From IMG/VR virus record IMGVR_UViG_3300031902_000003, positions 11,824 through 75,823 of that record: a DNA stretch of 64,000 bases, one strand, 5' to 3'. A program made the translations under genes and the position numbers. This DNA comes from a virus (taxonomy: Duplodnaviria > Caudoviricetes). The notes below the pieces were generated by a model. That model had not been told where the DNA came from, searched no databases, and worked only from the letters and a program-made list of their open reading frames with translations. Within the stretch, counting starts at the first letter, position 1; every line of letters begins with the position of its first letter. Below are positions 1 through 64,000 of the stretch, in pieces.

Positions 1-9865: not shown

Positions 9866-10111
9866 ATGCTAAGCGATGTATTCAAGAAGAAAATCAACAT
9901 AGATGACGTTCTAAATAAGAATCTTCGCCAGGCGCTCGATGATATATCGAAGCAAGAAAACGTTCCAGTCGAGCAACTTAAGCTACTTGGTGGTAATCTC
10001 TTCCTCGATCTTGATGCAGATGGAAAGGGAGATCTTACCATCGTTCTTCCAGATGGCAGAGAATTCTTTTACTCTGCAGAAGAAGATACTGTGTACGAGC
10101 CTAACGAATAA
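9866..10111 (+). CDS. Hypothetical protein
   Basis: SD GAGGA upstream; packed operon. Confidence 0.65.
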   Translation: MLSDVFKKKINIDDVLNKNLRQALDDISKQENVPVEQLKLLGGNLFLDLDADGKGDLTIVLPDGREFFYSAEEDTVYEPNE

Positions 10112-10119
10112 GGATCGAA

Positions 10120-10500
10120 ATGAAAAAGACAATCAAGAAGCAAGACGGCTCAGAAGAAGTTATCGAGGGTTCTGCGGAAGAAATTGCAGACTATGAGAAG
10201 AAGATGCGTGGAGAGGTTCGAGAGGCACCAAAGCCAGTTGGCCCCGGACTCTTAACGGACGAGGTGAAGCGCTTTCTAGAGACACTCAGGGACACTCAAC
10301 AGCCATACGTGAGTGTGCCGTCTGTGTTTGCTTCACATCAACCATGGTGCGCAGCATTCACAAGTCCATGGTTTGGAATCACTCCTCCACCTTGTAACTG
10401 TGGAGCTGGCATTTACAAAACTCAGATAACTTTGACTACAACGTCTGGCACTCTTGATATGTCTAATCCAAATACAGTTATTAAATTCGATGGAAATTAA
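10120..10500 (+). CDS. Hypothetical protein
   Basis: SD AAGGA upstream; packed operon. Confidence 0.65.
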   Translation: MKKTIKKQDGSEEVIEGSAEEIADYEKKMRGEVREAPKPVGPGLLTDEVKRFLETLRDTQQPYVSVPSVFASHQPWCAAFTSPWFGITPPPCNCGAGIYKTQITLTTTSGTLDMSNPNTVIKFDGN

Positions 10501-10669
10501 TTCCACAAAGATTCCAAAGCCTCATGTGATAGAAGAAGTAGAGAAGCATCGAAAAGAAAAGGAACAAAGAATACCTGCTCCTCTTCACTTACCTCTTCCA
10601 TCATATGATTATCCGGAAAAGAAAGAACCAGAAAAGAAAGGCGACTCAGTTATTCTGATTCAATTGTAG
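10490..10669 (+). CDS. Hypothetical Pro-rich protein
   Basis: ATG overlaps the upstream gene end; start adjusted from the ORF track. Confidence 0.55.
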   Translation: MEINSTKIPKPHVIEEVEKHRKEKEQRIPAPLHLPLPSYDYPEKKEPEKKGDSVILIQL

Positions 10670-10672
10670 AAT

Positions 10673-10990
10673 ATGGCTCTCGATAAAGATAAGAACGTAA
10701 GAAGACTGGCATTTAGAATTCATTTGAACGATGAAAAGTTGTTCATGAAGCTTCTTGACGATGATAACATTACATACCAATTCTTCGCAGATGCATGTGC
10801 TCAAGCATATTTGCGAGGTGATAGATCAATTCTTAAAGTTCTAAAGGACTGGAAAGATCTCACGACAGTTCCAGTTGAACACAGAGAACTTTATACATTG
10901 TCGCATAGAGAACGTTCATTGATTCAAAAAGAACTTGATGAGATTCAAGCAGAACAAGATATCAAACCAAACAAAAAGAATGGAGAATAA
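10673..10990 (+). CDS. Hypothetical protein
   Basis: Packed operon ORF. Confidence 0.65.
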   Translation: MALDKDKNVRRLAFRIHLNDEKLFMKLLDDDNITYQFFADACAQAYLRGDRSILKVLKDWKDLTTVPVEHRELYTLSHRERSLIQKELDEIQAEQDIKPNKKNGE

Positions 10991-11272
10991 ATGGGTTCGC
11001 TAGATAGAAAGATTGAAAGAAACAGAATTCGTAATGAGTACAAGGAGTTCACCAAGCAATTCCAGATTGAGAAGAGATTCCAAACTGAGAGACTTGCAAA
11101 TGGAGAATCTCTTGGCAAGGATGAACAACGTCTTGGAACCAAGCCGAGCTTTAGCCAATTCATGAAGCGATTGAAGTCATTTGAACTCATGCAGAGAATA
11201 AACAAGAGCATTGCACAGAAGCAAAAGGTCGAGGATGATAAGAAGATCGATCTAGAATGGAAGGATGAATAG
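10991..11272 (+). CDS. Hypothetical basic protein
   Basis: SD GGAG upstream; abuts the previous stop. Confidence 0.65.
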   Translation: MGSLDRKIERNRIRNEYKEFTKQFQIEKRFQTERLANGESLGKDEQRLGTKPSFSQFMKRLKSFELMQRINKSIAQKQKVEDDKKIDLEWKDE

Positions 11273-11548
11273 ACCCAGGAGGCAACAAACAGTTGCTCAA
11301 AGAACCTCGTTTTCGTTTTACAACAGTTAAACAACCAGGTACATTCAAGTTCACTCTTAAAATAACAGAACTTAATACAGATCAGCCGATCAAGAAAAGA
11401 AAGACAAAGAAAGAAAAAAGGCGGATCAGAAAAATGTATAGACATCAAGAGGAAGAAGTAACTGAGAAGCATGACGAAGATAAAGCGGTTCGACCATCCT
11501 TTAGACAAGCTCCATCAAGTGGAAGCTTTAGAAAATAAGTGAGACAAA

Positions 11549-12178
11549 ATGAAGATTGTAGAGGCGTCAGCAGAGCTGCTGAGCATTACAGATATGCCTG
11601 CTGAACTGATAGAGAAGGCTGCAAGAGTTTGTTACAAGAGTGAGGAACAGATTGCTCCAGGTTCTGCAGACAGATTGATTAAGAGTTGTATGAACAAACA
11701 TCACATGTCTATCATTGAACATGGAGTTGCTTCATTTAGAATCATTTGTGATAGAGGTATCTCACATGAGATTGTTAGACATCGTATCGCAAGTTACTCA
11801 CAAGAGTCTACGAGATATTGTAACTACGGTAAGGATAAGTTTGGAAATGAGATCACTGTCGTTGAACCTCCTGGTCTTGACTGGGAAACATCTAGATCTC
11901 ATTGGGTGTCAGCGATGCTGAATGCAGAGACATCTTACTTTAAGTTGCTAGAGGCTGGCTGTACTCCACAGATTGCTCGTTCAGTTCTTCCAACATGTCT
12001 AAAGACAGAGTTGATTATGACAGCAAACTTTAGAGAGTGGAGACACTTTATCGATCTCAGAGAAGCCAAGACAGCTCACCCACAAATAAGACCATTAGCT
12101 ACGCAAATTAGAAAGATACTTATTGAGAGATGCCCAGCTGTATTCGGAGATCTGATAGGAGTTGAAAATGGGACTTGA
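11549..12178 (+). CDS. thyX: FAD-dependent thymidylate synthase
   Basis: ThyX signature RGISHEIVRHRIASYSQESTRY; EIARSVLP-like QIARSVLP and HFIDLR. Confidence 0.95.
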   Translation: MKIVEASAELLSITDMPAELIEKAARVCYKSEEQIAPGSADRLIKSCMNKHHMSIIEHGVASFRIICDRGISHEIVRHRIASYSQESTRYCNYGKDKFGNEITVVEPPGLDWETSRSHWVSAMLNAETSYFKLLEAGCTPQIARSVLPTCLKTELIMTANFREWRHFIDLREAKTAHPQIRPLATQIRKILIERCPAVFGDLIGVENGT

Positions 12179-12587
12179 GAAGGAAGAAGTTGCTAAGATA
12201 TCTTGGAAGCCTGAGAATGAAGTGAAGCCGACAGGATTGACTGGTGACCCAGAAATAGATTCATTTCTCCTAGATTGTTTCAAAACGATGGAAGTGAAAG
12301 GAAAAGACTACACGTTAGGAAATAATGACATAGATAGACTATACAATTTTAGGAAGGTTGGTGGATTTATTGGTCTCGATATGGCTAAGGTGTGGTCTGT
12401 TTATTTTTCTAAACATATTTTTGCCATTTTGAATTTTGTAAAAACAGACGGACAATCAGAGAGTGAACCAATAGAGGAAAGGATAAAGGATGCAGTTGTT
12501 TATCTTTTGCTTTTTTTGAAGATCACAAGAGAAATGAAAAATGAAGAAACATCTAATCTACGCTCTGACAGATCCGAGGACAAATGA
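12168..12587 (+). CDS. All-alpha NTP pyrophosphohydrolase-like (DUF1599 / nucleotide-modification-associated type)
   Basis: KGKDY...LYNFR, SKHIFAI and EERIKDAVVYLLL pattern; next to thyX. Confidence 0.55.
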   Translation: MGLEKEEVAKISWKPENEVKPTGLTGDPEIDSFLLDCFKTMEVKGKDYTLGNNDIDRLYNFRKVGGFIGLDMAKVWSVYFSKHIFAILNFVKTDGQSESEPIEERIKDAVVYLLLFLKITREMKNEETSNLRSDRSEDK

Positions 12588-12792
12588 AATAAGATACGTG
12601 GGAAGATCAAGCAGCGGTTTGTCTAGACCAAATGCTAAACACTCTGGACATTGTGGTAACTGGGTAAAGAATCCGCAATCTAATGGTTATAAGCCAAGCG
12701 TTAAAATTATTCAACAATTTGATTCGTATAGAAGAGAAAATATTGCTCAGATAAAAGGAATTCTTAAATTACCATTCTCGTCATCTCCGTGA
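12541..12792 (+). pseudogene. Truncated GIY-YIG homing endonuclease remnant
   Basis: LIYALTDPRTNEIRYVGRSSSGLSRP is clearly paralogous to the 1133 protein; stops after 83 aa without the catalytic Glu helix or DNA-binding repeats. Confidence 0.7.
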
Positions 12793-12807
12793 TATAATAG
12801 GAACAAT

Positions 12808-13251
12808 ATGAAAAAGAGATCTATCAAAGAATACTTGGAATCAAGAGCTGAAAAGCAAAAGTTTGCTATCTCTGAGTTCGAAAGAACCTTGATTGTATAC
12901 AACATTCCAATGCCTCCTTGCTATTCTGGAGTGGGACCAGGTTGGCTTCCAGTTGTGTCTGAGATGTTTCAGAAGATGATTGCTGCTGGGTGGGACAGGA
13001 AGTTGGAACAAATCAAAGAGAAGTTCTGTCAACTCAGAGTCTATACTTCACAGAGTCAGTATGAGATGAAGGATGGAAAATTTGTCAAAGAAGGTGAGTT
13101 CATTAAGATAAACAAACTTGGTGAGATCATTGATGAGGCAGTAAAGAAGTGTGACGAGCTATGTGAAGATTGTGGCAAGGAAAGAGAGTTGAAGGGTTGC
13201 AGAACAGGGGCTGCATGGTGTAATGCTTGTTTGAAAGATGGTTATAAATGA
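12808..13251 (+). CDS. Hypothetical phage protein with C-terminal Cys motif
   Basis: GWxxxV...QIKEKFCQLRVY...CEDCG...WCNAC. Confidence 0.7.
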   Translation: MKKRSIKEYLESRAEKQKFAISEFERTLIVYNIPMPPCYSGVGPGWLPVVSEMFQKMIAAGWDRKLEQIKEKFCQLRVYTSQSQYEMKDGKFVKEGEFIKINKLGEIIDEAVKKCDELCEDCGKERELKGCRTGAAWCNACLKDGYK

Positions 13252-13805
13252 GACTCATTGTAGATCAAGATGAAATTTTGTGCAGGTGGGTCGATAGAAT
13301 TCTCGAATGGTATAACGAGGATTATAAGACTGAGTTTACAAGACATGATGTAAAGAATTATTGGGACATGGAGAACATTCTAGGTCCACAGGGAAAACCG
13401 TTCATCAGGTCTTGTATTCGTTATCCAGAACTTTATAGGGATCTTAATGAGGTTTCTGGAGCAGTCAAGGGCATGATGAAGCTCAAGGATCTTGGTCATG
13501 ACGTGATCATCGCCACCGCTGTTCCGCATCACGGTGGATTTGCGTACCATGGAAAACTTGAATGGCTAAGAAGAAACATGCCAGGGTTTCCTCTGAATAA
13601 CTTTGTAGCAATTCAGAGGAAGGATCTTCTCAATGGAGATCTTCTTCTTGATGATGGTCCTCATAACATTGAAGCATGGAACAAGACTGGAAGGACGTCT
13701 GTTGTATTTGATGCACCGTGGAACAAGGAATGCAAGGCTACGCATAGAGTAAGAAACTGGGAAGAATTTGTTAACCTTGTTGAAACACTTAGTGAAAAGA
13801 AGTAG
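13248..13805 (+). CDS. 5'(3')-deoxyribonucleotidase, HAD family
   Basis: IVDQDEIL motif I, IIATA, KLEWLRR and LLLDDGPHN motif IV. Confidence 0.85.
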   Translation: MRLIVDQDEILCRWVDRILEWYNEDYKTEFTRHDVKNYWDMENILGPQGKPFIRSCIRYPELYRDLNEVSGAVKGMMKLKDLGHDVIIATAVPHHGGFAYHGKLEWLRRNMPGFPLNNFVAIQRKDLLNGDLLLDDGPHNIEAWNKTGRTSVVFDAPWNKECKATHRVRNWEEFVNLVETLSEKK

Positions 13806-13838
13806 TATTTATCTGAGGCAATCAAGCCTAGAAAAGGA

Positions 13839-14123
13839 ATGGACAAAATGGCGAAGACAGTTACCAAGACGGAGAAGTTGCTGAGGCAGTTGAAGAAGAC
13901 GAAGAATGGTATGACGAGGAAGGAGATGGTCACGTTCCTTCTCAGTCTAAGTCACAATGCGTATAGTGCTAGTTTGAATGACAATCGAAACTATAACTCT
14001 ACGCTTTATGGGACCAGCGCTCGAACTGGTATTCTTGAGAAGTTCTGTAAGAAGACCGGCGAAGGTACGTATGTTCTTCGTAAGTCTGCGAAGATTGAAG
14101 GTCCGTTCACCGAAGCTCGTTAA
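13839..14123 (+). CDS. Hypothetical basic protein, possibly DNA-binding
   Basis: SD AAGGA; Lys/Thr-rich 94 aa. Confidence 0.65.
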   Translation: MDKMAKTVTKTEKLLRQLKKTKNGMTRKEMVTFLLSLSHNAYSASLNDNRNYNSTLYGTSARTGILEKFCKKTGEGTYVLRKSAKIEGPFTEAR

Positions 14124-14132
14124 TAGCTTAAA

Positions 14133-14151
14133 GAGGCGGTAGCTCCGCCTC
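14133..14151 (+). terminator. Probable intrinsic terminator hairpin
   Basis: GAGGCGG-TAGCT-CCGCCTC 7-bp stem just after a stop; weak U-tract. Confidence 0.5.
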
Positions 14152-14158
14152 AACCTTT

Positions 14159-14503
14159 ATGACACCTCCCTTTATCTCAAAAGATCTATTAGATGAAAAG
14201 ATCCTCGCAAAAGAACTCTATAATTACTGGATGTCATTGCTGAAGACAGATAAGGCAGAGGGTGTAGATGCAACGATGTCTTGGGATTCACTCGACGACC
14301 CGTTCAGACAGGACTTTGAAGAAGCTGTGCGAACAGTCATCGTGATAGACTTGAAAGACTACGTCCAAGATGTAGAGAAGAATGGCAAGTTTGAAGATCC
14401 TAATACACCAAAGCATTTTCCTTGCTATATATGTTCTGGAGTGGCTGTACAGTATGCTGGTGGTGTATGCAACAACTGTGCCTTTAATCATCTAGGAGAT
14501 TAG
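14159..14503 (+). CDS. Hypothetical protein with C-terminal CxxC-CxxC
   Basis: CYIC...CNNC. Confidence 0.65.
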   Translation: MTPPFISKDLLDEKILAKELYNYWMSLLKTDKAEGVDATMSWDSLDDPFRQDFEEAVRTVIVIDLKDYVQDVEKNGKFEDPNTPKHFPCYICSGVAVQYAGGVCNNCAFNHLGD

Positions 14504-14505
14504 AT

Positions 14506-14784
14506 ATGGAAGAAGAAGTTAAGAAGCCGGTCAATATCCCTAGAACATTCTGGTCTAAAGCATACCTCAAAGAACTAGATCTTGGAGTCTTTGGTTTGTT
14601 TAGAGATTGGTTGGTTGAAGGAACAGATCCTAAGACAGGAGAGAAGACAAAGGAGAAGATGGGTAAGCCTGTCGGACCTATTAAGGTCCTTCGAGAGGCC
14701 AAACAGGGTGAAGAAAAAGAGGTAGTGTTAAGAACCTTCCACCCAACTGAAAATCGTCCTATCGACCTCGTAGAGGTTCAGTGA
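14506..14784 (+). CDS. Hypothetical protein
   Basis: SD AGGAG; packed operon. Confidence 0.65.
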   Translation: MEEEVKKPVNIPRTFWSKAYLKELDLGVFGLFRDWLVEGTDPKTGEKTKEKMGKPVGPIKVLREAKQGEEKEVVLRTFHPTENRPIDLVEVQ

Positions 14785-15113
14785 GGCAAAGAGTGAGGCT
14801 TGCAAAGAGGCCACAGAGAGTAGACGTGTTCCTCGCCACAAGCCTGTACTTCCTGAACGTTATAGATACATTCCTTACATTGTACGTCGTGCGTGTCGCA
14901 GGCACGTCTATGGAAATGAATCCATTTCTTCATTTTCTATTTACGTTCGGTGAGATCCCATTCCTTCTTACAAAGCTTGTAGGTGGATTGCTTCTTACTC
15001 TTATTCTTCTATTCTATCCACTTCCTAGAAGATATAGCATGGGATTGGTTGTAGCTACTATTGTTTACTTCTGCTTTACGTCCTATCATCTATGGGGAGT
15101 GATCAATGGATGA
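14781..15113 (+). CDS. Membrane protein, DUF5658-like
   Basis: LNVIDTFLT...EMNPFL pattern and three hydrophobic helices. Confidence 0.6.
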   Translation: MRQRVRLAKRPQRVDVFLATSLYFLNVIDTFLTLYVVRVAGTSMEMNPFLHFLFTFGEIPFLLTKLVGGLLLTLILLFYPLPRRYSMGLVVATIVYFCFTSYHLWGVING

Positions 15114-15387
15114 AGAGAAGTGCAAGCACGAGAAGTACACGACAACACACAAGATGGTCGTTGTTAAATTGCCAGAACTAGAATCGTGGCAAATGATATT
15201 GAAAGTAAAGATTACTTGTGCTATCTGCAAGAAGCCATTTACTTTCAGAGCAAGACATGGATTCTCTACTCGTGAACCAGTTATCAGCAATGATGAAGCT
15301 GAGCTTAGAGTTCCTATAGATTATCCTAAGGAAGAAGGAGAGGACGATTATATACCTCCTCTACCTGTAACTGATTTACTCCACTAA
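15106..15387 (+). CDS. Hypothetical zinc-binding protein
   Basis: CKH...CAIC. Confidence 0.6.
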   Translation: MDEEKCKHEKYTTTHKMVVVKLPELESWQMILKVKITCAICKKPFTFRARHGFSTREPVISNDEAELRVPIDYPKEEGEDDYIPPLPVTDLLH

Positions 15388-15397
15388 CAAATTGTGA

Positions 15398-15403
15398 TAT
15401 AAT
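15398..15403 (+). promoter_or_regulatory. Extended -10 promoter, leaderless start at 15410
   Basis: TGA-TATAAT followed by ATG exactly 6 nt later. Confidence 0.6.
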
Positions 15404-15409
15404 ATTAGT

Positions 15410-15697
15410 ATGCCGACGTTTGACGAAAACGATATAGACATTGTCATGGGATCATTTGATGATATGATCATCAAGGAAGAGTCTCATGAACTTGACGTCG
15501 CTATCTCCAAATGTCCTATGTGTGGAGAGAGTCTTAATGAAAAAGAGTGGTATGCATTAAAGGTGGAAGATTCAGAGCTTGGAAACGTTCTTTGGGATAT
15601 GTGCTCGATGTTCTGCTCAGTTTCATTCTTTAATCGGAAATATAGGAACGTGAGCAAGCTCTCTTCTTCTATTAAAAAAATGAGTGCTCCTAAGTGA
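15410..15697 (+). CDS. Hypothetical protein with CPMC motif
   Basis: ORF directly behind promoter. Confidence 0.6.
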   Translation: MPTFDENDIDIVMGSFDDMIIKEESHELDVAISKCPMCGESLNEKEWYALKVEDSELGNVLWDMCSMFCSVSFFNRKYRNVSKLSSSIKKMSAPK

Positions 15698-15747
15698 TTG
15701 ATTCAATTTCAATTTTTAAAAAAGTTCATATCGGTGGAAGAAAATGT

Positions 15748-15776
15748 TTCACTTCTTGTAAGACAGTGGTTATAAT
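15748..15776 (+). promoter_or_regulatory. Phage early sigma70-type promoter
   Basis: TTCACT-17 bp-TATAAT followed by GGTTTCACAAT. Confidence 0.7.
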
Positions 15777-15852
15777 GGTTTCACAATGATGGAAAACGCC
15801 ACCATCAAAAAAGAAGTGGCACTAACCGAAGTTCAAACAATGGAGAAACAAA

Positions 15853-16308
15853 ATGACTGAGACTACCAACACTGAGATGACTGAGAAGTTGATGGCGGCT
15901 GGTGAGAAGGCGGAGACCCAGAAGCAGGCTCGCCGGGAGCGAGTTGTTAAGGGGGCTCACCTTCTTCCCCAGCTGAAGGACCTTGCCACTGCGGCTGGCC
16001 TCAATGTCGAGGAGAAGAGCGGCTTCCTGAAGGTTTCTGCCGGTGTAAAGGGCAAGAACGTTTACCTCGCTAAGAAGGGTGGCCGCGTTGATTTGAGCGG
16101 CTTCTCCGTCGAAGCGGCTGCTATCCGTCAGATTTCCGAGCAGGAGGCTCGGGAGAAGCACCTCGGCAAGGTTCGTGGTCAGCTTGACTTCAACCAGTCT
16201 GATGAGCAGGTCCTTGAGGCTTTCACTGCGGCTCTTAAGGAGGTTGCGGTCCGGGCTGAGCCGGCCGAGCCTCTCACCGCTGGTGCTGAGACCGCCGAGG
16301 AAGAGTGA
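15853..16308 (+). CDS. Uncharacterised early protein, paralog 1 of the SGFxKV/RxDLSG family
   Basis: KSGFLKV..KGKNVYLA..RVDLSGF shared with 47020-47547 and 50047-50562; GC-rich codon usage. Confidence 0.75.
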   Translation: MTETTNTEMTEKLMAAGEKAETQKQARRERVVKGAHLLPQLKDLATAAGLNVEEKSGFLKVSAGVKGKNVYLAKKGGRVDLSGFSVEAAAIRQISEQEAREKHLGKVRGQLDFNQSDEQVLEAFTAALKEVAVRAEPAEPLTAGAETAEEE

Positions 16309-16325
16309 ATTAAGAGGTTGCTGTG

Positions 16326-16378
16326 ATGGTGCTCAGGGTTCGGTCCTGACAGACTGTGAAAGCCAGTCCACCATTTTT
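16326..16378 (+). other. Three-way-junction RNA element or branched terminator abutting the tRNA-Lys-like gene
   Basis: ATGGTG/CACCAT closing stem, TCAGG/CCTGA and GACTG/CAGTC hairpins, then TTTT. Confidence 0.45.
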
Positions 16379-16477
16379 GAGTGATCGTATAGCATACTGT
16401 CGGCAGATAGGATGCGTGATGGATAATACTGGTGGCTTTTAACCACTAAATATGAGGTTCGAGCCCTCATTCACTCT
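16379..16477 (+). tRNA. Atypical tRNA-Lys(UUU) with an enlarged (35-nt) D-loop
   Basis: Acceptor GAGTGA/TCACTC, D stem GTAT/ATAC, anticodon arm GGTGG-CTTTTAA-CCACT, T arm ATGAGG-TTCGAGC-CCTCAT. Confidence 0.7.
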
Positions 16478-16491
16478 CTTGGAGGAAGTCA

Positions 16492-16782
16492 ATGAAACCT
16501 AGTAACGAACTCACTCCGGGCGACGCCGCCTGGCTTTTTACGAAGGTTCTTCTGTTTCTTTTTCTTAGTGGCACAGCAATCATGTGTGTTGTTGCAACTG
16601 GAATCTTTGTCGGCGTAGACGCCTATCTCTCTACCAATTCACACACAATTGGAGTTGCATGTGCATTCTGTGTTTGGCTAGCCGGAATGGCTGGTCGTGA
16701 GTGGTTTCATGTTCTTCTTGCTAGACTCTTCTTCTCTATTTCAGATGAGAAGGAAATTGACCGTGTTAGCCGAGGTGAATAA
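16492..16782 (+). CDS. Membrane protein (2 TM)
   Basis: SD GGAGG; two hydrophobic helices. Confidence 0.65.
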   Translation: MKPSNELTPGDAAWLFTKVLLFLFLSGTAIMCVVATGIFVGVDAYLSTNSHTIGVACAFCVWLAGMAGREWFHVLLARLFFSISDEKEIDRVSRGE

Positions 16783-17051
16783 TGGGTGTTGAATTCTACC
16801 CTTGCAAGTCTTGTGGTGAAGTGTTTTGTGATGCTGGAGAATATGCACAGTGTGATTGTGGGTGCGCATTTTGCTCAAAGAAATGTGGTGGTGTTCTTCG
16901 AGATAAGAACGGCGATTGGTCCTGTGCCTTTTGTCGAGGTGAATCAGTTGGCAACTTTGAGCTTGTTGAACATGCTCTTGTTCTTCTTGGTATGTCGTGG
17001 GACCAGCTTAAAGAATCTTATTTGAAGACTCTCGTAAAGGAAAAGCCTTGA
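16782..17051 (+). CDS. Cys-rich zinc-finger protein
   Basis: CKSC, CDCGCAFCSKKC and CAFC. Confidence 0.65.
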   Translation: MGVEFYPCKSCGEVFCDAGEYAQCDCGCAFCSKKCGGVLRDKNGDWSCAFCRGESVGNFELVEHALVLLGMSWDQLKESYLKTLVKEKP

Positions 17052-18283
17052 ACATTGATATCATGGAGAAGGTCGCAGCTGTTGGTTCTCGTCTAGAGAA
17101 AGAAAGACTTCTCGCTCAGCTCGATAAGGAGAGCATCAAGTTTCTTGTCTGGGCGCTCGACCCAATTATCACGTTTGGCGTGACATCAGACTTCAAGAAC
17201 CCTCCGTATGATGGGACTGCCACTCTTCCTCACGATTACTTCTGGGAAGCAATGGATCGTCTTCTTATGGATCTTTCTAAGAGAAAGTTTACTGGCAATG
17301 CAGCTCAGACAAAGATCGAAGTTACATTGCTTCATGCTCCAACTGATCTTGATTTTATCTGGGCTCAGAGGATTATAAACAAGGATCTTCGAGCCGGCTT
17401 CTCAGAGTCTACATTAAACAATGTATTCCCTGGAACCATTGAACCTTTTGCATGTTCATTGGCTAAGCCGTACGATCCTGACAAACATGAACTCAAGGGG
17501 GCCTGGTGTGTCGAACCGAAGCTCGATGGCTTGAGGATGGTGGTATTGGATGGCGTTGCCTACACGAGGAACGGCAGGACTATAGAGACCGTGGGGCACA
17601 TTCTCAAGGATCTTGAAGAGTTTAAGAATGAATATGTCTTCGATGGTGAAATCATGGGTAAGACAGAGTTCAATGAAGACTCTGGTAAGATTCGCAAGAA
17701 GGGAACCGGAGAGAACAAGGATCTTGTTTACAATGTCTTCGACTGCATTCGAAGAGATGAATGGCTTTCCAAGAAGACCAGAAGTCTTGATGATAGGAAG
17801 TCAGACCTTCTCCGCGCGATTGGCTTGAAAGGTATCGGAGAAAACATCAAGCTTGTTGATCACGTTATTATTGACGATGCCACGACAGAGGAACTCTTTA
17901 AAGCTCGTGATAAGTTTATCAAGAAGGGATACGAAGGAGCGATGGTCAAGCAACTCTCTTCGCCATATGTCTTCAAGCGTTCAGACTCTCTTCTGAAGTT
18001 GAAGACTGTTCTTGATGCAGACGGAGTCATCGTCTCTGCATTCGAGGGTAAGGGAAGACTTAAGGGAAAGCTCGGTGGGTTCTCTGTAAACTTTGATGGA
18101 GTTGTTACAGATGTTGGCTCTGGGTTCTCAGATGCGACTCGAGCAGAATTCTGGGCAGATAGAAAAGAAATGATCGGTAGAGTTATTGAAGTCAAGTATC
18201 AGGAGAAGGCTCCATCTGGAGCTCTTAGGTTTCCTGTCTATATCAAAATGCGCCCGGACCGGGACGAAAGGAAGAACGTATGA
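17048..18283 (+). CDS. ATP-dependent DNA ligase
   Basis: Motif I EPKLDGLR, FDGEI, VFDCI, YEGAMVK, LLKLK; OB-fold VGSGFS and LRFPVY; TTG start. Confidence 0.95.
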   Translation: MNIDIMEKVAAVGSRLEKERLLAQLDKESIKFLVWALDPIITFGVTSDFKNPPYDGTATLPHDYFWEAMDRLLMDLSKRKFTGNAAQTKIEVTLLHAPTDLDFIWAQRIINKDLRAGFSESTLNNVFPGTIEPFACSLAKPYDPDKHELKGAWCVEPKLDGLRMVVLDGVAYTRNGRTIETVGHILKDLEEFKNEYVFDGEIMGKTEFNEDSGKIRKKGTGENKDLVYNVFDCIRRDEWLSKKTRSLDDRKSDLLRAIGLKGIGENIKLVDHVIIDDATTEELFKARDKFIKKGYEGAMVKQLSSPYVFKRSDSLLKLKTVLDADGVIVSAFEGKGRLKGKLGGFSVNFDGVVTDVGSGFSDATRAEFWADRKEMIGRVIEVKYQEKAPSGALRFPVYIKMRPDRDERKNV

Positions 18284-18624
18284 CTAGTCAAGAGAAGACG
18301 AACGCAATCAACGAGATGCTTGGTTATATGGGTCGTATGATTTCTGGATCCAAGGTCGCCCCTAAGGGACAGCGAGTCTTTTGGAATGGAAATATCTTTG
18401 ACTCTTCTGCCAACAAGATTTGGTACGGCGACATCAATTTCACCAGGGATGCTGGTAAGCTCCAAAAGATCGCCTCTGCTCTTAATGAGAAGATTTATGT
18501 CACCACAGAGAGCCCATATCGATTCATGGGTGCATTTGGTAACACTGAAAATATCACTGCAGAGAAACTTGAGAATGATGCTCTGGAGAAAGATTATCCT
18601 CGAGTCATCATCTTTACTCCATGA
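18280..18624 (+). CDS. Hypothetical protein
   Basis: ATGA overlap with the ligase stop. Confidence 0.65.
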   Translation: MTSQEKTNAINEMLGYMGRMISGSKVAPKGQRVFWNGNIFDSSANKIWYGDINFTRDAGKLQKIASALNEKIYVTTESPYRFMGAFGNTENITAEKLENDALEKDYPRVIIFTP

Positions 18625-18699
18625 AGAAGCTAATCAACATCATCTTTGTTATTGCTGCAAGAACTGATAGGTTCATTAGAACCGTGAGGAGATTTTACA

Positions 18700-18909
18700 A
18701 TGAAAGACATTCTCGGTAACACGATTAAAATTGGCGACTTTGTTGCCTGGCCATCTAGAAGGTCTTCAACTCTTGAGATGCATTACGGAAGAGTTATTAG
18801 TGCAGAGCATGGTAGGGTAACAATTCTTGCTAAGAAATATCTTGGACAGCTATATGTTGAAATGTGGACAGAACATCTCGAGAGAGTTGTGAGGGTGAAG
18901 GAAGTCTAA
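18700..18909 (+). CDS. Small SH3/KOW-like protein
   Basis: KDILGNTIKIGDFVAW pattern; SD GAGGAG. Confidence 0.6.
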   Translation: MKDILGNTIKIGDFVAWPSRRSSTLEMHYGRVISAEHGRVTILAKKYLGQLYVEMWTEHLERVVRVKEV

Positions 18910-18911
18910 GG

Positions 18912-18940
18912 TTTACTTCTAGTTTTAGACATGTTATAAT
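18912..18940 (+). promoter_or_regulatory. Phage early promoter, leaderless start at 18947
   Basis: TTTACT-17 bp-TATAAT; ATG 6 nt downstream. Confidence 0.75.
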
Positions 18941-18946
18941 TCTTTC

Positions 18947-19273
18947 ATGATCCTCAGTGTAAATACTGAAAAACTTCCTGACGAAGATTGGACGAATCGT
19001 AACTATAGATTACATCTTTTGAAGATTGAAGTTCAGGGTTATATTAACAAGTTCATGCGCACAAAAGGTTGGCGTAAACTTCAAAGGCCTAAATCTATCT
19101 CTGAAGAAGAACGTGTGTATTTTCTTGCCCTGAAGGATTTCATGGCAGATAATGGCGTTGATGCTAGACTTTTTATGTGGAGAGCAAAGACGTACAGAAG
19201 AAATGATTTCATGATTCAGATCATCATGGAAGGACCAACAGATCTTCTCTTTAACATGATGGTGAATAAGTGA
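18947..19273 (+). CDS. Hypothetical protein
   Basis: ORF directly behind promoter. Confidence 0.65.
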   Translation: MILSVNTEKLPDEDWTNRNYRLHLLKIEVQGYINKFMRTKGWRKLQRPKSISEEERVYFLALKDFMADNGVDARLFMWRAKTYRRNDFMIQIIMEGPTDLLFNMMVNK

Positions 19274-19302
19274 TGTACCTTTGGAGTTAGAAGAATTATA
19301 AT
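19274..19302 (+). promoter_or_regulatory. Phage early promoter
   Basis: TGTACC-17 bp-TATAAT. Confidence 0.7.
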
Positions 19303-19347
19303 AGTCTTTCAATTGGTGCAGATGTTTAACACTCACAATGGAGACAA

Positions 19348-20319
19348 ATGGTTCCTCTTATTTCTAAAAACAATAACGCCGAGATCTTGAAGGACATCGT
19401 AGTTCCCAAGAAGTTCTATAGCCGTATCGACCTTGGTGTTCCCATCCTGAACGAGGTGTTCGGTGGAGTTGATATGCCCGGTATTCTTCCCGGCACTTCT
19501 TTTCTCTTCACTGGTACTCCTGGCGCAGGGAAGTCGACCATGGCTCTGCAGTTAGCTGATCTCTTTACCAAGAATGCAGGACGCAATGTTCTGTATAACA
19601 TTGGTGAAGAGAATCGGTACATGGTGAAACTGCGAGCAGATCGTCTCGGATTGGTCGGTAACTTCTGCATCCAGCAGATCGAGGAAGTAGATGATCTCAT
19701 CAAGTTCTGCGATGATCTTGGTGTTGAGATTCTCTTCCAGGATTCGCTGCAGACTCTCCGTGACGGTGATCTTGGAGGGAACGCTCTTCTTAAGTCTGTC
19801 ACCAAGAAGCTCCAGGCTTGGAAGGAACACAGCGATGTTACCATCTTCTTGATTGGTCATTCGACCAAGGGAGGTATGTTCGCTGGTCCTAATGAGATCA
19901 AGCACGATGTTGATGCTCACGCTCACCTGAAGCTCAACACTGATACTGGGAATCGTGCATTTGAACTCCAGAAGAATCGGTTCGGTCCTGCTGCGATTCC
20001 TTATGAGTTCTCGATCTCCAGCTCCGGTCTTGACTTCCAGGCAATGACTGTTGCTGTCGATGGTGAAGATGAAGAGAAGAAGCAGACCACTTCTCGAGCA
20101 GCTGATCGTCGTGAACGCATCTGCTCTTTGATCAAGGAGAAGATGTTGGCTGGCGAGAAGGTAACTGGTTACTGCTTCGAGAGGTTCGAGGTTGATTGCT
20201 CTGGCGGCTTCTGGCGAGGTATGTTGGCTCGTGCTTGCAAGGAACTCCAGAATGAAGGTCATAAGATCGGTGAGTCCAAGCTTGATGGGCGTCTCGCTAA
20301 CTACGTGGAAGGAAAGTAA
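19348..20319 (+). CDS. RadA/Sms-like RecA-family ATPase
   Basis: Walker A GTPGAGKST, Walker B LFQDSLQT, IGHSTKGGMFAGP (KxG..AGP), LQKNRFG; lacks the zinc finger and Lon-like domain. Confidence 0.8.
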   Translation: MVPLISKNNNAEILKDIVVPKKFYSRIDLGVPILNEVFGGVDMPGILPGTSFLFTGTPGAGKSTMALQLADLFTKNAGRNVLYNIGEENRYMVKLRADRLGLVGNFCIQQIEEVDDLIKFCDDLGVEILFQDSLQTLRDGDLGGNALLKSVTKKLQAWKEHSDVTIFLIGHSTKGGMFAGPNEIKHDVDAHAHLKLNTDTGNRAFELQKNRFGPAAIPYEFSISSSGLDFQAMTVAVDGEDEEKKQTTSRAADRRERICSLIKEKMLAGEKVTGYCFERFEVDCSGGFWRGMLARACKELQNEGHKIGESKLDGRLANYVEGK

Positions 20320-20321
20320 TC

Positions 20322-20573
20322 ATGGGAAACATTCTTAGCTGGTTGCTTCTTGGATACGGTGGATGGAAGCTTTGGGTCGCAATTCTCGGACTCGGACAGG
20401 TTCTTATCTGTCTTCCTCTCTTCCCTATTGCATTGGCCGCTGACTATCAGGAGAAGAAGAACAAGGAAAAGAAAGCTCTCGAGGAAGAGAGACGACTCAA
20501 CGAATACAATCGAGTCAAGTACGATGTCTTGAAGAAGCCTGATGTTGATGAGAACGGTATTCCTTACCTCTAA
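20322..20573 (+). CDS. Membrane protein
   Basis: Hydrophobic N-terminal half, charged tail. Confidence 0.6.
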   Translation: MGNILSWLLLGYGGWKLWVAILGLGQVLICLPLFPIALAADYQEKKNKEKKALEEERRLNEYNRVKYDVLKKPDVDENGIPYL

Positions 20574-20662
20574 AAATAGAAGTGTCCATCTAGTGAGTGA
20601 TGATATATAATTACTTCTAGATGGACACGTAGTCTCCCTCGAAGTTCATGGAGTGAATTCAA

Positions 20663-20929
20663 ATGGCAAAGTATTGGCTTAGTCCTCCCCCTGACACTTG
20701 TGACATCTGTGCCTCTCCGATTGACGATGAATTCATCGATGGGAAGACCAAGTACGGTCCTTGGGCGAATATGTGCCCGAAGTGTTTCCACTGTGATGAT
20801 GAGTTCTGCAAGTCAATCACTCATAACATGGGTATTCGTCTTGGCATCGGATTCGGTCAGAGGTTTAGGAAGGAAGGAAAGAAGAAGGGCAGGGAGTGGG
20901 TGTGTGTCGAGGGAGATAGGGTTGGATGA
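20663..20929 (+). CDS. Hypothetical zinc-binding protein
   Basis: CDIC...DGKT..GPWANMCPKC. Confidence 0.7.
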   Translation: MAKYWLSPPPDTCDICASPIDDEFIDGKTKYGPWANMCPKCFHCDDEFCKSITHNMGIRLGIGFGQRFRKEGKKKGREWVCVEGDRVG

Positions 20930-21123
20930 AGGCCAAGATCTGCCCAGTCTGCAATAGAGGTTTTGTAATAAGCAGAAGCGATAGATCTACTTCTTGCTCA
21001 AGATATCCAGAATGTGATGGACAGGAATCTGTTTACTACGATTGGAATGTAGATCCAGAAGAAGATGCCGATGAAGCATGGGCAATGGGATTAGATATTG
21101 GCAGCATCGGAGATAGAGATTGA
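20926..21123 (+). CDS. Zinc-ribbon protein
   Basis: CPVC...CSRYPEC, topoisomerase-type zinc-ribbon pattern. Confidence 0.6.
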   Translation: MKAKICPVCNRGFVISRSDRSTSCSRYPECDGQESVYYDWNVDPEEDADEAWAMGLDIGSIGDRD

Positions 21124-21440
21124 GGATTGAGACTGGTCAAAGAATGTACAGGGTTCGAGGACCTGATGGACTCTGGGTAAAGAAGCTCGGACCAGGTGTA
21201 TTTGGTTGGGTAGAGAATGAACATGCTTCAATGATCTGGAAGAAGCTTCATCATCTTAAGAGAGACATGGAACATATCATGTCAGAAAAATATCTCGAGG
21301 GACTCCCAGCTGAAGCCATGCATGTTGTTGAATTTGAAGTTACAATTCAGAGAACCAGAAGGAAACATAGACTCACTGAGATCGATAGGTTCTATGAACC
21401 AGATCAGGAAGAGGAGTTCGATGGCTCGCCGGTCATTTGA
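21120..21440 (+). CDS. Hypothetical protein
   Basis: Overlapping start/stop in operon. Confidence 0.6.
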   Translation: MRIETGQRMYRVRGPDGLWVKKLGPGVFGWVENEHASMIWKKLHHLKRDMEHIMSEKYLEGLPAEAMHVVEFEVTIQRTRRKHRLTEIDRFYEPDQEEEFDGSPVI

Positions 21441-21636
21441 CGAATGGCTTCAGGAACTCAGAGTTCTTGTTGAAGATAGACTTGAGTCCAAGTTGGAAGA
21501 TCTTCCAGAGTTTGATAAGGCAGATGCTCGTATGTACTTCAGAGATAAGAGTGCTCCAATCATGTATTTCGACGAATGCCTTGCTGAATCTGGAGAGTTT
21601 GATACCTCTCTATCGGAGATTGTAAGTGGCAAGTAA
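21421..21636 (+). CDS. Hypothetical acidic protein
   Basis: SD GAGGAG upstream of ATG 21421; start adjusted. Confidence 0.6.
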   Translation: MARRSFDEWLQELRVLVEDRLESKLEDLPEFDKADARMYFRDKSAPIMYFDECLAESGEFDTSLSEIVSGK

Positions 21637-22279
21637 TATTCTCTTTACGAACTGGGATGAACAGAGATGCTATCTCTTGAGGGAAAATGTGAGAGATCTT
21701 GCAGATTTATTCATTCGGTTTGACAACAAGACAATTTACTTCCACGGCTATATGCGGGAAGATAGGTTGAAGAACAAGAAGAAGATGACTCTTGGTCTTC
21801 ACTCATATGATCCGCTCTTCGATAGGCATGACATCTATATCGATCCACAGAAGATTGAATTTTGTTTCGGATCTAAGATGAGAACTGGTGGTAATAGAAT
21901 TGCTCCTGACATTCACATTGCAGTAGGCATGGTCCTTGCACATGAGATGCAGCATGCGAACCAGTATATTCATCACAATGGTCAGTTAAGCTTCTTTGGT
22001 AAGAAGAAGAGCAAGTACAAGACTCGGCCATGCGAACGTGAGGCAAGAAGTTTTGCAGATGAGAATGTTCAAGTTATTGCGAATGTTCTTGGCATTAGTA
22101 TCTCGAAGGAAAAGCTTATTGATGTTCCTCAAGATGAGCTTAGTCTTATTGCAGATTGTCTCTCTGAGTCTGATGAAGTCACGGTCACAGACATTGTAGA
22201 TGAACTTAGACAGTCTGGATTAAACAATGCTGTAAATGTTATGAAGGTGAAATCTCTTCTCCAGAATTTTACTTCTTGA
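21626..22279 (+). CDS. Putative HExxH zinc metallopeptidase
   Basis: LAHEMQHANQ followed by PCEREAR (third-ligand Glu). Confidence 0.65.
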   Translation: MASNILFTNWDEQRCYLLRENVRDLADLFIRFDNKTIYFHGYMREDRLKNKKKMTLGLHSYDPLFDRHDIYIDPQKIEFCFGSKMRTGGNRIAPDIHIAVGMVLAHEMQHANQYIHHNGQLSFFGKKKSKYKTRPCEREARSFADENVQVIANVLGISISKEKLIDVPQDELSLIADCLSESDEVTVTDIVDELRQSGLNNAVNVMKVKSLLQNFTS

Positions 22280-22296
22280 ATTAGAAGTGTTATTAT
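22268..22296 (+). promoter_or_regulatory. Phage early promoter, leaderless GTG at 22303
   Basis: TTTACT-TCTTGAA...-TATTAT with 17-bp spacer; 36-codon ORF 22303-22413 starts 6 nt downstream. Confidence 0.65.
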
Positions 22297-22409
22297 ATCA
22301 CTGTGCCATTCCATATTTGCCCACAAGAAATTATGGCCGTAATGTTGGCACTCCCTGGAGTTGCCTATGTTTGTAATTGTTTGAAGTGCTGGCTCAAGAG
22401 GAGAAAGAC

Positions 22410-22682
22410 TTGAACAAGAGGGATTATGTGGTTCTTTTTTATTGCACTTTCACTGCTTCTCATCATTGGTCTGTAATGAGAAAGGATCAATTCGATGATT
22501 CTAGACCTGCGATTGCCTGGCTTAAAAGACAGGTTTCATTTGTAGGATCTCAGTGTTATTGTAGTAGATGTCAACGTAACACAAGACCAACTTGGTTTAG
22601 AGTTGGTTGCATTGCTTCAAAGGAATACTGGGACTTCAAACGTGGATGGGATGGACTGGAAGAAGTTAAGGAGGCTGAATGA
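22410..22682 (+). CDS. Hypothetical protein
   Basis: TTG start with SD GAGGAG; overlaps the stop of the 22303 mini-ORF. Confidence 0.6.
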   Translation: MNKRDYVVLFYCTFTASHHWSVMRKDQFDDSRPAIAWLKRQVSFVGSQCYCSRCQRNTRPTWFRVGCIASKEYWDFKRGWDGLEEVKEAE

Positions 22683-23455
22683 GTGAGGTCATCGAAGAGA
22701 TGCGAGATGTGTTGCGCGAGCGCGAGGAGTTGATTGCCGCCGTAAAGACGCTGGAGCGGGTGTGTCGACAATTGCAGGCCAGCGTCGACGACATGGGCGA
22801 GGAGCTGGTGGCGACGCGCCTGCACCTGGACCACGCCGAGAGACAGCGCGATGCATACGCCGGCGACTGGCACACCGAGCAGCTTGCGCACACGGCGACG
22901 ATGGTTGAGCTGGACGCCGCCCTCGCGCGGGTGAGGGAGTTGGAGGCCGAGATAGCCGACGCCTTTGATGCCGCAGTGCTGCGTGGTGCCAAGCCGACGA
23001 CGCTCAACGGTAGGCGTAAGACATTGGTCGAACTAGTGACTGATGCACTGCACTCGTACCTGACGACGGAGATGGCATTCAAGAACGAGGTCATCCTCAC
23101 AAACAGGGAACGCGCCAAGGTCGCCGCGCTTCAAGAGGAACGCGACGAACTAGACCGCGTACTCCACGGGCCTCCGGGTCAGCGCACGCCGATGGTGGCC
23201 GCGCTGGAGAAGGAGCGGGACGAGGCGCAGGAGAACTACGTCTACACCGAGAGCATGCGACAGGACTGCGCTCGCAGGTTCGAAGAGTGCCAGATTCAAC
23301 ACGCCGCCGAGCGCGCCAAGGTCGCCGCGTTGGAGTCTCAGAATAAAGAACTTAGGCATTTATGTGCAAGAGCACTCTCTAGAATACAAGGACTTGCTGA
23401 GCATGGAATTCAGAATGATTTGATAGAAACTCTTGCTCTTCTGAAGGATAAATAA
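22679..23455 (+). CDS. Coiled-coil protein encoded mostly by a GC-rich island
   Basis: Heptad-like Glu/Ala/Leu-rich sequence; DNA 22680-23335 far more GC-rich than flanks. Confidence 0.7.
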   Translation: MSEVIEEMRDVLREREELIAAVKTLERVCRQLQASVDDMGEELVATRLHLDHAERQRDAYAGDWHTEQLAHTATMVELDAALARVRELEAEIADAFDAAVLRGAKPTTLNGRRKTLVELVTDALHSYLTTEMAFKNEVILTNRERAKVAALQEERDELDRVLHGPPGQRTPMVAALEKERDEAQENYVYTESMRQDCARRFEECQIQHAAERAKVAALESQNKELRHLCARALSRIQGLAEHGIQNDLIETLALLKDK

Positions 23456-23456
23456 A

Positions 23457-23675
23457 ATGATCCTCGATGAGAATGGTATTCCATATAAGTGTCAAGATAA
23501 AGAAACTTGTGAACACAATGGCGCAGTTGTAACATTTGATCATGAAGCTGCCAAAGGTCTTGATACATATGAAATCAGGAAGCGATGGCCAAGATTCTTT
23601 GGTACATGTCCTGATTGTGGTTGTCAACTAATCAAGTATCATTCTAAGGCACATTATGTTTATGGAGACTGGTGA
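23457..23675 (+). CDS. Hypothetical zinc-binding protein
   Basis: CPDCG motif. Confidence 0.6.
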   Translation: MILDENGIPYKCQDKETCEHNGAVVTFDHEAAKGLDTYEIRKRWPRFFGTCPDCGCQLIKYHSKAHYVYGDW

Positions 23676-23804
23676 CTAAGATTGGTCATATCTTTGGCTC
23701 ATGGCTAAGCTGCTGTCCTTGGCTTCGCTGGTGTCGTAGATGTGGATTGATAGCTTTAAAGAATGAAAGAACAGAGAAGGCAATGAAAGCTGGATGCGAG
23801 GCTG

Positions 23805-24188
23805 ATGATGATTAAGAAAACTCTTCTATTCAAAGTTGCTTACCCGTGGAACAGAGCAATCATCTGGGACATCTCTTCAAATGATCTCAGAGAGAAGAGT
23901 TATGTTGATCTGTTCAATATTCTTGATAGAGAGTTTAGAGCATATGAAGTCGGAGACTCTGTGACGTGGGCTCTTCTCTCCATGGCTCGTGCTGGTAATC
24001 CAGAAGCATGTGAAGCATTGCTTGTGTATAGACGTAATCGTGGAGGAGAGTTCTTTGAAGAAATTGAAGTCAAGGATTCTGGGTCTGGTGTCCCTGTTTT
24101 TGTCCGCCCTGAAGATAGAATCCATATTACATTCTGTGACCCCGAAGCAACCTCGGAAAAGAATCTCCCGGAAGAAGATGCCAAATAA
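23805..24188 (+). CDS. Hypothetical protein
   Basis: Operon ORF. Confidence 0.6.
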   Translation: MMIKKTLLFKVAYPWNRAIIWDISSNDLREKSYVDLFNILDREFRAYEVGDSVTWALLSMARAGNPEACEALLVYRRNRGGEFFEEIEVKDSGSGVPVFVRPEDRIHITFCDPEATSEKNLPEEDAK

Positions 24189-24486
24189 AACTCTGTCTTA
24201 CACACTTAAGTTCAGAAGAAAAGGAAAGTTGCTTGACGCAGAGATTCATCCCTACTTTGAAGACGCTGCACAATCTGCTATTGATTATGCTTCAACGTAT
24301 TGCACTGCACGGTCCGCAATGGCTCTTGAATGTCTTGTCTTGAGTTGGGATGAACTTCTTGGTCCGCTTGAGTGGAGTGACGGTGAATACACCATCGTGA
24401 TAGAGTCCTATCTGGCTAAGCATAATGCCCGTAAGGATAACGATTGTAAGATTATTCAGTTGTACTCCTCGTCCAAGGTGGGATAA
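24178..24486 (+). CDS. Hypothetical protein
   Basis: ATG 24178 overlaps the upstream gene end; start adjusted. Confidence 0.6.
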   Translation: MPNKTLSYTLKFRRKGKLLDAEIHPYFEDAAQSAIDYASTYCTARSAMALECLVLSWDELLGPLEWSDGEYTIVIESYLAKHNARKDNDCKIIQLYSSSKVG

Positions 24487-24489
24487 AAT
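24461..24489 (+). promoter_or_regulatory. Phage early promoter, leaderless start at 24496
   Basis: TGTACT-17 bp-TAAAAT; ATG 6 nt downstream. Confidence 0.7.
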
Positions 24490-24495
24490 ACTCAT

Positions 24496-24765
24496 ATGAC
24501 TCCAACAGATGACATCATTCCATTGTGGGGCCCAGAGTGGAAGCAAGATAAGCTTCCTATTCTTGTGTGGCCATTTCATGAAGCTCCAGAATCTCTTCGT
24601 AAGTTGAGCACGAGTGGTGGAGATGAAGATTGGATTGCTCATGTTCCTAAGCATTTCGCAGGTAGATACATTGCCTGGCTTGAGACTGGTGGGTTTGGTG
24701 TTTGTGATGTTGAAAAAATTGAAATCGCAGATGGATCAATTGTTTACATTGGGAGCCACGCGTGA
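24496..24765 (+). CDS. Hypothetical protein
   Basis: ORF directly behind promoter. Confidence 0.65.
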   Translation: MTPTDDIIPLWGPEWKQDKLPILVWPFHEAPESLRKLSTSGGDEDWIAHVPKHFAGRYIAWLETGGFGVCDVEKIEIADGSIVYIGSHA

Positions 24766-25028
24766 TTGAAGTAAATGATGGAGATGTTCTTTTCGAACTC
24801 ATGCTCGATGAACCAGATCCAGATGATCTTGGTCCAGCTTCAGATGAATGGATTATGAAAGTTGCTGGTACTGTCCCCAAGGATCTTCTCGCTGAGATGA
24901 TTACGAACATAGAGAAAGAGATTGTCGGCAACGACGGGTCAGATACAATTTCAACAGATCTTCGTTACATTATGGCAATGACGAAGCGAAGACTCAAGAA
25001 GGCTTTATCAGTTCAGGTTCACATTTAA
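24762..25028 (+). CDS. Hypothetical protein
   Basis: GTGA overlap. Confidence 0.6.
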   Translation: MIEVNDGDVLFELMLDEPDPDDLGPASDEWIMKVAGTVPKDLLAEMITNIEKEIVGNDGSDTISTDLRYIMAMTKRRLKKALSVQVHI

Positions 25029-25038
25029 GGAGACCACA

Positions 25039-25242
25039 ATGACGAAGGACGAGAAGAAGGAAGAGAAGAAGCAGATCGAGGAAGACAAGGCGAAGATTGA
25101 AGCTCGCAGAAAGTTCAAGATCATTCGCAAGGCTCGACGTGTTGCTCGTCGGACTGCACTGAAGGCTCAAGGTTACAAGCCGAATCGTCGCATGACTAAG
25201 TGTAAGAAGTCCGGGAAGGATCTCAAGGAGATTAAGACGTGA
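25039..25242 (+). CDS. Highly basic small protein
   Basis: SD AAGGAG; Lys/Arg-rich. Confidence 0.65.
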   Translation: MTKDEKKEEKKQIEEDKAKIEARRKFKIIRKARRVARRTALKAQGYKPNRRMTKCKKSGKDLKEIKT

Positions 25243-25424
25243 GTCTAAGACCTCAGGACTTCGATGATCTTGATGAGACTGCAAGGATCCTGAAGTTCAG
25301 TTTCAACAGCTTCATCAAGTTCTCTGATGAATGGAGACCTCTTGTAAACTATATTCAGGAGGTTGCTAAGCAGTGTTATGAATCTGGTCTCATGGATGGA
25401 AAGCGTGAAGCGGAGAAGAAATGA
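25239..25424 (+). CDS. Hypothetical protein
   Basis: GTGA overlap. Confidence 0.55.
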   Translation: MSLRPQDFDDLDETARILKFSFNSFIKFSDEWRPLVNYIQEVAKQCYESGLMDGKREAEKK

Positions 25425-25651
25425 AATTTCCGTCTCTTCTTCCTCCTGAAGACTGGAGCAGCATTGCATTGATAAAGTGTTATTACAAAATAACATTGCC
25501 ATACCAGATTCGTAAATGGTTTAGGATGGAAGTCAGACCTTTGTTTTGTAGACATACAAGATCTTATAATGACATTAACTGGGGACACACGTATAGAAAG
25601 TGTGGTAGCTGTCATAAGGTCTTAGATGATCTTCGAAAGGATCCAAAATGA
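25421..25651 (+). CDS. Hypothetical protein (CxH...CGSC)
   Basis: ATGA overlap. Confidence 0.55.
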   Translation: MKFPSLLPPEDWSSIALIKCYYKITLPYQIRKWFRMEVRPLFCRHTRSYNDINWGHTYRKCGSCHKVLDDLRKDPK

Positions 25652-25758
25652 GTGTTGATACTTACACTGCAGTAATTGATACTGCAATTCTTGCTCTGCT
25701 TCTTGCATGGTCTTATATAGATCGTAATAACATCTATTTTAAGAAATAGAATCTAGAT

Positions 25759-25787
25759 TGTACTTCTTGTGATGGCTGTTATAAAAT
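25759..25787 (+). promoter_or_regulatory. Phage early promoter, probable leaderless start at 25795
   Basis: TGTACT-17 bp-TAAAAT; ATG 7 nt downstream. Confidence 0.65.
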
Positions 25788-25794
25788 AGAATCT

Positions 25795-26163
25795 ATGAAG
25801 ATAGAAAACCATGTTGTCACCCCAGTTTCTATACTTGAACGTGGAGAGAAGTATAGAAAGTTCTGGGTGAGCGGATGGGCTTTTGGTACACTTTGTATTT
25901 GCGCCATGGCATATATGGGTGGACTGGTGAAAGCCCACCACGACGACATGCAGGAGATCAAGAAGACCAAAGATGAGATGACCAGGCTGATTGGTAACAT
26001 GAATGGTTATCTTGAGAAGTTTACAACCGCAGCAGCTGCTCAAGAAGAGCATACGAAGCTTGTGATACAATGGGCTGAATATATCAAGAGCAGAGATGAG
26101 ATGTCAAACTACAATCGGAAGAATCATCCCGATCCTTTTGCTGGAGTGGCCGGTGGAAAATAG
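25795..26163 (+). CDS. Membrane-anchored coiled-coil protein
   Basis: Single TM helix followed by coiled-coil. Confidence 0.65.
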   Translation: MKIENHVVTPVSILERGEKYRKFWVSGWAFGTLCICAMAYMGGLVKAHHDDMQEIKKTKDEMTRLIGNMNGYLEKFTTAAAAQEEHTKLVIQWAEYIKSRDEMSNYNRKNHPDPFAGVAGGK

Positions 26164-26350
26164 ATATTGTAACATCTGTAAAGCTCCTTGGCACCCTGCG
26201 TCGGGACACTACATCTCTGAGACGATGGTGTGGTGTGGACCTTGCACTAAGTCTTGGGTGAAGGAACTGTGTGGCATGCAACATAGACGATGGGGCGGTC
26301 TGAAGTTCTATGAACATGCAAAGGTGCCACCTGAGACTTGTCATGAGTGA
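26153..26350 (+). CDS. Small zinc-finger protein
   Basis: CNIC...CGPC; GTG start with SD GGAG. Confidence 0.55.
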   Translation: MENRYCNICKAPWHPASGHYISETMVWCGPCTKSWVKELCGMQHRRWGGLKFYEHAKVPPETCHE

Positions 26351-26507
26351 TTCTAATAAAGCAAGATTCGGTACGAATTGCAAGAAATGGAAGGACACTG
26401 TTCTTGCAAGCAAGAGCCAAAAGAAAGCGTATACTAGATTCAAGAGAAAGAGATCCAGAAAAGAAAGACACGCTGAAAATTTGAATGCCAAGAAGGAGAT
26501 TGAATGA
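26343..26507 (+). CDS. Small basic protein
   Basis: Lys/Arg-rich; overlaps both neighbours. Confidence 0.55.
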   Translation: MSDSNKARFGTNCKKWKDTVLASKSQKKAYTRFKRKRSRKERHAENLNAKKEIE

Positions 26508-26845
26508 GAGCTTTTATTCTTGTTAGAGTTCGTGGTGATTACAGTGACGCTCTGACTTCTCTTGTTCGTGGGTATTCAGTCAAGGAAAATGCAGAGTATG
26601 ATCTAGATGTTTTAGAAAAAAGTGAGGTCGCTAGAGTGAAGGCTGTTTACAGCTGGGAAAAACAAAATAGAACTCGCTTCGAGATGGCTTGTGAATTACC
26701 AAATGGTGATCTTCGTACTCAAACATTCAACGAGTATTTTGGTGAAAGAGAACCTCTCATGAGGCCATCACCAGCCATCGAAAAAATTGATCCAGACAAT
26801 ATGTGGAGTGATCGTTATTATATTGAAGAAGTAGAGATAGACTAG
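26504..26845 (+). CDS. Hypothetical protein
   Basis: SD AAGGAG; ATGA overlap. Confidence 0.65.
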   Translation: MRAFILVRVRGDYSDALTSLVRGYSVKENAEYDLDVLEKSEVARVKAVYSWEKQNRTRFEMACELPNGDLRTQTFNEYFGEREPLMRPSPAIEKIDPDNMWSDRYYIEEVEID

Positions 26846-26846
26846 T

Positions 26847-26875
26847 TGTACCTCTGGAGATAGAAGAGTTATAAT
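26847..26875 (+). promoter_or_regulatory. Phage early promoter of the rIIA/rIIB operon
   Basis: TGTACC-17 bp-TATAAT; ATG of an 8-codon uORF 6 nt downstream. Confidence 0.75.
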
Positions 26876-26904
26876 AGCTTCATGATCAACATGGAGAGTG
26901 CAAA

Positions 26905-29034
26905 TTGATTCCTGCTGCTAACGTAAGAACTGTGGCAAGTCGTGGCGTGATGGCTGGTGCAGAGTTTGGTATTTCTCTTGAAGACTCTGCACACATCATG
27001 ACGATCCTTCGGGATACGTTGTACACTGACAAGATCATGGCTGTTCTTCGAGAGTACTCTGCAAATGCATGGGACTCTCATCGAATGGTCGGTAAGCCTG
27101 AGATGCCTATCAAGGTAATCATGCCGACCTACACAGATCCGACGTTGACCATCCAAGACTTCGGCGTTGGTCTGAGCCGAGATGATGTGTTCAACATCTA
27201 TACACAGTATGGTGCTTCAACCAAGCGTGATAGCAACACAGCCGTTGGTATGCTCGGCATCGGTTCCAAGAGTGGATTCGCATACTCTGACATGTTTACT
27301 GTCACTTCACGATTTGGTGGAGTCAAGAGTGTCTACTCTGCAATGCTTGATGCGTCTGACAAAGGCATCATCTCTCTGATCGGTGAGGAACCTTGCGGAG
27401 ATGAGACTGGTATTGCCATCGAGATTCCTGTTAAGACTGAGGATATCGGAGAGTTTGAGGCGAAGGCTTGCCAGCTTTTCCGTCACTTCGATCCTCGTCC
27501 TGATATCAACATTGATCTTCCTGAGTTGCCAGATCTTCTTGGCAAGTTCAAGAATGGCACTCTGTACAACAAGAACATGTACGATACTGGTACGATCGTT
27601 GCAGTCATGGGTTGCGTCCCATATCGATTGAACCTGAACCAGGTAGCTAACTTTAAGGAAGGTATGCCACAGTATATGTGGCAGCTTAATGGAGCTCTTC
27701 ACTTCGACATCGGAGAAGTCCATATCAATGCTTCACGTGAAGAGTTGAAGTACTCTGACCACACAAAGCGGAATGTTCTTGATAAATTGAACAAACTTGT
27801 TGAGGAGTACATCATTGAATCTGTGAAGGCCATCGATGATCCAAACACTTCATGCTGGGATAGACGCATCAAGGCACAGGCTCTTCAGGCATTTAATGTT
27901 CTTGTTCCAAAGCATGTTAGGGGTTTTTGCGACAACTATGTTAAACTTGAAAAGCATATCCCAACGATTGAAGTTGACAGTGGTTTGAACGATGGTAAGA
28001 AGAGAACCATCAAGCTGTTTCACTTTACTGGCAAGAAGAAGAAGGATCAGGTCGATTCGATCTATATCAACAGCAAGGCAAGGATCATCATCAAGGATAC
28101 TCCGAAGTCTGTTCGCGGGTATAATCTTGGCGACCATGATATCGTCGTCTATCCTAACCGTGAACATCTTAAGAGCTTTACTGATCTACGTACGTTCCTT
28201 GATTGTTTGTTCACGATCACTGATTTGACTGGCATTCCTATTGTCAACATCTCTTCTCTTCCATGGGAATCAAATCGCAGGGATACTGGAGATAGGGTTG
28301 CAAATCCGAAGCATGGCCAGAAGTTCTTTGTCTACAACAACAGTACTTGCACCTCGTGGAGACGCAAATCGCGTGGTGAATCAATGGCATGGGACATCGT
28401 TGACCATGTTCCATCGAAGGAAGATGTCTACGTAGAGATTGAACACTTTAAGTGTAATATCGATCTTCCTCGCATCTATAGTTCAGACAAGATTCTGTTT
28501 GAGAAGTTTGGAATCACGATGCCTCCAATCTATGCATACAAGATTGGCAAGCGCAATCCTTCATGTGCTCGTCTTGGTACTCACTATGAAGTGTGGCGCA
28601 AGGAAACTGCTCAGAACATCATGAAGAACAAGACGTTCATCGAACTTCTTGAAAGAGATTCATGGGTGAAGGCTGTCTATGAGCCTTACTCATATGAATA
28701 CAATCAGCCAAGTTCTAAGACAGTGAAACATCTCAAGACTCTTGGAGAAGGACATCTTGTCTATGAGTTCTTTAAGACCAGAGAATACTACAAGAGTCTT
28801 TTTGCATCTGAGAATGCAAGCGCTCTGATCAATACGATGAAAGGCATTCTCACAGATGCCGATATGAAAATCGACAGTGAGATTCCAATGGAAAAGGTCG
28901 AGTTGATTTATAAGACTTACCCAATTCTTTCCATTCAGGGTTTCAATCTTGTGAACCTTATGTTAAAATCAGATGATAGTGAAAAGCTAATTAACTACAT
29001 CAAGATGGTTGACTCTCAAAAGGACGGTGTATAA
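26905..29034 (+). CDS. rIIA: rIIA-like protein (Hsp90/GHKL ATPase N-terminus)
   Basis: LREYSANAWDSH, IQDFGVGLS, YGASTK and GMLGIGSKSGFAY; immediately upstream of rIIB; TTG start. Confidence 0.85.
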   Translation: MIPAANVRTVASRGVMAGAEFGISLEDSAHIMTILRDTLYTDKIMAVLREYSANAWDSHRMVGKPEMPIKVIMPTYTDPTLTIQDFGVGLSRDDVFNIYTQYGASTKRDSNTAVGMLGIGSKSGFAYSDMFTVTSRFGGVKSVYSAMLDASDKGIISLIGEEPCGDETGIAIEIPVKTEDIGEFEAKACQLFRHFDPRPDINIDLPELPDLLGKFKNGTLYNKNMYDTGTIVAVMGCVPYRLNLNQVANFKEGMPQYMWQLNGALHFDIGEVHINASREELKYSDHTKRNVLDKLNKLVEEYIIESVKAIDDPNTSCWDRRIKAQALQAFNVLVPKHVRGFCDNYVKLEKHIPTIEVDSGLNDGKKRTIKLFHFTGKKKKDQVDSIYINSKARIIIKDTPKSVRGYNLGDHDIVVYPNREHLKSFTDLRTFLDCLFTITDLTGIPIVNISSLPWESNRRDTGDRVANPKHGQKFFVYNNSTCTSWRRKSRGESMAWDIVDHVPSKEDVYVEIEHFKCNIDLPRIYSSDKILFEKFGITMPPIYAYKIGKRNPSCARLGTHYEVWRKETAQNIMKNKTFIELLERDSWVKAVYEPYSYEYNQPSSKTVKHLKTLGEGHLVYEFFKTREYYKSLFASENASALINTMKGILTDADMKIDSEIPMEKVELIYKTYPILSIQGFNLVNLMLKSDDSEKLINYIKMVDSQKDGV

Positions 29035-30104
29035 TGAATTACACGATGACGAATGACACTGTAACTGTGTATCACAACGGCAAGAACAACACTGTTCGGC
29101 GAGGGGCATCGAACTTCATGCAGCTTCGCAATGCTCTGGCTGCAGAGGATTGGGTTGCAGCTGAGCTGGCTCTTTCTGTGAAGACTGCTCTGCTTGCATG
29201 GGCCAAGGGTAAGTTCAAGATTGAAGGAAACATTATCACCCATGATGGCGAGGAACTTCCTCAGGCTCTCTCTCAGCGAATCATGAAGATGTCTGAGCTT
29301 GGTGAAGATGCAGGACCGGTCTGTAAGTTCTGGGAGAAGCTCAAGAAGAATCCTTCAAAGCGATCAGTTGATCAGCTCTGGCCGTTCCTTGACCAGAAGG
29401 GAATTCCTTTGACTCCAGAAGGTAACTTCCTTGCCTATAAGGGTGTTCGCAGCGACTTCAAGGATGCTCATTCTGGAATGTTTGATAACAGTCCTGGTGC
29501 TGTCAATGAGATGCCTCGCAACAAGATCTCCGATGATCCCAACGAGGCATGTCATGAAGGGTTTCACGTCGGTGCTCTTGAGTACGCCAGAACCTTCTCT
29601 GAACGTGTGGTCATTTGTGAAGTCGATCCCGCCGATGTTGTCTGCATTCCTTACGATCATTCTCACCAGAAGATGCGAGTCTCCAAGTATAAGGTCATCG
29701 GTAACCACAATGGACAGTTCCTGTCGAATACTGTGAACGATGCAGAGATTCCTGATATCGACGTTGACATGGATGACGATGACAATCAGTGTCAGGATGG
29801 TGATTGTGGTTGGTGTGACAACTGCGACGATGAACAGAATGATGAACCCTGTGATGACTGCAGTGGGTGTGATGACTGCGATCCAAAGGAAGAAGTCAGA
29901 GTTGTTGCACCAGTCGGCTTCATTGTCCCGAAGAAGTATGACAGGTTTCAGAAGCTTGAAACCTTTCAGCTTTTCAACGAGACCATGGAAACTCTTAGGG
30001 ATTACGCTCGAAATGGCCTGAAGATCGTCGGTGCATCAAAGATTCCAGGTGGGAAGATTGCATTGGTCGATGTCATCGAGAGGACCAGAGACTCACGGAA
30101 GTGA
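29034..30104 (+). CDS. rIIB: rIIB-like protein
   Basis: FLAYKGVR, EMPRNKISDDPNEACHEGFHVG and EVDPADVVCIPYD. Confidence 0.85.
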   Translation: MNYTMTNDTVTVYHNGKNNTVRRGASNFMQLRNALAAEDWVAAELALSVKTALLAWAKGKFKIEGNIITHDGEELPQALSQRIMKMSELGEDAGPVCKFWEKLKKNPSKRSVDQLWPFLDQKGIPLTPEGNFLAYKGVRSDFKDAHSGMFDNSPGAVNEMPRNKISDDPNEACHEGFHVGALEYARTFSERVVICEVDPADVVCIPYDHSHQKMRVSKYKVIGNHNGQFLSNTVNDAEIPDIDVDMDDDDNQCQDGDCGWCDNCDDEQNDEPCDDCSGCDDCDPKEEVRVVAPVGFIVPKKYDRFQKLETFQLFNETMETLRDYARNGLKIVGASKIPGGKIALVDVIERTRDSRK

Positions 30105-30111
30105 TCTGAGT

Positions 30112-30140
30112 TGTACTTCTTGAAGTGAAAGGGTTATAAT
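30112..30140 (+). promoter_or_regulatory. Phage early promoter, leaderless start at 30147
   Basis: TGTACT-TCTTGAA...-TATAAT with 17-bp spacer; ATG 6 nt downstream. Confidence 0.8.
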
Positions 30141-30146
30141 AGCTTC

Positions 30147-31613
30147 ATGATCGACTCCAACCGTCAATGGTCAGAGCAGCAGAAGGTTATTTTCAATCAC
30201 TTCAAGACCGGTAAGGGGAACGTGGTGGTCAGAGCTCGGGCTGGTACCGGGAAGACCACCACGATCCTCGAGGGGATTAGCTACGCTCCTGAAGGCAAGA
30301 TTCTTCTGGCTGCCTTCAACAAGAAGATCGCCGAGGAACTGAAGCTTAAACTCAAGAATTCTAATGCTGAAGCCAAGACTCTGCATTCTATTGGATTTGG
30401 TTTCATCCTTCGGAACTGGACCAATGTGACTGTGGACGCAGACCGCGGTCTTCGTCTTGCTCGGCAGGCCATGGGTAACTCTGCTCCAGATCCTATTGTG
30501 TTGCTGGTTAAGCGACTGGCCGAGAAGGGGAAGAACATGTTTCCCTTTCCCACTGAAGCTCAGATGGTTGATACTGCATATGCATTCGACCTTGAGCCTG
30601 ATGAACAGTGGGAGGAAGATGGTTGGAACATCGATGCAGTTGTTATCGGTGCAATGCGAGCCATGGAACTTGCCTGCGTCAAGGACGGAACCATCGACTT
30701 CGACGACATGGTCTTCCTTCCCGTCCGTAATAAGTGGGTCAAGGGTCGTTATGACATGGTCGTGATCGATGAAGCTCAAGACATGAATGCAACTCAGATC
30801 ACTCTGGCTCGTGGAATTTGCAAGCCAACTGGCCGAATCTTCGTTATCGGTGATGACCGCCAGGCAATCTATGGCTTCCGCGGGGCAGACTCTGGTTCCA
30901 TTGATCGTCTTAAGAAAGAACTGAATGCAACCGAAACTGGTCTGACCATCACTTACCGTTGTCCTAAGATGATTGTCAAATCTGCCCAGAAGCTTGTTCC
31001 AGACTATGTGGCTGCTCCTACTGCACCGGAGGGTGTGATTGAAGATATTGGCTTTGAGAAGCTTCATGAACTTGCTGATCGTGGCAATTTCGTTCTTAGC
31101 CGTAAGAATGCTCCTCTCGCGAAGGTATGTCTCCGTCTTCTCCGTCATGGTAAGCGTGCTATGATCGAGGGTAAGGACGTTGGTAATAGTCTTGTTGCTC
31201 TCGTGAAGCGTGTGGGTGGCAAGAGCATGCCTGACTTCCTGACCAAGCTGACCAAGTGGGAGGAGAAGCAGATCAAGCGCTTCAAGGCTATCGGTAAGAA
31301 GTCAGCCGAAGACAAGATCGAGGGTGTGAGGGATCAGGCTGAAACTCTCCGAGCTCTTGCTGAAGGTATGGCTGGTCTCAAGGAACTTCAGACTCGGATC
31401 TCTTCTCTCTTTACCGAGACTCCTGGTGGAAAGGCTGACTACATCATCTGCAGCTCTGTCCACAAGAGCAAGGGTCTGGAGTCTGATACTGTCTTCATCC
31501 TTCGTGATACGCTTTATCCTGGTGGTCGGATGGACCTCGAGGAGCAGAATATCGAATATGTAGCTATCACTCGCGCCAAGCGGAAGTTGGTGTGGGTTAA
31601 CGGAGTCTCATAA
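30147..31613 (+). CDS. UvrD/Rep-family superfamily 1 helicase
   Basis: ARAGTGKTT, IDEAQD, GDDRQAIYGFRGA, TYRCP, VHKSKGLE and YVAITRAK. Confidence 0.92.
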   Translation: MIDSNRQWSEQQKVIFNHFKTGKGNVVVRARAGTGKTTTILEGISYAPEGKILLAAFNKKIAEELKLKLKNSNAEAKTLHSIGFGFILRNWTNVTVDADRGLRLARQAMGNSAPDPIVLLVKRLAEKGKNMFPFPTEAQMVDTAYAFDLEPDEQWEEDGWNIDAVVIGAMRAMELACVKDGTIDFDDMVFLPVRNKWVKGRYDMVVIDEAQDMNATQITLARGICKPTGRIFVIGDDRQAIYGFRGADSGSIDRLKKELNATETGLTITYRCPKMIVKSAQKLVPDYVAAPTAPEGVIEDIGFEKLHELADRGNFVLSRKNAPLAKVCLRLLRHGKRAMIEGKDVGNSLVALVKRVGGKSMPDFLTKLTKWEEKQIKRFKAIGKKSAEDKIEGVRDQAETLRALAEGMAGLKELQTRISSLFTETPGGKADYIICSSVHKSKGLESDTVFILRDTLYPGGRMDLEEQNIEYVAITRAKRKLVWVNGVS

Positions 31614-31882
31614 TGCCAAACATATCATCTCTCGTAGACAACATTATTGGTGCCGCAAGACGGTACAAGAAGAACCAACGGCATAGTGGTGGGCGCTATG
31701 GCAAGATCTTCACGACGAATCAACTGATAGACGAGATTGCCGAGACGCTGTTATTGGCTAGAAATGCAGATTATCAATATCTCTTCAGAGCTTGTGATGT
31801 TGGTCCAGTTGCTGAGGAACTTGCTACGCTGATTGAAAATTCAACCCCTGAAAGAATTCCACTTAAGGGTAGGAAGAAGTGA
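31613..31882 (+). CDS. Hypothetical protein
   Basis: TAATG overlap with the helicase stop. Confidence 0.55.
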   Translation: MPNISSLVDNIIGAARRYKKNQRHSGGRYGKIFTTNQLIDEIAETLLLARNADYQYLFRACDVGPVAEELATLIENSTPERIPLKGRKK

Positions 31883-32319
31883 ACAAGATTATCTTTCTAG
31901 ATTTCGACGGTGTCCTCAATACAGAGAGCACTGTTGAACGCATCACTGTTCCTCCATGGTCTGGAATTCGTGGACTAGATAATGAAAAGGTTGTTCTTGT
32001 TTCAGATCTTGCAATTGAAACTGGAGCCGATGTTGTTATCTCTTCATCATGGAGATATCATTTTGACATGCCAGATCTTAAGCAGCTTCTTGTAACCAGA
32101 GGTTGGAAAGCCAATATCATTGGGATGACTCCAATAAAGTTAAGTCTGGATCGTCAGGATGAGATTGCTATGTGGATGGAATTAAATGGAAAGCCAGATA
32201 AGTTTCTTGTTTTAGACGATCTTTACACAAGATACAAAGATAATCAAATTCTAACAAATGATGTCGAAGGATTTCACGCTGGTCTCTATGAGAGAGCTCT
32301 GAAGATTCTTGGTGATTAA
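31879..32319 (+). CDS. HAD domain protein (Swiss-army-knife RNA-repair-like)
   Basis: IIFLDFDGVLN, VVISSSWR and FLVLDD. Confidence 0.8.
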   Translation: MNKIIFLDFDGVLNTESTVERITVPPWSGIRGLDNEKVVLVSDLAIETGADVVISSSWRYHFDMPDLKQLLVTRGWKANIIGMTPIKLSLDRQDEIAMWMELNGKPDKFLVLDDLYTRYKDNQILTNDVEGFHAGLYERALKILGD

Positions 32320-32322
32320 AGT

Positions 32323-32351
32323 TTTCTATCTTGAGTGAAAGGTGTTATAAT
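32323..32351 (+). promoter_or_regulatory. Phage early promoter, probable leaderless start at 32359
   Basis: TCTTGAG spacer element and TGT-TATAAT; ATG 7 nt downstream. Confidence 0.6.
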
Positions 32352-32358
32352 CTTCTAT

Positions 32359-32559
32359 ATGAAAGACAACTCTCTAGGCTTCACAGACGAGCAGCTTGAA
32401 TCTCTTACAAGAGCTCTTACCGAGAGACTGAACAGCTTCTCTCTCTTTCCTCACCAGCGTCTTGGCTTTCCTCCTTTTGCTCAGGGAAAGGATGTCGATC
32501 TTCCCAAGCTTTCTGCCGAGGCAACCTTGAAGAATTTTAAGATGGAGTTCAAGTCATGA
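32359..32559 (+). CDS. Hypothetical protein
   Basis: Start adjusted to the ATG behind the promoter. Confidence 0.6.
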   Translation: MKDNSLGFTDEQLESLTRALTERLNSFSLFPHQRLGFPPFAQGKDVDLPKLSAEATLKNFKMEFKS

Positions 32560-32780
32560 GCACTCCGCGCAAGAAGATTCTCCGCAATGCAGCAAAGTGC
32601 AGGCTTTGTCATGATGTAATCGAATCAAAGGATCGCCATGACTTCGCTCAGTGCAAGTGTGGAGAGATCTTCGTTGATGGAGGTCTTGATTATATCAGAG
32701 CTGGTGCCAAGAACTTTGATAACTTCGAAAGTCTTGCTGAAGTTGAAGGAGATCAAGATGAGAAAGAAAGTAAAGCCTGA
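32556..32780 (+). CDS. Conserved phage zinc-binding protein
   Basis: RNAAKCRLC..IES..RHDF..CKCG...VDGGLDY. Confidence 0.75.
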   Translation: MSTPRKKILRNAAKCRLCHDVIESKDRHDFAQCKCGEIFVDGGLDYIRAGAKNFDNFESLAEVEGDQDEKESKA

Positions 32781-32964
32781 AGTTAAGCCTCGGAATTTTG
32801 TTCTCTGTCCTGCCTGTAATTCAAAGTCTAAAGTTTTGTACAGTGAGATGGGTGGTCTACAGACCAGACAGTGTAGATATGGTCATAGATTCGAGTATGA
32901 TAAGTGGATTGCAGATAGATTGTTCTGGAATCCTGTCGCCAACCCGTATGGAAAGGCTCGATGA
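32758..32964 (+). CDS. Zinc-finger protein
   Basis: CPAC...CRYGH; SD AAGGAG. Confidence 0.6.
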   Translation: MRKKVKPEVKPRNFVLCPACNSKSKVLYSEMGGLQTRQCRYGHRFEYDKWIADRLFWNPVANPYGKAR

Positions 32965-33515
32965 ATTACTTTACTTCTGACACTCACTTCTTTCACTCGA
33001 ACATTATCACTTACTGTAAACGTCCATTCACTTCTCGTGAGGGTGATAAGGAAGTTCCTGATGCGTTCTACATGAATCGTGAGCTGATAAAACGGTGGAA
33101 TGATCGTGTCAAGCCAAACGACATCGTCTATCATCTCGGCGACTTCTCAATGGGTCCAAGGAATCTTCTTCCTACAATCCGCAAGAAGCTTAATGGAACG
33201 ATCGTCCTGATTCGTGGCAATCATGATAGATCTCCAGCCACTATGTTCGAAGCTGGTATAGATCAAGTTCATGAAGATCTTATGATGATGCTCGATGGTC
33301 ATACAGTTTATATGCGTCATAAGCCACTTGGATATGGAGAACCACTCAAGTCAGAGTTCATGTTCTGTGGTCATATTCATGAGCGGTGGCGTCGCATTGG
33401 TAATATGATCAATGTCGGCGTCGATGTCTGGGATTATACTCCAAGAACTTTTGAAGAGCTTATTGCTGCTCCTGAAGATAAGGATACACACCGCTCTGAG
33501 GAGAATGACGAGTGA
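32961..33515 (+). CDS. Calcineurin-like metallophosphoesterase
   Basis: FTSDTHFFH, HLGDF, LIRGNHD and CGHIH. Confidence 0.9.
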   Translation: MNYFTSDTHFFHSNIITYCKRPFTSREGDKEVPDAFYMNRELIKRWNDRVKPNDIVYHLGDFSMGPRNLLPTIRKKLNGTIVLIRGNHDRSPATMFEAGIDQVHEDLMMMLDGHTVYMRHKPLGYGEPLKSEFMFCGHIHERWRRIGNMINVGVDVWDYTPRTFEELIAAPEDKDTHRSEENDE

Positions 33516-34048
33516 AACGAATTCTAATCTCTGCACTTCTTCTCTTCATGAGCTGCGCTGCTGTGAAGACAACTGAGAATGAAGTGGCAATCCACATTAG
33601 ACAAGGTGGATCTCAGTGTTCCACAAGCATCTGTGGTATCACAGCTCAGAATCTTTCGAAGGAAGAATGTATGTTGTTCAATGACTTCGAGTTTGAATTC
33701 TTCGGAGCTCTTACTTCACAGACAAAGATTACTGGCATTCAAGCACAGACTGCGTGCACAAGACTTAGAAACTGGAATGTTGTCGTGGTTGATGCTGACA
33801 ACCACGGATCGTGGCAGCTCGGTAAGACTTGGGTCGATGGAGCAACAACTTGCAAGTCAAGGCTTATTTTCGTAGGACTTCCCGCTGGGTATATTCTCTC
33901 AGCTCTTCCTCATGAAATGTTTCATGCCTTAGAATGTGTTCTTGAAACTCCAGTTAGTGATGACAAGCATTTTGCCTGGAAAGAAAAAGGTTACTGCGAT
34001 GTCATTTCTAAGATGAGCATGAGGCCAGATGGATGCTCAAAGGATTAA
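33512..34048 (+). CDS. Predicted lipoprotein, HExxH metallopeptidase family member 1
   Basis: Signal peptide ending FMS-C; HEMFH...KHFAWKEKGY. Confidence 0.65.
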   Translation: MKRILISALLLFMSCAAVKTTENEVAIHIRQGGSQCSTSICGITAQNLSKEECMLFNDFEFEFFGALTSQTKITGIQAQTACTRLRNWNVVVVDADNHGSWQLGKTWVDGATTCKSRLIFVGLPAGYILSALPHEMFHALECVLETPVSDDKHFAWKEKGYCDVISKMSMRPDGCSKD

Positions 34049-34073
34049 CATCTGATCACCCACGTTGGCATAT

Positions 34074-34151
34074 GGAGTGACGAGGCCTATCAGCCATTAG
34101 AATACTCATCCTATTAATCTCGTCCCTTCTGAGTGTCACTGGCTCCCTTAG
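34074..34151. repeat. Dispersed inverted-repeat element, copy 1
   Basis: GGAGTGACGAG-34 nt-CTCGTCCCTTCTGAGTGTCACTGGCTCCCTTAG; last 33 bp identical to 43249-43281. Confidence 0.8.
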
Positions 34152-34180
34152 TGTACTTCTTGAATTAGACATGTTATAAT
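34152..34180 (+). promoter_or_regulatory. Phage early promoter, leaderless start at 34187
   Basis: TGTACT-TCTTGAA...-TATAAT; ATG 6 nt downstream. Confidence 0.8.
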
Positions 34181-34186
34181 CTTCTT

Positions 34187-34351
34187 ATGAATAAGAAAGC
34201 CAAGATCGATCCGAATAAGTTGAAGACCAGAGACTACTTCATGTTGAAGGTTATTTCTGGTGTCACGAAGGCTGGCACTTTCAAGGACCGTAAGAAGCAG
34301 AAGAACAAGATGTCTTGCCGTGAAAATATTTCGAGGGAGATTTGGTCATGA
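34187..34351 (+). CDS. Small basic protein (54 aa, not in ORF track)
   Basis: MNKKAKIDPNKLKTRDYFML...; leaderless position; stop overlaps a 36-aa CPHC/CFRC ORF starting at 34348. Confidence 0.6.
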   Translation: MNKKAKIDPNKLKTRDYFMLKVISGVTKAGTFKDRKKQKNKMSCRENISREIWS

Positions 34352-34454
34352 AGCCAGTTGAAGTCATTTGGTTTCCGAAGCTCTGTCCTCACTGCAAGGG
34401 TATCATGCGGTGGGCGTATGTTCGCTGGGTTTGTTTCCGTTGTGAGGAGAATGA

Positions 34455-34676
34455 ATGAGCACTGCAAACTTTGGAAACATTGTTGGTCGAGATGTTTGGT
34501 TCTCTAAGGTCATCGATGGAGACAAGGACAAATACGGCACGATCATTGCCGCTGACGTTGGCGATCGTGGCATTCGTGTCTATGTTGAAGATATCGTTCT
34601 TGGTTCAATCTGGCAGAGGGAACTGTATCTTGTTAAGTTTAACAAGGATCTAGAAACTGACGAGGAGTATCCATAA
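34455..34676 (+). CDS. Hypothetical SH3-like protein
   Basis: SD GAGGAG. Confidence 0.6.
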   Translation: MSTANFGNIVGRDVWFSKVIDGDKDKYGTIIAADVGDRGIRVYVEDIVLGSIWQRELYLVKFNKDLETDEEYP

Positions 34677-34677
34677 C

Positions 34678-35220
34678 ATGCGATTTGCTTTAATTCTCGG
34701 TATCATGCTTACAGGATGTATAGGATGTAGTCCACGTAACGGTCTTATCTCCACGATGTGCGGAGCTGCGCTTGTAGTAGATGATCATCCGTATCCAGCC
34801 TCGATGCAGTATGCCAGCTTTCGTCCTGAAGATCAATTGTTATGGACTCAGGAAGATCTAGACAATGCTGAGACTACCGCTATCGTTCATCTTAATGACC
34901 TTCCGACTCTGATGTCTGGAGATCATCTTTGCAATAGACTTAGAACAGTGACAATCATTCAGGAACCGAATTCGGTATGGATAGATCCTTGGAGGCGAGA
35001 CGTTGCAGGGATGACAGAGTGTGACTTGTCACGCATCTATATTGGAACAGGACCATACAGAGATAATGCATATGCGCATGAACTTGCGCATCTTGCGCAG
35101 AATTGTAATTCTCCACTTCCTATCGACGAACATCTAGATTATGACCATTCCAATTGGAACCGAGACGGGATCTATGACGCTATATTTCTGTCTCAGGGAT
35201 ATGTGCGGAGCATTCATTGA
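34678..35220 (+). CDS. Predicted lipoprotein, HExxH metallopeptidase family member 2
   Basis: Lipobox LTG-C; HELAH...DHSNWNRDGIY. Confidence 0.65.
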   Translation: MRFALILGIMLTGCIGCSPRNGLISTMCGAALVVDDHPYPASMQYASFRPEDQLLWTQEDLDNAETTAIVHLNDLPTLMSGDHLCNRLRTVTIIQEPNSVWIDPWRRDVAGMTECDLSRIYIGTGPYRDNAYAHELAHLAQNCNSPLPIDEHLDYDHSNWNRDGIYDAIFLSQGYVRSIH

Positions 35221-35456
35221 GACTCGTTCTACTTCTGCTCTTCACTTCATGCATCTCATGGCAGCCTTCAGCTAGAGCCAGCGCTCGCTGGGCCGAGAGC
35301 CAGAGACTTAGGCAATGTCTGGAGTCTACAAATTGTATGTATCCTCAGCTCTGTCGTGAGGAATCTAATGTGAGATGTAGAGCTATGGGACTTGAACGTG
35401 GCTGTGGTATCGATGATCTTTGGGGAAGACCTTTGAACTGTAATAGGAATTATTGA
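35217..35456 (+). CDS. Small Cys-rich predicted lipoprotein
   Basis: LLLLFTS-C lipobox-like; several further Cys. Confidence 0.55.
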   Translation: MRLVLLLLFTSCISWQPSARASARWAESQRLRQCLESTNCMYPQLCREESNVRCRAMGLERGCGIDDLWGRPLNCNRNY

Positions 35457-35485
35457 TATACTTCTGGAGATAGAAGTGTTATAAT
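35457..35485 (+). promoter_or_regulatory. Phage early promoter
   Basis: TATACT-17 bp-TATAAT followed by GGTCTCATAAT. Confidence 0.7.
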
Positions 35486-35494
35486 GGTCTCATA

Positions 35495-35950
35495 ATGAAA
35501 ACCACCACTACTGAAAAGTATACCCTTGGTAAGTACCACCTCGAAAACAGCATGGAGAGGATGATGGATCTCGTATGCTGTGGTCTGGAGAGCGGAACTT
35601 ATGGTTCCTTCTGCATTGTTAAGTACGTGAAGCCTGAGAAGATTGAGTTCACGATCGATACTATTGGAGGCAATACCAACTACGCAGATTGTGCAGTCTA
35701 CAAGCACATCGACTATCCTTTCAATCACGGTGGTGCTGTGATCTTCAAGATCAAGGATGACTACTGCGATTCCGAGGAAGATGACAAGCAGCGCTTCACT
35801 CTTGATCGTGAGGCTCTCATGCGCGGCATGCAGATTCTGATGGAAAAGTATCCTCGAATCTACGGGGACTGGATCAAGGATAACGAAGACGCTCTGACCG
35901 GTGACGCTTTCATCCAGTGTTGTCTTCTTGGGGAAGTGGTTTATGGTTAA
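35495..35950 (+). CDS. Hypothetical phage protein
   Basis: ORF behind promoter; ends DAFIQCCLLGEVVYG. Confidence 0.7.
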   Translation: MKTTTTEKYTLGKYHLENSMERMMDLVCCGLESGTYGSFCIVKYVKPEKIEFTIDTIGGNTNYADCAVYKHIDYPFNHGGAVIFKIKDDYCDSEEDDKQRFTLDREALMRGMQILMEKYPRIYGDWIKDNEDALTGDAFIQCCLLGEVVYG

Positions 35951-36221
35951 CGCGAACGACCTGTTCTTGAACATCTGGTCTTCTAGACTTAACTCTGAAG
36001 ACTACGATCAGCCGGGATCAGATGACTGGGAAAAGAATCGCAATCGTATTCATCATGATTACTTGAAAGCTTGGATCGATTGCCAGAAGCTTGTAGAGCA
36101 TCTGAACCAGTTTGATTATCTTTCGAATGCTGTTAACACGATCAAGTCAGAGACTCAAAGTACTGGTCCATGTATGTGTGGAAGTATTGAATGCAGTGTC
36201 TGCGGTATGGAGGACGTATAA
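35943..36221 (+). CDS. Hypothetical protein
   Basis: Start adjusted to ATG 35943. Confidence 0.55.
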   Translation: MVNANDLFLNIWSSRLNSEDYDQPGSDDWEKNRNRIHHDYLKAWIDCQKLVEHLNQFDYLSNAVNTIKSETQSTGPCMCGSIECSVCGMEDV

Positions 36222-36457
36222 TGCCTGACGTAGATGGTATCCCGATTGAGAAGTATAATCGCCTTGTCTGTGATGCGATTGAAGACATTGAACGAGTTGG
36301 TGGATATATCTCGTTCAGTGGCCAGAGTTCATGTGATGACCTTGAATCTGGTTGCCTCGGTTGGGATGGAGTTTCTTACCGTTGTTCTTGCGGTAACCGC
36401 AGAGTTTACTGGGAGATCTCGGATGACGGAGAAAGTGTATATGCCTGTGCCAATTGA
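36221..36457 (+). CDS. Hypothetical protein
   Basis: SD GGAGG; CLGWDGVSYRCSCGNRRVYW. Confidence 0.65.
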   Translation: MPDVDGIPIEKYNRLVCDAIEDIERVGGYISFSGQSSCDDLESGCLGWDGVSYRCSCGNRRVYWEISDDGESVYACAN

Positions 36458-36620
36458 TAACTCTTGTCTAGAAGCTCAGAGGAAATTGAATGTTGTTATC
36501 CGCAAGTTCAACGATGCTTGTAATGATTCAGACGATCCTGTCGGAACTCTGATGATCATGAAGGAGATGGCCAAGATCTATTCTGAACTTAAGCATCTCC
36601 TTGAACCGAGTTCTGGTTAG
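36441..36620 (+). CDS. Hypothetical protein
   Basis: Last + strand ORF before the inverted module. Confidence 0.5.
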   Translation: MPVPIDNSCLEAQRKLNVVIRKFNDACNDSDDPVGTLMIMKEMAKIYSELKHLLEPSSG

Positions 36621-37420
36621 ACGTTCTGGTTGCCAGCTGAGTCGAAGGCAAACACTCTGAATGTTGGGTTAGCTCTCCATCCTCCAGCTTTAAGTACAGA
36701 GAATTGTGACCCGCTTACCAGAGCAACGAGAGTGCTTGAACCACTGTAGTTCGGAGCAAAGTTATCTCCATCGTGGATGACATCGTAGTCTCCATTAGAG
36801 AACTGAGCAACAAGCATTATTCTGCCGAATCCAGTATCGTCTGTCACGTCCAATGTTATCGGAGTCGTGGCATAGATTTGTGTACCAGGAGCAGGTAGAA
36901 TGTTGCTGACCTCTGGAGGATTACCTCCAGATGAATTTCCACCACCTTCTAGATCACCCTGAACCCTGTCTGGGAGTGATGCCGATCCAAGGTAGACTTC
37001 CCAACGGATTAGGTTGGTGAGGTCACTGGCTGTCGGTATGAACCCGTAGAGGCCATTGGCTAGAGGTACTATGGTTGGTGGCGTAACTGGTGTCCCGTCT
37101 GGTTTGTCATAGACAACAAACGTCGGTGTGAGACCAGACTGTAGAGATCCAGTTAGATCATACGCAGGGAAGAATACTTTAGATCCACCGACATAACCAG
37201 CTCCATATCTCGGATTAGAACCAGACTTACAATCTATAATATACCCGACACCGTCCGTGATGTCTAATGCCGGGCTTGTGAAAGTATAGGTGCCACCACT
37301 TAGATGTGTGATTGTTGGCTGTGACCGAGCAACATTGCTTATATCTCTGTAAGCTATGAACGTCGGCAGAGCTCCAGTAATTGGAACTCCAGTATCACTC
37401 GTCAATAAAAATGATGGCAT
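36617..37420 (-). CDS. Putative virion structural protein with tandem beta-rich repeats and an Ig-like C-terminus
   Basis: Two repeats (LPTFIAY..PTITHLSGGTYTF and LTPTFVVY..PTIVPLANGLYGF); Gly/Ser/Thr-rich; co-oriented with the fibre gene. Confidence 0.6.
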   Translation of the reverse strand: MPSFLLTSDTGVPITGALPTFIAYRDISNVARSQPTITHLSGGTYTFTSPALDITDGVGYIIDCKSGSNPRYGAGYVGGSKVFFPAYDLTGSLQSGLTPTFVVYDKPDGTPVTPPTIVPLANGLYGFIPTASDLTNLIRWEVYLGSASLPDRVQGDLEGGGNSSGGNPPEVSNILPAPGTQIYATTPITLDVTDDTGFGRIMLVAQFSNGDYDVIHDGDNFAPNYSGSSTLVALVSGSQFSVLKAGGWRANPTFRVFAFDSAGNQNV

Positions 37421-37433
37421 TTAAAATCCTTTC

Positions 37434-37691
37434 TTAGACCACTGAACCACTTACCACTGTTGGATCACCAACATCTGGTAATGCATTGACGAAGTTATCG
37501 TACTGAGTTTGCTTAGATACAGCGAAATCAGATGCCGCTTGATTAAGTTGCATGTCTAAAGCGTAAAGCTTTACCTGAAGAATTGTGATAGCATCTGCGA
37601 TTTGATTACGTAGATGTTGCTTATTCGTAACAGATGGATCTGCCTTAATCGCGTCTATTGTTGCCTTTCCCTGTTGTTTTCCTACTCCCAT
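37434..37691 (-). CDS. Small protein, possible fibre chaperone
   Basis: SD AGGAG on the minus strand; follows the fibre gene. Confidence 0.6.
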   Translation of the reverse strand: MGVGKQQGKATIDAIKADPSVTNKQHLRNQIADAITILQVKLYALDMQLNQAASDFAVSKQTQYDNFVNALPDVGDPTVVSGSVV

Positions 37692-37709
37692 GTTTTGTTT
37701 CCTCCTAAG

Positions 37710-40700
37710 TTATCCTTCAGCCAAGTATGGCGGAATTTGATCTAAATAGATATAACCCCAAGCTCCGAGTGAGTATTGAAACTGTCCGGTTGTACTATCA
37801 AGAGTTTCGAGACCATTAGCTGAGCCAGAGTTTGTTCTTGTTACATATACCATTGCATTCCCTGGTTTATAGCCAGCTGGCATCGTAAATATTGGATCTC
37901 CGGCAGTTGGTGCACCAGTTGGTAGATAGACAACCCCTCTGAAGTGTACGAAACCAAGGGCGTCCTTCATGTATTGTGCGCTTGACAATGACGCCCAAGC
38001 TCCAGAATATGTAAAATTCTGCCAGGCTTGTGTAGGGCCTATCTTTCCAGATTTATCAACATATAGTTTCTCAGTGTATGTTCCACCGATTCCTGTACCA
38101 ACAGATAGAAGCTTTGCACCTGTGTTTACTGACGCGTCACCGATTACTGTTCCGAGCTTGACAGCAACGTCCGTTGATGCAACTCCAAGATCTGACATGA
38201 GAGTTAGAGATGCAGATACGGCACCTAGAGAACCAGATTTGTCAACGTATAGTTTTTCTACATCTGCATTTCTGACGCTTACAAGCTTAGCACCGTTCGA
38301 ATTCCATACATTTATTGAATTGACAATCAGTCCCTTTGCCGTAGTTGAATCTGCAACTTCAGTACCAAGTCTCATGCCAGCAGAAGTTGATCCCCATTGA
38401 ATGCCTGCTAGCGAACCAGCATTCATGTAGATCGAGTATGATACGTTTACTAAAGGAGCTACTGCGCCACCAGCACTAAATTGACAGATATTAGAACCTT
38501 GCGAAGACAACATAACCCCACCAGTTCCAGAAGCATACAAGATAAGCTGTGATGGATGAGTGATTCCTCCATCTTTATCAACGTAGATTTTCTCAGTTCC
38601 ATTATTCTGAATGCTAAGTATCTTCGCTCCGACTGTAGAAAGTGTGTTTCCAGTGTTTATAATATTTGCAACGGCAGTAGAACTATTTGCTACACCACCT
38701 TGAATTCTGCTATTCGTAGCTCCATACATTGCTCCTTGCGCAGAATCAAATGTAACCCATGAAGCATTATTCCACGATAATCTTGTCCCTACAGAACTGT
38801 CTATACTTAGACTACCAAGCGACGCTCCAGATCCAAGAACGAATCCACCGCTAGCTCCTTTGCTGAATGAAGCATATTCTGTTTCAGATCCACTTATTCC
38901 AGATCTAATTGATAGCAGCTTTGCACCTGTGTTTACTGAAGCGTCACCGATTACTGTTCCGAGCTTGACAGCAACATCCGTAGATCCAGTTCCATTTGAT
39001 GAAGCTGCAATAAATTGTCCATCTCTCATTACCTTAACTGCGTCTTGTGTTCCAATCTTTAGACGATATGCTGGTTGAAAGAAATCTAGATTTGTAGGTG
39101 CTGAGAAGTTGAACGCAGGGATACTTGAAGTAACCATCGCCGCAGTGCTTACTGTGAAACTCATCAAGTCTGCTACGCCGTAAGTATTTGAATTTTGTAA
39201 GAATGCCATTCCCCAGTTTTCGCATACAACACCCGGAGACGTGTTTGAATAATTTCCAAAGGCAACTACGCCAAGTCCAATTGGTTGGTACCAGTAACCT
39301 CCCCACCCAGAAGATCCACCAGTTATAAGCATTCCAATTCTATTAGTTTCAACTGGAACTGTGACCTTAGCTACAGGAAGTGTTAATGAGGCTCCCTTTG
39401 ATATTGAAAAATACTCTACTTCAGATCCACCAATACCAGTTCTAACAGAGAGAAGTGGAGCTGTGCTTGCAGAAACGTTAGCTATTGAAGTTCCAACCTT
39501 CACAGCGATATCTGCTGATCCTGTTGCCATTGCAGAAACTACAGTTGCAAGACCTCCGCCAGACCCAGCTTGCATTGTAACACCAGTCGGTGTTGCCCCG
39601 ATCATATTAACGCCGTAATCCATTCTAGCGCCATATGTACTGTTTAGTGTTGCTATAGCAACTCCACCATGACCAACCATTGCACCGAATGGTTTGAATG
39701 CCATATGCTCAACGTAAGTTCCACCATTGGCCATCCCCGCACCAACTGATAACAGTTTCGCGGCTGAATTAAGAGAAGCATCAGCAACTCTCGTGCCAAG
39801 TTGAACAACCACGTCTGACGCACCCGTTCCATTTCCACCCTGAACATAAAGTTTACCGCCGGAATTTAGTGTTAGACCAGGGAGTAAATCTAAACCAGTA
39901 GATGCAGCTGCTGCCAATGCATAGTTTGTCGTAGATGGAGTAAAACTTCCAGCAGCGATGTTCAGCCAAAGCGCAGAGGCTCCGATATTTGCATTATAAG
40001 AACCAACAGCAGCTGCAACCCCAGGCGTTAATGAACTTCCAGACGTTGGAGATCCAGAAACTATAAGTGCATATGGACTCTTGATTACACCAGAAGAACT
40101 TAGAATAAGAGTTGTTCCACCCTGATATTGGATGTCTAGAATATTTCCATTGTTACTTGCTTGAGCAGCTTCAAATAGAAATGCTGGTGATGCCAATCCA
40201 GAATATGAATTCGATCCCTGTGTAAATTTTAAGCTTCTAGCATATGACTTCATGGCAAAGAAACCATCGCCGATACCTAACTGACTTCCTCCACCAGAAT
40301 ACCAACCACCAAAGTTAAGACCAGTATCACCAGCACCGTTATTGTAAATTGTGATTCCAGCAACATGAGTCTGAGTTTTACAATCGATGTTTAGAATACC
40401 GCCACCAAGTGGACCTCGGCTGACATAGACATACTCTGTTTCTCCGGCGCCAAGTCCTAGACCAGTTCTGACAGAAAAAAGCTTAGATGTTGTACTCGTC
40501 GCACCATCTATTATCTTCGTTCCAACTTTCACAGCAACATCGGCTGCCGCCAATGTTCCAGTTGTGTAACCAGATATTATAGAACCAGAGTTCCAGGATC
40601 TTATTTCTACTGGAGACGCGTAACCTTGAACATATAAAGCGCTGCTATCAAAATAAATCTTATCGAATGCTCCCCATGAAATAGAACCACCGTAACCATA

Positions 40701-40895
40701 TCCTCCAGTTCCAGCTGGAAGATTGATTGCTGGTGTATTAATACCTGGTTGAGCTATCGTTAGAGACCCTGCGTTGTTTATGTTCACACTTGCAGCAAAA
40801 GTCTTAGCTCCAGAGAATGTTTGAGCTGCAGCATTGACAAGACCTCTGAGAGATCCACTTGCATCTGGAATTGGACTTGGCTGAAAGTTGCTCAT
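37710..40895 (-). CDS. Tail fibre / receptor-binding-like protein with repeated modules
   Basis: 1061 aa, Gly/Ser/Ala/Thr-rich; about 7 DVAVKxGT..AKLLS modules; C-terminal YMKDALGFVHFRG..IFTMPAGYKP typical of fibre tip domains; SD GAGGAG. Confidence 0.75.
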   Translation of the reverse strand: MSNFQPSPIPDASGSLRGLVNAAAQTFSGAKTFAASVNINNAGSLTIAQPGINTPAINLPAGTGGYGYGGSISWGAFDKIYFDSSALYVQGYASPVEIRSWNSGSIISGYTTGTLAAADVAVKVGTKIIDGATSTTSKLFSVRTGLGLGAGETEYVYVSRGPLGGGILNIDCKTQTHVAGITIYNNGAGDTGLNFGGWYSGGGSQLGIGDGFFAMKSYARSLKFTQGSNSYSGLASPAFLFEAAQASNNGNILDIQYQGGTTLILSSSGVIKSPYALIVSGSPTSGSSLTPGVAAAVGSYNANIGASALWLNIAAGSFTPSTTNYALAAAASTGLDLLPGLTLNSGGKLYVQGGNGTGASDVVVQLGTRVADASLNSAAKLLSVGAGMANGGTYVEHMAFKPFGAMVGHGGVAIATLNSTYGARMDYGVNMIGATPTGVTMQAGSGGGLATVVSAMATGSADIAVKVGTSIANVSASTAPLLSVRTGIGGSEVEYFSISKGASLTLPVAKVTVPVETNRIGMLITGGSSGWGGYWYQPIGLGVVAFGNYSNTSPGVVCENWGMAFLQNSNTYGVADLMSFTVSTAAMVTSSIPAFNFSAPTNLDFFQPAYRLKIGTQDAVKVMRDGQFIAASSNGTGSTDVAVKLGTVIGDASVNTGAKLLSIRSGISGSETEYASFSKGASGGFVLGSGASLGSLSIDSSVGTRLSWNNASWVTFDSAQGAMYGATNSRIQGGVANSSTAVANIINTGNTLSTVGAKILSIQNNGTEKIYVDKDGGITHPSQLILYASGTGGVMLSSQGSNICQFSAGGAVAPLVNVSYSIYMNAGSLAGIQWGSTSAGMRLGTEVADSTTAKGLIVNSINVWNSNGAKLVSVRNADVEKLYVDKSGSLGAVSASLTLMSDLGVASTDVAVKLGTVIGDASVNTGAKLLSVGTGIGGTYTEKLYVDKSGKIGPTQAWQNFTYSGAWASLSSAQYMKDALGFVHFRGVVYLPTGAPTAGDPIFTMPAGYKPGNAMVYVTRTNSGSANGLETLDSTTGQFQYSLGAWGYIYLDQIPPYLAEG
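38110..38174. repeat. 65-bp intragenic direct repeat, copy A
   Basis: Matches 38917-38981 with 2 synonymous differences. Confidence 0.85.
38917..38981. repeat. 65-bp intragenic direct repeat, copy B
   Basis: Encodes DVAVKLGTVIGDASVNTGAKL in both copies. Confidence 0.85.
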
Positions 40896-40962
40896 TCTCT
40901 ATCTCCTCACGCTGCCGACACTCTATAAATATAACAAGCTTCTAAATCTATTGGATTTTTAG

Positions 40963-40991
40963 TGTATCTCTTGAAATATAAGTGGTATAAT
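40963..40991 (+). promoter_or_regulatory. Phage early promoter, leaderless start at 40997
   Basis: TGTATC-TCTTGAA...-TATAAT; ATG 5 nt downstream. Confidence 0.7.
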
Positions 40992-40996
40992 TTCTT

Positions 40997-41230
40997 ATGA
41001 CTTTGAGTGAAAAGAACAAGCTCAAGATTCATTTCTTTAAGGATTGCAGTGGTATACACTGGGGAGAACACTCTCGTTCTGTGATAGAAGATATCTCGAG
41101 GATTACCTGCGGACAATGCAAGGGAAGGATTCTTGAAGTTCTACGTCAGAAAGATTGGTCAACTCTCGGTCAGGAAGAATTAGAAGTTCTTGAGATAGCA
41201 GCTTACTTTGCAAATCTGGAAGATAAATAG
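40997..41230 (+). CDS. Hypothetical protein
   Basis: ORF behind promoter. Confidence 0.6.
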   Translation: MTLSEKNKLKIHFFKDCSGIHWGEHSRSVIEDISRITCGQCKGRILEVLRQKDWSTLGQEELEVLEIAAYFANLEDK

Positions 41231-41259
41231 TATACTTCTGGATGTCTAAATGTTATAAT
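41231..41259 (+). promoter_or_regulatory. Phage early promoter
   Basis: TATACT-17 bp-TATAAT followed by GGTATCACAAT. Confidence 0.7.
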
Positions 41260-41280
41260 GGTATCACAATGGAGACAGCC

Positions 41281-41478
41281 ATGACTTACCGAGTTACTAG
41301 AAGGTTCTATAGGGGCGACCTCCAAGGTGAACAGATTGTCGAGGAAGGTTTGAGTCTCGAGGAAGCTCAGAAGATTTGCAGAGATTTAGAATCTTCAAGT
41401 CGCACTTGCAGTAACGAAGACAATGTCAAGTTGACTGAGATGTTCGGTCCTTGGTTTAACGGATACTCGGAGGAATGA
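41281..41478 (+). CDS. Hypothetical protein
   Basis: SD GGAG; start adjusted. Confidence 0.65.
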   Translation: MTYRVTRRFYRGDLQGEQIVEEGLSLEEAQKICRDLESSSRTCSNEDNVKLTEMFGPWFNGYSEE

Positions 41479-41684
41479 TGAAGCGATTCACCGTGATGCG
41501 AAAGTATGTTGAGACCTCTATTCTTGAGATCGAAGCCGAGTCTGAGGAAGATGCTCTCGATCTTGCAGATCAGCAGGAAGAATTGTTCGAGTGCGTTGAC
41601 TCTGATACAGAGACGTGGGTGACTGATGTCGAGGAGATTGAACCCGAGGTAAAGGAAAAGAATTATACTGGTTTTGGTTGTTAG
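41475..41684 (+). CDS. Small acidic protein
   Basis: IEAESEEDALD pattern; SD GGAGG. Confidence 0.65.
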   Translation: MMKRFTVMRKYVETSILEIEAESEEDALDLADQQEELFECVDSDTETWVTDVEEIEPEVKEKNYTGFGC

Positions 41685-41694
41685 ATAGATGTCT

Positions 41695-41768
41695 GGTCCC
41701 GTAGCTCAGCTGGATAGAGCAACAGCCTTCTAAGCTGTGGGTCGCTGGTTCGAGCCCAGCCGGGATCA
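41695..41768 (+). tRNA. tRNA-Arg(UCU)
   Basis: Full cloverleaf: GGTCCCG/CGGGATC, ACAGC-CTTCTAA-GCTGT, GCTGG-TTCGAGC-CCAGC. Confidence 0.95.
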
Positions 41769-41885
41769 CTTGTCGAGTACCTGAATCCGAGAGGGTTTGT
41801 TATGCTCCTCTGGTAAGCCATTAAGTGTCTGAAGGATCCAGGGCATCATAATAGAATCCTGGGTAGACAACAAATTGGAGATAAA

Positions 41886-42071
41886 ATGACTGAACTTGAA
41901 CAGATATTGACCGACAATGTAATTGAAGCTCGTCAGGAGATTGAAAAGCTTCGACAGGAATGTCAGAAGATTCACGATAAGCTTAACGAAGTAATTGACG
42001 TTTACAACTATCACTCTAGATTCAATGTTCACGGCGGAAACTCTGATACTGTAGATGTTCTTATCCCATGA
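41886..42071 (+). CDS. Hypothetical coiled-coil protein
   Basis: SD GGAG. Confidence 0.6.
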   Translation: MTELEQILTDNVIEARQEIEKLRQECQKIHDKLNEVIDVYNYHSRFNVHGGNSDTVDVLIP

Positions 42072-42256
42072 AAACTGTTAAACTCAAGACATACATGTTG
42101 TGGCATAATGGGAAGTACCTTGGCAAGTTTACTCGAACTGTAGTGCTACACATAATTCGGGATCCTTATAACACACTTTTGCTTACAGACATTGGTCGTC
42201 ATGGTTTGTTTGTTTGGTCTCGCATAACAAACGATGAAAGGAAGCTGCATGTCTAG
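42068..42256 (+). CDS. Hypothetical protein
   Basis: ATGA overlap. Confidence 0.5.
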   Translation: MKTVKLKTYMLWHNGKYLGKFTRTVVLHIIRDPYNTLLLTDIGRHGLFVWSRITNDERKLHV

Positions 42257-42458
42257 CAAATTTTCTCGCTACGAGCTCATGTCCGTAGAAGACATGATCG
42301 TTGATCTGAGTTTCTCAATGAACCCTCTCGACATCAAAGATAGAACTATCGTAGCAAACTTTCTTAGAAAGTATATTGCCCTTGATAAGTTCGAACGGAC
42401 AATCATGGAAGCTAGAGGTGAAGTTCTCCGAACTCCTCAGATCAAGGTTGATCAATGA
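42249..42458 (+). CDS. Hypothetical protein
   Basis: Overlapping operon ORF. Confidence 0.55.
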   Translation: MSSKFSRYELMSVEDMIVDLSFSMNPLDIKDRTIVANFLRKYIALDKFERTIMEARGEVLRTPQIKVDQ

Positions 42459-42646
42459 GAATCCCTAAACACATTCATCTCGACCTTGACTTCCCTTTCA
42501 AGAAAGAAAGCCTTTGGCCAGTCGTAACTCAGCATCAATCTTACTCTGAAGGAATCTGGTTTGATAAAGGATGCACGGCCGTCACGATCGGTCCTATTCG
42601 TGTTTGCATTACGTGGGAAGTTCCAAAGGAAAACTTAGATGACTGA
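42455..42646 (+). CDS. Hypothetical protein
   Basis: ATGA overlap. Confidence 0.55.
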   Translation: MRIPKHIHLDLDFPFKKESLWPVVTQHQSYSEGIWFDKGCTAVTIGPIRVCITWEVPKENLDD

Positions 42647-42721
42647 CGTCGAATTACTGGCGTTACTTGCTTTGTTCTGGATAATTTTGCTGACGGCAGA
42701 TGCTTCAATGGATAACAAGAA

Positions 42722-42955
42722 ATGAAAAAGTCTTTCGTATTAAATGTCATTCAGAGTCTTTACCCAGACATTCCTCCCTGCGAACATGGGAAACATTGTG
42801 GTGAATGCTTTAAGCCAGAAGATCTTATTGGTGATCCAGATTCAATCTTTGAAAGAATTGATGAACTTATTCTTGCAGAGAAACAATTGGATAAGCTTCA
42901 AGGTCAGATCAACATCATTACGAATACTTTGAAATCGATGAGAGTCTTGAAATGA
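42722..42955 (+). CDS. Hypothetical protein
   Basis: Operon ORF. Confidence 0.55.
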   Translation: MKKSFVLNVIQSLYPDIPPCEHGKHCGECFKPEDLIGDPDSIFERIDELILAEKQLDKLQGQINIITNTLKSMRVLK

Positions 42956-43221
42956 AATTCAAACCTCTCGACAAAGTCAAGTGCGTTCAAGGATCTGAAG
43001 ATACGAATCACTGTCCAGTTCTTGGAAAGACTTATACTGTTCTTCGTGCATACGAAGTGATTGTGCATGTGAATTGCTGTGATGAACATTCAAGGTTTCG
43101 TGCTACTCTCGATGATGTAATGGGTTGGAACGTGGATAGGTTTGAAAAGGTGAATGAGGATAACACTCTCAATTGTGATGGAGGTGGCCAAGATCACCTC
43201 CAGAGTGAACGAGATGTATAG
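42952..43221 (+). CDS. SH3-like hypothetical protein
   Basis: KFKPLDKVKCV pattern; 3' end runs into repeat copy 2. Confidence 0.6.
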   Translation: MKFKPLDKVKCVQGSEDTNHCPVLGKTYTVLRAYEVIVHVNCCDEHSRFRATLDDVMGWNVDRFEKVNEDNTLNCDGGGQDHLQSERDV

Positions 43222-43281
43222 GATGTGTGAATAGGTGGTTGAGCTTCCCTCGTCCCTTCTGAGTGTCACTGGCTCCCTTAG
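43201..43281. repeat. Dispersed inverted-repeat element, copy 2
   Basis: CAGAGTGAACGAG-35 nt-CTCGTCCCTTCTGAGTGTCACTGGCTCCCTTAG. Confidence 0.8.
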
Positions 43282-43291
43282 ATAAATCATA

Positions 43292-43320
43292 TGTACTTCT
43301 GGAAATAGAAGTGGTATAAT
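43292..43320 (+). promoter_or_regulatory. Phage early promoter
   Basis: TGTACT-TCTGGAA...-TATAAT with 17-bp spacer. Confidence 0.75.
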
Positions 43321-43347
43321 GGTTCTACAATCAAAGGAGAACATACA

Positions 43348-43596
43348 ATGATGAACCCCAAGCAGCTTGAGGAAGTTAAGCGTGGTCTCCGAAACACTTG
43401 GCAGATGATCGGTGGCGAGATTGCTCAGGGACGGGCTGTTCCTCGAGATGAGGTTATTGAGGTCGTGCTTGACTCTAGCTATCTTGAGTACGAGGGTCGC
43501 ATTGACAAATCTCTTGTGAAGGAATTCCGCAAGCTTTCCTTCGACGAGCAGATCAAGATTGCCGAGGAATGCTTCCCTTGCCGGTGGTATGAATAA
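43348..43596 (+). CDS. Hypothetical protein
   Basis: SD AAGGAG. Confidence 0.7.
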   Translation: MMNPKQLEEVKRGLRNTWQMIGGEIAQGRAVPRDEVIEVVLDSSYLEYEGRIDKSLVKEFRKLSFDEQIKIAEECFPCRWYE

Positions 43597-43808
43597 ACTC
43601 TCAGATAAATTCTGGCATACAGTTTTCTGGTTGCTCTGGATAATTGTATTATTGGCAAGATTTTTCTCTGCCTGGGAGACCAGATGATCATCGAATTCTT
43701 GAAGGGTGTTGTAGATGTTCTCGCTAATTTCTTTCTGTATTGTATTAGCTTGATCATTACTTTTTTCGCAGTGTACTTGCTGATTACAGTTCTTGCTTAC
43801 TTCTTGAA

Positions 43809-44015
43809 GTGGACCTGACAATGGCCATTGTAAATCATCAACCGTATTGTCCAGATTGTTTTGTATCAAATGGTGGACACCACACATGGGATTGTAATTA
43901 CGCTGTCTCAGACTACAAGCCGCCCGTTAAGAAGTGTGAGTGCGGGGTAGTTGCGATTGGTTATAGCATCGATGCACCAGTACATTCTTGGTGGTGTCCT
44001 GCTGTCAAAAAGTAG
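43809..44015 (+). CDS. Cys/His-rich small protein
   Basis: CPDC..HHTWDC and CECG..HSWWC. Confidence 0.55.
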   Translation: MDLTMAIVNHQPYCPDCFVSNGGHHTWDCNYAVSDYKPPVKKCECGVVAIGYSIDAPVHSWWCPAVKK

Positions 44016-44044
44016 TTTACATCTTGAAATGAAAGTGTTATAAT
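44016..44044 (+). promoter_or_regulatory. Phage early promoter, leaderless start at 44051
   Basis: TTTACA-17 bp-TATAAT; ATG 6 nt downstream. Confidence 0.8.
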
Positions 44045-44050
44045 ATTCTC

Positions 44051-44236
44051 ATGATCACACAGGAGAAACTTGAAGAGATTGTTCGGGACCTGACCATTGG
44101 TGCGGGGGAAACTTACAGCACCACGAACATCATCTATGCTGTCGAGAAGAAGATTGGCGAGCGTCTTAATCTCGCTCAGGAACGGATTGTCCAGCGTACT
44201 AATCACGAATGTCAGATGCGAATGGAGTTCCCGTGA
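44051..44236 (+). CDS. Hypothetical protein
   Basis: ORF behind promoter. Confidence 0.65.
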   Translation: MITQEKLEEIVRDLTIGAGETYSTTNIIYAVEKKIGERLNLAQERIVQRTNHECQMRMEFP

Positions 44237-44448
44237 CCAAGGAAGACGTGATCGAGAAGTTCTGCATGATTGCCATGAACGTGATGGAGAAGCGGTTTCA
44301 TTATAGTGAAGCAGCAGACTGCTTTTGTCATTGCTGTAATCAAAGATCATTTCGTGATTATCATTTCTCTCCTCATGTTCTTACTTTCATTGAGCAGGCC
44401 GTGAATGATGCTCTCGCTCGTCGTCAGTTCAATGGGAATCCAGATTAA
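44233..44448 (+). CDS. Hypothetical protein
   Basis: GTGA overlap; ADCFCHCC. Confidence 0.6.
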   Translation: MTKEDVIEKFCMIAMNVMEKRFHYSEAADCFCHCCNQRSFRDYHFSPHVLTFIEQAVNDALARRQFNGNPD

Positions 44449-44456
44449 ACTTTGTA

Positions 44457-44485
44457 TGTACATCTCTGAAGAATAGGAATATAAT
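44457..44485 (+). promoter_or_regulatory. Phage early promoter, leaderless start at 44492
   Basis: TGTACA-17 bp-TATAAT; ATG 6 nt downstream. Confidence 0.75.
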
Positions 44486-44491
44486 AGTTAA

Positions 44492-44740
44492 ATGGACAAC
44501 TCAAATAAGAAGTTGACGAATTCAGAGCTTAGGCAGATGGTCGATATCACTGGGCGTGATTACAACATCGTGGCCCAGAAGGATATTTTGAAAATGTGGC
44601 AAGGTAACATCGAATCGTTTCGTCCCAGTAATGATGCCGAGTTTGACATGCTTCGTATGGATGCACTCAAGGGATACAGAGATGCTATGAAGCTTCAGTT
44701 GAAGCTTGCCGAGGCATGTCGTCTCCGCCTCGAGAAGTAA
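44492..44740 (+). CDS. Hypothetical protein
   Basis: ORF behind promoter. Confidence 0.65.
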   Translation: MDNSNKKLTNSELRQMVDITGRDYNIVAQKDILKMWQGNIESFRPSNDAEFDMLRMDALKGYRDAMKLQLKLAEACRLRLEK

Positions 44741-44746
44741 AGGTTT

Positions 44747-44850
44747 AGGGGCGCTCGGTGTTCTTCCACCGACCTGAGGGTCGATGGTCGAGCAGCTTGC
44801 GGTTGTTTGACGACAGCGAAGATCTACGCGTCAACGTAGATTTAACCCCT
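44747..44850 (+). ncRNA. Structured ncRNA candidate with two complementary hairpin loops
   Basis: AGGGG/CCCCT closing stem then GTTTTT; loops TTGACG (44807-12) and CGTCAA (44829-34) are exact reverse complements. Confidence 0.65.
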
Positions 44851-44907
44851 GTTTTTGTTGCCGCGGCTGGCGGATCCAGTCTGAAGTTGTAGAGAAGTTG
44901 AGGTAAC

Positions 44908-45264
44908 ATGGCTAAGAACCAAAGGCCGTTTCGTGGTCAGAAGGAAGTGGAGTTGTCCAGTCAGCCGTTCAAGTCTGCTCTCAAGGGGATGAAGGCTGGT
45001 CCGTTGTGTTTGAAGTGCAATGACACGATGGATACTCGTGAGTCGTATTCGGTGTCAAACCCTCGTGGCAGCCGTAAGCTGCAGCGTCATGGCTTCCTGC
45101 ATGAAGAGTGCATGGTCGAAGCCGAGAAGAAGTATCACGAGGAAGAGTGGAAACCCGGTGAGAAGCCCGGGACCTACCTGAAGTTCGTGAAGCGTTCCGT
45201 TGGCATGGAGCTTCCCGTGTTCACCGATGCTGAGATCACCACGCTGTTGAATGGAGAGGAATAA
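44908..45264 (+). CDS. Hypothetical protein
   Basis: SD GAGG; CLKC...HEEC. Confidence 0.65.
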   Translation: MAKNQRPFRGQKEVELSSQPFKSALKGMKAGPLCLKCNDTMDTRESYSVSNPRGSRKLQRHGFLHEECMVEAEKKYHEEEWKPGEKPGTYLKFVKRSVGMELPVFTDAEITTLLNGEE

Positions 45265-45266
45265 TC

Positions 45267-45542
45267 ATGAGCTACAATCCCCCGAAGAATATGTACAAGG
45301 ACGAGTACGGTGTTGCTCGCTTTAACGATCCTGGCACTGCACCTGATGCTGGTCGAGGTAAGCGGTTGTTTCACGGTGTGATCACCCGCCGAACCGATGT
45401 GCTTCGCAATAAGCAGGAAGCAGATGTCTTCGCAACCGAGGATGAGGTCATCGGCGCGATCGTTCGTCAGTGCCCGAATCCTTGGGCTGGGCAGGACGTC
45501 GGCGAAGTCAAGACCAATATCTTCTTCACGAAGGTTAAGTAA
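45267..45542 (+). CDS. Hypothetical protein
   Basis: SD GAGGA. Confidence 0.65.
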   Translation: MSYNPPKNMYKDEYGVARFNDPGTAPDAGRGKRLFHGVITRRTDVLRNKQEADVFATEDEVIGAIVRQCPNPWAGQDVGEVKTNIFFTKVK

Positions 45543-45545
45543 GTT

Positions 45546-45764
45546 ATGTCAAGATTCCTGGTGACGGCAGTGTCTAGCGATTGTGTGAGCAACACTGTGC
45601 ATGAATGGGAAGTGAAAGCTGACCGTCACCAGGATGTTGTCATGTCTGATTACAAAAAAGTTCAGATGGCGAATTTCGTTATTGTCAGTAACATTCTCAC
45701 GGGCGAGACTTGGTTAATCAAGAATCGCTTTGGCGCAACTGGTAAAGTTGTGGAGGATCGATGA
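45546..45764 (+). CDS. Hypothetical protein
   Basis: Operon ORF. Confidence 0.55.
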   Translation: MSRFLVTAVSSDCVSNTVHEWEVKADRHQDVVMSDYKKVQMANFVIVSNILTGETWLIKNRFGATGKVVEDR

Positions 45765-45952
45765 AAGTTTACGCTCTCGAACTGCAAGAACCGTATGAAA
45801 ATTCAGTGATCGAAGAAGTCTTCGAGACGTATGAAGATGCCGAAGCTGCACGTCTCAAGATGCGACCCAGGAAGAATTGGTATGTGCAGGAGTATGATGT
45901 CACACCTGCTTCCTCGGTCACCCAGGTCACACCAGGAAGTGACGAGGGTTAA
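45761..45952 (+). CDS. Hypothetical protein
   Basis: ATGA overlap; 3' end runs into repeat copy 3. Confidence 0.6.
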   Translation: MKVYALELQEPYENSVIEEVFETYEDAEAARLKMRPRKNWYVQEYDVTPASSVTQVTPGSDEG

Positions 45953-46006
45953 AGGATGATAGAATATGTGTCTGATTTATCTCGTCACTTCTGAGGGTCA
46001 CTGGCT
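45936..46006. repeat. Dispersed inverted-repeat element, copy 3
   Basis: GAAGTGACGAG-34 nt-CTCGTCACTTC (perfect 11-bp IR) then TGAGGGTCACTGGCT. Confidence 0.75.
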
Positions 46007-46116
46007 GATGACAAAGATTTGGCGGAGTTCCAGATAATCTTCCGCATGTTTGGCCTGTGAAATAGTTCTGGTTCTATAGAAGTTAACCAGATGGTGGAGG
46101 CGGCAGTTGGAAAAGC

Positions 46117-46153
46117 AAAGAGGCTGGGAGGATTGGTTACCCTCCCAGCCTTT
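46117..46153. terminator. Bidirectional intrinsic terminator at a convergent junction
   Basis: AGGCTGGGAGG/CCTCCCAGCCT 11-bp stem with A-rich 5' and T-rich 3' flanks. Confidence 0.75.
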
Positions 46154-46252
46154 AGTTTTGTAAAAAGAGTGAAGAATTAAAACAGAGTCTTCTTGGCCTG
46201 CTTGGTCGCTGCTCATTTTCCTTGATGACGATGTATGGGTACATGATTTCCT

Positions 46253-46576
46253 TTAGAGACCGTACAGCGGGTGAGCAGGGAGAAAAAAATGAATTTGATT
46301 CCAACCAATGCACCTCGGCGAACTGAGACGTGAATAACTGAACTGGTAGTGACCACGAGCCAGCTTCTTGATCGACCCGTGTTTTAACTGAGCCTTGAGA
46401 GCCCGCCCAGCCTGCTGAGACACAGCGTCCTTCTGGTTTCTCCAGGCAGCTCCAGGAGAGATCGAAATCCAAGCGTTCATCCAATCCTTCCATTTGAACA
46501 TGAGGTCACGAGACTTGGAGAGATCGCGAACGGTGATGTAAACCTCTTCGGCGACAAAAAGCTTCTTGGTCTTCAA
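46253..46576 (-). CDS. Hypothetical protein
   Basis: Part of the minus-strand early operon. Confidence 0.55.
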   Translation of the reverse strand: MKTKKLFVAEEVYITVRDLSKSRDLMFKWKDWMNAWISISPGAAWRNQKDAVSQQAGRALKAQLKHGSIKKLARGHYQFSYSRLSSPRCIGWNQIHFFLPAHPLYGL

Positions 46577-46758
46577 ATGTATTCTCCTGTCACAATCATG
46601 TTGTTGATCTCGATCTCCGTGTGAACAGCAATCCGGACAGCCTTTTGAATTGCTGCCTTGATGTCTTTATCTGACAACAATTGTCCAACGTAATCGCTAC
46701 CGCCAATGAGAGTCGCTGCGATCTTTGCAATCTCCAAAGCCTTGTTTGAAACGCTCAT
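46573..46758 (-). CDS. Hypothetical protein
   Basis: Overlapping start/stop. Confidence 0.6.
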   Translation of the reverse strand: MSVSNKALEIAKIAATLIGGSDYVGQLLSDKDIKAAIQKAVRIAVHTEIEINNMIVTGEYI

Positions 46759-46961
46759 GACTCCATGACCTCACTGATTGTTTTGTGGTGACACCAGATT
46801 CGCCAGCCGGACTCCAGTTGAGCTTCGGCTTTAAAGTAACATGCCTCCCAGGTCTCAGCTTCAACTTCAAAGAAGACGCACTGAATCTCTGTGGGCTTCT
46901 CAGGTTTCTGCTTGAAATTGCTGGCGTGAAAAGTCCATCTCATTGTCTGCCTCGTCAGCAA
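46755..46961 (-). CDS. Hypothetical protein
   Basis: Overlapping start/stop. Confidence 0.55.
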   Translation of the reverse strand: MLTRQTMRWTFHASNFKQKPEKPTEIQCVFFEVEAETWEACYFKAEAQLESGWRIWCHHKTISEVMES

Positions 46962-47019
46962 GAGGGGAACAAGTCCTCTTGGACTCCCGGTGTTCTGGGA
47001 GTTTCGGCTGTTCTACAAT

Positions 47020-47547
47020 CTACTCGGAGGCCTGAGCCAAGGTCTTCGAAGAGACCGACATGCCCTTCTCCGCAGCCACCTTCTTGATGAGTTCCAAACG
47101 GTCAGCGATCGTCTGAGTCGTGGGAGCGGGAGCCTGAGGAGTACCCCAAGTCTTCTTCGCACCCTTCTCCTTCTTGGCCTTGGGAGCCTTCGGGGCCTTC
47201 TCGACCGCGGTGAGCTGCTTCATCGCCACCAGAACATTCCGGAAGGTGATGATCTGCTCGTCGGGAGTCCCTTCGAGGTTCATCATCTGGGTAACCTGAC
47301 CAAACTTCCCGAGGCGGTGAGGAACGGCCAGAGAACCAGTCGCCTCCCAGCCAGACAGGTCAACCCGGCGGACGCTCTTGGTGGCCGCCACGTAGACCCG
47401 ACGACCCTTGGCCGCTTCAACCTTGAGGAAGCCGGACTGCTCGGTGAAGGTGAGGTCCAGTTCCTTGATCACAGCCTCGTACTGATCACGGGTGGCGAAC
47501 TTCGGGGCAACCTCAACGGCGGGGACAGTCTCGGTGTTGGTGGTCAT
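47020..47547 (-). CDS. Uncharacterised early protein, paralog 2 of the SGFxKV/RxDLSG family
   Basis: QSGFLKV..KGRRVYVA..RVDLSGW; Lys/Ala/Pro-rich linker; start adjusted. Confidence 0.75.
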   Translation of the reverse strand: MTTNTETVPAVEVAPKFATRDQYEAVIKELDLTFTEQSGFLKVEAAKGRRVYVAATKSVRRVDLSGWEATGSLAVPHRLGKFGQVTQMMNLEGTPDEQIITFRNVLVAMKQLTAVEKAPKAPKAKKEKGAKKTWGTPQAPAPTTQTIADRLELIKKVAAEKGMSVSSKTLAQASE

Positions 47548-47615
47548 TGTTTTGTTTCCTTTGTTTTCTACTACGTTCACTTTTTCCAACCAGCCTCATT
47601 GCCGATTGTGAGACC

Positions 47616-47644
47616 ATTATACATCTTCTTCTATTCGAAGTACA
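47616..47644 (-). promoter_or_regulatory. Phage early promoter
   Basis: TGTACT-17 bp-TATAAT followed by GGTCTCACAAT on the minus strand. Confidence 0.8.
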
Positions 47645-47665
47645 CCTCTATTTTAGATTATTTGT

Positions 47666-48037
47666 CTAAAAAGGAATCTTCGAATCTTCCTGAACGAGGT
47701 TGACCAAATGCTGCTCGATCTCGTAGAGCCTGTTGAAGTCGCAGAACTTTTCCGCGACATTTTTGGCTTCCTTCAGACCGAGACCCAGGCGAGCCCGAAG
47801 AACCCTGATCGCCTCGACCTTCTTTCCAGAAAGAGCCAGATCCATCCACTCGCCAGGCTCGCCACGACCCCATGCCGGGGAGCTGTTCGAAAGAGGAGCA
47901 GGTGCAGCAGGCACCGATTCAGGCTTGAACAGTCCCAGTCCGATCATCTCAGTAACAAGGTTTAACACATCGGCTTCGGTCAACTCCAAAGTGTTGCCGT
48001 TGAAGTTCTCGACAATGAATCGCTTGACAATGGTCAT
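47666..48037 (-). CDS. Protein with ribosomal bL12 (L7/L12) C-terminal-like domain
   Basis: KKVEAIRVLRARLGLGLKEAKNVAE matches the bL12 CTD KIxxIKxVRxxTGLGLKEAK motif; SD AAGGAG. Confidence 0.75.
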   Translation of the reverse strand: MTIVKRFIVENFNGNTLELTEADVLNLVTEMIGLGLFKPESVPAAPAPLSNSSPAWGRGEPGEWMDLALSGKKVEAIRVLRARLGLGLKEAKNVAEKFCDFNRLYEIEQHLVNLVQEDSKIPF

Positions 48038-48145
48038 CTTGTATTTCTCCTTTACACCGGGTAAACAACCAAACATCTAAAACAAGAGGAGGAGAAGACT
48101 CGACTCTTCTCCGACCGGCCTGGTTACCGGTCTCCCCGAACTTCT

Positions 48146-48460
48146 TTACTCGTGGCCGAAATAGAGGTGATCATGAGGAAACTTGCTTTCTTTGTCCTGG
48201 TCACCCTCGAGGGGCGGAGAGAAGCTCATCATTTCTTGGTAGGAAAGGTCCAACTGCCTCTCTTCTTCATCGCCGAGAGCCTCGAGGTGACTCTGGTCAA
48301 TGCTAGCACGGTTCTTCAACCAGAGATCGTGGTCCAGAGCTTCGGAGAACTGGCATTCGAAATTCTGGCAATGAACGTAGGCAGGACCGTTCTCGGGATC
48401 ATTGCCGGGGTAAGACCTCTTCGTATCTTGAAGGCAGTAGAGGCAGAAAGTCTTGTTCAT
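48146..48460 (-). CDS. Hypothetical zinc-binding protein
   Basis: CLYC...HCQNFEC. Confidence 0.55.
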   Translation of the reverse strand: MNKTFCLYCLQDTKRSYPGNDPENGPAYVHCQNFECQFSEALDHDLWLKNRASIDQSHLEALGDEEERQLDLSYQEMMSFSPPLEGDQDKESKFPHDHLYFGHE

Positions 48461-48651
48461 GAATCCTCCAGAATTGATTTGATGTCCTGGCTGCGGGTGA
48501 AGAGCTTGGTGTGCATTGCCTCATTGCCAAGCTCTGAGTATTCGAATCCCTTGTTCCACATGACGATCCCGATGTCTCGAGCAATCATCTGGAAAGCTTT
48601 TTGGACTTCTTCGGGGAAAGGAGCTCCGTCTTCGTCTTTTAAAAGAATCAT
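48457..48651 (-). CDS. Hypothetical protein
   Basis: Start adjusted to MILLKDED. Confidence 0.55.
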   Translation of the reverse strand: MILLKDEDGAPFPEEVQKAFQMIARDIGIVMWNKGFEYSELGNEAMHTKLFTRSQDIKSILEDS

Positions 48652-48911
48652 GTTCTTAGTTTCTCCGGGAGATGAAATAGAAAACAACCTCGATGACAAC
48701 CTGAAGAAGACCCCAGACTCCGACAGTGATACCCAACCCTGCGAAAGAAATGATCAAGAAGGTTTCCAAGTGAAGAAGTATTATACAACAAAGGGTGACG
48801 CGGTGGAAGGAGAAAGAAGAATTATTTGCTTTCAGGGAGACTCTTTTCGACCACAGAGGGGGCAGGAAGAACAAACCTGAATACCCTTAACTCGCTTATA
48901 GATAACCATTA

Positions 48912-49109
48912 CTACGAAGAGGATAAGCGAGTAGCTGCACATAGGGTATACAAAGTCTCCTGAGCAAAGAGTGGAATTACTATATCAGGATCTCCCGCGC
49001 GAGTAAAGGAGAAGGGGCTTTCTAAGAATAGAAGAGTTGCCAGGCCCTCGTTCCTCTTTTCTAAGCTTAGACGTGCTCCCCTTTTGTTATTCGTTATAAT
49101 GGCTTGCAT
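48912..49109 (-). CDS. Hypothetical protein
   Basis: ATG lies a few nt downstream of minihelix A. Confidence 0.5.
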   Translation of the reverse strand: MQAIITNNKRGARLSLEKRNEGLATLLFLESPFSFTRAGDPDIVIPLFAQETLYTLCAATRLSSS

Positions 49110-49113
49110 CGTA

Positions 49114-49154
49114 AGAGCCGGTCTGGAGTCGAACCAGACATGTTCCGACGGCCC
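49114..49154 (-). ncRNA. Anticodon-less tRNA-like minihelix A
   Basis: GGGCCG-TCGGAACAT-GTCTGG-TTCGACT-CCAGAC-CGGCTC-T: 6-bp acceptor plus 6-bp T stem with canonical T-loop. Confidence 0.65.
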
Positions 49155-49162
49155 GTCTAAGC

Positions 49163-49375
49163 TTAGTCGACTGTTCTGGTTAGAAAGAAGCTTCGAACTG
49201 CCAGTTCTCCAGTTGCGGCAGAGAGGATCAACCCTGCGAAGTGGGCTGCCTGCTCGGTGGTAAGGTTAAGCTCGATCTCACCTCCCACGTTGATGATGAT
49301 TCGGAGTTCGCCTGACTGTTCGTCGACCTCTTGCTTTACCAAACAGTGGGCTGGGACAGTCATTGTGATATCCAT
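49163..49375 (-). CDS. Hypothetical protein
   Basis: TAATG overlap with the upstream zinc-ribbon ORF. Confidence 0.55.
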   Translation of the reverse strand: MDITMTVPAHCLVKQEVDEQSGELRIIINVGGEIELNLTTEQAAHFAGLILSAATGELAVRSFFLTRTVD

Positions 49376-49509
49376 TACTTGCCCTTCCTGACCATCATGG
49401 CATTGCACTTGGGGCACCTCTTCGTGGTTGTTGGGGCGTAGGTGGTCGGTTCGACATTGCCGCAGTTGTGATTCACGCACTCGTAAGTCACGTTTGCCTC
49501 TTTTGCCAA
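49375..49509 (-). CDS. 44-aa zinc-ribbon protein (not in ORF track)
   Basis: TTG start; YECVNHNC...RCPKCN. Confidence 0.5.
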   Translation of the reverse strand: MAKEANVTYECVNHNCGNVEPTTYAPTTTKRCPKCNAMMVRKGK

Positions 49510-49662
49510 AAGTGGGAAGTTTTATCCGGCGCCAGGGTAACTTGTGCTGCTCTTTGTTCAATCCTTTCGAGGGGTTGGAGAGAGTGTATCTGAGCTTTAC
49601 ATTTCACCTATTCCCAAGAGTCGCGGAACAGGATATTAAGGGGTTGCAGAGAACAGACCAGG

Positions 49663-49938
49663 TCAGTACGGATCTTTGATGAACAGGTAGATCCGAGAAG
49701 AGGAGGTGATCCGCTCGTAGACCATGGTGTAGTCCTCTCCTTCCAGACTGTCCATCGCCTCGGAGACCCGGTCAAAAGAGTACCGAGTCTGTCCGTCTGG
49801 CATGAAGTGCGGAGAGTTCGGCTTCATCGACCCGTAGCAGACGGTGCACTTAGAGGCGCCGTTCCTATCGCGGTAGGATTCCGCAATGATCGTCGCGGTG
49901 AGAGGAAGGTTAGAGACAGGGTAGACAGGAAGAGGCAT
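49663..49938 (-). CDS. Hypothetical protein
   Basis: SD GGAG; GC-rich codons. Confidence 0.65.
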   Translation of the reverse strand: MPLPVYPVSNLPLTATIIAESYRDRNGASKCTVCYGSMKPNSPHFMPDGQTRYSFDRVSEAMDSLEGEDYTMVYERITSSSRIYLFIKDPY

Positions 49939-49986
49939 CAGGCAGATCTCCAGCTTTGAGGGGAGTTACCGCGGAGGATGAATCAA

Positions 49987-50029
49987 TGAGGCGGGGAGGA
50001 GTCGAACCTCCCGATGTTCCAGGCGCCTC
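49987..50029 (-). ncRNA. Anticodon-less tRNA-like minihelix B
   Basis: GAGGCG-CCTGGAACATC-GGGAGG-TTCGACT-CCTCCC-CGCCTC-A; same architecture and GGAACAT linker as minihelix A. Confidence 0.65.
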
Positions 50030-50046
50030 TACCGACCTACTCTTCT

Positions 50047-50562
50047 TCACTCCTCAGAGGCGAGGACCTGAATCTGGTGCGCCTTCTCTGCGCTCTTCTT
50101 CGCCATCACAGAGAGGAGAGCGTCGGTGGCCTTCTCGACCTCGTTCTTCTTGGAGACCTTGGTGCCCTTGGAGGGAGTGGCCTTCGGGGCGGGGGTGGGG
50201 GTGGGCTTAGCTTCCTTCAGGACCGGCACCGCCTTGGGCTTGGGCTCGACCGGGGCCAGGGTCTTGAGGGTCCGGAGGATTTCCACGAAGCGGCTGCCGA
50301 CTTCCTCCTCGGTCCCGGTCATGATCATCTGCTGCTTGACGGCCCCGAACACCCCGCAGTGGGGCTCCTGGGCGTGCGAGGAGTCGACCTCGAAGCCGGA
50401 GAGGTCGATGCGCCCGCACCGCTTGGTGGCCGCGATGTAGAGGCGCCGGCCCTTGACCGGCTCGACCTTGTGGAACCCGGACTGCGTGGTGTAGGTGAGG
50501 CCTTCGGCGTTCAGGATCGCGAGGAGAGAAGCGGTGTTCACGTAGGTGATGTCCTTCTTCAT
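50047..50562 (-). CDS. Uncharacterised early protein, paralog 3 of the SGFxKV/RxDLSG family
   Basis: QSGFHKV..KGRRLYIA..RIDLSGF; very GC-rich codons. Confidence 0.75.
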   Translation of the reverse strand: MKKDITYVNTASLLAILNAEGLTYTTQSGFHKVEPVKGRRLYIAATKRCGRIDLSGFEVDSSHAQEPHCGVFGAVKQQMIMTGTEEEVGSRFVEILRTLKTLAPVEPKPKAVPVLKEAKPTPTPAPKATPSKGTKVSKKNEVEKATDALLSVMAKKSAEKAHQIQVLASEE

Positions 50563-50568
50563 ATTGTG

Positions 50569-50581
50569 TAACCCCTTGATT
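50569..50581 (-). promoter_or_regulatory. IHF consensus site
   Basis: AATCAAGGGGTTA on the minus strand matches WATCAANNNNTTR. Confidence 0.55.
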
Positions 50582-50636
50582 TTCCTTACTGCGTTTATAA
50601 TCTCCGGAGCACCATTGCTCCCTCGATTATGAAACC

Positions 50637-50665
50637 ATTATAATCGGAGTGAGAGTGAATGTACA
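50637..50665 (-). promoter_or_regulatory. Phage early promoter
   Basis: TGTACA-17 bp-TATAAT followed by GGTTTCATAAT on the minus strand. Confidence 0.8.
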
Positions 50666-50694
50666 CTCGAGGGAAAAAATAAATTCATTAATGA

Positions 50695-50707
50695 TATCAA
50701 GGAGTTA
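50695..50707 (+). promoter_or_regulatory. IHF consensus site
   Basis: TATCAAGGAGTTA matches WATCAANNNNTTR, with an upstream A/T tract. Confidence 0.55.
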
Positions 50708-50922
50708 GGTGCTGCGGTGATTCCTATATGCACAGGAGCACCTGGTATACCTGGCACCGGGGTGCATATGGGTTCATAATAAAATCATGGACTTAGAGGC
50801 CCGCTTAGCTCTCACTCAAGATTCGAGGCTACTTTTCCCAATGAACTTCGTTTCATGCAACCCTATGATTTTCCTGGAGAACCTGGCCTCAAAAATTTCC
50901 GGAGAAAAATTATGTAATAGAT

Positions 50923-50951
50923 TTCACATCTTGAAAATTCTGTGTTATAAT
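50923..50951 (+). promoter_or_regulatory. Phage early promoter, leaderless start at 50958
   Basis: TTCACA-TCTTGAA...-TATAAT; ATG 6 nt downstream. Confidence 0.8.
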
Positions 50952-50957
50952 GAAAGC

Positions 50958-51272
50958 ATGACAAAATGTAAATTTAGAGCTGAGTGTGAACGTCTTATCT
51001 TGCGTGATGAATTTCTAGATCTGCATTGCAATCATCCCTGTGTGCTCACTGGATATCATCGTTACTGTAGATGTGCTAAGCATCAACGTGAAACTGAGAG
51101 AAAAAGAAATAAGCCAGTAAAGCCAGGCTGGAAACCCAAGAAGCAAAAGAGTTCAACGATTCTAAATCTTGAAGAAAAAAAGAAAGACTTAGAATCTAAA
51201 CTTGACATCTTGAATAAGATCATCAAGGTTCAAACGTGGTTTGAAAAGTATTCAAAGAAAGGTTCGAAATGA
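50958..51272 (+). CDS. Cys/His zinc-finger protein
   Basis: CNHPCV...H..CRCAKH; start adjusted to the leaderless ATG. Confidence 0.65.
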   Translation: MTKCKFRAECERLILRDEFLDLHCNHPCVLTGYHRYCRCAKHQRETERKRNKPVKPGWKPKKQKSSTILNLEEKKKDLESKLDILNKIIKVQTWFEKYSKKGSK

Positions 51273-52384
51273 AGAAGACAAAGAAGTGCCGGCATCATTG
51301 TTCAAGATTCTCTAGAAACAAATCTGGTAATATGATCTGGTGTGGCGAGCCATGCGTTCGAACTGAGTCAGAACATTTTCTTGACTGTCATGACGAGGGA
51401 GCCGAATTGTTCTGTCGTTGTGCTAAGCATGAAGCTGAGGTCCAGAAAAAGAGAGATAAGAGATTACTCGAGAAGAAGATCGGCAAGTTCATCTCTACGT
51501 CTCCATCTGGTTATCCTATGATTTGCTCCAGCTGTTCTGAGCTTCCCGCCTATTGCTATTGTCAAGCTGAGGTGCCCCTCGAGAGCCCACCGTCACCGCT
51601 AACCTTGCCTAACTTAGGAGATAAGTATGCAAAGTCAAATGTGTCTCCGAAGACCACGGAGGAGATGGACGAGGCCGTCGCTGATTTCTTTAATAACGCT
51701 GCTCTGAAGGAAGAATCTATTGATGAGGATGATGAGCGGTTTGATAATCAATATCTAAAAGAAGATAATGCTGTCGCTCGGGAGCCGCGAGGTGTTTCTC
51801 TCTGGAATCTAAGAGCTCCAGGAGCCATCGAAAAGAAACTTGAGGTGAACTTTAAAGTCCAGAAGAATCGAGCTCCTCTTGTCATGAGGCAATATACAGA
51901 TTCTTTTGTTCTTCCAGTTGGAGAAACTATTAAGCGGACGGACTTTTATTTTGAAGATAGAGATCTCGGAATTGTCAAGATTGCAAGAGATCTTCAGATG
52001 GATGGTTCAAGAGTTCAACACTGGTCTCCGCAATGGAGAAGACCGATTGGAATGTTGACTGAAGAACAAGTTGAAGAATCTTTTGAAAAGGTAAAGGAAA
52101 CTGATAAAATCGTTTCCGTTAAGCATTCATCTCCAGAAATTTCTTCAACTCAGAAGCTTGAAAGCTTTGAAATCATGAGCCATCGAATTGAACCCACTTG
52201 TGGTGAGTACATGGGACAAGCTGAAGAGATTTATATTATAACGATCATGTGCAAGAATAGAGTTCGAGACATTGAGGTTTCAAAAGAATCTTATAACAAG
52301 ATTCGAGATGCAATTTCTGGACTTCCACTTTTTGATCGAAGAGATAAGAGAGTTTACATTGGCATGCACTTGGAGGTTAAATGA
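51269..52384 (+). CDS. Hypothetical protein with an N-terminal Cys/His domain
   Basis: CGEPCV...FCRCAKH shared with the upstream gene. Confidence 0.65.
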   Translation: MKKTKKCRHHCSRFSRNKSGNMIWCGEPCVRTESEHFLDCHDEGAELFCRCAKHEAEVQKKRDKRLLEKKIGKFISTSPSGYPMICSSCSELPAYCYCQAEVPLESPPSPLTLPNLGDKYAKSNVSPKTTEEMDEAVADFFNNAALKEESIDEDDERFDNQYLKEDNAVAREPRGVSLWNLRAPGAIEKKLEVNFKVQKNRAPLVMRQYTDSFVLPVGETIKRTDFYFEDRDLGIVKIARDLQMDGSRVQHWSPQWRRPIGMLTEEQVEESFEKVKETDKIVSVKHSSPEISSTQKLESFEIMSHRIEPTCGEYMGQAEEIYIITIMCKNRVRDIEVSKESYNKIRDAISGLPLFDRRDKRVYIGMHLEVK

Positions 52385-52602
52385 TTGATTTTCTAACTCG
52401 CTTTCTAAAAATTCTGATTATTCCAATTTTCGGTCTTATATGTGGTCTTATCGGATTGATTCTTGTTTCGTTGGTCGAAATCTTGTCTAAGACTCAGGCT
52501 CCTGTTGAAGCATATGGATGGGTAACTGGTGCGATGACCATGGTTGGATTTTTGTTTTCGACAACTTTTATCTTAAATGAAGAAACTAATGGGAGGTGGT
52601 AA
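52381..52602 (+). CDS. Membrane protein (2 TM)
   Basis: Two hydrophobic helices; SD GGAGG. Confidence 0.65.
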   Translation: MIDFLTRFLKILIIPIFGLICGLIGLILVSLVEILSKTQAPVEAYGWVTGAMTMVGFLFSTTFILNEETNGRW

Positions 52603-52847
52603 TGTCATACGCAAGATTCTCAGAAGGAGATGTCTACGTATTTCGAGACGGACAGACGGCTCTTCTTACATGTATGCAATGCAGACTATCAGAAACAGAT
52701 TCTCATCAAATGCGCAGAGATTTCTTTGCTGACTCAGAATATGATATGATGATGCATCTTAAAAGACATCGAGAAGTTGGTCACAATGTTCCTCAAGAAG
52801 CAATAGATCGTCTTAAGCGAGAAATGGTCGGGTGGTCTAATGACTAG
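52596..52847 (+). CDS. Hypothetical protein
   Basis: MSYARFS..DVYVF...CMQC...HLKRHREVGHNVP. Confidence 0.7.
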   Translation: MVMSYARFSEGDVYVFRDGQTALLTCMQCRLSETDSHQMRRDFFADSEYDMMMHLKRHREVGHNVPQEAIDRLKREMVGWSND

Positions 52848-53064
52848 TGAAGAAATCATGAAGTACGTCAAGGAAGAATTAAAGAGTGTCACTGGCAAGC
52901 CAGTCTTTGATCCAGAGACTGAAGAGGAAGCCATACAAAGAATTTCCCAGTGTCTTTATAACTTGAGCGTTACCCACGATACGAAAGTTGAGATCTCAGA
53001 CGCTAAGATGAGTGGATCTCTCTTCACTGCAACTCTTCGTATAAAATACATTGGAGATGAGTGA
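52840..53064 (+). CDS. Hypothetical protein
   Basis: Overlapping operon ORF. Confidence 0.6.
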   Translation: MTSEEIMKYVKEELKSVTGKPVFDPETEEEAIQRISQCLYNLSVTHDTKVEISDAKMSGSLFTATLRIKYIGDE

Positions 53065-53273
53065 TGTGCTATGATCACAAGTTCGACTTGACGAATTGGT
53101 GTAGCAGAAGAAACTGTAATCATGTTTGTGTTCGATGTCAAGGTCATAAGTCTCATCACCGCTGTGAAACACACATGTGGGAAGATTACTTTAGAAAGAA
53201 GAAGAATGCAAAGAAAAGAAAACTTCGAGTTCAAACGAGAAAGATTGATCCATTTGATCTTCCAGAAATTTAA
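53061..53273 (+). CDS. Cys/His zinc-finger protein
   Basis: CNHVCVRCQGH...HRCETH, similar to the 50958 protein. Confidence 0.55.
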   Translation: MMCYDHKFDLTNWCSRRNCNHVCVRCQGHKSHHRCETHMWEDYFRKKKNAKKRKLRVQTRKIDPFDLPEI

Positions 53274-53298
53274 CATCTTGCTTAATTTGTGATATAAG
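53270..53298 (+). promoter_or_regulatory. Phage promoter, leaderless start at 53305
   Basis: TTAACA-17 bp-TATAAG; ATG 6 nt downstream. Confidence 0.6.
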
Positions 53299-53304
53299 GA
53301 TAAT

Positions 53305-53634
53305 ATGAATCAGTCCAATGATGTGATTGTGTATGTTGATGGAGTCGAGAACCGACCTGCCAACGTTAGAGTTAGACAGGGAGGTATCACGGAGATTCTT
53401 AAGACTCTCGCCAACCATGGCTTCTTTAGTGGTGGAAGTAGTCATGTCATTCGTATGGATGATCAATTGCTTGTTACATTGTGCTTCAATGTCGGTCCTC
53501 ATGACGCTGTTAAGGCAATGGAATTTAGCATCGATCTTCCATTCACTGATTCAGAAAAGAAGTTAGCCCAGAAGGGATCACAAATTGAAGAAGACAATCC
53601 TGTTGTCGCTGCTGATGTTGTTTCAGAGTTGTAG
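53305..53634 (+). CDS. Hypothetical protein
   Basis: ORF behind promoter. Confidence 0.6.
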   Translation: MNQSNDVIVYVDGVENRPANVRVRQGGITEILKTLANHGFFSGGSSHVIRMDDQLLVTLCFNVGPHDAVKAMEFSIDLPFTDSEKKLAQKGSQIEEDNPVVAADVVSEL

Positions 53635-54778
53635 CTGCAAACAGAATGAAGTCGTGCCGGTGGGTGACTGTGATACTCCATGTCACCCGGAGTACATGCT
53701 TTCTTTGAACAGAGGCATTTGTCATGACGGTATTCTTAAGTGTGATGAAGATGGTGGAAGAACGTGTGTTGGATTTGTCGGTCCAGAGAAAGAAACATGC
53801 GACGGACTAGACAATGACTGCGATGGAATGACAGATGAGAGTCTTGTTCAAGATTGCTCAAATTCCTGTGGTACAGGAAAACAAATTTGTCTTAATACAA
53901 CTTGGGGCGGTTGCAGTGCTCCGACTCCAACTGCAGAAGTTTGTAATGGCGTGGACGATGATTGTGATGGTTTGATCGATGAAGCTGAAGATCTTCCCGT
54001 CCAATTTTGTTATACTGGCCCGATTGACACAGTTAGTAAGGGAATCTGCCACCCTGGAACAACTCGGTGTCTCGCCGGTCAGGAAGTTTGTTCGTATCAG
54101 CAAACACCACAACAAGAGACTTGTAATGGTGTAGACGATAACTGCAACGGTCAGATCGATGACGGAGTCCCTGAAAAGCCTCTCGATCTCGTTATGATAA
54201 TCGACAATAGTTGTAGTATGCAGACTTCGATCTATTACGTCCAGATGGCTGTCAGAACATGGGTGATGAAGTATGCTGGAAACACGACAAGAAGATACGC
54301 TCTCGTCACAGCTCCAGATAATGATTGGCAGGCGTGGGGAAGTAATCCAAGATTGTATCAAGACTTTACGAATGCAACAACATTCTCAAATGCTGTTGGC
54401 GCTCAAAATGGAGCTTTGGGATCTGGAGCTGAACCTACTCTCGACGCCCTTGATGACCTGTTAATCGTGACAAATCCGCTCGGTCTTTCATGGAATACAA
54501 GCAGTCAAAGCAAAAGAGCCGTCATTGTATTCAGTGATGAGCAACCACAAAGTACGTGGACTCCAACAGTGACTGTCACACAAATCGTAAATGAATCATT
54601 CGGCAAGAGTACGCCAATCAGTATTTTTACAGATAGACAGTATATGGACGCTGGGGCGGAATGGGATATCATTGCCAACGCTTCAGGCGGAATTCCAGGA
54701 CTTGAAATTCATGTAACACCAGCACAGATTGAGACTCAGCTCGATCTTATTATTCAGGCGGCGGCGTGCGGAAACTAA
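53585..54778 (+). CDS. Predicted lipoprotein with three MopE-type Cys-rich repeats and a C-terminal vWA domain
   Basis: LMLFQS-C; ETCDGLDNDCDG, EVCNGVDDDCDG and ETCNGVDDNCNG; MIDAS DNSCS...T...SDE. Confidence 0.8.
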   Translation: MKKTILLSLLMLFQSCSCKQNEVVPVGDCDTPCHPEYMLSLNRGICHDGILKCDEDGGRTCVGFVGPEKETCDGLDNDCDGMTDESLVQDCSNSCGTGKQICLNTTWGGCSAPTPTAEVCNGVDDDCDGLIDEAEDLPVQFCYTGPIDTVSKGICHPGTTRCLAGQEVCSYQQTPQQETCNGVDDNCNGQIDDGVPEKPLDLVMIIDNSCSMQTSIYYVQMAVRTWVMKYAGNTTRRYALVTAPDNDWQAWGSNPRLYQDFTNATTFSNAVGAQNGALGSGAEPTLDALDDLLIVTNPLGLSWNTSSQSKRAVIVFSDEQPQSTWTPTVTVTQIVNESFGKSTPISIFTDRQYMDAGAEWDIIANASGGIPGLEIHVTPAQIETQLDLIIQAAACGN

Positions 54779-55311
54779 TACTCACAGGTTTATTACTCAC
54801 TAGCTGCGGGGTGGGTCAATTTGCAGTCGAGTGTGATCCAATTGGTACTGGAAAGTGGACGATAAGACAGAACGATGTTACATGTGAAAGAATTCAACAG
54901 GAAGTCAATATAGCTCTTGATATTCTTGAAGAGAGAGGGATAGCAAAAAGAACAGAGTTTGTTAACGCAGTGGTCGAAGTAAAACAAGTCACATGCCTAA
55001 GAATGGCAGTTAAGTCTAGTGATGAAAAAGAATTTGACTGTTTTGACGGAACAGAAGGATTCGGAATGATTGTTTTAGCTTGGGATAGAACTGCTCTTCT
55101 TCACGAACTTATTCATTATAAGCAAGCAGCAGATCTTGACATTTCAACATCTAATCATATCGGATGGAAAGAGAGAGGTTTTTACGAAGCAGATCATGAA
55201 TATGAACACCAAATTTATCTCTTGTGGTATAATGAAGGTGTAAGCCCAGTCATGGAAGATGGAACAAGATACTACTACAATCCGGATGGCGGATCGTTAG
55301 GAATTCACTAA
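54766..55311 (+). CDS. Predicted lipoprotein, HExxH metallopeptidase family member 3
   Basis: LLTS-C; HELIH...NHIGWKERGFY. Confidence 0.7.
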   Translation: MRKLILTGLLLTSCGVGQFAVECDPIGTGKWTIRQNDVTCERIQQEVNIALDILEERGIAKRTEFVNAVVEVKQVTCLRMAVKSSDEKEFDCFDGTEGFGMIVLAWDRTALLHELIHYKQAADLDISTSNHIGWKERGFYEADHEYEHQIYLLWYNEGVSPVMEDGTRYYYNPDGGSLGIH

Positions 55312-55312
55312 A

Positions 55313-55846
55313 ATGAGATACACTATAATCATTGCTTTACTTTTAAGTTGTGGTCCTCAAAATAATCTCCAGACATGTGATCCGATTGGAATGTCAACTT
55401 GGACAATCGGTCAAAATGATCTTACATGTGAAAGAGTTCAATTTGAGGTGAATCTTGCTCTGGACATTCTTGAAAGAAGAAAGTTGGCAACAAAAACAGA
55501 GTTTGTAAACGCCACTGTTGACACTCACAGAATAAATTGTTTGAGATTGCATGATGAAGATACAGAAGGCTATTGTTACCTTGGAACGGAAGGTGGAAGA
55601 CACATCAGGCTGAACTGGATGAGATCTGCTCTTCTTCATGAAATGCTTCATTATAAGCAAGAGATTAATTTCACAACTCCATCAGAGATGCACGCTGGTT
55701 GGGATTCGAATGGTTACAATGAAGCAGATAGAGAATATTATCTTTCATTGTTCCAAACCTGGTACGACGAGGGACAAAGTCCTATCATGGAAGATGGAAA
55801 GAGATTATATTATGAAGCAGATGGTGGATATATCGGAACTCACTAA
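55313..55846 (+). CDS. Predicted lipoprotein, HExxH metallopeptidase family member 4 (tandem paralog of member 3)
   Basis: LLLS-C; HEMLH...MHAGWDSNGY; colinear with 54766 over its full length. Confidence 0.7.
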   Translation: MRYTIIIALLLSCGPQNNLQTCDPIGMSTWTIGQNDLTCERVQFEVNLALDILERRKLATKTEFVNATVDTHRINCLRLHDEDTEGYCYLGTEGGRHIRLNWMRSALLHEMLHYKQEINFTTPSEMHAGWDSNGYNEADREYYLSLFQTWYDEGQSPIMEDGKRLYYEADGGYIGTH

Positions 55847-55857
55847 GGAGAAACAAA

Positions 55858-56103
55858 ATGGCTAAGAAAAAGAAGGTTGTTAAGAAGGCTAAGAAGGTTC
55901 AGGAAGAAATGATGTTGCAGCTCGATGGTAAGGTGTACTTTATCGTCTACAAGAATGGCAAGGTTTCAGAACAGACGGAGATTGATGGAAAGATTGTTCT
56001 TCAGCTTCTTCTTAAGGCAATCGAAGAAGGAATTGATCTACTCGTCAACAAGCATGAGCTTGGAAAGCAGCTTGAACTTCCTTTGGATGAGGAAGAAGAG
56101 TAA
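55858..56103 (+). CDS. Hypothetical protein, Lys-rich N-terminus
   Basis: SD AAGGAG. Confidence 0.65.
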   Translation: MAKKKKVVKKAKKVQEEMMLQLDGKVYFIVYKNGKVSEQTEIDGKIVLQLLLKAIEEGIDLLVNKHELGKQLELPLDEEEE

Positions 56104-56316
56104 ATGGTTATGCCTTTCAATGCCGAAGAGCTTAAGGCTAAGTTGATTGAAGAAGCTCTTCAGTTATGCAAAGAATTCATGGAGATTCATCCATACGAAT
56201 GTTTTTGCGGAACTGGCATTACAACTCCTACAAATTGCACCTGGCATCTTGCATTCGGTAAAGCAGAAGATGCCTTGAGAAAGCTTGGGTACACTTTTAA
56301 ATGGGACAAGAAATGA
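56104..56316 (+). CDS. Hypothetical protein
   Basis: HPYECFC...C motif. Confidence 0.55.
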   Translation: MVMPFNAEELKAKLIEEALQLCKEFMEIHPYECFCGTGITTPTNCTWHLAFGKAEDALRKLGYTFKWDKK

Positions 56317-56729
56317 CTTTGGATGAATATCAAGAAGCAGCTCTGCGCACGTCTCCGAGAGATCAGAGAGCATATAAGATTCCAGAAACTATCTCGGATG
56401 CTCTTCATGATTTTGTTGGTGACGGAGATGGAGCCGATAAGAAAGTTCTAGAGCCACTACTTGATGTGTATGATCAAATGGTTTGGTCTTTAGGGCTTTC
56501 CGGCGAAGCTGGTGAATTTGCAGATCTAATGAAGAAGGCTCATGGTCATGGGCATGAGTTGGATAAGAATAAGGCGGCTAAAGAACTCGGCGATGTATTG
56601 TGGTATGTTTCAGTGCTAGCCAAGTCTTTGGGGTTTACTCTCTCAGAAATTGCAACAATGAATGTAGTAAAGCTCATGAATAGATATCCGAACGGTTTTA
56701 CCGTTGAAGACTCTAAGAGGCATGTATGA
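56313..56729 (+). CDS. mazG: MazG-like nucleoside triphosphate pyrophosphohydrolase
   Basis: YQEAALRT, LGLSGEAGEFADLMKK, KELGDVLWYV and KLMNRYPNGF. Confidence 0.9.
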   Translation: MTLDEYQEAALRTSPRDQRAYKIPETISDALHDFVGDGDGADKKVLEPLLDVYDQMVWSLGLSGEAGEFADLMKKAHGHGHELDKNKAAKELGDVLWYVSVLAKSLGFTLSEIATMNVVKLMNRYPNGFTVEDSKRHV

Positions 56730-57103
56730 CTACAGAATTGAAGACAATGAAGGGAGATAAGGACAGCCGCTTGAATCTCCTCGAAGGTCTCAGCAGGGAT
56801 CAATTGGTTGACTTGGTATTGGCTCATGGCCTTTGTTATGAACACCTCGAGACAAAGGTATTGGGGATGGGATATTATGCAAATTGTCTTCACTGTGCAT
56901 GTGTAGAACATGACCATGCTTTATCGGAGATAGATCTTCTAATTCTAAATCCAGAACCAGACGAGTATGGTAACACTGCTTCTATTTATGATTGTGATTA
57001 CTATCCAGAAGGCGTCGTTAAGAGAGTTGAGACATTTGTCAAAGATTCACGTCTCATGTTTGAATCATTTAGAGATAGCCTGAAGGACCAGAAAGACATG
57101 TAA
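56726..57103 (+). CDS. Hypothetical protein
   Basis: ATGA overlap. Confidence 0.6.
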   Translation: MTTELKTMKGDKDSRLNLLEGLSRDQLVDLVLAHGLCYEHLETKVLGMGYYANCLHCACVEHDHALSEIDLLILNPEPDEYGNTASIYDCDYYPEGVVKRVETFVKDSRLMFESFRDSLKDQKDM

Positions 57104-57207
57104 AATGATGACATCTGAAAGAAGACTTCTGTCTAAAGAACGTCTTCTGGAAGATGTCATCTAATTCATCGATAATACTTCAGAGTACTACTTACAAAAG
57201 AGAGACT

Positions 57208-57363
57208 ATGAGCGAAGACAAGGAAAAGAAGGGGTTGCCTCCAATCTTTAAGAAGAGAGTAGAAAAGCCTAAAGAAGAAGAGCCTAAGACCGATTGGGAA
57301 AATGACGAACAATACTTATTCGATTTCGATAACACAATTTATGACGATCCACACACAGATTAA
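57208..57363 (+). CDS. Small charged protein
   Basis: Start adjusted to ATG 57208. Confidence 0.5.
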   Translation: MSEDKEKKGLPPIFKKRVEKPKEEEPKTDWENDEQYLFDFDNTIYDDPHTD

Positions 57364-57409
57364 ACAAAGTGTTTCAATCTAGTGATTTTTGTGTTATAAT
57401 AGGAGTACC

Positions 57410-57634
57410 ATGAACTTGTCAACTACTAAATTGAGTGGATCCGCTTCAGATGATAATCTCGCAGTGGCAGTTGAGGACGGGAATGATATTCTAAGAGAAT
57501 GTGCTGGAGGTTGTGGTAAGAAGATTCTCTTCTTCGGTTTTCCAGATGAAAATGACTGGGGTGAAAATTTGGATGGCGCCCTTTGTTTGGAGTGTAAGTC
57601 AAATCCATTGAAGCATACACCATATCAAGATTAG
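57410..57634 (+). CDS. Zinc-finger protein
   Basis: CAGGC...CLEC; follows TGT-TATAAT (57395) and AGGAG. Confidence 0.6.
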   Translation: MNLSTTKLSGSASDDNLAVAVEDGNDILRECAGGCGKKILFFGFPDENDWGENLDGALCLECKSNPLKHTPYQD

Positions 57635-57644
57635 TGAGGATAAT

Positions 57645-57971
57645 GTGAGTCAAGAAGAAAAGATGGAACCTGTCAAGAAGGAATTTAAGATTGACATGGT
57701 CGTTAATACAGTTTTTACACTTATTTTTATCGCAGGTCTTGTTTTGTCATTGACATTGCTTAATAGCCTGTTCGGTGTTCTTCTTTGCTCATTTGGCATT
57801 GGATCTATGATCAGAGCCATCATTGATCGAATCGAACTTAACAAGTGGATTGAATTGGCCAATTACCAGAACGATATTCTCGTTTCCATGGTTAATGTAG
57901 CAAACTCAGAGATTACGAAGTCTCTCGCAGCCCAGGGTCAAACTGAAAGGACACCGAACGATTATGTCTGA
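57645..57971 (+). CDS. Membrane protein (2 TM)
   Basis: Two hydrophobic helices. Confidence 0.65.
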   Translation: MSQEEKMEPVKKEFKIDMVVNTVFTLIFIAGLVLSLTLLNSLFGVLLCSFGIGSMIRAIIDRIELNKWIELANYQNDILVSMVNVANSEITKSLAAQGQTERTPNDYV

Positions 57972-58182
57972 TGAATATGATGAAAGTGATGCGAACACTG
58001 CATTGGCATATATGAAGGCCCAATGTCAGGTTAATGGAGTTTCAGCTATCAAGGTCGAAGACGGTGAGATGTTCATGTTCTCTCGACAGCTTGTGGATCA
58101 GCTTATTGAAAAGTTAGATTCTACAGGTCAGGAAAACATCATTGTCTTTGTGAAGAGTGGTGGACAGCTTCAGAAAGTCTAA
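57964..58182 (+). CDS. Hypothetical protein
   Basis: Operon ORF. Confidence 0.6.
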   Translation: MSDEYDESDANTALAYMKAQCQVNGVSAIKVEDGEMFMFSRQLVDQLIEKLDSTGQENIIVFVKSGGQLQKV

Positions 58183-58183
58183 T

Positions 58184-58510
58184 ATGTCCCGACTAAAGAT
58201 TATCGACGTTACTGGATCTGTTGATAGTAAGCCTGCATCTCAAGAAAAGCTTCCTGAAGAGTTCGGCAAGAATCTCGGTACTATTGCTCGAGCTCGTCAG
58301 TGGCTTACAAGTCCTCACAACTGGTTTGAGGGTCAGGTATACATTGTCAAGTGGAATGGTCTTATCCCGACTGTCTGTTCTGCGCACGGTAGAAGACTGC
58401 TTGAAGAACCGTGGGATAATGATTTGCCCGGCGTTGTTGTAAGAGAACAGAATAGACTCAAGGCAGGCGGAAAGCAAGATAAGTTTGAAGATCTGGTGGA
58501 ACGTGATTAA
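58184..58510 (+). CDS. Hypothetical protein
   Basis: Start adjusted to ATG 58184. Confidence 0.6.
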   Translation: MSRLKIIDVTGSVDSKPASQEKLPEEFGKNLGTIARARQWLTSPHNWFEGQVYIVKWNGLIPTVCSAHGRRLLEEPWDNDLPGVVVREQNRLKAGGKQDKFEDLVERD

Positions 58511-58766
58511 GAAAATCTTTAACATGTTCCACAAGGAAAAAGTCGAGCAAGATCCATTTGAGATAGAATCTATCATTGCTGAACGGGATTCGTTAAGAAT
58601 TGAGTTGGAGAATTTGCTACAGGTGCATGAAGATCTTAGACTTGCCTCAATTAAACTTATAGCAACTCAGAGAGATCTCATAGCATTCGTGGAAACATTG
58701 AAGGAAGAGAATGAGATTCTCAAAGTTGCCACTATGACACAGTCACTAGGAAAGGGCATACAGTGA
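58485..58766 (+). CDS. Coiled-coil protein
   Basis: Heptad-rich; start uncertain. Confidence 0.55.
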   Translation: MKIWWNVIKKIFNMFHKEKVEQDPFEIESIIAERDSLRIELENLLQVHEDLRLASIKLIATQRDLIAFVETLKEENEILKVATMTQSLGKGIQ

Positions 58767-59020
58767 GTGCAGATGTGTGGCTTAAGGATTTTAGTGAGTT
58801 CGTAAACAACAAATCAAAGAAGTTAGCCCAGAGTGAACTTGAGAAAGGCGAGATGGAAGCTGCCATCATGCTTATTGGATCCAAGATTCTTACTCTCTTC
58901 CCAGATGATGTAAGAGACAACGATCAGGTTCCAGATGTCGTAATTAGACTATTGGAAGAACTAGCTAGTCTTAGAATGATTGTGAAGGAACAAAATAATG
59001 AGCAATTGCCTAAGTTGTGA
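58763..59020 (+). CDS. Hypothetical protein
   Basis: GTGA overlap. Confidence 0.6.
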   Translation: MSADVWLKDFSEFVNNKSKKLAQSELEKGEMEAAIMLIGSKILTLFPDDVRDNDQVPDVVIRLLEELASLRMIVKEQNNEQLPKL

Positions 59021-59477
59021 TAGTAGTCTTAATTCAAGCTTTGAAGAGAGAAATAACTACTGCGTTCTCTGTATTGAGGGAAAGCTAAAACTTTTAGAGT
59101 CTCACGTTCAAGAGATTCAATTTCTAGTTAATGAAAATAAGAAGATAAAAGAAGACTCAAAGCTGAAAGACGAAAAGGTCACCGAGATCACAAGATTGCT
59201 TCAGGCTGAGACTCAAGGCATTGAATCTGCTCGTGTTGGTCTTTCCGATGAACATAATCCTTTTACTCCTGGAAACCAGGATCATGTTATGTGGTTGAGT
59301 GGCTGGCAATCTGTCGATACTCGTAGAAGGACTGAGCAGTCTATCGCTGTTCTTAGATGGTCAACTCAGATGCTAGATAGCGTCAGGGAATTGGCTCTAG
59401 GCTATGATAAGACAGAAATTGCGGACAAGGTTCAAACAGTTCTTGAAAAGTTGAGAAACTTCCTGGATAAGAAATGA
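58998..59477 (+). CDS. Hypothetical protein (CxxC-CxxC plus coiled-coil)
   Basis: CLSC...CVLC; HNPF..G...WLSGW resembles an Rmf-like motif. Confidence 0.6.
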   Translation: MSNCLSCDSSLNSSFEERNNYCVLCIEGKLKLLESHVQEIQFLVNENKKIKEDSKLKDEKVTEITRLLQAETQGIESARVGLSDEHNPFTPGNQDHVMWLSGWQSVDTRRRTEQSIAVLRWSTQMLDSVRELALGYDKTEIADKVQTVLEKLRNFLDKK

Positions 59478-59971
59478 AAATTTTAAAGTATCCAAATAGG
59501 AGTCTTACAACACCGACCATTGAGATTGACTTTAATGATCTTGGAGATAGTGATGTTCCTTCATTGGTAGAAACAATGAAACTCATGCTTGCCGAACAGC
59601 ATAACGGTTTAGCATTGGCAGCTAATCAGGTTGGTTTGCCGTGGAAGCTTTTTGTGGTCAGAAGTGATTTTGCCGCAGCTAATAATATAGCTAATGTGAT
59701 CGTCAATCCGAAGTATGTCGGGATCGAAGATGAAGTTGCAGATAGAGAAGGATGCTTATCATTTCCAGGAGTAAACCTCCTAATTTCAAGATATGCAGCT
59801 ATAGCCTGTTCATATTTTAATATGCAAGGAGAACAGTTCTCTTGCCAGTTGAATGGTCTTGTTGCAAGAATGTTCCAACACGAATGTGAACATTTAGAAG
59901 GTAAGCTTTTCACAGATAACGTAGATCGAATAACTCGTTACCAGGTATATGGTGTTATGAGGAAAAGATAA
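59474..59971 (+). CDS. def: Peptide deformylase
   Basis: GLALAANQVG, EGCLS and QHECEHLEG. Confidence 0.93.
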   Translation: MKILKYPNRSLTTPTIEIDFNDLGDSDVPSLVETMKLMLAEQHNGLALAANQVGLPWKLFVVRSDFAAANNIANVIVNPKYVGIEDEVADREGCLSFPGVNLLISRYAAIACSYFNMQGEQFSCQLNGLVARMFQHECEHLEGKLFTDNVDRITRYQVYGVMRKR

Positions 59972-59972
59972 T

Positions 59973-60479
59973 ATGGAATGGAAAAAGATCATAACAAACA
60001 AGGGTTGGAGAGTATATCCACTTATCATAGAAAAGCAATATCTAAAAAAGATATCAAGTGGAAGAACTGTTCCGGAATCTGCTCACAAGGTAGTTGTGGA
60101 TTTCGCTGGTATGGTAATGGCAGACAGAACATATCAGACTCTAAATCTATGCGAATTGAGTATTAGGATACCGTCACAAGATTTTGAAGAAATGTATCTA
60201 CAACTCAAAAACTGCAAGCCAGAAATTTTGACAGATGATGTTGAAGTCTTTAAGATTAGGGGATGGCTGGCTGGAGTTGTCATGACAAGAGATATGAGGG
60301 TTGTCATGATGAGAACGATGGAAGAAGTGATGCCGAGTATTAAGAAGATTGCACAAAATGAAAATGATGAATTTGTTCGAAGGATGAATCAGATTTCTAA
60401 GAATTCTGGCAATACTGTTGTCTCTAGACGTGCCAAGGAACTTGAGAAGAACAGTGGTGATAAGGTGAAGCCTAACTAA
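59973..60479 (+). CDS. Hypothetical protein
   Basis: Operon ORF. Confidence 0.6.
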   Translation: MEWKKIITNKGWRVYPLIIEKQYLKKISSGRTVPESAHKVVVDFAGMVMADRTYQTLNLCELSIRIPSQDFEEMYLQLKNCKPEILTDDVEVFKIRGWLAGVVMTRDMRVVMMRTMEEVMPSIKKIAQNENDEFVRRMNQISKNSGNTVVSRRAKELEKNSGDKVKPN

Positions 60480-60625
60480 GGTTCTATTATATATCATGAT
60501 CTCCTCGGTGACCTCTACTCACACTCAAATATAAAAGATGGCATAATCCACCACCATTATAATAAACACCTCTGAGTTGTTCGAGTGAAGGGTAAAATCT
60601 TGGATATCCTATACATACTAAAAGG

Positions 60626-60961
60626 ATGTCAAAGTCTAAGAAGAAAGGTTCAGAAAAGAGTTTCTCTGTAAGTCTAAGCCAGAAAGAAATGGTTAGAATT
60701 TACGGAAAGATTCATTCTCTTCTAGCGAAGAGGCTTCGTGATGCTAAGAAGCAAAATGACATCTTTAAAGGAAGAGATAAAAAGCTGAAGAGAAAGTATG
60801 CTGATTCCGCAAAGGAACTTTATGCTTATGTTAGGCTCATGGAACTCTGCCAGAACTTGTCTAAGGATTCTAGTGAAATGAGAGATATTTTAGAGACTCT
60901 AAGCAAGAATACACTTCTGTATGCCACACATGAAGGTGAGCATGTGGGAAAGCCTAATTAG
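60626..60961 (+). CDS. Hypothetical basic protein
   Basis: SD-like AAAGG; Lys-rich. Confidence 0.6.
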   Translation: MSKSKKKGSEKSFSVSLSQKEMVRIYGKIHSLLAKRLRDAKKQNDIFKGRDKKLKRKYADSAKELYAYVRLMELCQNLSKDSSEMRDILETLSKNTLLYATHEGEHVGKPN

Positions 60962-60965
60962 GGTT

Positions 60966-61448
60966 ATGAAACCACAACTAAGAGTAGGTATAGTCGGTAG
61001 TAGACGTAGGTGCAGTTTAACCGACAGAAAGATTGTATTTAATCTTGTAGAAAAGATCGTAGTTAACAATCCTCATAGAGATGTTGTCATTGTATCTGGA
61101 GCCTGTAGATTAGGAGCAGATAATTTTGCAGCAGAGGCTTCTAGGATCTATAAGTTGAAGCTTGTAGAGTATCCTGTTGTTCCTGGGACATATGGAGAAA
61201 GATGGGAATTCGCTAAAGCTGCTTTCGCTAGAAATAAGAGTATAGCTGAGAATTCTGATGTTGGATTTGCTCTCGTGCATCAAGATAGAAAAGGTGGTAC
61301 TGAAAATACCATACATCATTACCACGATCTAAAAAAGAAAATTTATCTTGTCGATGAATCCGGAAGAACATACTTATCCTCAATAGAGGAGAAGAACTTT
61401 TCAGATGTCACGCAAGACCCCGACAAGGATAGAAATTCATCGACTTAA
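60966..61448 (+). CDS. SLOG / DprA-Smf Rossmann-like protein
   Basis: VGIVGSRR, IVSGAC..GADNFA, ARNKSIAENSD and GGTENTI. Confidence 0.75.
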   Translation: MKPQLRVGIVGSRRRCSLTDRKIVFNLVEKIVVNNPHRDVVIVSGACRLGADNFAAEASRIYKLKLVEYPVVPGTYGERWEFAKAAFARNKSIAENSDVGFALVHQDRKGGTENTIHHYHDLKKKIYLVDESGRTYLSSIEEKNFSDVTQDPDKDRNSST

Positions 61449-61758
61449 ACGGCACCTAAATGGCCCTAAGTCTGAGCTTATCCCTTTTCATGATTTAGAT
61501 GATAAAGAAAGAGTTATAGTCTCTGAATCTATTTTTAGTAAAATTTATACCTCTAAAAAAGATCCATATGAAGCATATGCTGAAGTATTAGATGATTGGG
61601 GAATTATCTGCCCACATCCGCAGCATATGAAATTATACTCAGGTACAGTAGCTTCTTTATTTCCTCTATTCCCACATAAGTGGTATAAATGCCAAGTTTG
61701 TGACTGTCTATGCATCAATGAAGATTTTCACGAAGAATCTGTCAAGATGGCAAAATAA
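61405..61758 (+). CDS. Hypothetical protein
   Basis: CPHP...CQVC. Confidence 0.55.
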   Translation: MSRKTPTRIEIHRLKRHLNGPKSELIPFHDLDDKERVIVSESIFSKIYTSKKDPYEAYAEVLDDWGIICPHPQHMKLYSGTVASLFPLFPHKWYKCQVCDCLCINEDFHEESVKMAK

Positions 61759-61770
61759 TCACAAAAGTGT

Positions 61771-61799
61771 GTACCTCTGAAAAATCTTGTGATATTATT
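61771..61799 (+). promoter_or_regulatory. Promoter upstream of the RNA cluster
   Basis: TGTACC-17 bp-TATTAT. Confidence 0.6.
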
Positions 61800-61955
61800 T
61801 AGTCATAATCGAAAGTTAGAACATATATAACTTTTAGGAGAATGGTTGTGCTAAATCAACGCGCCCAAAAATTTGAAGCGTATAACTGCGTGGCAGAACA
61901 GGATAGTATTGCATCCTTGTCAACACGCGGTAATAAGCTTCCAGGACGCCATATA

Positions 61956-62008
61956 GGATTTACCAGCACTTCCTATCTCTGGTAAATCCCAAAACATAAA
62001 GATAGGAA
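61956..62008 (+). ncRNA. H-type pseudoknot upstream of tRNA-Gln
   Basis: S1 GGATTTACCAG/CTGGTAAATCC (11 bp); S2 TTCCTATCT/AGATAGGAA (9 bp); L1 CAC; L3 CAAAACATAA. Confidence 0.65.
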
Positions 62009-62020
62009 CGAAGAGAATAT

Positions 62021-62091
62021 TGGGGAATCGTCCAATGGTAGGACGACGGTCTTTGACACCGTCTATGTAGGTTCGAATCCTACTTTCCCAT
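62021..62091 (+). tRNA. tRNA-Gln(UUG)
   Basis: TGGGGAA/TTTCCCA, ACGGT-CTTTGAC-ACCGT, GTAGG-TTCGAAT-CCTAC. Confidence 0.93.
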
Positions 62092-62122
62092 TGAAGTAAA
62101 ATGCAGTTGAAAGGAAAATAAA

Positions 62123-62608
62123 ATGTTGCTGGATAAGAGCTGGAAGACGATCAACGGTAAGCCAATGCCAAATATCCTTGAAGATATCAAGGCTCTATTG
62201 GTAGAGGATGATACGGAGATCCACGTGGGTACAGACTCTCAGCAAGCTGGTAAGCATACGGAGTTTGTATCCGTAATTGTAGTGTTGAAGAAGGGTAAGG
62301 GTGGTAGGGCATTTTACGCTAGAGAGAGAACGGCAAGGGTTAAGTCACTTCGAGAAAGGCTTTTGAAGGAGGTGTGGATGAGCGTGAATACGGGATTGGA
62401 GTTGAACTCACACATTCCAGAAACTTCTGGTTTGACTGTTCATATCGATGCCAATCCTAATCTGAAGTTTAGATCTTCAGATCACGTTAAGGAACTTACG
62501 GCAATGGTTGTAAGCCAAGGTTTCAAGACCCTCCTCAAGCCTGACTCTTGGTGTGCAAGTCATACCGCAGACCACGTTGTAAAGAAGACTGTGTTGAAAG
62601 CATCATAG
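62123..62608 (+). CDS. RNase H-like YkuK/DUF458 family protein
   Basis: IHVGTDSQ, ERLLKEVWMS, VHIDAN and IKPDS-like LKPDSWCASHTADH. Confidence 0.8.
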   Translation: MLLDKSWKTINGKPMPNILEDIKALLVEDDTEIHVGTDSQQAGKHTEFVSVIVVLKKGKGGRAFYARERTARVKSLRERLLKEVWMSVNTGLELNSHIPETSGLTVHIDANPNLKFRSSDHVKELTAMVVSQGFKTLLKPDSWCASHTADHVVKKTVLKAS

Positions 62609-62658
62609 TTGAAAGCCTCTGCAGTAGAAATATTGCAGAGGTTATTTAAATAGAATAT

Positions 62659-62746
62659 GGAGTGTACGCTTGCAACGGCAACGCAAGGTCGGTCTTGAAA
62701 ACCGATAGTTCTGAATAAGGGCCGGGTTCGACTCCCCGTCACTCCG
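62659..62746 (+). tRNA. tRNA-Ser(UGA), atypical D arm
   Basis: TCGGT-CTTGAAA-ACCGA, long variable arm, 5-bp D stem CTTGC/GCAAG; mismatches in acceptor and T stems. Confidence 0.75.
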
Positions 62747-62819
62747 CAGGAAAGCTATATAGGGATAGCAAACAGGGGATCTGTTCGGCGGTTCAGGAAC
62801 CCCAACATTTTGAATAAAT

Positions 62820-62891
62820 GGGCTGCTAGTGATAATGGTAGCACGTCGCCTTTGCACGGCGAATGTAAGGGTTCGATTCCCTTGCGGTCCA
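62820..62891 (+). tRNA. tRNA-Ala(UGC)
   Basis: GGGCTGC/GCGGTCC with G3.U70; TCGCC-TTTGCAC-GGCGA. Confidence 0.93.
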
Positions 62892-62949
62892 CAGTAGATC
62901 TTTTATAAGTGAATAGTTGACGGGGAAGCACCAACTTCCCCTGTAGTAT

Positions 62950-63021
62950 GGTGGTCATGGTGTAATGGTAGCACGGGACACTGTGAATGTTCGAGCGACG
63001 GATCGATACCGTCTGACCACC
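62950..63021 (+). tRNA. tRNA-His(GUG)
   Basis: G-1:C73, GTGGTCA/TGACCAC, GGACA-CTGTGAA-TGTTC; T-loop variant ATCGATA. Confidence 0.9.
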
Positions 63022-63100
63022 CAAGCCGGTAATGTTAGCTCGCGCCTAACTCTCACCACCATTAATTTTATGGTGAGGTCGTCTAAAGCAGGACACCGGC
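63022..63100 (+). ncRNA. Circularly permuted tRNA-like unit P (3' half precedes 5' half)
   Basis: Acceptor 7/7, D 4/4, anticodon stem 5/5 and T 5/5 pair only in permuted order; encoded CCA at 63059-61. Confidence 0.75.
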
Positions 63101-63108
63101 ACCAGATG

Positions 63109-63216
63109 GAGAAAGACATAGGTTCGATTCCTATAATGATACGTGCTAGCCGAGATTCAGGTCGCACCTGATATGTTAGTGCCGCGACTCATTTAGTTTA
63201 ATGGTAGAACATTCTC
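63109..63216 (+). ncRNA. Circularly permuted tRNA-like unit Q (3' half precedes 5' half)
   Basis: Anticodon stem TTCTC/GAGAA 5/5, D arm GTTT-AATGGTA-GAAC, T arm ATAGG-TTCGATT-CCTAT, acceptor 5/7. Confidence 0.65.
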
Positions 63217-63248
63217 GTTTATTTTATGATATAATGGTTTCACAGTAT

Positions 63249-63324
63249 GGGGGTGCAGCTCATGTTGCGTCGGAGCAACCGCCTTTTAAGCGGAAGGTCG
63301 TGGGTTCGATTCCCTCCGCCCCCA
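63249..63324 (+). tRNA. tRNA-Lys(UUU)
   Basis: GGGGGTG/CGCCCCC, ACCGC-CTTTTAA-GCGGA; unusual 11-nt D-loop; preceded by TGA-TATAAT promoter. Confidence 0.9.
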
Positions 63325-63409
63325 CATTCTAGATGCGAGTCTTACCGTAAGGCACTCGAGTTGATTCAGATTTGAATTTTGATTGTCTGACATCTAGGAA
63401 TCTTTTCAT

Positions 63410-63481
63410 CGTGCGTAACGCTACTGGAGTGGCGATCTCCCTGTCACGGAGACGAGATGGGTTCGATTCCCATACGCATGA
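63410..63481 (+). tRNA. tRNA-Asp(GUC)
   Basis: CGTGCGT/ACGCATG, TCTCC-CTGTCAC-GGAGA, ATGGG-TTCGATT-CCCAT. Confidence 0.85.
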
Positions 63482-63486
63482 AGTTT

Positions 63487-63600
63487 GGGTTGTGTTGATG
63501 GAACTAGTTCTGGGTTCGAGTCCCAGTGTCTCCACTAATATGGGGATAGGAATTGGTCCCTGCCGCGGCAGTGTAACGGGTTCGACTCCCGTACAATCCA
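63487..63600 (+). ncRNA. Strand-swapped double tRNA mimic without anticodon loops; two G3.U70 acceptor helices
   Basis: GGGTTGT/ACAATCC-A and GGGGATA/TGTCTCC-A each pair 7/7 only in swapped register; two perfect T arms. Confidence 0.75.
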
Positions 63601-63608
63601 TAGATTTT

Positions 63609-63683
63609 GGATCCTTGGCATGTCTGGTTGATTGCGGTAAGCTGTTAACTTACTCTAGCTCGGTTCGATTCCGAGAGGGTCCT
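63609..63683 (+). tRNA. tRNA-Asn(GUU)
   Basis: GGATCCT/AGGGTCC, GTAAG-CTGTTAA-CTTAC. Confidence 0.9.
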
Positions 63684-63695
63684 CTTTAAAAATTT

Positions 63696-63781
63696 GGGTC
63701 ATTTGAATCAATGGAGATTCAGTGCGCTGTAAACGCACCCTGCCTGGAGCATACCGAGAGGTTCGATCCCTCTATGACCCA
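63696..63781 (+). tRNA. tRNA-Tyr(GUA)
   Basis: GGGTCAT/ATGACCC, GTGCG-CTGTAAA-CGCAC, long variable arm. Confidence 0.92.
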
Positions 63782-63784
63782 CAT

Positions 63785-63867
63785 CGACGAGTGATGTAAT
63801 GGTAGCCATAGTTGACTTAAAATCAACTGACTTAATTGTCGTGAGGGTTCGAGTCCCTCCTTGTCGA
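63785..63867 (+). tRNA. tRNA-Leu(UAA)
   Basis: CGACGAG/CTTGTCG, GTTGA-CTTAAAA-TCAAC, long variable arm. Confidence 0.9.
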
Positions 63868-63953
63868 CTGTTCCGGTGGTGAACCGGAAGCCTGAGACGT
63901 CGGGTAGTGACACATACTTCAAGTTGTGTGACAGCGAGGAGAGACTGCACCAT

Positions 63954-64000
63954 ACCTCTATGGTGGAATTGGTAGACACAGCATCCTCAAAAGGTGCCGG
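63954..64000 (+). tRNA. tRNA-Leu(CAA), truncated by the window end
   Basis: GTGGAATTGGTAGACAC D arm and GCATC-CTCAAAA-GGTGC. Confidence 0.85.

Follow-up and report, generated by a model that had tools for sequence, protein, structure and literature searches.

A large uncultured phage has a conserved gene of tRNA-Lys(UUU) type with a predicted fifth hairpin arm

We report a phage gene that, judged from its sequence and that of its homologs, is a conserved tRNA-Lys(UUU)-type gene carrying a fifth hairpin arm in its D-loop. It occupies positions 16379-16477 (+ strand) of the stretch of DNA analysed here in its entirety, hereafter the window, which comprises 64,000 nt (positions 11,824-75,823) of the IMG/VR record IMGVR_UViG_3300031902_000003 (Duplodnaviria; Caudoviricetes). 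The pattern of compensatory change among related phages indicates that the element is a real RNA gene under selection, and not the product of decay. We put at about an even chance the further proposal that its product is a working five-armed tRNA, and we weigh this proposal below against a set of alternatives.

The phage in question is large, uncultured and without cultured relatives. The parent record of the window (75.8 kb) was judged 37% complete, its phage genome has a G+C content of 43.7%, and no close DNA relatives of the window were present in the phage collection. The tRNA gene has as its neighbour an ATP-dependent DNA ligase gene (17048-18283, 411 aa), the product of which is at most 34% identical to the ligases of the phage collection and 50-60% identical to the ligases of many metagenomic contigs of 150-200 kb. 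Contigs of up to 163.8 kb carry identical strains, and in contig L002 the whole intergenic region is identical to that of the window.

The tRNA gene sits in a 183-nt gap that separates two + strand ORFs (Table 1). [quoted passage not shown] A second tRNA-Lys(UUU), placed at 63249 by an earlier note made from the letters of the window, was recovered there by tRNA calling as a near-canonical tRNA-Lys(ttt) scoring 51.4 bits (Rfam). Among the window ORFs of at least 150 aa, lysine codons are 78% AAG and 22% AAA, despite the two tRNA-Lys(UUU)-type genes, and AGA is the commonest arginine codon (42%). No synthetase of the Lys/Asp/Asn type or of the Glu/Gln type was found in the 75.8-kb record. We also note, by eye, a tRNA-Asp(GUC)-like sequence at 63411-63479 (acceptor GTGCGTA/TACGCAT, anticodon loop CTGTCAC, T loop TTCGATT), which has an odd D arm and is called by neither ARAGORN nor Rfam, as well as other bodies with a T loop, likewise uncalled, at about 62660-62748, 63040-63135 and 63487-63600.

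Table 1. Predicted features of the gene, its flanks and its homologs (positions are those of the window unless a contig is named; paired and invariant positions refer to the four members).
Feature	Position	Strand	Description
Upstream ORF (anchor gene)	15853-16308	+	151 aa, no family
Y-shaped element	16325-16378	+	stem GATGGTG/CACCATT closing two hairpins, then a U run; abuts the tRNA 5' end; predicted fold
Acceptor 5' strand, GAGTGA	16379-16384	+	6 bp, perfect with TCACTC at 16471-16476; 6/6 pairs changed on both sides (4 homologs)
Linker, U8 and C9	16385-16386	+	U invariant, 4/4 members
D stem 5' strand, GTAT	16387-16390	+	4 bp with ATAC at 16426-16429; 100% of cells paired
D-loop	16391-16425	+	35 nt; ends TGGATA
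Fifth arm, 24-nt hairpin	16392-16415	+	GCAT / A.G mismatch / CTGTC / GGCA loop / GATAG / ATGC
D-loop 3' part, GTGATGGATA	16416-16425	+	G18 G19 at 16421-16422, A21 at 16425; GG and final A invariant (n=4)
D stem 3' strand, ATAC	16426-16429	+	partner of GTAT at 16387-16390
Anticodon arm	16431-16447	+	stem GGTGG/CCACT, loop CTTTTAA, anticodon TTT at 16438-16440; 4/5 stem pairs changed on both sides
Variable loop, AAAT	16448-16451	+	4 nt, ending AU, in every member
T arm	16452-16470	+	6-bp stem ATGAGG (16452-16457)/CCTCAT (16465-16470), loop TTCGAGC
Acceptor 3' strand TCACTC and discriminator T16477	16471-16477	+	no encoded CCA; discriminator U invariant
Downstream ORF	16492-16782	+	96 aa; ATG at 16492
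Homolog in L004	3511-3611		loop CCUUUAA (UUU, C33); A31.C39 mismatch, U1.C72
Homolog in L145	623-723		loop CUUUGAC (UUG, Gln); 6/6 split
Homolog in L250	2116-2216		loop CUUUUAA (UUU); U1.U72

Architecture and annotation of the gene

The acceptor and T stems together form a branch of 12 stacked bp, divided 6+6 rather than 7+5; if a 7/5 split is forced, T16385 comes to lie opposite T16470. The earlier note had described this 6-bp acceptor and 6-bp T stem, the T.T at 7/66, the 35-nt D-loop with its TGGATA, and the intact anticodon and T arms, and all of these are found in the sequence. Its account of the hairpin within the D-loop stands for the outer helix, GCAT/ATGC, whereas the inner pairing that it had drawn, CTG/CAG around TCGG, gives way to CTGTC/GATAG around GGCA, which is the form that the homologs keep. 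The minimum-energy fold of 16379-16478 is the five-helix structure (-31.9 kcal/mol, z -2.71), and 1 of 200 shuffled sequences folded as well.

Standard annotation gives a different gene at this locus. According to both ARAGORN and Infernal the gene starts within the insert, at 16406, and is a 73-nt tRNA (16406-16478) with a 5/7 acceptor. On the strength of this agreement one could take the gene to be a 73-nt tRNA-Lys with a decayed acceptor, a pseudogene or partial duplication for which the upstream complement would be fortuitous. The call scores 25.3 bits, however, under the Rfam RF00005 gathering cutoff of 29 bits; the 73-nt form folds no better than its shuffles (z -0.04), with the acceptor not formed; across the homologs that acceptor is paired in 53.6% of cells, much as in slid controls; and ARAGORN reports no tRNA in L004, L145 or L250, three related contigs in which the five-armed fold persists. 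We conclude that the boundaries of the 73-nt call are wrong for the gene, and we find the decayed-tRNA reading hardly credible. RF00005 run at its gathering threshold gave no match at 16379-16477.

Homologs, compensatory change and neighbouring structures

Relatives were located by using the upstream gene of about 150 aa as an anchor, the product of which is 72-75% identical in L004 and L042. Three more members of the element were found in related metagenomic phages (L004, L145 and L250), each directly downstream of the anchor gene, and the insertion that the earlier note had proposed to seek in related phages is present in all three. They share the 6/6 split, a D-loop of 35-36 nt and the hairpin plan of the window gene. 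The split is complete in the window and in L145; in L004 and L250 it consists of five pairs and a mismatched 1.72 pair together with a 6-bp T stem, the acceptor and T stem adding up to 12 positions in every member. With the window sequence as its only input, a covariance model finds the L004 member at 53.7 bits (E 2e-9), aligned from end to end through the insert, and a two-sequence model finds those of L145 (79.5 bits) and L250 (87.7 bits), both at full length through the insert. Folded individually, the L004 and L250 sequences adopt the five-helix shape, and the minimum-energy fold of L145 contains all of it but the D stem.

These four distinct sequences (the window, L004, L145 and L250) were fitted to the model in an alignment termed A10. 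Standard pairing is seen in 96.7% of its cells, and of the 30 pairs 21 have changed on both sides. When the alignment was slid, 2-3 pairs were changed on both sides, and none of 500 shuffles reached the observed values; four sequences make a small sample, but they exceed the controls by a wide margin. Changes on both sides are distributed over the acceptor (6/6), the fifth arm (6/9), the anticodon stem (4/5), the T stem (4/6) and the D stem (1/4), where one pair occurs as A-U, C-G and G-C across the members; RNAalifold, run independently, predicts the five-helix structure. The T stem has 6 bp in all four members, with 100% of cells paired and 4 pairs changed on both sides. The fifth arm has 9 bp in all four, with 97.2% of cells paired; it keeps an invariant closing G-C, one invariant G.U, a purine.purine mismatch and a GGCR loop. 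The pairing CGU/AUG, which competes with the D stem in the single-sequence minimum-energy folds, is formed in 72.7% of cells and displays zero compensatory change. The retention of the insert hairpin and of the four cloverleaf helices through compensatory change argues for a functional RNA, and the invariant G.U of the extra arm points to a + strand RNA as opposed to a palindrome in the DNA. The earlier note had named random decay in homologs as the outcome that would speak against its proposal; the opposite is seen, all helices being kept with compensatory changes.

Conservation extends to single nucleotides. Across the four sequences U8, G10, G18 G19, A21, C32, U34, U35 and A37 are invariant, as are G53-C61, the T-loop positions U54 U55 C56 R57 A58 and the discriminator U, and the universal tRNA nucleotides, including U33 and purine 37, are kept with the sole exception of C33 in L004. 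The anticodon stem differs in sequence in every member, but the loop is kept, which argues for selection on the loop. In L145 the loop is CUUUGAC, which a tRNA-Gln encoded in the window itself (62021-62091) has letter for letter, and this identity makes the change of anticodon look adaptive rather than a product of decay.

The distribution of the gene is patchy. Equally close relatives (L142, L146, L120 and L121) are without it: L142 and L146 keep just the structured element that lies upstream, and L120 and L121 have no gap. The tree of the anchor protein is an unresolved star in which the holders of the gene are not resolved as one clade. Models R1 and R2, run over 119 ligase-anchored loci, gave no additional copy bearing the insertion; an exact tRNA pattern and a single-protein ligase scan in IMG/VR gave nothing; and with three degenerate patterns all matches in IMG/VR were either chance ones or clusters of ordinary tRNAs. 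In the genome collection a degenerate pattern produced 99 matches against an estimated 78 or so expected, with 0 confirmed by the model. Model R3 identified only ordinary tRNAs in two related viral records, ordinary tRNAs and the single known copy in the window's whole record, and only ordinary tRNAs in 81 Solirubrobacterales genomes (including the unpublished G039 and G060), the one 97-nt match there being a tRNA-Val with flanking sequence; a pattern search of the same 81 genomes gave chance-like matches.

Other structured sequences occur in and around this locus. The Y-shaped element that abuts the tRNA was flagged as terminator-like by a scan of the region. L042, L142, L146 and L250 share the second of its hairpins (CAGNCYG ... 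CRGNC), which is conserved with some compensatory change. The element is found at 1835-1933 in L042, 1930-2023 in L142, 1943-2033 in L146, and in tandem at 2006-2054 and 2062-2115 in L250. It lies after the anchor gene and ahead of the tRNA or, in contigs lacking the tRNA, right before the next ribosome binding site, and it is often followed by a U run. L042 (1934-2041) and L143 (990-1097) are closely similar contigs that have a different tRNA-like RNA at the same site. Its acceptor has 7-8 bp and its T stem 5 bp (loop TTCAAGT), its D-loop of 41 nt contains a hairpin of another kind, and its anticodon arm is closed off as a GUAG tetraloop hairpin with no anticodon; model R3 gives it just 17.7 bits. 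The two 6+6 minihelices of the window to which the earlier note referred (49114-49154 and 49987-50029, - strand) are weak matches to the model of the five-armed tRNA (16.0 and 17.3 bits), with only their acceptor and T arms aligned. An anticodon-less minihelix of acceptor and T arm also precedes the five-armed tRNA of L004 (3428-3460, T loop TTCGATT, -21.7 kcal/mol, z -3.18), and a similar T-arm element lies downstream of the anchor gene in L141.

Candidate roles for the element

Should the gene encode a working tRNA, we would expect it to be transcribed on the + strand jointly with the flanking genes, freed at its 5' end by RNase P (at G16379) and at its 3' end by trimming, and supplied with its CCA by the host enzyme. 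The molecule would fold into the L typical of tRNAs, its extra arm protruding from the core, and would be charged and decode lysine codons, while the L145 scaffold, with its UUG, would decode glutamine codons. EF-Tu reads a 12-bp acceptor branch (PMC5389517), and the 6/6 split of all members implies that the 12 branch positions measured by EF-Tu and by processing enzymes are retained. The extra arm and the shifted junction would most likely alter which proteins handle the molecule; it may, for example, be cut poorly by a host nuclease whose target is ordinary tRNA-Lys, and back up the canonical tRNA-Lys at 63249 as a protected spare. The architecture described here may change recognition by tRNA-targeting defence nucleases, of which AriB has been reported to touch the D-loop in addition to the anticodon stem.

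Several features count against a working tRNA. L004 has C33 and A31.C39, the first pair is mismatched in both L004 (U.C) and L250 (U.U), and equally close relatives do without the gene. Besides this gene the phage has a near-canonical tRNA-Lys(UUU), and AAA makes up just 22% of the lysine codons in the window. The discriminator is U; the Lys and Gln tRNAs of E. coli carry A73 or G73 at this position. At the same site L042 and L143 carry a tRNA-like RNA that lacks an anticodon loop, and the known members amount to only four distinct sequences.

The main rival to a working tRNA is a mimic that does not decode, a decoy, sponge or cofactor that would bind a protein through its UUU/UUG loop or its extra arm and act outside translation; conceivable partners are an anticodon nuclease of the host, a synthetase and a protein of the phage. 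We regard this as possible but doubtful. The extra arm has features resembling those of a ligand (the GGCR loop, the invariant G.U and the purine.purine mismatch), 1.72 is mismatched in two members, L004 has C33, and a canonical tRNA-Lys coexists in the phage, all of which would suit such a molecule. The same can be said of the anticodon-less 6+6 minihelices in the same genome, weak matches to the model though they are, and of the tRNA-like RNA with a D-loop hairpin that L042 and L143 carry at the same site, the anticodon arm of which is sealed into a tetraloop hairpin. The 7/5 split and the different hairpin of L042 detract from this last comparison, since on account of them it may not be an ortholog. 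A further point against a mimic is that in three of the four members the 7-nt anticodon loop is perfectly canonical, its stem has 5 bp and the acceptor branch is complete at 12 bp; a branch of the size that EF-Tu takes would be superfluous in a decoy directed at an anticodon nuclease, and no candidate partner protein was found. We think it unlikely that the element acts in cis, its tRNA shape being a cutting signal for RNase P and RNase Z or a 5' structure that keeps the upstream message apart from the downstream one and fixes where the latter begins or how it is translated. Its position, which is constant in that the same gene precedes it and the next ORF follows, is in keeping with such a role, as are the distance of its 3' end from the Shine-Dalgarno sequence (3-7 nt in the window, L004 and L250) or from the ATG (2 nt in L145), the want of room for a promoter of its own beyond the weak 9/12 match within the element, and the conserved structured element with a U run that precedes the tRNA. 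Yet a processing signal has no need of a conserved anticodon loop, of a swap to a Gln-type loop or of a fifth arm; a minihelix of the kind present elsewhere in the genome would suffice, and close relatives carry the same pair of genes without the tRNA.

The earlier note had itself offered three readings: a non-canonically placed intron, an armoured nuclease-resistant tRNA, or a decoy. They are partly supported, in that the element is a functional RNA for which armour and decoy are both still candidates; the intron reading is not supported. Excision of exactly 16392-16415 and joining of the halves would leave an 11-nt D-loop of normal size, which is the attraction of reading the gene as an intron-containing pre-tRNA. 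The bulge-helix-bulge motif is absent, however, the insert being an unbroken helix of 10 bp that is capped by a tetraloop and contains one 1x1 mismatch of purines, and the sole 3x3 internal loop belongs to the alternative pairing that is not conserved; the insert is also far too small for a group I intron. Conservation of the GGCR loop, the G.U pair and the mismatch would be unexpected in a spacer, and the 6/6 split would persist after splicing. The RtcB, tRNA-intron endonuclease and RNA ligase families (PF01139, PF01974 and PF09414) are absent from the 75.8-kb record, itself 37% complete. An intron is thus unlikely, and we would assign it a very small probability. An attP site with a 3' fragment of a host tRNA was likewise considered and rejected: the neighbouring gene encodes an ATP-dependent DNA ligase, not an integrase, and the 5' strand covaries with the 3' strand.

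To return to the working five-armed tRNA, a broader and more speculative form of the proposal would be that five-armed tRNAs with a D-loop hairpin recur as a class not described so far and linked to the three split-box anticodons whose U34 is xm5s2U, of which UUU and UUG are represented here. In phages they would be nuclease-proof spares that are still charged and still decode: where the ordinary tRNAs for Lys, Gln and Glu fall to anticodon nucleases, or to other defences directed at tRNAs, these would be shielded by the arm and the 6/6 junction. We consider this generalization unlikely.

Comparison with known tRNAs and significance

With canonical tRNA-Lys(UUU) (RF00005) the gene shares the cloverleaf, U8, the elbow formed by G18G19 and the T loop, the anticodon loop CUUUUAA and a 12-bp acceptor/T branch, and, like it, the phage's other tRNAs are without an encoded CCA. 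The canonical molecule divides its branch 7+5 and has a D-loop of about 7-11 nt without a helix, whereas here the division is 6+6 and the D-loop has 35-36 nt with a 24-nt hairpin; the 4-nt variable loop, the discriminator U and a Rfam score below the cutoff also set the gene apart. The closest precedents for a displaced boundary are the allo-tRNAs, with 8/4 and 9/3 branches, and tRNA-Sec, with 8/5 and 9/4, some of which are phage-borne (PMC5389517; PMC7609411). As in the five-armed gene, a branch of 12-13 bp is kept in these molecules and the boundary between acceptor and T stem has moved. They differ from it in that they have a longer acceptor, a shorter T stem and long variable arms, while the five-armed gene has a shorter acceptor, a longer T stem and an added arm in the D-loop. 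Neither of the two papers (PMC5389517; PMC7609411) mentions a 6/6 split or a D-loop hairpin, and a full-text literature search turned up neither a D-loop helix nor a 6/6 split in any tRNA. As predicted from these sequences, the five-armed 6+6 design therefore appears to be a variant for which no published description was found.

A second comparison may be made with phage tRNAs that evade host defences. The tRNA-Lys of T5 escapes AriB of the PARIS system, and the known escapers differ by point changes in the anticodon stem-loop (PMC10264068; PMC11555353; 10.1101/2025.02.04.636281). Like these, the five-armed gene is of a phage tRNA-Lys(UUU) type that would stand beside the host supply and belongs to the class targeted by anticodon nucleases. 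In contrast to the PARIS escapers it has a standard anticodon loop and its change is one of architecture; a link to PrrC or PARIS is conjectural.

The finding bears on annotation as well as on biology. ARAGORN gave the window gene the wrong bounds and missed its three relatives, which exposes a blind spot in the annotation of tRNAs. The four-armed cloverleaf with its 7/5 branch is among the most constant shapes in biology, and processing enzymes, EF-Tu and the ribosome are built around it. If the gene described here is a true tRNA, it would widen the known tolerance of the translation machinery, all universal contacts being kept while an arm is added and a boundary shifted, and such a molecule might also offer a scaffold for orthogonal tRNAs. 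If its architecture protects it from defences that cut tRNAs, phages would have a new route of escape, one that works through shape and not through point mutation.

What the first reader, a model, noticed from the sequence alone, without database searches (positions are those of the whole stretch)
44747..44850. Intergenic ncRNA with two adjacent hairpins whose 6-nt loops are exact complements (kissing loops)
Seen: in a 167-nt gap, AGGGG/CCCCT closes a multibranch fold followed by GTTTTT. It contains a 5' branched domain (GCTCG/CGAGC, CGACC/GGTCG), a bulged hairpin with loop TTGACG (44807-12), and, with zero linker, a 7-bp hairpin ATCTACG/CGTAGAT with loop CGTCAA (44829-34). Established: phi29 pRNA and several large bacterial/phage ncRNAs multimerise through loop-loop pairing. 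Inference: if the two abutting helices stack coaxially the loops point apart, which favours intermolecular hand-in-hand rings or chains. Otherwise it is an intramolecular kissing tertiary fold, as in riboswitch aptamers.
Basis: partly seen in the sequence, partly recalled or inferred. Interest (0 to 1): 0.72.

Follow-up and report, generated by a model that had tools for sequence, protein, structure and literature searches.

The report
Phage RNA with pairing hairpin tips
The gap holds a real folded non-coding RNA of a widespread, uncatalogued phage family; evolution keeps its two hairpin tips complementary, and the same tip pair occurs in phage T4's "species 1" RNA, whose role has been unknown for 50 years.

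Summary
Window 44746-44857 (+) folds as a four-way junction: P1, a variable arm H1, H2 with tip UUGACG, H3 with tip CGUCAA, then a U-run.

A 76%-related contig (L033) keeps the fold through four compensatory pair changes. Pattern scans plus a covariance model found 33 distinct relatives in uncultured phages, with one copy in each of the 11 phage records searched whole.
- 95.7% of cells are paired, against 31-46% in slid controls.
- 19 of 30 pairs change on both sides.
- Invariant U.G pairs show it is an RNA of the + strand.

The tip-to-tip helix is paired in every member. Three members changed both tips together (UUGGCG with CGCCAA or CGCUAA).

T4 rnaC (species 1 RNA) carries the same two tips on a tRNA-like scaffold. 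Tegunavirus TG1 changed both (UUGAUG/CAUCAA).

Rfam has no such family. Most relatives sit in phage tRNA clusters, once inside a permuted tmRNA gene and once beside GOLLD. The window copy instead follows a small early ORF.

Whether the tips pair within one molecule or between molecules is not settled. I lean towards between. Function is unknown.

This scan noted the same module on other DNA before (e1-5710207, e1-080950, e1-5482133).

The parts
44457..44485 (+). Promoter-like site (TGTACA, 17 nt, TATAAT) ahead of the 82-aa ORF. It is the likely start of the transcript that carries the RNA at its 3' end.
   Evidence: Consensus scan, 10 of 12 matches. The same phage-specific promoter motif recurs along the window. 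Use of this site is inferred.
44492..44740 (+). 82-aa orphan ORF directly upstream; the RNA starts 6 nt after its stop codon.
   Evidence: Its only relative is P0003 on L033, at 76% identity. It has no PHROG family and no further relative among 1.84 billion representatives.
44746..44751 (+). P1, 5' strand (UAGGGG).
   Evidence: Fold. G-C changes to A-U in L033. This is family helix 1.
44752..44801 (+). H1, a variable arm. Its base is CGC/GCG and there is no linker to P1 or to H2.
   Evidence: L033 has a 17-nt hairpin here. The arm is 15-51 nt across the family, and the two basal pairs C-G and G-C are invariant.
44802..44817 (+). H2 hairpin (GUUGU/ACAGC) with tip UUGACG at 44807-44812.
   Evidence: G-C changes to A-U in L033. 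Family helix 3 is 99% paired, and its U.G pair is invariant in all 33 distinct members.
44818..44821 (+). Junction linker GAAG. GAA is invariant in the family.
   Evidence: columns 97-99 are G, A, A in 33 of 33 distinct members.
44822..44841 (+). H3 hairpin (AUCUACG/CGUAGAU) with tip CGUCAA at 44829-44834.
   Evidence: Two compensatory changes in L033. In family helix 5, six of seven pairs change on both sides, and the closing G-C is invariant.
44842..44845 (+). Linker UUAA between H3 and P1. Its first two U can pair with A and G of the GAAG linker.
   Evidence: Most relatives end this linker with UA.
44846..44851 (+). P1, 3' strand (CCCCUG).
44852..44856 (+). U-run right after P1, the likely 3' end by intrinsic termination.
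   Evidence: L033 keeps a run of six U. Relatives inside tRNA clusters have no U-run. Termination at this point is inferred.

Best explanation
It is a small non-coding RNA of about 105-110 nt on the + strand. It belongs to a widespread phage RNA family that no database catalogues.

The fold is a four-way junction with four helices:
- P1, the closing helix.
- H1, a variable arm.
- H2, tipped by UUGACG.
- H3, tipped by CGUCAA.
The junction core is strongly conserved.

Shown here: the four helices and the pairing of the two tips are all kept by selection.

Inferred: how the RNA is made. In most phages it lies in the spacers of tRNA or tmRNA operons, where tRNA-end processing would release it. In this phage it is made as the 3' end of a short early transcript, with the GC-rich P1 plus U-run acting as the terminator.

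Inferred, at about even odds: the six tip pairs form between molecules. That would join two copies head to head, H2 of one on H3 of the other and the reverse, or join more copies in a ring. The product would be a stable RNA-only particle. Its biological role is unknown; my guess is a scaffold or decoy for a factor tied to tRNA or ribosome biology. T4 rnaC uses the same tip pair on a tRNA-shaped scaffold.
For: Real, selected RNA fold:
- L033 keeps the fold with four compensatory changes while one arm is swapped out.
- Across 33 distinct sequences, 95.7% of cells are paired against 31-46% when slid. 19 of 30 pairs change on both sides, and 0 of 500 shuffles reach the covariation score.
- Invariant U.G and frequent G.U pairs fix the strand and rule out a duplex-DNA site.
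- ORFs across the element are not conserved.

Tips pair:
- The search pattern allowed transitions in both tips. Every true member still pairs: 30 distinct members have UUGACG/CGUCAA, L201 and L203 have UUGGCG/CGCCAA, and L196 has UUGGCG/CGCUAA. There is no mismatch variant.
- In T4-like rnaC, Tegunavirus TG1 has UUGAUG/CAUCAA.

Leaning towards pairing between molecules:
- Both loops are only 6 nt with no spare nucleotides, and all six positions stay complementary. From my own knowledge of solved kissing complexes (TAR-TAR*, RNA I-RNA II), fully paired loops stack end to end with their stems. Two unbent 6-7 bp stems joined by a 4-5 nt linker can hardly do that within one molecule.
- The same tip pair works on two very different scaffolds. 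The tips lie 16-18 nt apart on equal arms here, and about 50 nt apart on unequal arms in rnaC.
- Other structured RNAs of phage tRNA islands self-assemble: GOLLD, ROOL (PMC12286853) and manA (bioRxiv 10.64898/2026.07.01.735769). GOLLD and manA lie beside family members.
Against: - Nothing here shows an oligomer. No structure prediction or probing was possible, and expression could not be checked.
- H2 and H3 have nearly equal length (7 and 6-7 bp). That fits two side-by-side arms touching within one molecule, as in purine riboswitches.
- Only the central tip positions are seen to covary, so a partial 3-4 bp contact within one molecule would explain the data equally well.
- The near invariance of all 12 tip letters goes beyond what pairing alone needs.
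- The loop covariation rests on few events: two or three in this family and one in rnaC.
- Members were found through sequence patterns that fix other conserved parts, so the sample is biased.
- The 3' end at the U-run and the promoter are inferred.
Confidence: 0.55

Rival explanations
1. Same RNA family, but the two tips pair within one molecule. H2 and H3 lie side by side above the junction, and a tertiary kissing contact locks a compact monomer, as in purine or lysine riboswitch aptamers. The monomer then binds a protein or a small ligand.
For: - H2 and H3 have nearly the same length, and a conserved junction (GAA linker, invariant basal pairs) could set them parallel.
- Covariation is seen only at the central tip positions.
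- The distance from tip to tip is held at 16-18 nt.
Against: - The loops have six letters, all complementary, with no spare nucleotides, on short straight stems. Six pairs within one molecule would be strained.
- T4 rnaC keeps the same tips on arms of very different length and spacing.
- The element lies 3' of an ORF, not in a leader. There is no expression platform and no Rfam aptamer match.
Confidence: 0.33
2. It is chiefly a processing or spacer cassette. The long P1 brings together the 3' end of one tRNA or tmRNA piece and the 5' end of the next so that RNase P, RNase III and 3' trimming can act, and the excised piece has no role of its own. In the window it would be a leftover now serving as a terminator or 3' stabiliser.
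For: - Relatives abut tRNA CCA ends and tRNA 5' ends.
- In L175 the element is exactly the intervening segment of a permuted two-piece tmRNA gene.
- P1 is 16-22 bp in many members, long enough for RNase III.
- The window copy ends in a U-run.
Against: - A plain hairpin would do that job. Here the inner junction, two hairpins and 12 tip letters are under far stronger constraint than P1.
- The window and L033 copies keep the whole inner module with no tRNA next to them and only a 4-6 bp P1.
- There is one copy per phage, not one per spacer.
Confidence: 0.08
3. It is a DNA-level site: TTGACG, 16 nt, CGTCAA as an inverted repeat bound by a dimeric protein, or a chance palindrome next to a terminator.
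For: - The half-sites are inverted and lie 22 bp apart centre to centre.
- Both are invariant in most relatives.
- The minus strand also folds well.
Against: - U.G and G.U pairs are invariant or frequent. On the other strand or in duplex DNA they would be A.C mismatches.
- Four helices covary.
- The half-sites always sit at hairpin tips.
- Relatives share the strand of the neighbouring tRNA genes.
Confidence: 0.03

Closest known systems
Phage T4 species 1 RNA (rnaC, NC_000866 70908-71046, 139 nt) and its homologs in T4-like phages
   Same: - It has a hairpin tipped UUUGACGG followed by a hairpin tipped GCGUCAAC. These are the same eight letters each, in the same order, as in family members L167 and L168.
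- Its tips covary in Tegunavirus TG1.
- It sits in a tRNA cluster after tRNA-Arg(UCU), as many family members do.
- It is a stable RNA of unknown function (PMC3014915, PMC9697503).
   Different: - rnaC has a 7-bp acceptor-like stem and a true T arm (GGUUCGAAUCC).
- Its UUGACG hairpin caps a long irregular arm, and the tips lie about 50 nt apart.
- The window RNA has no T arm, a four-way junction with a GAA linker, and tips 16 nt apart.
- Model R2 does not find rnaC significantly: 11.4 bits, covering the H3 part only.
- Whether the two are homologous or only share a module is open.
GOLLD, ROOL and manA RNAs (structured RNAs of phage tRNA islands)
   Same: - They have the same genomic home. GOLLD lies 44 nt from the element in L210. 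manA lies within 0.5 kb in L201 and L203, and about 3.7 kb away on the same contig in L188.
- Their function is unknown.
- They are reported to assemble into RNA-only multimers. For GOLLD and ROOL this is partly through kissing loops whose intermolecular contacts covary (PMC12286853). For manA see bioRxiv 10.64898/2026.07.01.735769.
   Different: - There is no sequence or fold similarity and no Rfam match.
- This RNA is much smaller than GOLLD or ROOL.
- Self-assembly is not shown for it.
phi29 pRNA
   Same: This is my own knowledge and serves as an analogy for the mechanism.
   Different: - pRNA has a three-way junction and 4-nt interlocking loops, and it binds the portal of phi29-like phages.
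- Rfam holds a pRNA family and it does not match.
- Nothing links this RNA to packaging.
Kissing-loop aptamers (purine and lysine riboswitches)
   Same: A closing helix, two hairpins and a loop-loop contact. The lysine riboswitch has six loop-loop pairs (my own knowledge).
   Different: - There is no Rfam match.
- The element lies behind an ORF or between tRNA genes, not in a leader.
- The lysine riboswitch needs a bend in one arm to make its six pairs, and these arms are short and straight.

Membership tests
Four-way-junction kissing-tip RNA of phage tRNA islands (unnamed; model R2, alignment A10) | Match to the family covariance model over its full length | tested here: met
   Window 44744-44853 scores 56.1 bits (E 2e-13, 8e-14) and L033 scores 53.4 bits. 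Both were among the 11 sequences used to build the model, so the match is partly by construction. The independent support is the shared anatomy listed in the rows below.
Four-way-junction kissing-tip RNA of phage tRNA islands (unnamed; model R2, alignment A10) | H2 with basal G-C and U.G pairs and tip UUGACG; an invariant GAA linker; H3 with a closing G-C pair and tip CGUCAA | tested here: met
   All are present at 44802-44841.
Four-way-junction kissing-tip RNA of phage tRNA islands (unnamed; model R2, alignment A10) | H1 starts CG and ends CG, with no linker to P1 or to H2 | tested here: met
   C44752-G44801 and G44753-C44800. These pairs are invariant in the family.
Four-way-junction kissing-tip RNA of phage tRNA islands (unnamed; model R2, alignment A10) | Long P1 (8-22 bp) with an A-U top pair, preceded on the 3' side by UA | tested here: not met
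   The window has a 6-bp GC-rich P1 with a G-C top pair and the linker UUAA. L033 is alike. This is a sub-type feature, not a break in the fold.
Four-way-junction kissing-tip RNA of phage tRNA islands (unnamed; model R2, alignment A10) | Located in a tRNA or tmRNA gene cluster, on the same strand | tested here: not met
   The nearest tRNA, Arg(UCU) at 41695-41769, is 3 kb upstream, and the element follows an 82-aa ORF. Most relatives lie among tRNA genes.
T4 rnaC (species 1 RNA) | Two hairpins tipped UUGACG and CGUCAA, in this order | tested here: met
T4 rnaC (species 1 RNA) | tRNA-like top half: a 7-bp acceptor-like stem plus a T arm with loop UUCGAAU | tested here: not met
   There is no T arm in the window element or in any four-way-junction member. 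ARAGORN finds no tRNA-like gene there.
T4 rnaC (species 1 RNA) | Detectable sequence or profile similarity over the whole RNA | tested here: not met
   R2 against T4 gives 11.4 bits, E 0.07 in 6 kb, for the H3 part only. A whole-genome search of T4 finds nothing.
Intrinsic terminator | GC-rich stem directly followed by a U-run | tested here: inconclusive
   GGGG/CCCC plus five U are present, and L033 keeps the arrangement. But the stem closes a 95-nt branched fold, and the simple terminator scan does not call it. The 3' end was not mapped.
phi29 pRNA and other Rfam families (riboswitches, ribozymes, GOLLD, ROOL, manA, tmRNA) | Match to the family's covariance model | tested here: not met
   No hit at E up to 10 in 44600-45000 apart from two chance-level matches outside the fold. 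Relatives L044, L160 and L163 give no hit over the element either.
Self-assembling RNA (dimer, ring or cage) | Oligomer seen in solution or by cryo-EM | not testable with these tools
   No RNA 3D or complex predictor is on hand. Only covariation of the tip pairs and a geometric argument are available.

The most novel reading that the evidence does not exclude
This roughly 100-nt RNA, and with it T4 rnaC, is a minimal self-assembling RNA. The conserved tip pair joins copies head to head into a closed dimer or a small ring. That would make it the smallest member of the class of RNA-only particles encoded in phage tRNA islands (GOLLD, ROOL, manA), and it would give the 50-year-old orphan T4 species 1 RNA a testable molecular activity in a genetically tractable phage.
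Probability: 0.4. Interest if true: 0.85.

Novelty: new variant of a known kind. Interest (0 to 1): 0.7.

Why it matters
T4 species 1 RNA has been sequenced since the 1970s and still has no known role (PMC3014915, PMC9697503, PMC12685909).

Two results here turn that orphan into a testable object. Its two hairpin tips are a conserved, covarying pair. The same pair defines a compact four-way-junction RNA spread through very different uncultured phages: 100-kb genomes with terminal repeats, a 333-kb genome, and this phage of roughly 150-200 kb.

A handful of transcripts and tip mutants on a native gel would decide between a fold within one molecule and self-assembly. T4 genetics can then test function.

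It also adds a small member to the growing set of structured RNAs that share phage tRNA islands, several of which were recently reported to form RNA-only cages.

For annotation, it explains many 'tRNA-sized gaps' in phage tRNA clusters and one unusually long intervening segment of a permuted tmRNA gene.

Tried and rejected
- **Rfam.** Searched at gathering and permissive thresholds on the window and on relatives. Nothing matched the element.
- **GenBank phages by blastn.** No match for the window region or for L161. Short hits of L160 and L164 are chance. The ones in T4-like Klebsiella and Serratia phages lie in a glutaredoxin-like ORF (..IGGFDEL..) and do not fold.
- **Flanking proteins as guides.** Both are orphans. 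Only P0003 led anywhere.
- **Nearest phages by UvrD-type helicase (55% identity).** They lack the element and both neighbouring genes.
- **A first loose pattern with 15 specified letters.** It gave mostly chance hits. Only L044 was real.
- **Whole cultured genomes searched with R2.** T5, T4, S-PM2, Syn9, P-SSM2, KVP40 and Aeh1 have no member. The KVP40 hits lack H3.
- **Genome-contig scan.** One hit, a metagenome-assembled genome carrying the same GC-rich variant as L196.
- **Considered and dropped:**
  - tRNA or tRNA-like gene: no T loop, and the loops are 6 nt.
  - Hammerhead-like core: GAAA follows H2, but there is no CUGANGA and no Rfam hit.
  - Coding ORFs of 44 and 54 aa across the element: not kept in L033.
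  - Pairing of the tips to 16S rRNA or to the neighbouring tRNA-Arg: no accessible complement was found by eye.

Full report
**1. What is in the window**

The window is part of a 75.8-kb fragment of an uncultured large phage, estimated 37% complete. It encodes a Pol III alpha subunit, rIIA, a DNA ligase and a UvrD-type helicase, and it carries nine tRNA genes.

The 167-nt gap 44741-44907 lies between two orphan ORFs on the + strand, of 82 aa and 118 aa. A promoter-like site of the phage's own recurring type sits at 44457-85, ahead of the first ORF.

The best fold of 44741-44860 is -48.1 kcal/mol, z -3.4. It is a four-way junction:
- P1: UAGGGG with CCCCUG.
- H1: a long irregular arm, 44752-44801.
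- H2: 44802-17, tip UUGACG.
- H3: 44822-41, tip CGUCAA.
- A run of five U follows directly.

Rfam has nothing for it. Within the window, these two hexamers sit at hairpin tips only here.

**2. A diverged copy keeps the fold**

The upstream protein has one relative, 76% identical, on a 769-bp ENA contig (L033). A single-sequence covariance model finds the element there at 52 bits. Read side by side:
- P1 changed G-C to A-U.
- H2 changed G-C to A-U.
- H3 changed C-G to U-A and A-U to G-C.
- Both tips and the U-run are unchanged.
- The 50-nt H1 arm is replaced by a 17-nt hairpin.

The small ORFs that cross the element in the window are not kept in L033. Five further contigs carry identical copies and a sixth starts inside the element, with its 75 nt identical. 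The nearest phages by helicase, at 55% identity, lack the element and both neighbouring genes.

**3. A family**

- A pattern built on the two tips found L044, which has wholly different stems but the same four-way plan (z -4.1).
- A tighter pattern gave nine hits in viral contigs, where about one is expected by chance. Eight of them fold alike.
- Leaving all of H2 free, or all of H3 free, still returned only UUGACG and CGUCAA.
- I aligned 11 members (A7), built model R2 and searched the full phage records. Each has exactly one copy. They include two complete genomes of about 100 kb with terminal repeats and one of 333 kb.
- A metagenome scan that allowed transitions at the four central positions of both tips gave 32 hits, 28 of them confirmed by R2.

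On the resulting alignment (A10, 33 distinct sequences):
- 95.7% of cells are paired, against 31-46% when the partners are slid.
- 19 of 30 pairs change on both sides.
- No shuffle of 500 reaches the covariation score.

Invariant parts:
- the two basal pairs of H1 (C-G, G-C);
- the basal G-C and U.G pairs of H2;
- the linker GAA;
- the closing G-C pair of H3.

The invariant U.G pair and the many G.U pairs fix the + strand and show an RNA-level structure. H1 ranges from 15 to 51 nt. H2 is 6 bp plus a U.G pair, and H3 is mostly 6-7 bp.

**4. The tips pair**

In A10 the six tip-to-tip positions are complementary in all 33 distinct sequences.
- 30 have UUGACG/CGUCAA.
- L201 and L203 have UUGGCG/CGCCAA, a change from A-U to G-C.
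- The GC-rich L196 has UUGGCG/CGCUAA, the same change plus a G.U pair.
- The pattern would have admitted mismatched variants. None of the true members is one.

These are few events, and the sample is conditioned on other conserved letters. The support is real but not deep.

**5. The link to T4**

Because members sit in tRNA clusters, I tested the two classic stable RNAs of the T4 tRNA cluster.
- T4 rnaC (species 1 RNA) has a hairpin tipped UUUGACGG and, about 50 nt later, a hairpin tipped GCGUCAAC.
- Among five diverged T4-like rnaC genes, 13 of 33 pairs change on both sides. Tegunavirus TG1 changed both tips together, to UUGAUG/CAUCAA, a change from C-G to U-A.
- rnaC differs in scaffold. It has a 7-bp acceptor-like stem, a true T arm, and the first hairpin on a long irregular arm.
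- R2 does not detect rnaC significantly.

I therefore file the window RNA as a relative by module, not as a proven homolog. rnaC is not in Rfam. Its role is called unknown in reviews and recent papers (PMC3014915, PMC9697503, PMC12685909). Literature searches found no description of the tip pairing or of this family.

**6. Genomic home**

- Nearly all members lie among tRNA genes on the same strand, often starting right at a tRNA CCA end and often downstream of tRNA-Arg(UCU), as rnaC does.
- In L175 the element is exactly the intervening segment of a permuted two-piece tmRNA gene (RF04321, 83.6 bits).
- In L210 it lies 44 nt after a GOLLD RNA.
- manA RNAs lie within 0.5 kb in L201 and L203, and about 3.7 kb away on the same contig in L188.
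- L187 has two copies.
- The window and L033 copies are the exception. They follow an ORF, have a short GC-rich P1 and end in a U-run. The inner module therefore does not depend on tRNA processing.

**7. How it most likely works**

Shown: a selected four-way-junction RNA whose two tips pair.

Inferred: it is released by tRNA-type processing in most phages, and by termination here.

Open: whether the pairing is within or between molecules.

I lean towards between, at about 55 to 35, for three reasons:
- The loops are fully complementary 6-nt loops without spare nucleotides, on short straight stems joined by 4-5 nt. Six pairs within one molecule would be strained.
- The same pair serves two very different scaffolds.
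- The neighbouring RNAs GOLLD, ROOL and manA are reported to self-assemble (PMC12286853; bioRxiv 10.64898/2026.07.01.735769).

A head-to-head closed dimer, with H2 of one copy on H3 of the other and the reverse, fits two side-by-side arms.

Against this reading:
- The arms have equal length.
- Only the central positions covary.
- Nothing here measures an oligomer.
- The near invariance of the 12 tip letters suggests a further constraint, such as a protein that reads the kissing helix.

**8. Verdict**

This is a new variant of a known kind. It is an uncatalogued phage RNA family that shares its defining module with T4 species 1 RNA.

Other agents of this scan reached the same module and the same T4 link on other genomes (e1-5710207, e1-080950, e1-5482133). 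I saw those notes only after my own analysis, and they agree with it.

Noticed in passing
window 44861-44887: A 27-nt stretch (CCGCGGCTGGCGGATCCAGTCTGAAGT) between the U-run and the next gene's ribosome-binding site is identical in L033, although the element just upstream has diverged. It can form two small overlapping hairpins. The start of the next gene is also nearly identical, so this may only mark a mosaic boundary.
   Followed up: no
L175:1432-1739 (record of L164; also L206, L209): A phage permuted two-piece tmRNA gene (RF04321, 83.6 bits) whose intervening segment is not a simple loop. It is the whole four-way-junction RNA (L175:1501-1587), set between ..CCUCCACCA and GGGGGCGAAAUAGGAUCGA.
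   Followed up: partly
L210:4382-4977; L201:4612-5328; L203:2098-2893; L188:1101-5065: Family members lie next to other structured phage RNAs: GOLLD (209.9 bits) 44 nt upstream in L210, manA within 0.5 kb in L201 and L203, and manA about 3.7 kb away on the same contig in L188. Phage tRNA clusters act as islands of non-coding RNAs.
   Followed up: partly
L187:6056-6154 and 9123-9221: One phage contig carries two copies of the RNA 3 kb apart in its tRNA cluster. Both have the canonical tips but different stems.
   Followed up: no
L170:1307-1488: Just upstream of the element in L161/L170, Rfam's tRNA model matches at 35.8 bits across 182 nt. A T arm, an acceptor 3' strand and CCA abut the element, but ARAGORN calls no tRNA. 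It may be a tRNA with a large insertion, or one piece of a tRNA-like gene.
   Followed up: no
window 15748-57401 (12 sites, e.g. 43292-43320, 44016-44044): A recurring promoter-like motif of about 30 nt (T[GT]TAC[TA]TCT[TG]GA, about 10 nt, TGTTATAAT) marks the starts of early gene blocks on the + strand.
   Followed up: no
window 34119-34151, 43249-43281, 45981-46013: An exact 33-bp repeat (two copies) and a 73%-identical third copy lie at gene ends. Another first-stage note covers this (e1-5901195). It is unrelated to the element studied here.
   Followed up: no
window 44752-44801, minus strand: The H1 arm is close enough to a palindrome that the model also matches its reverse complement (20.7 bits). 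This explains why the minus strand folds well too (z -4.3).
   Followed up: yes

What the first reader, a model, noticed from the sequence alone, without database searches (positions are those of the whole stretch)
63022..63216. Two tandem circularly permuted tRNA bodies, opened at the anticodon loop
Seen: immediately after the tRNA-His discriminator comes a tRNA 3' half. It has anticodon-stem strand GCCGG (63025-29), variable TAAT, T stem GTTAG/CTAAC, acceptor strand TCTCACC (63051-57), A73 and an encoded CCA. Ten nt later comes its matching 5' half: GGTGAGG (63072-78, 7/7 pairs), D stem GTCT/GGAC, and CCGGC (63096-100, 5/5 with GCCGG). An 8-nt linker (ACCAGATG) joins this to a second 3' half (GAGAA, AGAC, ATAGG-TTCGATT-CCTAT, AATGATA-C). 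Its 5' half lies 44 nt downstream (ACTCATT 5/7, GTTT-AATGGTA-GAAC, TTCTC 5/5 with GAGAA), and the 44-nt spacer itself folds as a hairpin. Read linearly, the middle looks like a broken pseudo-tRNA because its stems do not pair in cis. Established: permuted tRNA genes occur in red/green algae and an archaeon and mature through a circular intermediate. I do not know of a phage case. Inference: either the halves are ligated into tRNAs, or they form a daisy chain of tRNA bodies linked through their anticodon positions, presenting acceptor ends but no cleavable anticodon loop. Unit P has degenerate D- and T-loops, so it may not be a translating tRNA.
Basis: partly seen in the sequence, partly recalled or inferred. 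Interest (0 to 1): 0.9.

Follow-up and report, generated by a model that had tools for sequence, protein, structure and literature searches.

The report
Anticodon-less permuted tRNA mimics in phage
Two back-to-front tRNA look-alikes with sealed acceptor ends and no anticodon loop sit in a peat phage's tRNA gene array; they belong to a conserved family of small structured RNAs that resembles the known YrlA tRNA mimics but lacks their Ro60 partner features.

Summary
P (63025-63100) and Q (63109-63216) are complete tRNA bodies written in the order T arm, acceptor hairpin, D arm. Each is closed by the anticodon-stem pairing.

Independent peat assemblies bridge the region without a difference, so it is not a chimera. 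I found 17 P-type and 7 Q-type copies in related environmental phages (contigs up to about 200 kb), at the same places in their tRNA arrays.
- Covariation is strong: 18 of 21 pairs change on both sides, and 97% of cells pair.
- The tRNA tertiary pair 15:48 also covaries.

They are not decoding tRNAs:
- no conserved anticodon loop;
- some acceptor hairpins carry GNRA caps;
- Q's acceptor stem keeps a conserved mismatch;
- no splicing endonuclease was found.

The topology is that of YrlA Y RNAs, known in bacteria and mycobacteriophages since 2014. So "no phage case" is wrong. Membership in YrlA fails:
- the Rfam YrlA model does not match;
- there is no terminal Ro60-binding stem;
- no rsr lies in the contig;
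- the rsr-bearing loci fetched lack both P and Q at this site.

Q's acceptor arm carries a conserved two-fold symmetric bulge-helix-bulge-like module of unknown partner. Function is inferred; I found no RNA data. The scan has noted similar permuted tRNA mimics on other DNA. Verdict: a new variant of a known kind.

The parts
62951..63022 (+). tRNA-His(GTG). It is the upstream neighbour; P starts 2 nt after its discriminator.
   Evidence: ARAGORN; Rfam tRNA, 55.5 bits.
63025..63100 (+). Unit P, a permuted tRNA-like body. In order: closing 3' strand 63025-29; variable TAAT 63030-33; T arm 63034-50 with the non-canonical loop CTCGCGC; acceptor 3' strand 63051-57; 14-nt cap ACCATTAATTTTAT 63058-71; acceptor 5' strand 63072-78; T8 C9 63079-80; D arm 63081-94 with loop AAAGCA; A 63095; closing 5' strand 63096-100.
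   Evidence: Sequence. Model R1 scores it 72.6 bits. Covariation over 17 homologues. T8, A14 and A15:T48 are kept.
63101..63108 (+). 8-nt single-stranded linker ACCAGATG between P and Q. It is not conserved; L002 has GTTTTATTCA here.
63109..63216 (+). Unit Q, a permuted tRNA-like body with an extended acceptor arm. In order: closing 3' strand 63109-13; variable AGAC; T arm 63118-34 with loop TTCGATT; acceptor 3' strand 63135-41; module 63142-86; acceptor 5' strand 63187-93; T8 A9; D arm 63196-210 with loop AATGGTA; A 63211; closing 5' strand 63212-16.
   Evidence: Sequence. Seven lineages have different closing, T and D stems that all pair. After re-permutation ARAGORN calls it a tRNA at default threshold.
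63142..63186 (+). Conserved two-fold symmetric module capping Q's acceptor arm. Central 6-bp helix: GCTAGC 63145-50 with GTTAGT 63175-80. Each strand is followed 3' by a CGNGAY-type bulge (CGAGAT 63151-56; GCCGCGAC 63181-88, whose last two bases, 63187-88, are also the two unpaired first bases of Q's acceptor 5' strand). An apical hairpin lies at 63157-71, followed by TAT 63172-74.
   Evidence: Aligned by eye across window, L004, L021, L023, L024, L026 and L002. The helix sequence differs in L002 (5 of 6 pairs) and L024 (all 6 pairs). No exact-pattern match in genome contigs or IMG/VR.
63217..63248 (+). T-rich run GTTTATTTTA, then the extended -10 promoter motif TGATATAAT at 63227-35, just upstream of tRNA-Lys.
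   Evidence: TGNTATAAT occurs 16 times in the window against 1.5 expected, 14 of them on the + strand.
63249..63325 (+). tRNA-Lys(TTT), the downstream neighbour.
   Evidence: ARAGORN; Rfam tRNA, 51.4 bits.

Best explanation
P and Q are two members of one family of tRNA-derived, anticodon-less structured RNAs. The family is encoded inside the tRNA array of a clade of environmental phages (contigs up to about 200 kb).

Each unit is a whole tRNA body written as: anticodon-stem 3' strand, variable loop, T arm, acceptor 3' strand, cap, acceptor 5' strand, U8-N9, D arm, anticodon-stem 5' strand. The chain ends therefore lie where the anticodon loop would be, and the acceptor end is sealed. P is sealed by a short loop. 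Q is sealed by a conserved two-fold symmetric bulge-helix-bulge-like module.

Shown: the layout, its conservation, covariation of all four helices and of the tertiary 15:48 pair, and contiguity.

Inferred:
- Each unit folds in cis into an L-shaped tRNA mimic.
- It is transcribed with the tRNA-Ser/Ala/His unit that ends before the promoter at 63227.
- It is freed by the same RNase Z, RNase P and RNase E cuts that mature its tRNA neighbours.
- It does not decode. It acts as a tRNA-shaped handle or decoy for tRNA-binding proteins, as the tRNA-like domain of YrlA Y RNAs does, but without a Ro60-binding stem.
- Q's symmetric module is the likely docking site for a still unknown partner, perhaps a dimer.
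For: Layout.
- Verified. Re-permuted Q, L002-P and L002-Q are called tRNA by ARAGORN at default threshold; window P only at lowered threshold.

Homologues in independent assemblies.
- L002 has the same P-Q pair between tRNA-His and tRNA-Lys.
- Model R1 finds 17 P-type elements that overlap no tRNA, in the window and 13 loci. They lie between His and Lys or between Leu and Ile.

Covariation.
- 97.4% of cells pair. 18 of 21 pairs change on both sides. The closing helix shows 5 of 5 covarying pairs and is 100% paired. 0 of 500 shuffles reach this, and slid controls score 0.06-0.15 against 0.80.
- RNAalifold predicts the same four helices on its own, though on the model-fitted alignment A7.
- tRNA tertiary signature: T8 and A14 are invariant. 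15:48 is G:C in 8, A:T in 6 and T:A in 1 of 17.
- Q-type: seven lineages with six different closing stems. Six lineages pair 5/5 and L004 pairs 4/5. T and D stems also differ and pair.

Against decoding.
- The flanks give no conserved 7-nt loop.
- GNRA-capped acceptor hairpins in L005 (GAAA) and L008 (GCAA).
- A conserved non-Watson-Crick 2:71 pair in Q.

Topology equals YrlA.
- The published order is V-T-AS-D (PMC4201824).
- R1 hits elements with this T-AS-D order upstream of Ro in Streptomyces phage Gilson at 27.6-28.3 bits; this is inside the range of R1's tRNA-pair false positives. It finds only the T arm in mycobacteriophage Spud; I read that element by eye.

Transcription unit.
- The promoter motif TGATATAAT lies between Q and tRNA-Lys.

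Contiguity.
-.
Against: - No transcript, end-mapping or binding datum exists. The only RNA run laid covers just tRNA-Lys, on a contig whose flanks do not match the window.
- Window P has lost the canonical T loop (CTCGCGC) and the D-loop GG. Its elbow may therefore not be tRNA-like. These odd loops are themselves conserved in L027, L029 and L007.
- Thermodynamic folding of the single sequence is not exceptional.
- The alignments used for pair counts were fitted to the model.
- R1 also gives false positives of up to about 43 bits on adjacent isoacceptor tRNAs. Scores alone do not define membership, so I kept only hits that overlap no tRNA.
- The protein partner is unknown.
Confidence: 0.65

Rival explanations
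1. They are bona fide YrlA-class Y RNAs. Their job is to bind Ro60/Rsr, from the phage or the host, and tether it to an effector.
For: - Same V-T-AS-D topology (PMC4201824).
- Sister phages carry rsr (TROVE plus vWA_Ro60) inside the same tRNA array: L010, L011, L014, L015 and the P0060 contig.
- L015 has a P-type element 1.5 kb upstream of rsr on the same strand.
- Q's module repeats GCCGAGA. The same heptamer follows the terminal stem of the YrlA-like element I read upstream of Ro in mycobacteriophage Spud (GGCAG-GCCGAGAG). It also resembles the published GNCGAAN0-1G motif.
Against: - Rfam YrlA RF02553 scores at most 13.9 bits in the contig against a cut-off of 69, with no hit at P or Q.
- P has no terminal stem and no motif.
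- In Q the motif sits on the acceptor arm, not at the 5' end. Its fifth base varies (A, C or T) where YrlA has A.
- No TROVE gene is in the window contig or in L002's 75-kb contig; both are about 37% complete.
- rsr lies between tRNA-Arg(CCG)/Gly and Arg(ACG) in L010, L014 and L015. The same junction has no rsr in the P/Q-bearing L002, L004, L005, L007 and L008.
- All four rsr-bearing loci have tRNA-His directly abutting the next tRNA. They have no Q, and no P in that gap.
Confidence: 0.15
2. They are true permuted tRNA genes. The halves are cut and joined, for example by RtcB, and the acceptor cap is removed by RNase P and RNase Z to give translating tRNAs, as in Cyanidioschyzon.
For: - The 3' half lies upstream of the 5' half, and together they rebuild a cloverleaf that ARAGORN accepts.
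- Window P has a 7-bp acceptor stem, A73 and an encoded CCA.
- L027 and L031 caps also begin ACCA or ACCG.
- RtcB is encoded a few kb upstream in L004, L007, L008, L009 and L026.
Against: - No conserved anticodon loop. The downstream 7-mers are ACCAGAT, GTTTTAT, GCTTTTT and TTTTTTG.
- No helix can form between leader and trailer to give a bulge-helix-bulge at the junction.
- No EndA-family gene and no RtcB in this contig.
- RtcB presence does not track P/Q: L009 has RtcB but no P/Q, while L002 and L005 have P/Q but no RtcB in the DNA fetched.
- Acceptor hairpins are GNRA-capped or shortened to 4 bp in L005 and L008.
- Q's acceptor end is mismatched at 1:72 and 2:71.
- RNase P and RNase Z leave 5'-phosphate and 3'-hydroxyl ends, which are not RtcB substrates (established enzymology).
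Confidence: 0.06
3. They act mainly as branched terminators or 3'-end stabilisers of sub-operons within the tRNA array. In this reading a G+C-rich closing helix followed by a T-run stops or protects the transcript.
For: - Most members are followed directly by a T-run: GTTTATTTT, ATTTTTGTTT, GTTTTTTTCAT, CCTTTTTTTG, TTTTTTGTTTT.
- In the window, and similarly in L031, a -10 promoter element follows within about 15 nt.
Against: - The terminator scan finds nothing here.
- A 5-bp helix closing a 60-130-nt three-way junction is not a known intrinsic-terminator form. Q's closing helix is A+T-rich.
- T-rich leaders precede most tRNAs of these arrays anyway.
- This role would not explain conservation of U8, A14, 15:48 and the T and D loops.
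Confidence: 0.08
4. They are non-functional debris: leftovers of tandem isoacceptor tRNA genes whose outer halves were deleted, or an artefact of reading across two adjacent tRNAs.
For: - Adjacent isoacceptor tRNAs do mimic this layout and score up to about 43 bits with R1, for example Ser(GCT)+Ser(CGA).
- Duplication followed by deletion is the accepted origin model for permuted tRNA genes (own knowledge, Soma et al. 2007).
Against: - P and Q overlap no tRNA and have no outer halves.
- The layout persists, with compensatory changes, in phages whose neighbouring protein is only 55-75% identical.
- The caps carry GNRA tetraloops and conserved modules.
Confidence: 0.03

Closest known systems
YrlA (Y RNA-like A; Rfam RF02553), the tRNA-mimicking Y RNA of bacteria and mycobacteriophages (Chen et al. 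2014, PMC4201824; Wang et al. 2018, 10.1101/312249)
   Same: - Identical strand topology: variable region, T arm, closed acceptor-like hairpin, D arm, with the chain ends at the anticodon-stem position.
- tRNA tertiary nucleotides are kept, including a covarying 15:48 pair.
- Both occur in phage tRNA clusters, sometimes in tandem.
- M. smegmatis YrlA, like window P, has a 7-bp acceptor stem; it is cut there by RNase P and receives CCA.
   Different: - No long terminal stem and no 5' GNCGAAN0-1G motif. P has none; Q has a related GCCGNGAY on the acceptor arm instead.
- The Rfam model does not match.
- No rsr in the contig, and the rsr-bearing loci fetched lack Q, and lack P at this site.
- The closing helix is only 5-6 bp, and the unit sits at tRNA spacing between real tRNA genes.
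Circularly permuted tRNA genes of Cyanidioschyzon merolae, green algae and Thermofilum pendens (own knowledge: Soma et al. 2007; Maruyama et al. 2010; Chan et al. 2011)
   Same: The 3' half is encoded upstream of the 5' half on one strand. The two halves rebuild a cloverleaf.
   Different: - Those genes have a conserved anticodon and a bulge-helix-bulge at the leader-trailer junction. They use a splicing endonuclease and a ligase, and yield translating tRNAs.
- None of these features is present here.
Two-piece (permuted) tmRNA genes (Rfam RF04321 and relatives)
   Same: The T arm and acceptor 3' strand with CCA lie upstream of the acceptor 5' strand, separated by a short excised loop, as in window P.
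   Different: - P and Q lack the G3-U70 alanine identity pair, a tag reading frame and pseudoknots.
- Rfam gives only sub-threshold hits elsewhere in the cluster.
Double tRNA-mimic RNA beside DUF7873
   Same: Two tandem permuted, anticodon-less tRNA look-alikes, sometimes in phage tRNA clusters, without Ro60.
   Different: - That RNA is 370-490 nt with hexamer repeats and follows a gene of about 245 aa.
- Here the pair spans 192 nt between two tRNAs.
- No DUF7873 appears among the neighbours listed for 13 related loci or among the 20 window ORFs scanned.

Membership tests
YrlA (RF02553) | tRNA-like domain in the order V, T arm, closed acceptor-like hairpin, D arm | tested here: met
   Order as published in PMC4201824.
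YrlA (RF02553) | Conserved tRNA tertiary nucleotides: T-loop TTCRA, D-loop GG, and a covarying 15:48 pair | tested here: met
   - Q and most P-type homologues have them. 15:48 is G:C in 8 and A:T in 6 of 17.
- Window P itself lacks TTCRA and GG but keeps T8, A14 and A15:T48.
YrlA (RF02553) | A 5' GNCGAAN0-1G motif and a terminal helix formed by the 5' and 3' ends (the Ro60-binding module) | tested here: not met
   - P starts 2 nt after tRNA-His and Q 8 nt after P, so there is no terminal stem beyond 5-6 bp.
- Q carries GCCGNGAY, but on the acceptor arm. That placement leaves Q inconclusive.
YrlA (RF02553) | Encoded within about 4 kb of rsr on the same strand | tested here: not met
   - No TROVE gene in the 75.8-kb contig, which ends 0.8 kb downstream and is 37% complete.
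- Among relatives only L015 pairs a P-type element with rsr. No Q-bearing locus has rsr.
YrlA (RF02553) | Match to the curated covariance model at or above 69 bits | tested here: not met
   Best score in the contig is 13.9 bits, with none at P or Q. No YrlA hit at E up to 10 on 63000-63250.
Permuted tRNA genes (Cyanidioschyzon type) | 3' half upstream of 5' half, rebuilding a cloverleaf | tested here: met
Permuted tRNA genes (Cyanidioschyzon type) | A conserved anticodon loop supplied by the flanks, and a bulge-helix-bulge at the leader-trailer junction | tested here: not met
   The flanks differ between homologues and cannot pair.
Permuted tRNA genes (Cyanidioschyzon type) | A splicing endonuclease and a ligase are available | tested here: not met
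   PF01974 and PF01139 are absent from the contig, which is a fragment. RtcB is present in some relatives only.
Permuted tRNA genes (Cyanidioschyzon type) | A circular intermediate and a mature aminoacylated tRNA | not testable with these tools
   This needs RNA from infected cells. The one RNA run found does not cover P or Q.
Two-piece tmRNA | G3-U70 with A73, a tag reading frame and pseudoknots | tested here: not met
   P has T3-A70. Q has mismatches at 1:72 and 2:71. No tmRNA-family hit lies on P or Q.

The most novel reading that the evidence does not exclude
P and Q are Ro60-independent tRNA decoys or scaffolds that the phage makes alongside its real tRNAs. In this reading they are anticodon-less bodies that cannot be cut by anticodon nucleases. 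They soak up or recruit tRNA-binding host factors. Q's two-fold symmetric bulge-helix-bulge-like module is the docking or cleavage site for a dimeric phage protein. One candidate is the RNase H-like YkuK/DUF458 protein, which is conserved at the head of the same tRNA array in every locus fetched, all of which were found through that protein. Together this would be an undescribed phage RNA-protein system built on tRNA mimicry.
Probability: 0.2. Interest if true: 0.8.

Novelty: new variant of a known kind. Interest (0 to 1): 0.55.

Why it matters
Phage tRNA arrays are usually read as codon-usage or anti-defence supplies of real tRNAs. This array also holds a conserved, strongly covarying family of anticodon-less tRNA mimics at fixed slots. 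These mimics lack the Ro60 features that explain the only well-studied RNAs of this shape.

If they act as decoys or scaffolds for tRNA-binding proteins, they would add a new layer to the phage-host conflict over tRNAs. They would also show that the YrlA fold is used outside Ro60 particles.

Q's symmetric module gives a concrete, testable handle for finding the partner. The family also serves as a practical warning: tRNA finders miss these elements, and YrlA-style models confuse them with adjacent tRNA pairs.

Tried and rejected
- Rfam scans of 55000-64000 and of 63000-63250 (E up to 10) gave no family for P or Q. The only hit was a 15-bit partial tRNA match across P's D arm and Q's T arm.
- blastn against cultured phages found only tRNA-Lys-like pieces.
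- Four exact-pattern scans of IMG/VR returned only L002's contig or unrelated coding DNA.
- The Q-module pattern found nothing in genome contigs or IMG/VR.
- My own regular-expression and pairing scanners were too permissive. They were swamped by tRNA-tRNA junctions, so I replaced them with a covariance model plus a filter against ARAGORN calls.
- MAFFT could not align the Q units, so I built no Q covariance model and tabulated Q by hand.
- The genome search could not reach the long Logan, ENA and JGI contigs behind L004-L009 and L021-L039. Whole-genome presence of rsr or RtcB in those phages is therefore unknown.
- The TROVE homologue list did not share contig lengths with the long contigs behind L004, L005 and L007-L009 among its best 120. 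This is weak evidence.
- A tRNA-Glu origin for P is suggested by the TCGTCTA...GGAC D arm. Local alignment to the phages' own tRNAs is not decisive.
- The RNA run X24 covers only tRNA-Lys, on a contig whose flanks do not match the window.
- No DUF7873 among the 20 window ORFs scanned.
- Literature search for YkuK/DUF458 gave no function.
- I considered a K-turn, an archaeal bulge-helix-bulge and interdigitated T-loops for Q's module. None fits its spacing or its non-bulged strand. This rests on inspection only.

Full report
**Setting.** The window is the last 64 kb of a 75.8-kb IMG/VR phage contig, estimated 37% complete, and the contig ends inside a tRNA array. The finding lies between tRNA-His (62951-63022) and tRNA-Lys (63249-63325). 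ARAGORN and Rfam call nothing there, apart from a 15-bit partial tRNA hit that joins P's D arm to Q's T arm.

**Observation.**
- P (63025-63100): GCCGG-TAAT-GTTAG-CTCGCGC-CTAAC-TCTCACC-[ACCATTAATTTTAT]-GGTGAGG-TC-GTCT-AAAGCA-GGAC-A-CCGGC. All 21 pairs form.
- An 8-nt linker follows.
- Q (63109-63216): GAGAA-AGAC-ATAGG-TTCGATT-CCTAT-AATGATA-[45 nt]-ACTCATT-TA-GTTT-AATGGTA-GAAC-A-TTCTC. It forms 19 of 21 pairs.

A fully paired layout like P is unique in the window and is expected 0.075 times per shuffled window. Q's pairing alone is not beyond chance. Single-sequence folding is unremarkable, z = -1.36. When the halves are re-joined in silico, ARAGORN calls Q, L002-P and L002-Q tRNAs at default threshold, and window P at a lowered threshold. 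Contigs from three separate peat samples bridge the region without a difference. It is not an assembly chimera.

**Relatives.** The RNase H-like YkuK/DUF458 gene (62123-62608) sits between tRNA-Gln and tRNA-Ser. It has 476 homologues, on contigs up to about 200 kb. Through it I fetched about 95 loci.
- L002 (70% protein identity) has the same P-Q pair between His and Lys, with different stem sequences.
- A covariance model of P (R1) finds 17 elements that overlap no tRNA, in the window and 13 loci.
- They occupy two recurrent slots, His|Lys and Leu(CAA/CAG)|Ile(GAT), plus two others.
- R1 also scores up to about 43 bits on adjacent isoacceptor tRNAs such as Ser(GCT)+Ser(CGA). The YrlA authors warned of this same artefact. 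I excluded every hit that overlaps ARAGORN calls.

**Structure support.**
- On the 17 sequences, 97.4% of cells pair and 18 of 21 pairs show changes on both sides.
- The closing (cross-half) helix is 100% paired, with all five pairs covarying.
- 0 of 500 shuffles reach these values. Sliding the partners drops the covariation score from 0.80 to 0.06-0.15.
- RNAalifold, run on that same model-fitted alignment, predicts the same four helices.
- T8 and A14 are invariant. The Levitt pair 15:48 is G:C in eight, A:T in six and T:A in one of 17. This argues for a tRNA-like L shape.
- Window P belongs to a subtype (with L027, L029, L007) whose T loop (CTCGCGC or ATCACAC) and D loop (AAAGCA or AAGCA) have changed together.

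**Q-type units** occur in seven lineages: window, L002/L005/L025, L004, L021/L022, L023, L024 and L026.
- They have six different closing stems. Six lineages pair 5/5 and L004 pairs 4/5. T and D stems also differ and pair.
- In L021, L023 and L024 the Q body carries the same TC-GTCT...GGAC D arm as P, and R1 hits L021. P and Q are therefore one family, differing in the acceptor cap.

**The caps.**
- P caps range from 6-16-nt loops, some beginning A-CCA, through GNRA-capped short stems (L005 GAAA, L008 GCAA), to 44-57-nt two-hairpin inserts. L004, L007, L015 and L026 share the insert loops YNGATCA and RAAGGCCAMG.
- Q's cap is a conserved module. On both strands it reads YAY, a 6-bp helix (GCTAGC with GTTAGC) and CGNGAY, so bulges lie on opposite strands at the two ends of the helix. 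A variable apical hairpin follows.
- The helix sequence differs in L002 (GTTGGC/GCCCGC, 5 of 6 pairs) and in L024 (GCTAGA/TTTAGC, all six pairs). That supports the pairing.
- The acceptor stem below the module keeps a non-Watson-Crick 2:71 pair in every lineage.
- The geometry recalls an archaeal bulge-helix-bulge, but with 6 bp rather than 4. It also does not fit a K-turn. Its two-fold symmetry suggests a dimeric partner; this is inference.
- The pattern is absent from 185,579 species genomes and from IMG/VR.

**Not decoding tRNAs.**
- The bases that would supply an anticodon loop differ between homologues: ACCAGAT, GTTTTAT, GCTTTTT, TTTTTTG.
- Leader and trailer cannot pair.
- No EndA, RtcB or TROVE gene is in the contig.
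- RtcB occurs upstream in L004, L007, L008, L009, L026 and L037, but it does not track P/Q.

**Comparison with YrlA.** Chen et al. 2014 describe RNAs with a GNCGAAN0-1G motif near the 5' end and stem-loops in the order V, T, AS, D. They lie within 4 kb of rsr in 254 bacteria and 22 phages. M. smegmatis YrlA has a 7-bp acceptor stem, is cut by RNase P and receives CCA. P and Q have that topology.
- R1 hits elements of this order upstream of Ro in Streptomyces phage Gilson at 27.6-28.3 bits, which is inside the range of its tRNA-pair false positives. I read the corresponding element in mycobacteriophage Spud by eye.
- Spud's element starts GGGGAGGCAG-GCCGAGAG. This is the heptamer repeated in Q's module.

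Membership nevertheless fails.
- RF02553 scores at most 13.9 bits against a cut-off of 69, with nothing at P or Q.
- There is no terminal stem.
- The contig and L002's 75-kb contig lack TROVE.
- In this clade rsr lies between tRNA-Arg(CCG)/Gly and Arg(ACG) in L010, L014 and L015. In L011 it lies at the end of the locus. It is also present on the P0060 contig.
- That junction has no rsr in the P/Q-bearing L002, L004, L005, L007 and L008.
- The rsr-bearing loci have tRNA-His abutting the next tRNA, with no Q, and no P there.
- Only L015 combines rsr with a Leu|Ile P-type element.

**Transcription context.** TGNTATAAT is enriched tenfold, 16 matches against 1.5 expected, and 14 of the 16 are on the + strand. 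One copy lies at 63227-35, between Q and tRNA-Lys. P-Q probably end the Ser-Ala-His unit. A T-run follows most family members. The terminator scan finds nothing here.

**Earlier notes of this scan** (unchecked AI notes) describe similar permuted tRNA mimics on other DNA, including a 370-490-nt double mimic beside DUF7873. I found no DUF7873 among the neighbours listed for 13 related loci or among the 20 window ORFs scanned. The P-Q pair here is also much shorter. One of these notes supplied the Rfam accession that I then tested.

**Verdict.** The elements are real, conserved, cis-folding tRNA mimics without anticodon loops. They work like the tRNA-like domain of YrlA, but by four tested criteria they are not members of that family. 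Ligation into translating tRNAs is unlikely. Function and partner remain inferred, and I found no RNA data.

Noticed in passing
window 63487-63600: A nested, strand-swapped double tRNA look-alike.
- The outer acceptor is GGGTTGT with ACAATCC-A.
- The inner unit is T arm CTGGG-TTCGAGT-CCCAG, then TGTCTCC-A, a 7-nt loop, then GGGGATA. It has G3-T70 and A73, the alanine or tmRNA-type identity.
- Rfam gives sub-threshold tmRNA and permuted-tmRNA hits. YrlA scores 11.9 bits over its full length.
- L004 about 8100-8225 looks analogous.
   Followed up: partly
window 62659-62745 and 63410-63481: Two apparently normal tRNAs that ARAGORN misses at default settings.
- tRNA-Ser(TGA): Rfam files it under tRNA-Sec at 32.5 bits.
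- tRNA-Asp(GTC): read by eye, with anticodon loop CTGTCAC. Low-threshold ARAGORN calls 63409-63482 SeC.
   Followed up: partly
window 62123-62608: A YkuK/DUF458 RNase H-like gene (PF04308) sits between tRNA-Gln and the next tRNA at the head of the array in every related locus read. It has 476 homologues, on contigs up to about 200 kb. Its function is unknown. It is a candidate RNA-processing or RNA-binding partner for the array.
   Followed up: partly
window, 16 sites including 63227-63235: The extended -10 motif TGNTATAAT is enriched tenfold, and 14 of its 16 copies are on the + strand. It is probably this phage's main promoter element. The standard -35/-10 scan misses it.
   Followed up: partly
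L002 5997-6146; L004 5662-5804; L005 5742-5893; L007 6487-6630; L008 6486-6595: Another conserved non-coding RNA of 110-150 nt lies directly after tRNA-Ile(GAT). It starts TGGGGAGTGRAGG and appears to close with a long bulged stem (...CCTTCCTCC...), seen by eye. The window's contig ends before this position.
   Followed up: no
L010 5655-7247; L014 4559-6178; L015 4258-5928; L011 7848 onward: A Ro60/Rsr gene (TROVE plus vWA_Ro60) is inserted between tRNA genes of the array in some clade members. RtcB lies a few kb upstream in others (L004, L007, L008, L009, L026, L037). A tmRNA starts at L010 8385. These accessory RNA-repair and quality-control genes vary between sister phages.
   Followed up: partly
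L004 5500-5546; L007 6205-6260; L015 2703-2749; L026 6447-6554: P-type elements in the Leu|Ile slot carry a 44-57-nt acceptor insert of two hairpins. The loops are conserved: YNGATCA and RAAGGCCAMG. This is a second kind of acceptor-arm module, distinct from Q's.
   Followed up: no
L013 (Streptomyces phage Gilson) 2440-3800: At least five tandem units each begin GGGTCGGAT, upstream of the Ro-like gene and inside the tRNA cluster. Two of them hold T/acceptor/D tRNA-like domains. The record does not annotate them.
   Followed up: no
L002 6701-6790; L007 7752-7835; L008 7057-7140; L009 7880-7954: An odd tRNA-like element follows tRNA-Gly in L002, L007 and L008; the L009 copy lies between tRNA-Arg(TCT) and tRNA-Met. 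It reads GCGGGAGGGAGG...CTCATAA...GGTTCAA.TCC...ACCGCATCCA. It has a CAT anticodon loop but an aberrant D region. ARAGORN does not call it.
   Followed up: no

Follow-up and report, generated by a model that had tools for sequence, protein, structure and literature searches.

An RNA element between two tRNA genes of a phage tRNA array

The window analyzed here covers the final 64 kb of a 75.8-kb viral contig (IMG/VR) from a large uncultured phage, with an estimated completeness of 37% (CheckV). The contig encodes a DnaE-type polymerase and has only distant protein similarity to cultured phages, an rIIA-like protein showing 26-30% identity. An array of tRNA genes on the plus strand extends from about 62.0 kb to the end of the contig. 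The element under study lies within this array, 5 nt from the upstream tRNA-Asp gene and 8 nt from the downstream tRNA-Asn gene, all three on the same strand (Table 1). The tRNA-Asp gene was missed by ARAGORN and was added by Rfam at a permissive threshold. Scanning of positions 61400-64000 revealed no terminator-like sites and no promoter-like sites on the plus strand, so that the element is most simply viewed as part of the polycistronic transcript of the array; it would then be released by the tRNA-processing enzymes that act on the surrounding tRNAs.

The array and its surroundings contain further features (Table 1). The tRNA-Sec-like match is possibly another non-standard tRNA with a long arm. 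A second permuted junction consists of a stem-loop, TCTCACC, ACCA, 10 nt and GGTGAGG; its loop is non-canonical and its third pair is U3-A70. Downstream lies another T arm, for whose 3' strand AATGATA no pairing partner is evident, and the region gave no match to the second covariance model described below (R2). A homologue of the peptide deformylase gene recurs at one of the related loci (L013, ~5150-5591), where the end of def falls within the 5' strand of the L013 family member.

Table 1. Position of the element, its parts and nearby genes in the window
Feature	Position	Strand	Remarks
Peptide deformylase gene	59474-59971	+	
RNaseH_like (PF04308) ORF, 161 aa	62123-62608	+	between tRNA-Gln and the Sec-like element of the array
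tRNA-Sec-like match	62659-62745	+	in the tRNA array; 32.5 bits versus a cut-off of 47
Second permuted junction	63022-63216	+	
tRNA-Asp	63410-63481	+	anticodon GTC, G1.U72; Rfam tRNA 42.7 bits in a short-region search
Two-headed RNA element	63487-63600	+	114 bases, between tRNA-Asp and tRNA-Asn
Helix A 5' strand GGGTTGT	63487-63493	+	7/7 paired with ACAATCC 63593-63599; predicted RNase P site 5' of G63487
D-like hairpin 1 GTT-GATGG-AAC	63494-63504	+	GG in loop
Linker TAGTT	63505-63509	+	4-5 nt across members, the length of a tRNA variable loop
T arm 1 CTGGG-TTCGAGT-CCCAG	63510-63526	+	
Helix B 3' strand TGTCTCC and discriminator A63534	63527-63534	+	predicted 3' end of piece 1
Junction loop CTAATAT	63535-63541	+	7 nt; predicted to be removed
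Helix B 5' strand GGGGATA	63542-63548	+	7/7 paired with 63527-63533; predicted internal RNase P site 5' of G63542
D-like hairpin 2 GGA-ATTGG-TCC	63549-63559	+	
Short hairpin CTGC-CGCG-GCAG	63560-63571	+	at the position of an anticodon arm, without anticodon loop
Linker TGTA	63572-63575	+	
T arm 2 ACGGG-TTCGACT-CCCGT	63576-63592	+	
Helix A 3' strand ACAATCC and discriminator A63600	63593-63600	+	3' end of putative piece 2
tRNA-Asn	63609-63683	+	confirmed by Rfam at permissive threshold

The two units of the element pair in a swapped register

The sequence-only reading had described two tRNA-like units with a 7-nt spacer, perfect T arms, a D-like hairpin and a CTGCC/GGCAG stem, all of which match base for base. 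It had also proposed that the acceptor strands pair between rather than within the units, and both the sequence and the covariation among homologues (see below) bear this out: in their own register, the acceptor strands of each unit pair at 3/7 positions, versus 7/7 for each of the two swapped helices, including two G.U pairs in helix B. Each helix begins with G1-C72, G2-C71 and G3.U70 and is followed by A73, a set that can be read directly in the window and is conserved across the family. An anticodon arm with a 7-nt loop is absent from both units, unit 1 having none and the hairpin of unit 2 having a loop of only 2-4 nt.

The minimum-free-energy fold of the element retains both swapped helices, T arm 2 and the small hairpin. 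At a z-score of only -1.67, this fold carries little weight alone, and the proof has to be comparative. Neither ARAGORN nor the Rfam tRNA model (RF00005, cut-off 29 bits) made a call on 63487-63600, and none of the Rfam 15 families scored at or above threshold for the window element or for the element at seven member loci.

Relatives are found in other large phages

We searched for homologues using sequence patterns and covariance models. A pattern of two T loops lying closer together than adjacent tRNAs allow returned the first homologue, L013, and a junction pattern returned L187. Members were then collected by patterns that each fix GGG/TCCA in only one of the heads. With the marks of head B fixed and head A left free, 86 loci were obtained, among which 15 distinct sequences carry an upstream 7-mer that pairs at 6-7/7 positions with the strand after T arm 2 and sits 23-63 nt (mostly 23-27 nt) upstream of T loop 1; the mirror pattern, with head A fixed and head B free, added further members. 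A covariance model (R1) derived solely from the sequence of the window element matched L273, L187, L231, L300, L237, L013 and L263 at 40-73 bits; at E values up to 1 its matches were mostly ordinary tRNA pairs, and those of at least about 40 bits were kept. With the second model, R2, members scored 47-118 bits and were set apart from ordinary tRNA pairs. As MAFFT misplaced the 5' strands, we instead used alignments fitted to the model together with an anchor-based parsing of our own, which sets helix positions by ungapped T-loop distance, without recourse to the model. About two dozen independent large-phage contigs from different samples carry members of the family.

A 38-nt junction string had no match in viral contigs, and comparison with cultured phages, by megablast and blastn for the window region and by blastn for the L273 element, yielded matches at the level of T arms only. 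A pattern specifying both heads returned 38 loci from 185,579 bacterial and archaeal species (one genome each). These were rejected as self-paired tRNA-Ala genes with partial duplicates downstream, or as repeats, with R2 scores of at most 44.5 bits, and the family appears to be confined to phages as far as the both-heads pattern can see. Loci from Saccharibacteria and other CPR lineages (L405, L398, L397, L418, L394 and L400) contain a full tRNA-Ala with a shortened second copy within ~10 nt and short inverted matches on the flanks, an arrangement suggestive of integration scars or of partial duplication at tRNA-Ala.

The members are mostly found within large tRNA arrays, on the tRNA strand, in phage contigs of 10-517 kb; no tRNA was called at the member loci L263, L237 and L269. 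We found no conserved, function-specific neighboring protein gene among the member loci. Three small clusters of neighbors are common to 4-5 member loci, one of which resembles a GIY-YIG homing endonuclease, the other two being without a convincing Pfam match. A full tmRNA gene is present in at least 7/23 member contigs (a one-piece tmRNA above cut-off in 6/23 and a permuted tmRNA in L013), and SmpB in only 1/23. At one locus (L256, 5377-5882, minus strand), a one-piece tmRNA gene (113 bits) is separated by 5 nt from the member that follows it.

A further locus, L419 (1041-1137), corresponds to positions 89151-89247 of the cultured Streptomyces phage Wofford (NC_048722.1), an unannotated 97-nt gap between tRNA-Gly and tRNA-Arg. 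The gap is occupied by a tRNA-like element with a double T arm, an outer helix TGAATGT/ACATTCA, a closed inner hairpin and no alanine marks; it scores 35 bits with R2 and may represent a cultivable relative of this architecture.

Covariation among homologues supports the swapped fold

The sequence-only reading had suggested a covariance search in other phages, and such a search shows compensatory changes in the swapped helices of the homologues. Over the whole swapped structure, 95.8% of positions are paired with 8 homologues and 93.5% with 23, and changes on both sides are found at 24/34 pairs (8 sequences) and 29/34 pairs (23 sequences). None of 500 shuffles reached these values, and sliding the partner columns by 1-3 positions reduced pairing to 35-58%. 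These figures carry two caveats, as the alignments were fitted to the model and the members were gathered with the marks of one head fixed; the helix positions, however, also follow from the model-independent parsing. The own register, in which each unit pairs with itself, was rejected: it is 58% paired across the family, which is below its own shuffles, and its pairing is confined to three shared invariant positions. Together with the 3/7 pairing in the window, this rules out a tRNA cloverleaf.

The support extends over most of the individual helices. Helix A is 96% paired with 4-6 covarying pairs, and helix B 97-100% paired with 4-5; in both, positions 4-7 take many pair types, and positions 1-3 are near-invariant as G-C, G-C and G.U. 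T arm 1 (helix 3) is 99-100% paired with 4 covarying pairs, T arm 2 (helix 7) is 97% paired and covaries, and all four pairs of the short hairpin (helix 6) covary. D-like hairpin 1 (helix 2) has a covarying stem of 2-3 bp, and its segment contains RGG or TGG in 19/19 members. For D-like hairpin 2 (helix 5), covariation is weak, with 75-86% of cells paired and TGG in 14/19 members. RNAalifold, given the same alignment, predicted the two swapped helices, the two T arms and the small hairpin unaided. Judged by these compensatory changes, the element is a real, conserved phage RNA gene, and the data support a fold of two cross-paired tRNA top halves that carries alanine marks on both and no anticodon.

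Alanine identity marks recur at both acceptor ends

The bacterial determinants of alanine identity are A73, G2-C71, G3.U70 and G4-C69, and AlaRS also aminoacylates minihelices (PMC9976931). All four marks are found in head B of the window element, and all except G4-C69 in head A. Across the family, GGG/TCC with A73 is found in 17/19 A heads and 18/19 B heads, counts to be read in light of the fact that each scan fixed the marks of one head. The head-B A73, at the position of A63534, is present in 19/19 members. CCA is encoded directly after A73 in 7/19 A heads and 4/19 B heads, versus 1/64 expected by chance (binomial P about 1e-8 and 2e-4, respectively), and C74 comes next in 13/19 A heads and 15/19 B heads. 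The junction loop measures 4-12 nt among members, four of which read CCA there.

When head B was left unfixed by the search, 14 relatives proved to be of the open, alanine type, one had GAG/TTC, and five (L314, L350, L353, L358 and L356) had a closed hairpin without alanine marks. These five suggest either that the second open head is dispensable or that the family has subtypes; a second alanine head thus seems usual in the family, though not universal. A GG-containing motif is kept in both D-like segments, as would be expected if each T loop forms a tRNA elbow.

Two members differ in the make-up of their units. At L013 (5673-5722, plus strand), unit 2 retains, at the site of the short hairpin, a 5-bp stem with the 7-nt loop TTTGCAC, which would be the anticodon loop of Ala UGC, and lacks a D arm; this hints that unit 2 descends from tRNA-Ala. 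At L260 (1111-1228, plus strand), unit 1 contains a full canonical D arm (TAGCTCAGTGGTAGAGC) in place of the mini hairpin.

A two-piece, two-headed alanine acceptor is the favored reading

We propose, with a probability of roughly 0.55, that the element gives rise to a two-piece RNA with two alanine-accepting ends that would mimic, or compete with, Ala-tRNA or the tRNA-like domain (TLD) of tmRNA. In this model, helix A would join the 5' strand of unit 1 to the 3' strand of unit 2 and stack on T arm 2. Helix B, formed by the other two acceptor strands (3' of unit 1, 5' of unit 2), would stack on T arm 1. Each stack would correspond to the top half of a tRNA, with a GG-containing D-like loop available for the elbow, and the four helices would meet in a junction with the D-like hairpins on the crossing strands. 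RNase P is predicted to cut 5' of G63487 and 5' of G63542; trimming of the 7-nt loop and of the 3' trailer, followed by addition of CCA, would yield pieces of 48 nt and 59 nt joined by two helices. AlaRS, which needs only the acceptor helix, could then charge both ends with alanine. As there is neither an anticodon nor a tag message, the RNA cannot decode, and its likely targets would be factors that read the acceptor, T arm and elbow, namely SmpB, EF-Tu, AlaRS, or defence toxins directed against acceptor ends.

The two-headed interpretation had already been part of the sequence-only reading; its swapped, alanine-marked and anticodon-less fold stands, and loop removal and CCA addition have gained indirect support only, from the CCA encoded behind both discriminators in relatives and from the short junction shared with phage permuted tmRNA genes. 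The roles it suggested (decoy for toxins, titration of SmpB, EF-Tu or RelA, alanine donor) are candidates. Cutting at an acceptor stem that is closed by a loop is plausible given the precedents of phage permuted tmRNA junctions and of M. smegmatis YrlA (PMC4201824). Because alanine identity can be carried by an acceptor helix alone, any role requiring a charged RNA without anticodon would select for these marks. The inhibition of tmRNA by a TLD-only molecule (PMC4131195, PMC11915505) makes a decoy role plausible as well, and the frequency of intact phage tmRNA among the carriers disfavors simple inhibition of trans-translation.

An alternative concerns the fate of helix B. Were the junction loop to remain in place, the product would be a one-piece RNA in which helix B forms a closed hairpin, a capped acceptor mimic like that of S. 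Typhimurium YrlA, and only helix A could be charged. The five closed-B relatives without alanine marks are of this kind, the related and unannotated element of Streptomyces phage Wofford is also closed, and Chen et al. detected cleavage of neither S. Typhimurium YrlA nor D. radiodurans Yrn1 (PMC4201824). We nevertheless regard a one-piece product as unlikely for the window element: G1-C72, G2-C71, G3.U70 and A73 are retained in 18/19 B heads, and the directly adjacent CCA or C74 would not be needed by a closed cap. Moreover, helix B has 7 bp, the length that Chen et al. named as the determinant of RNase P cleavage (PMC4201824), and the same junction is processed in permuted tmRNA genes.

The likeness to permuted tmRNA could also mean that the element is a TLD-only derivative of such a gene, which would bind SmpB and block or redirect host trans-translation, as has been proposed for DS6A. 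Consistent with such an origin, T arm 1, helix B and the loop are matched at 21.4 bits by the permuted-tmRNA model (RF04321 tmRNA_permuted), several members reach sub-threshold scores of 24-34 bits with the one-piece tmRNA model, the L256 member directly follows a tmRNA gene, and the DS6A mini-tmRNA provides a precedent (PMC4131195). All tmRNA scores are nonetheless below the cut-off of 47 bits, with the alignment to RF04321 covering 63510-63548 only and stopping at the acceptor and T arm, and the second head is without a tmRNA counterpart. Member phages, moreover, often have an intact tmRNA and only 1/23 has SmpB, and we consider a reduced tmRNA improbable. That the element is non-functional, made of two decayed or recombined tRNA remnants or of an assembly chimera, is hardly credible: pseudo-tRNAs do occur in phage tRNA arrays, and ARAGORN and Rfam call nothing here, but the boundaries between the neighboring tRNAs are precise and the same architecture, with compensatory changes, is found in about two dozen independent contigs from different samples, which also speaks against the assembly artefact named by the sequence-only reading.

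A bolder form of the two-piece proposal, to which we lend tentative credence and which we rather doubt in full, is that the particle with two alanyl ends constitutes a new aminoacylated non-coding RNA, with both heads and their charging needed for phage fitness. Such a particle could, for example, be a bivalent decoy for dimeric AlaRS, EF-Tu, SmpB or an acceptor-targeting toxin, or it could be a dedicated non-ribosomal alanine donor.

Few anticodon-less tRNA mimics, such as tmRNA and YrlA, are known, and each opened a field. The present family recurs among large phages with a strong investment in translation genes. Charging of both ends would make it a new class of aminoacylated RNA, one that probably takes part in the conflict between phage and host over translation or tRNA-targeting defence. 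These genes are skipped by tRNA and tmRNA finders, which leaves phage tRNA arrays under-annotated.

Comparison with known RNAs

We found no description of a tRNA-like phage RNA with two acceptors, and no counterpart to a natural RNA with two cross-paired, alanine-marked ends, in Rfam 15 or in the literature searched. The small stable RNAs of phage T4, species 1 and 2 (rnaC, rnaD), lie at the end of a phage tRNA cluster and are annotated only as such. We rejected them as homologues because both sequences and architecture differ; the score of 27.5 bits that the family model gives in T4 is noise at the level of tRNAs.

Permuted tmRNA genes, including those of phages (RF04321, RF01849-51), share the junction of the element, with a T arm, a 3' strand, A(CCA), a loop of a few nucleotides and GGG in this order. 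Both have an alanine-type tRNA-like domain across the permuted junction, with G3.U70 and A73, and for both, maturation to two base-paired pieces is expected. Among matches to the short junction in phage contigs, 69/111 fall in permuted tmRNA genes called by ARAGORN, with gaps of 4-8 nt from A73 to G1. ARAGORN called no tmRNA anywhere in the window, and it does call the permuted tmRNA of L013. Unlike permuted tmRNA, the element has no tag reading frame and no pseudoknots; its predicted second piece, of 59 nt, is all helices, and a second T arm and a second acceptor helix take the place of the mRNA-like part.

The mini-tmRNA of mycobacteriophage DS6A, likewise encoded by a phage, and the jakobid mitochondrial tmRNA resemble the element in lacking an anticodon and a tag and in having an acceptor of the alanine type (PMC4131195, PMC11915505). 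As described, they comprise little beyond one tRNA-like domain, in contrast to the two cross-paired heads seen here. A TLD-only molecule strongly inhibits tmRNA, perhaps via titration of SmpB (PMC4131195, PMC11915505).

YrlA (RF02553), particularly that of M. smegmatis, has a permuted tRNA-like module composed of a T arm, a closed acceptor stem and a D arm. In M. smegmatis, RNase P cleaves this closed stem of 7 bp both in vitro and in vivo, leaving two pieces, and the upstream half gains CCA in vivo (PMC4201824). RF02553 gave no match to the element at E values up to 10, no TROVE gene is present in the 75.8-kb contig (37% complete), and we found no Ro60-binding stem or motif in the element; descriptions of YrlA, for their part, mention neither alanine identity nor a second head.

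Each individual head, a 7-bp acceptor helix on a 5-bp T stem with A73, G2-C71 and G3.U70, resembles the tRNA-Ala acceptor/T-arm minihelix substrates of AlaRS (PMC9976931). Those minihelices are laboratory constructs, whereas the element is encoded by a natural gene and combines two heads of this kind in a single RNA.
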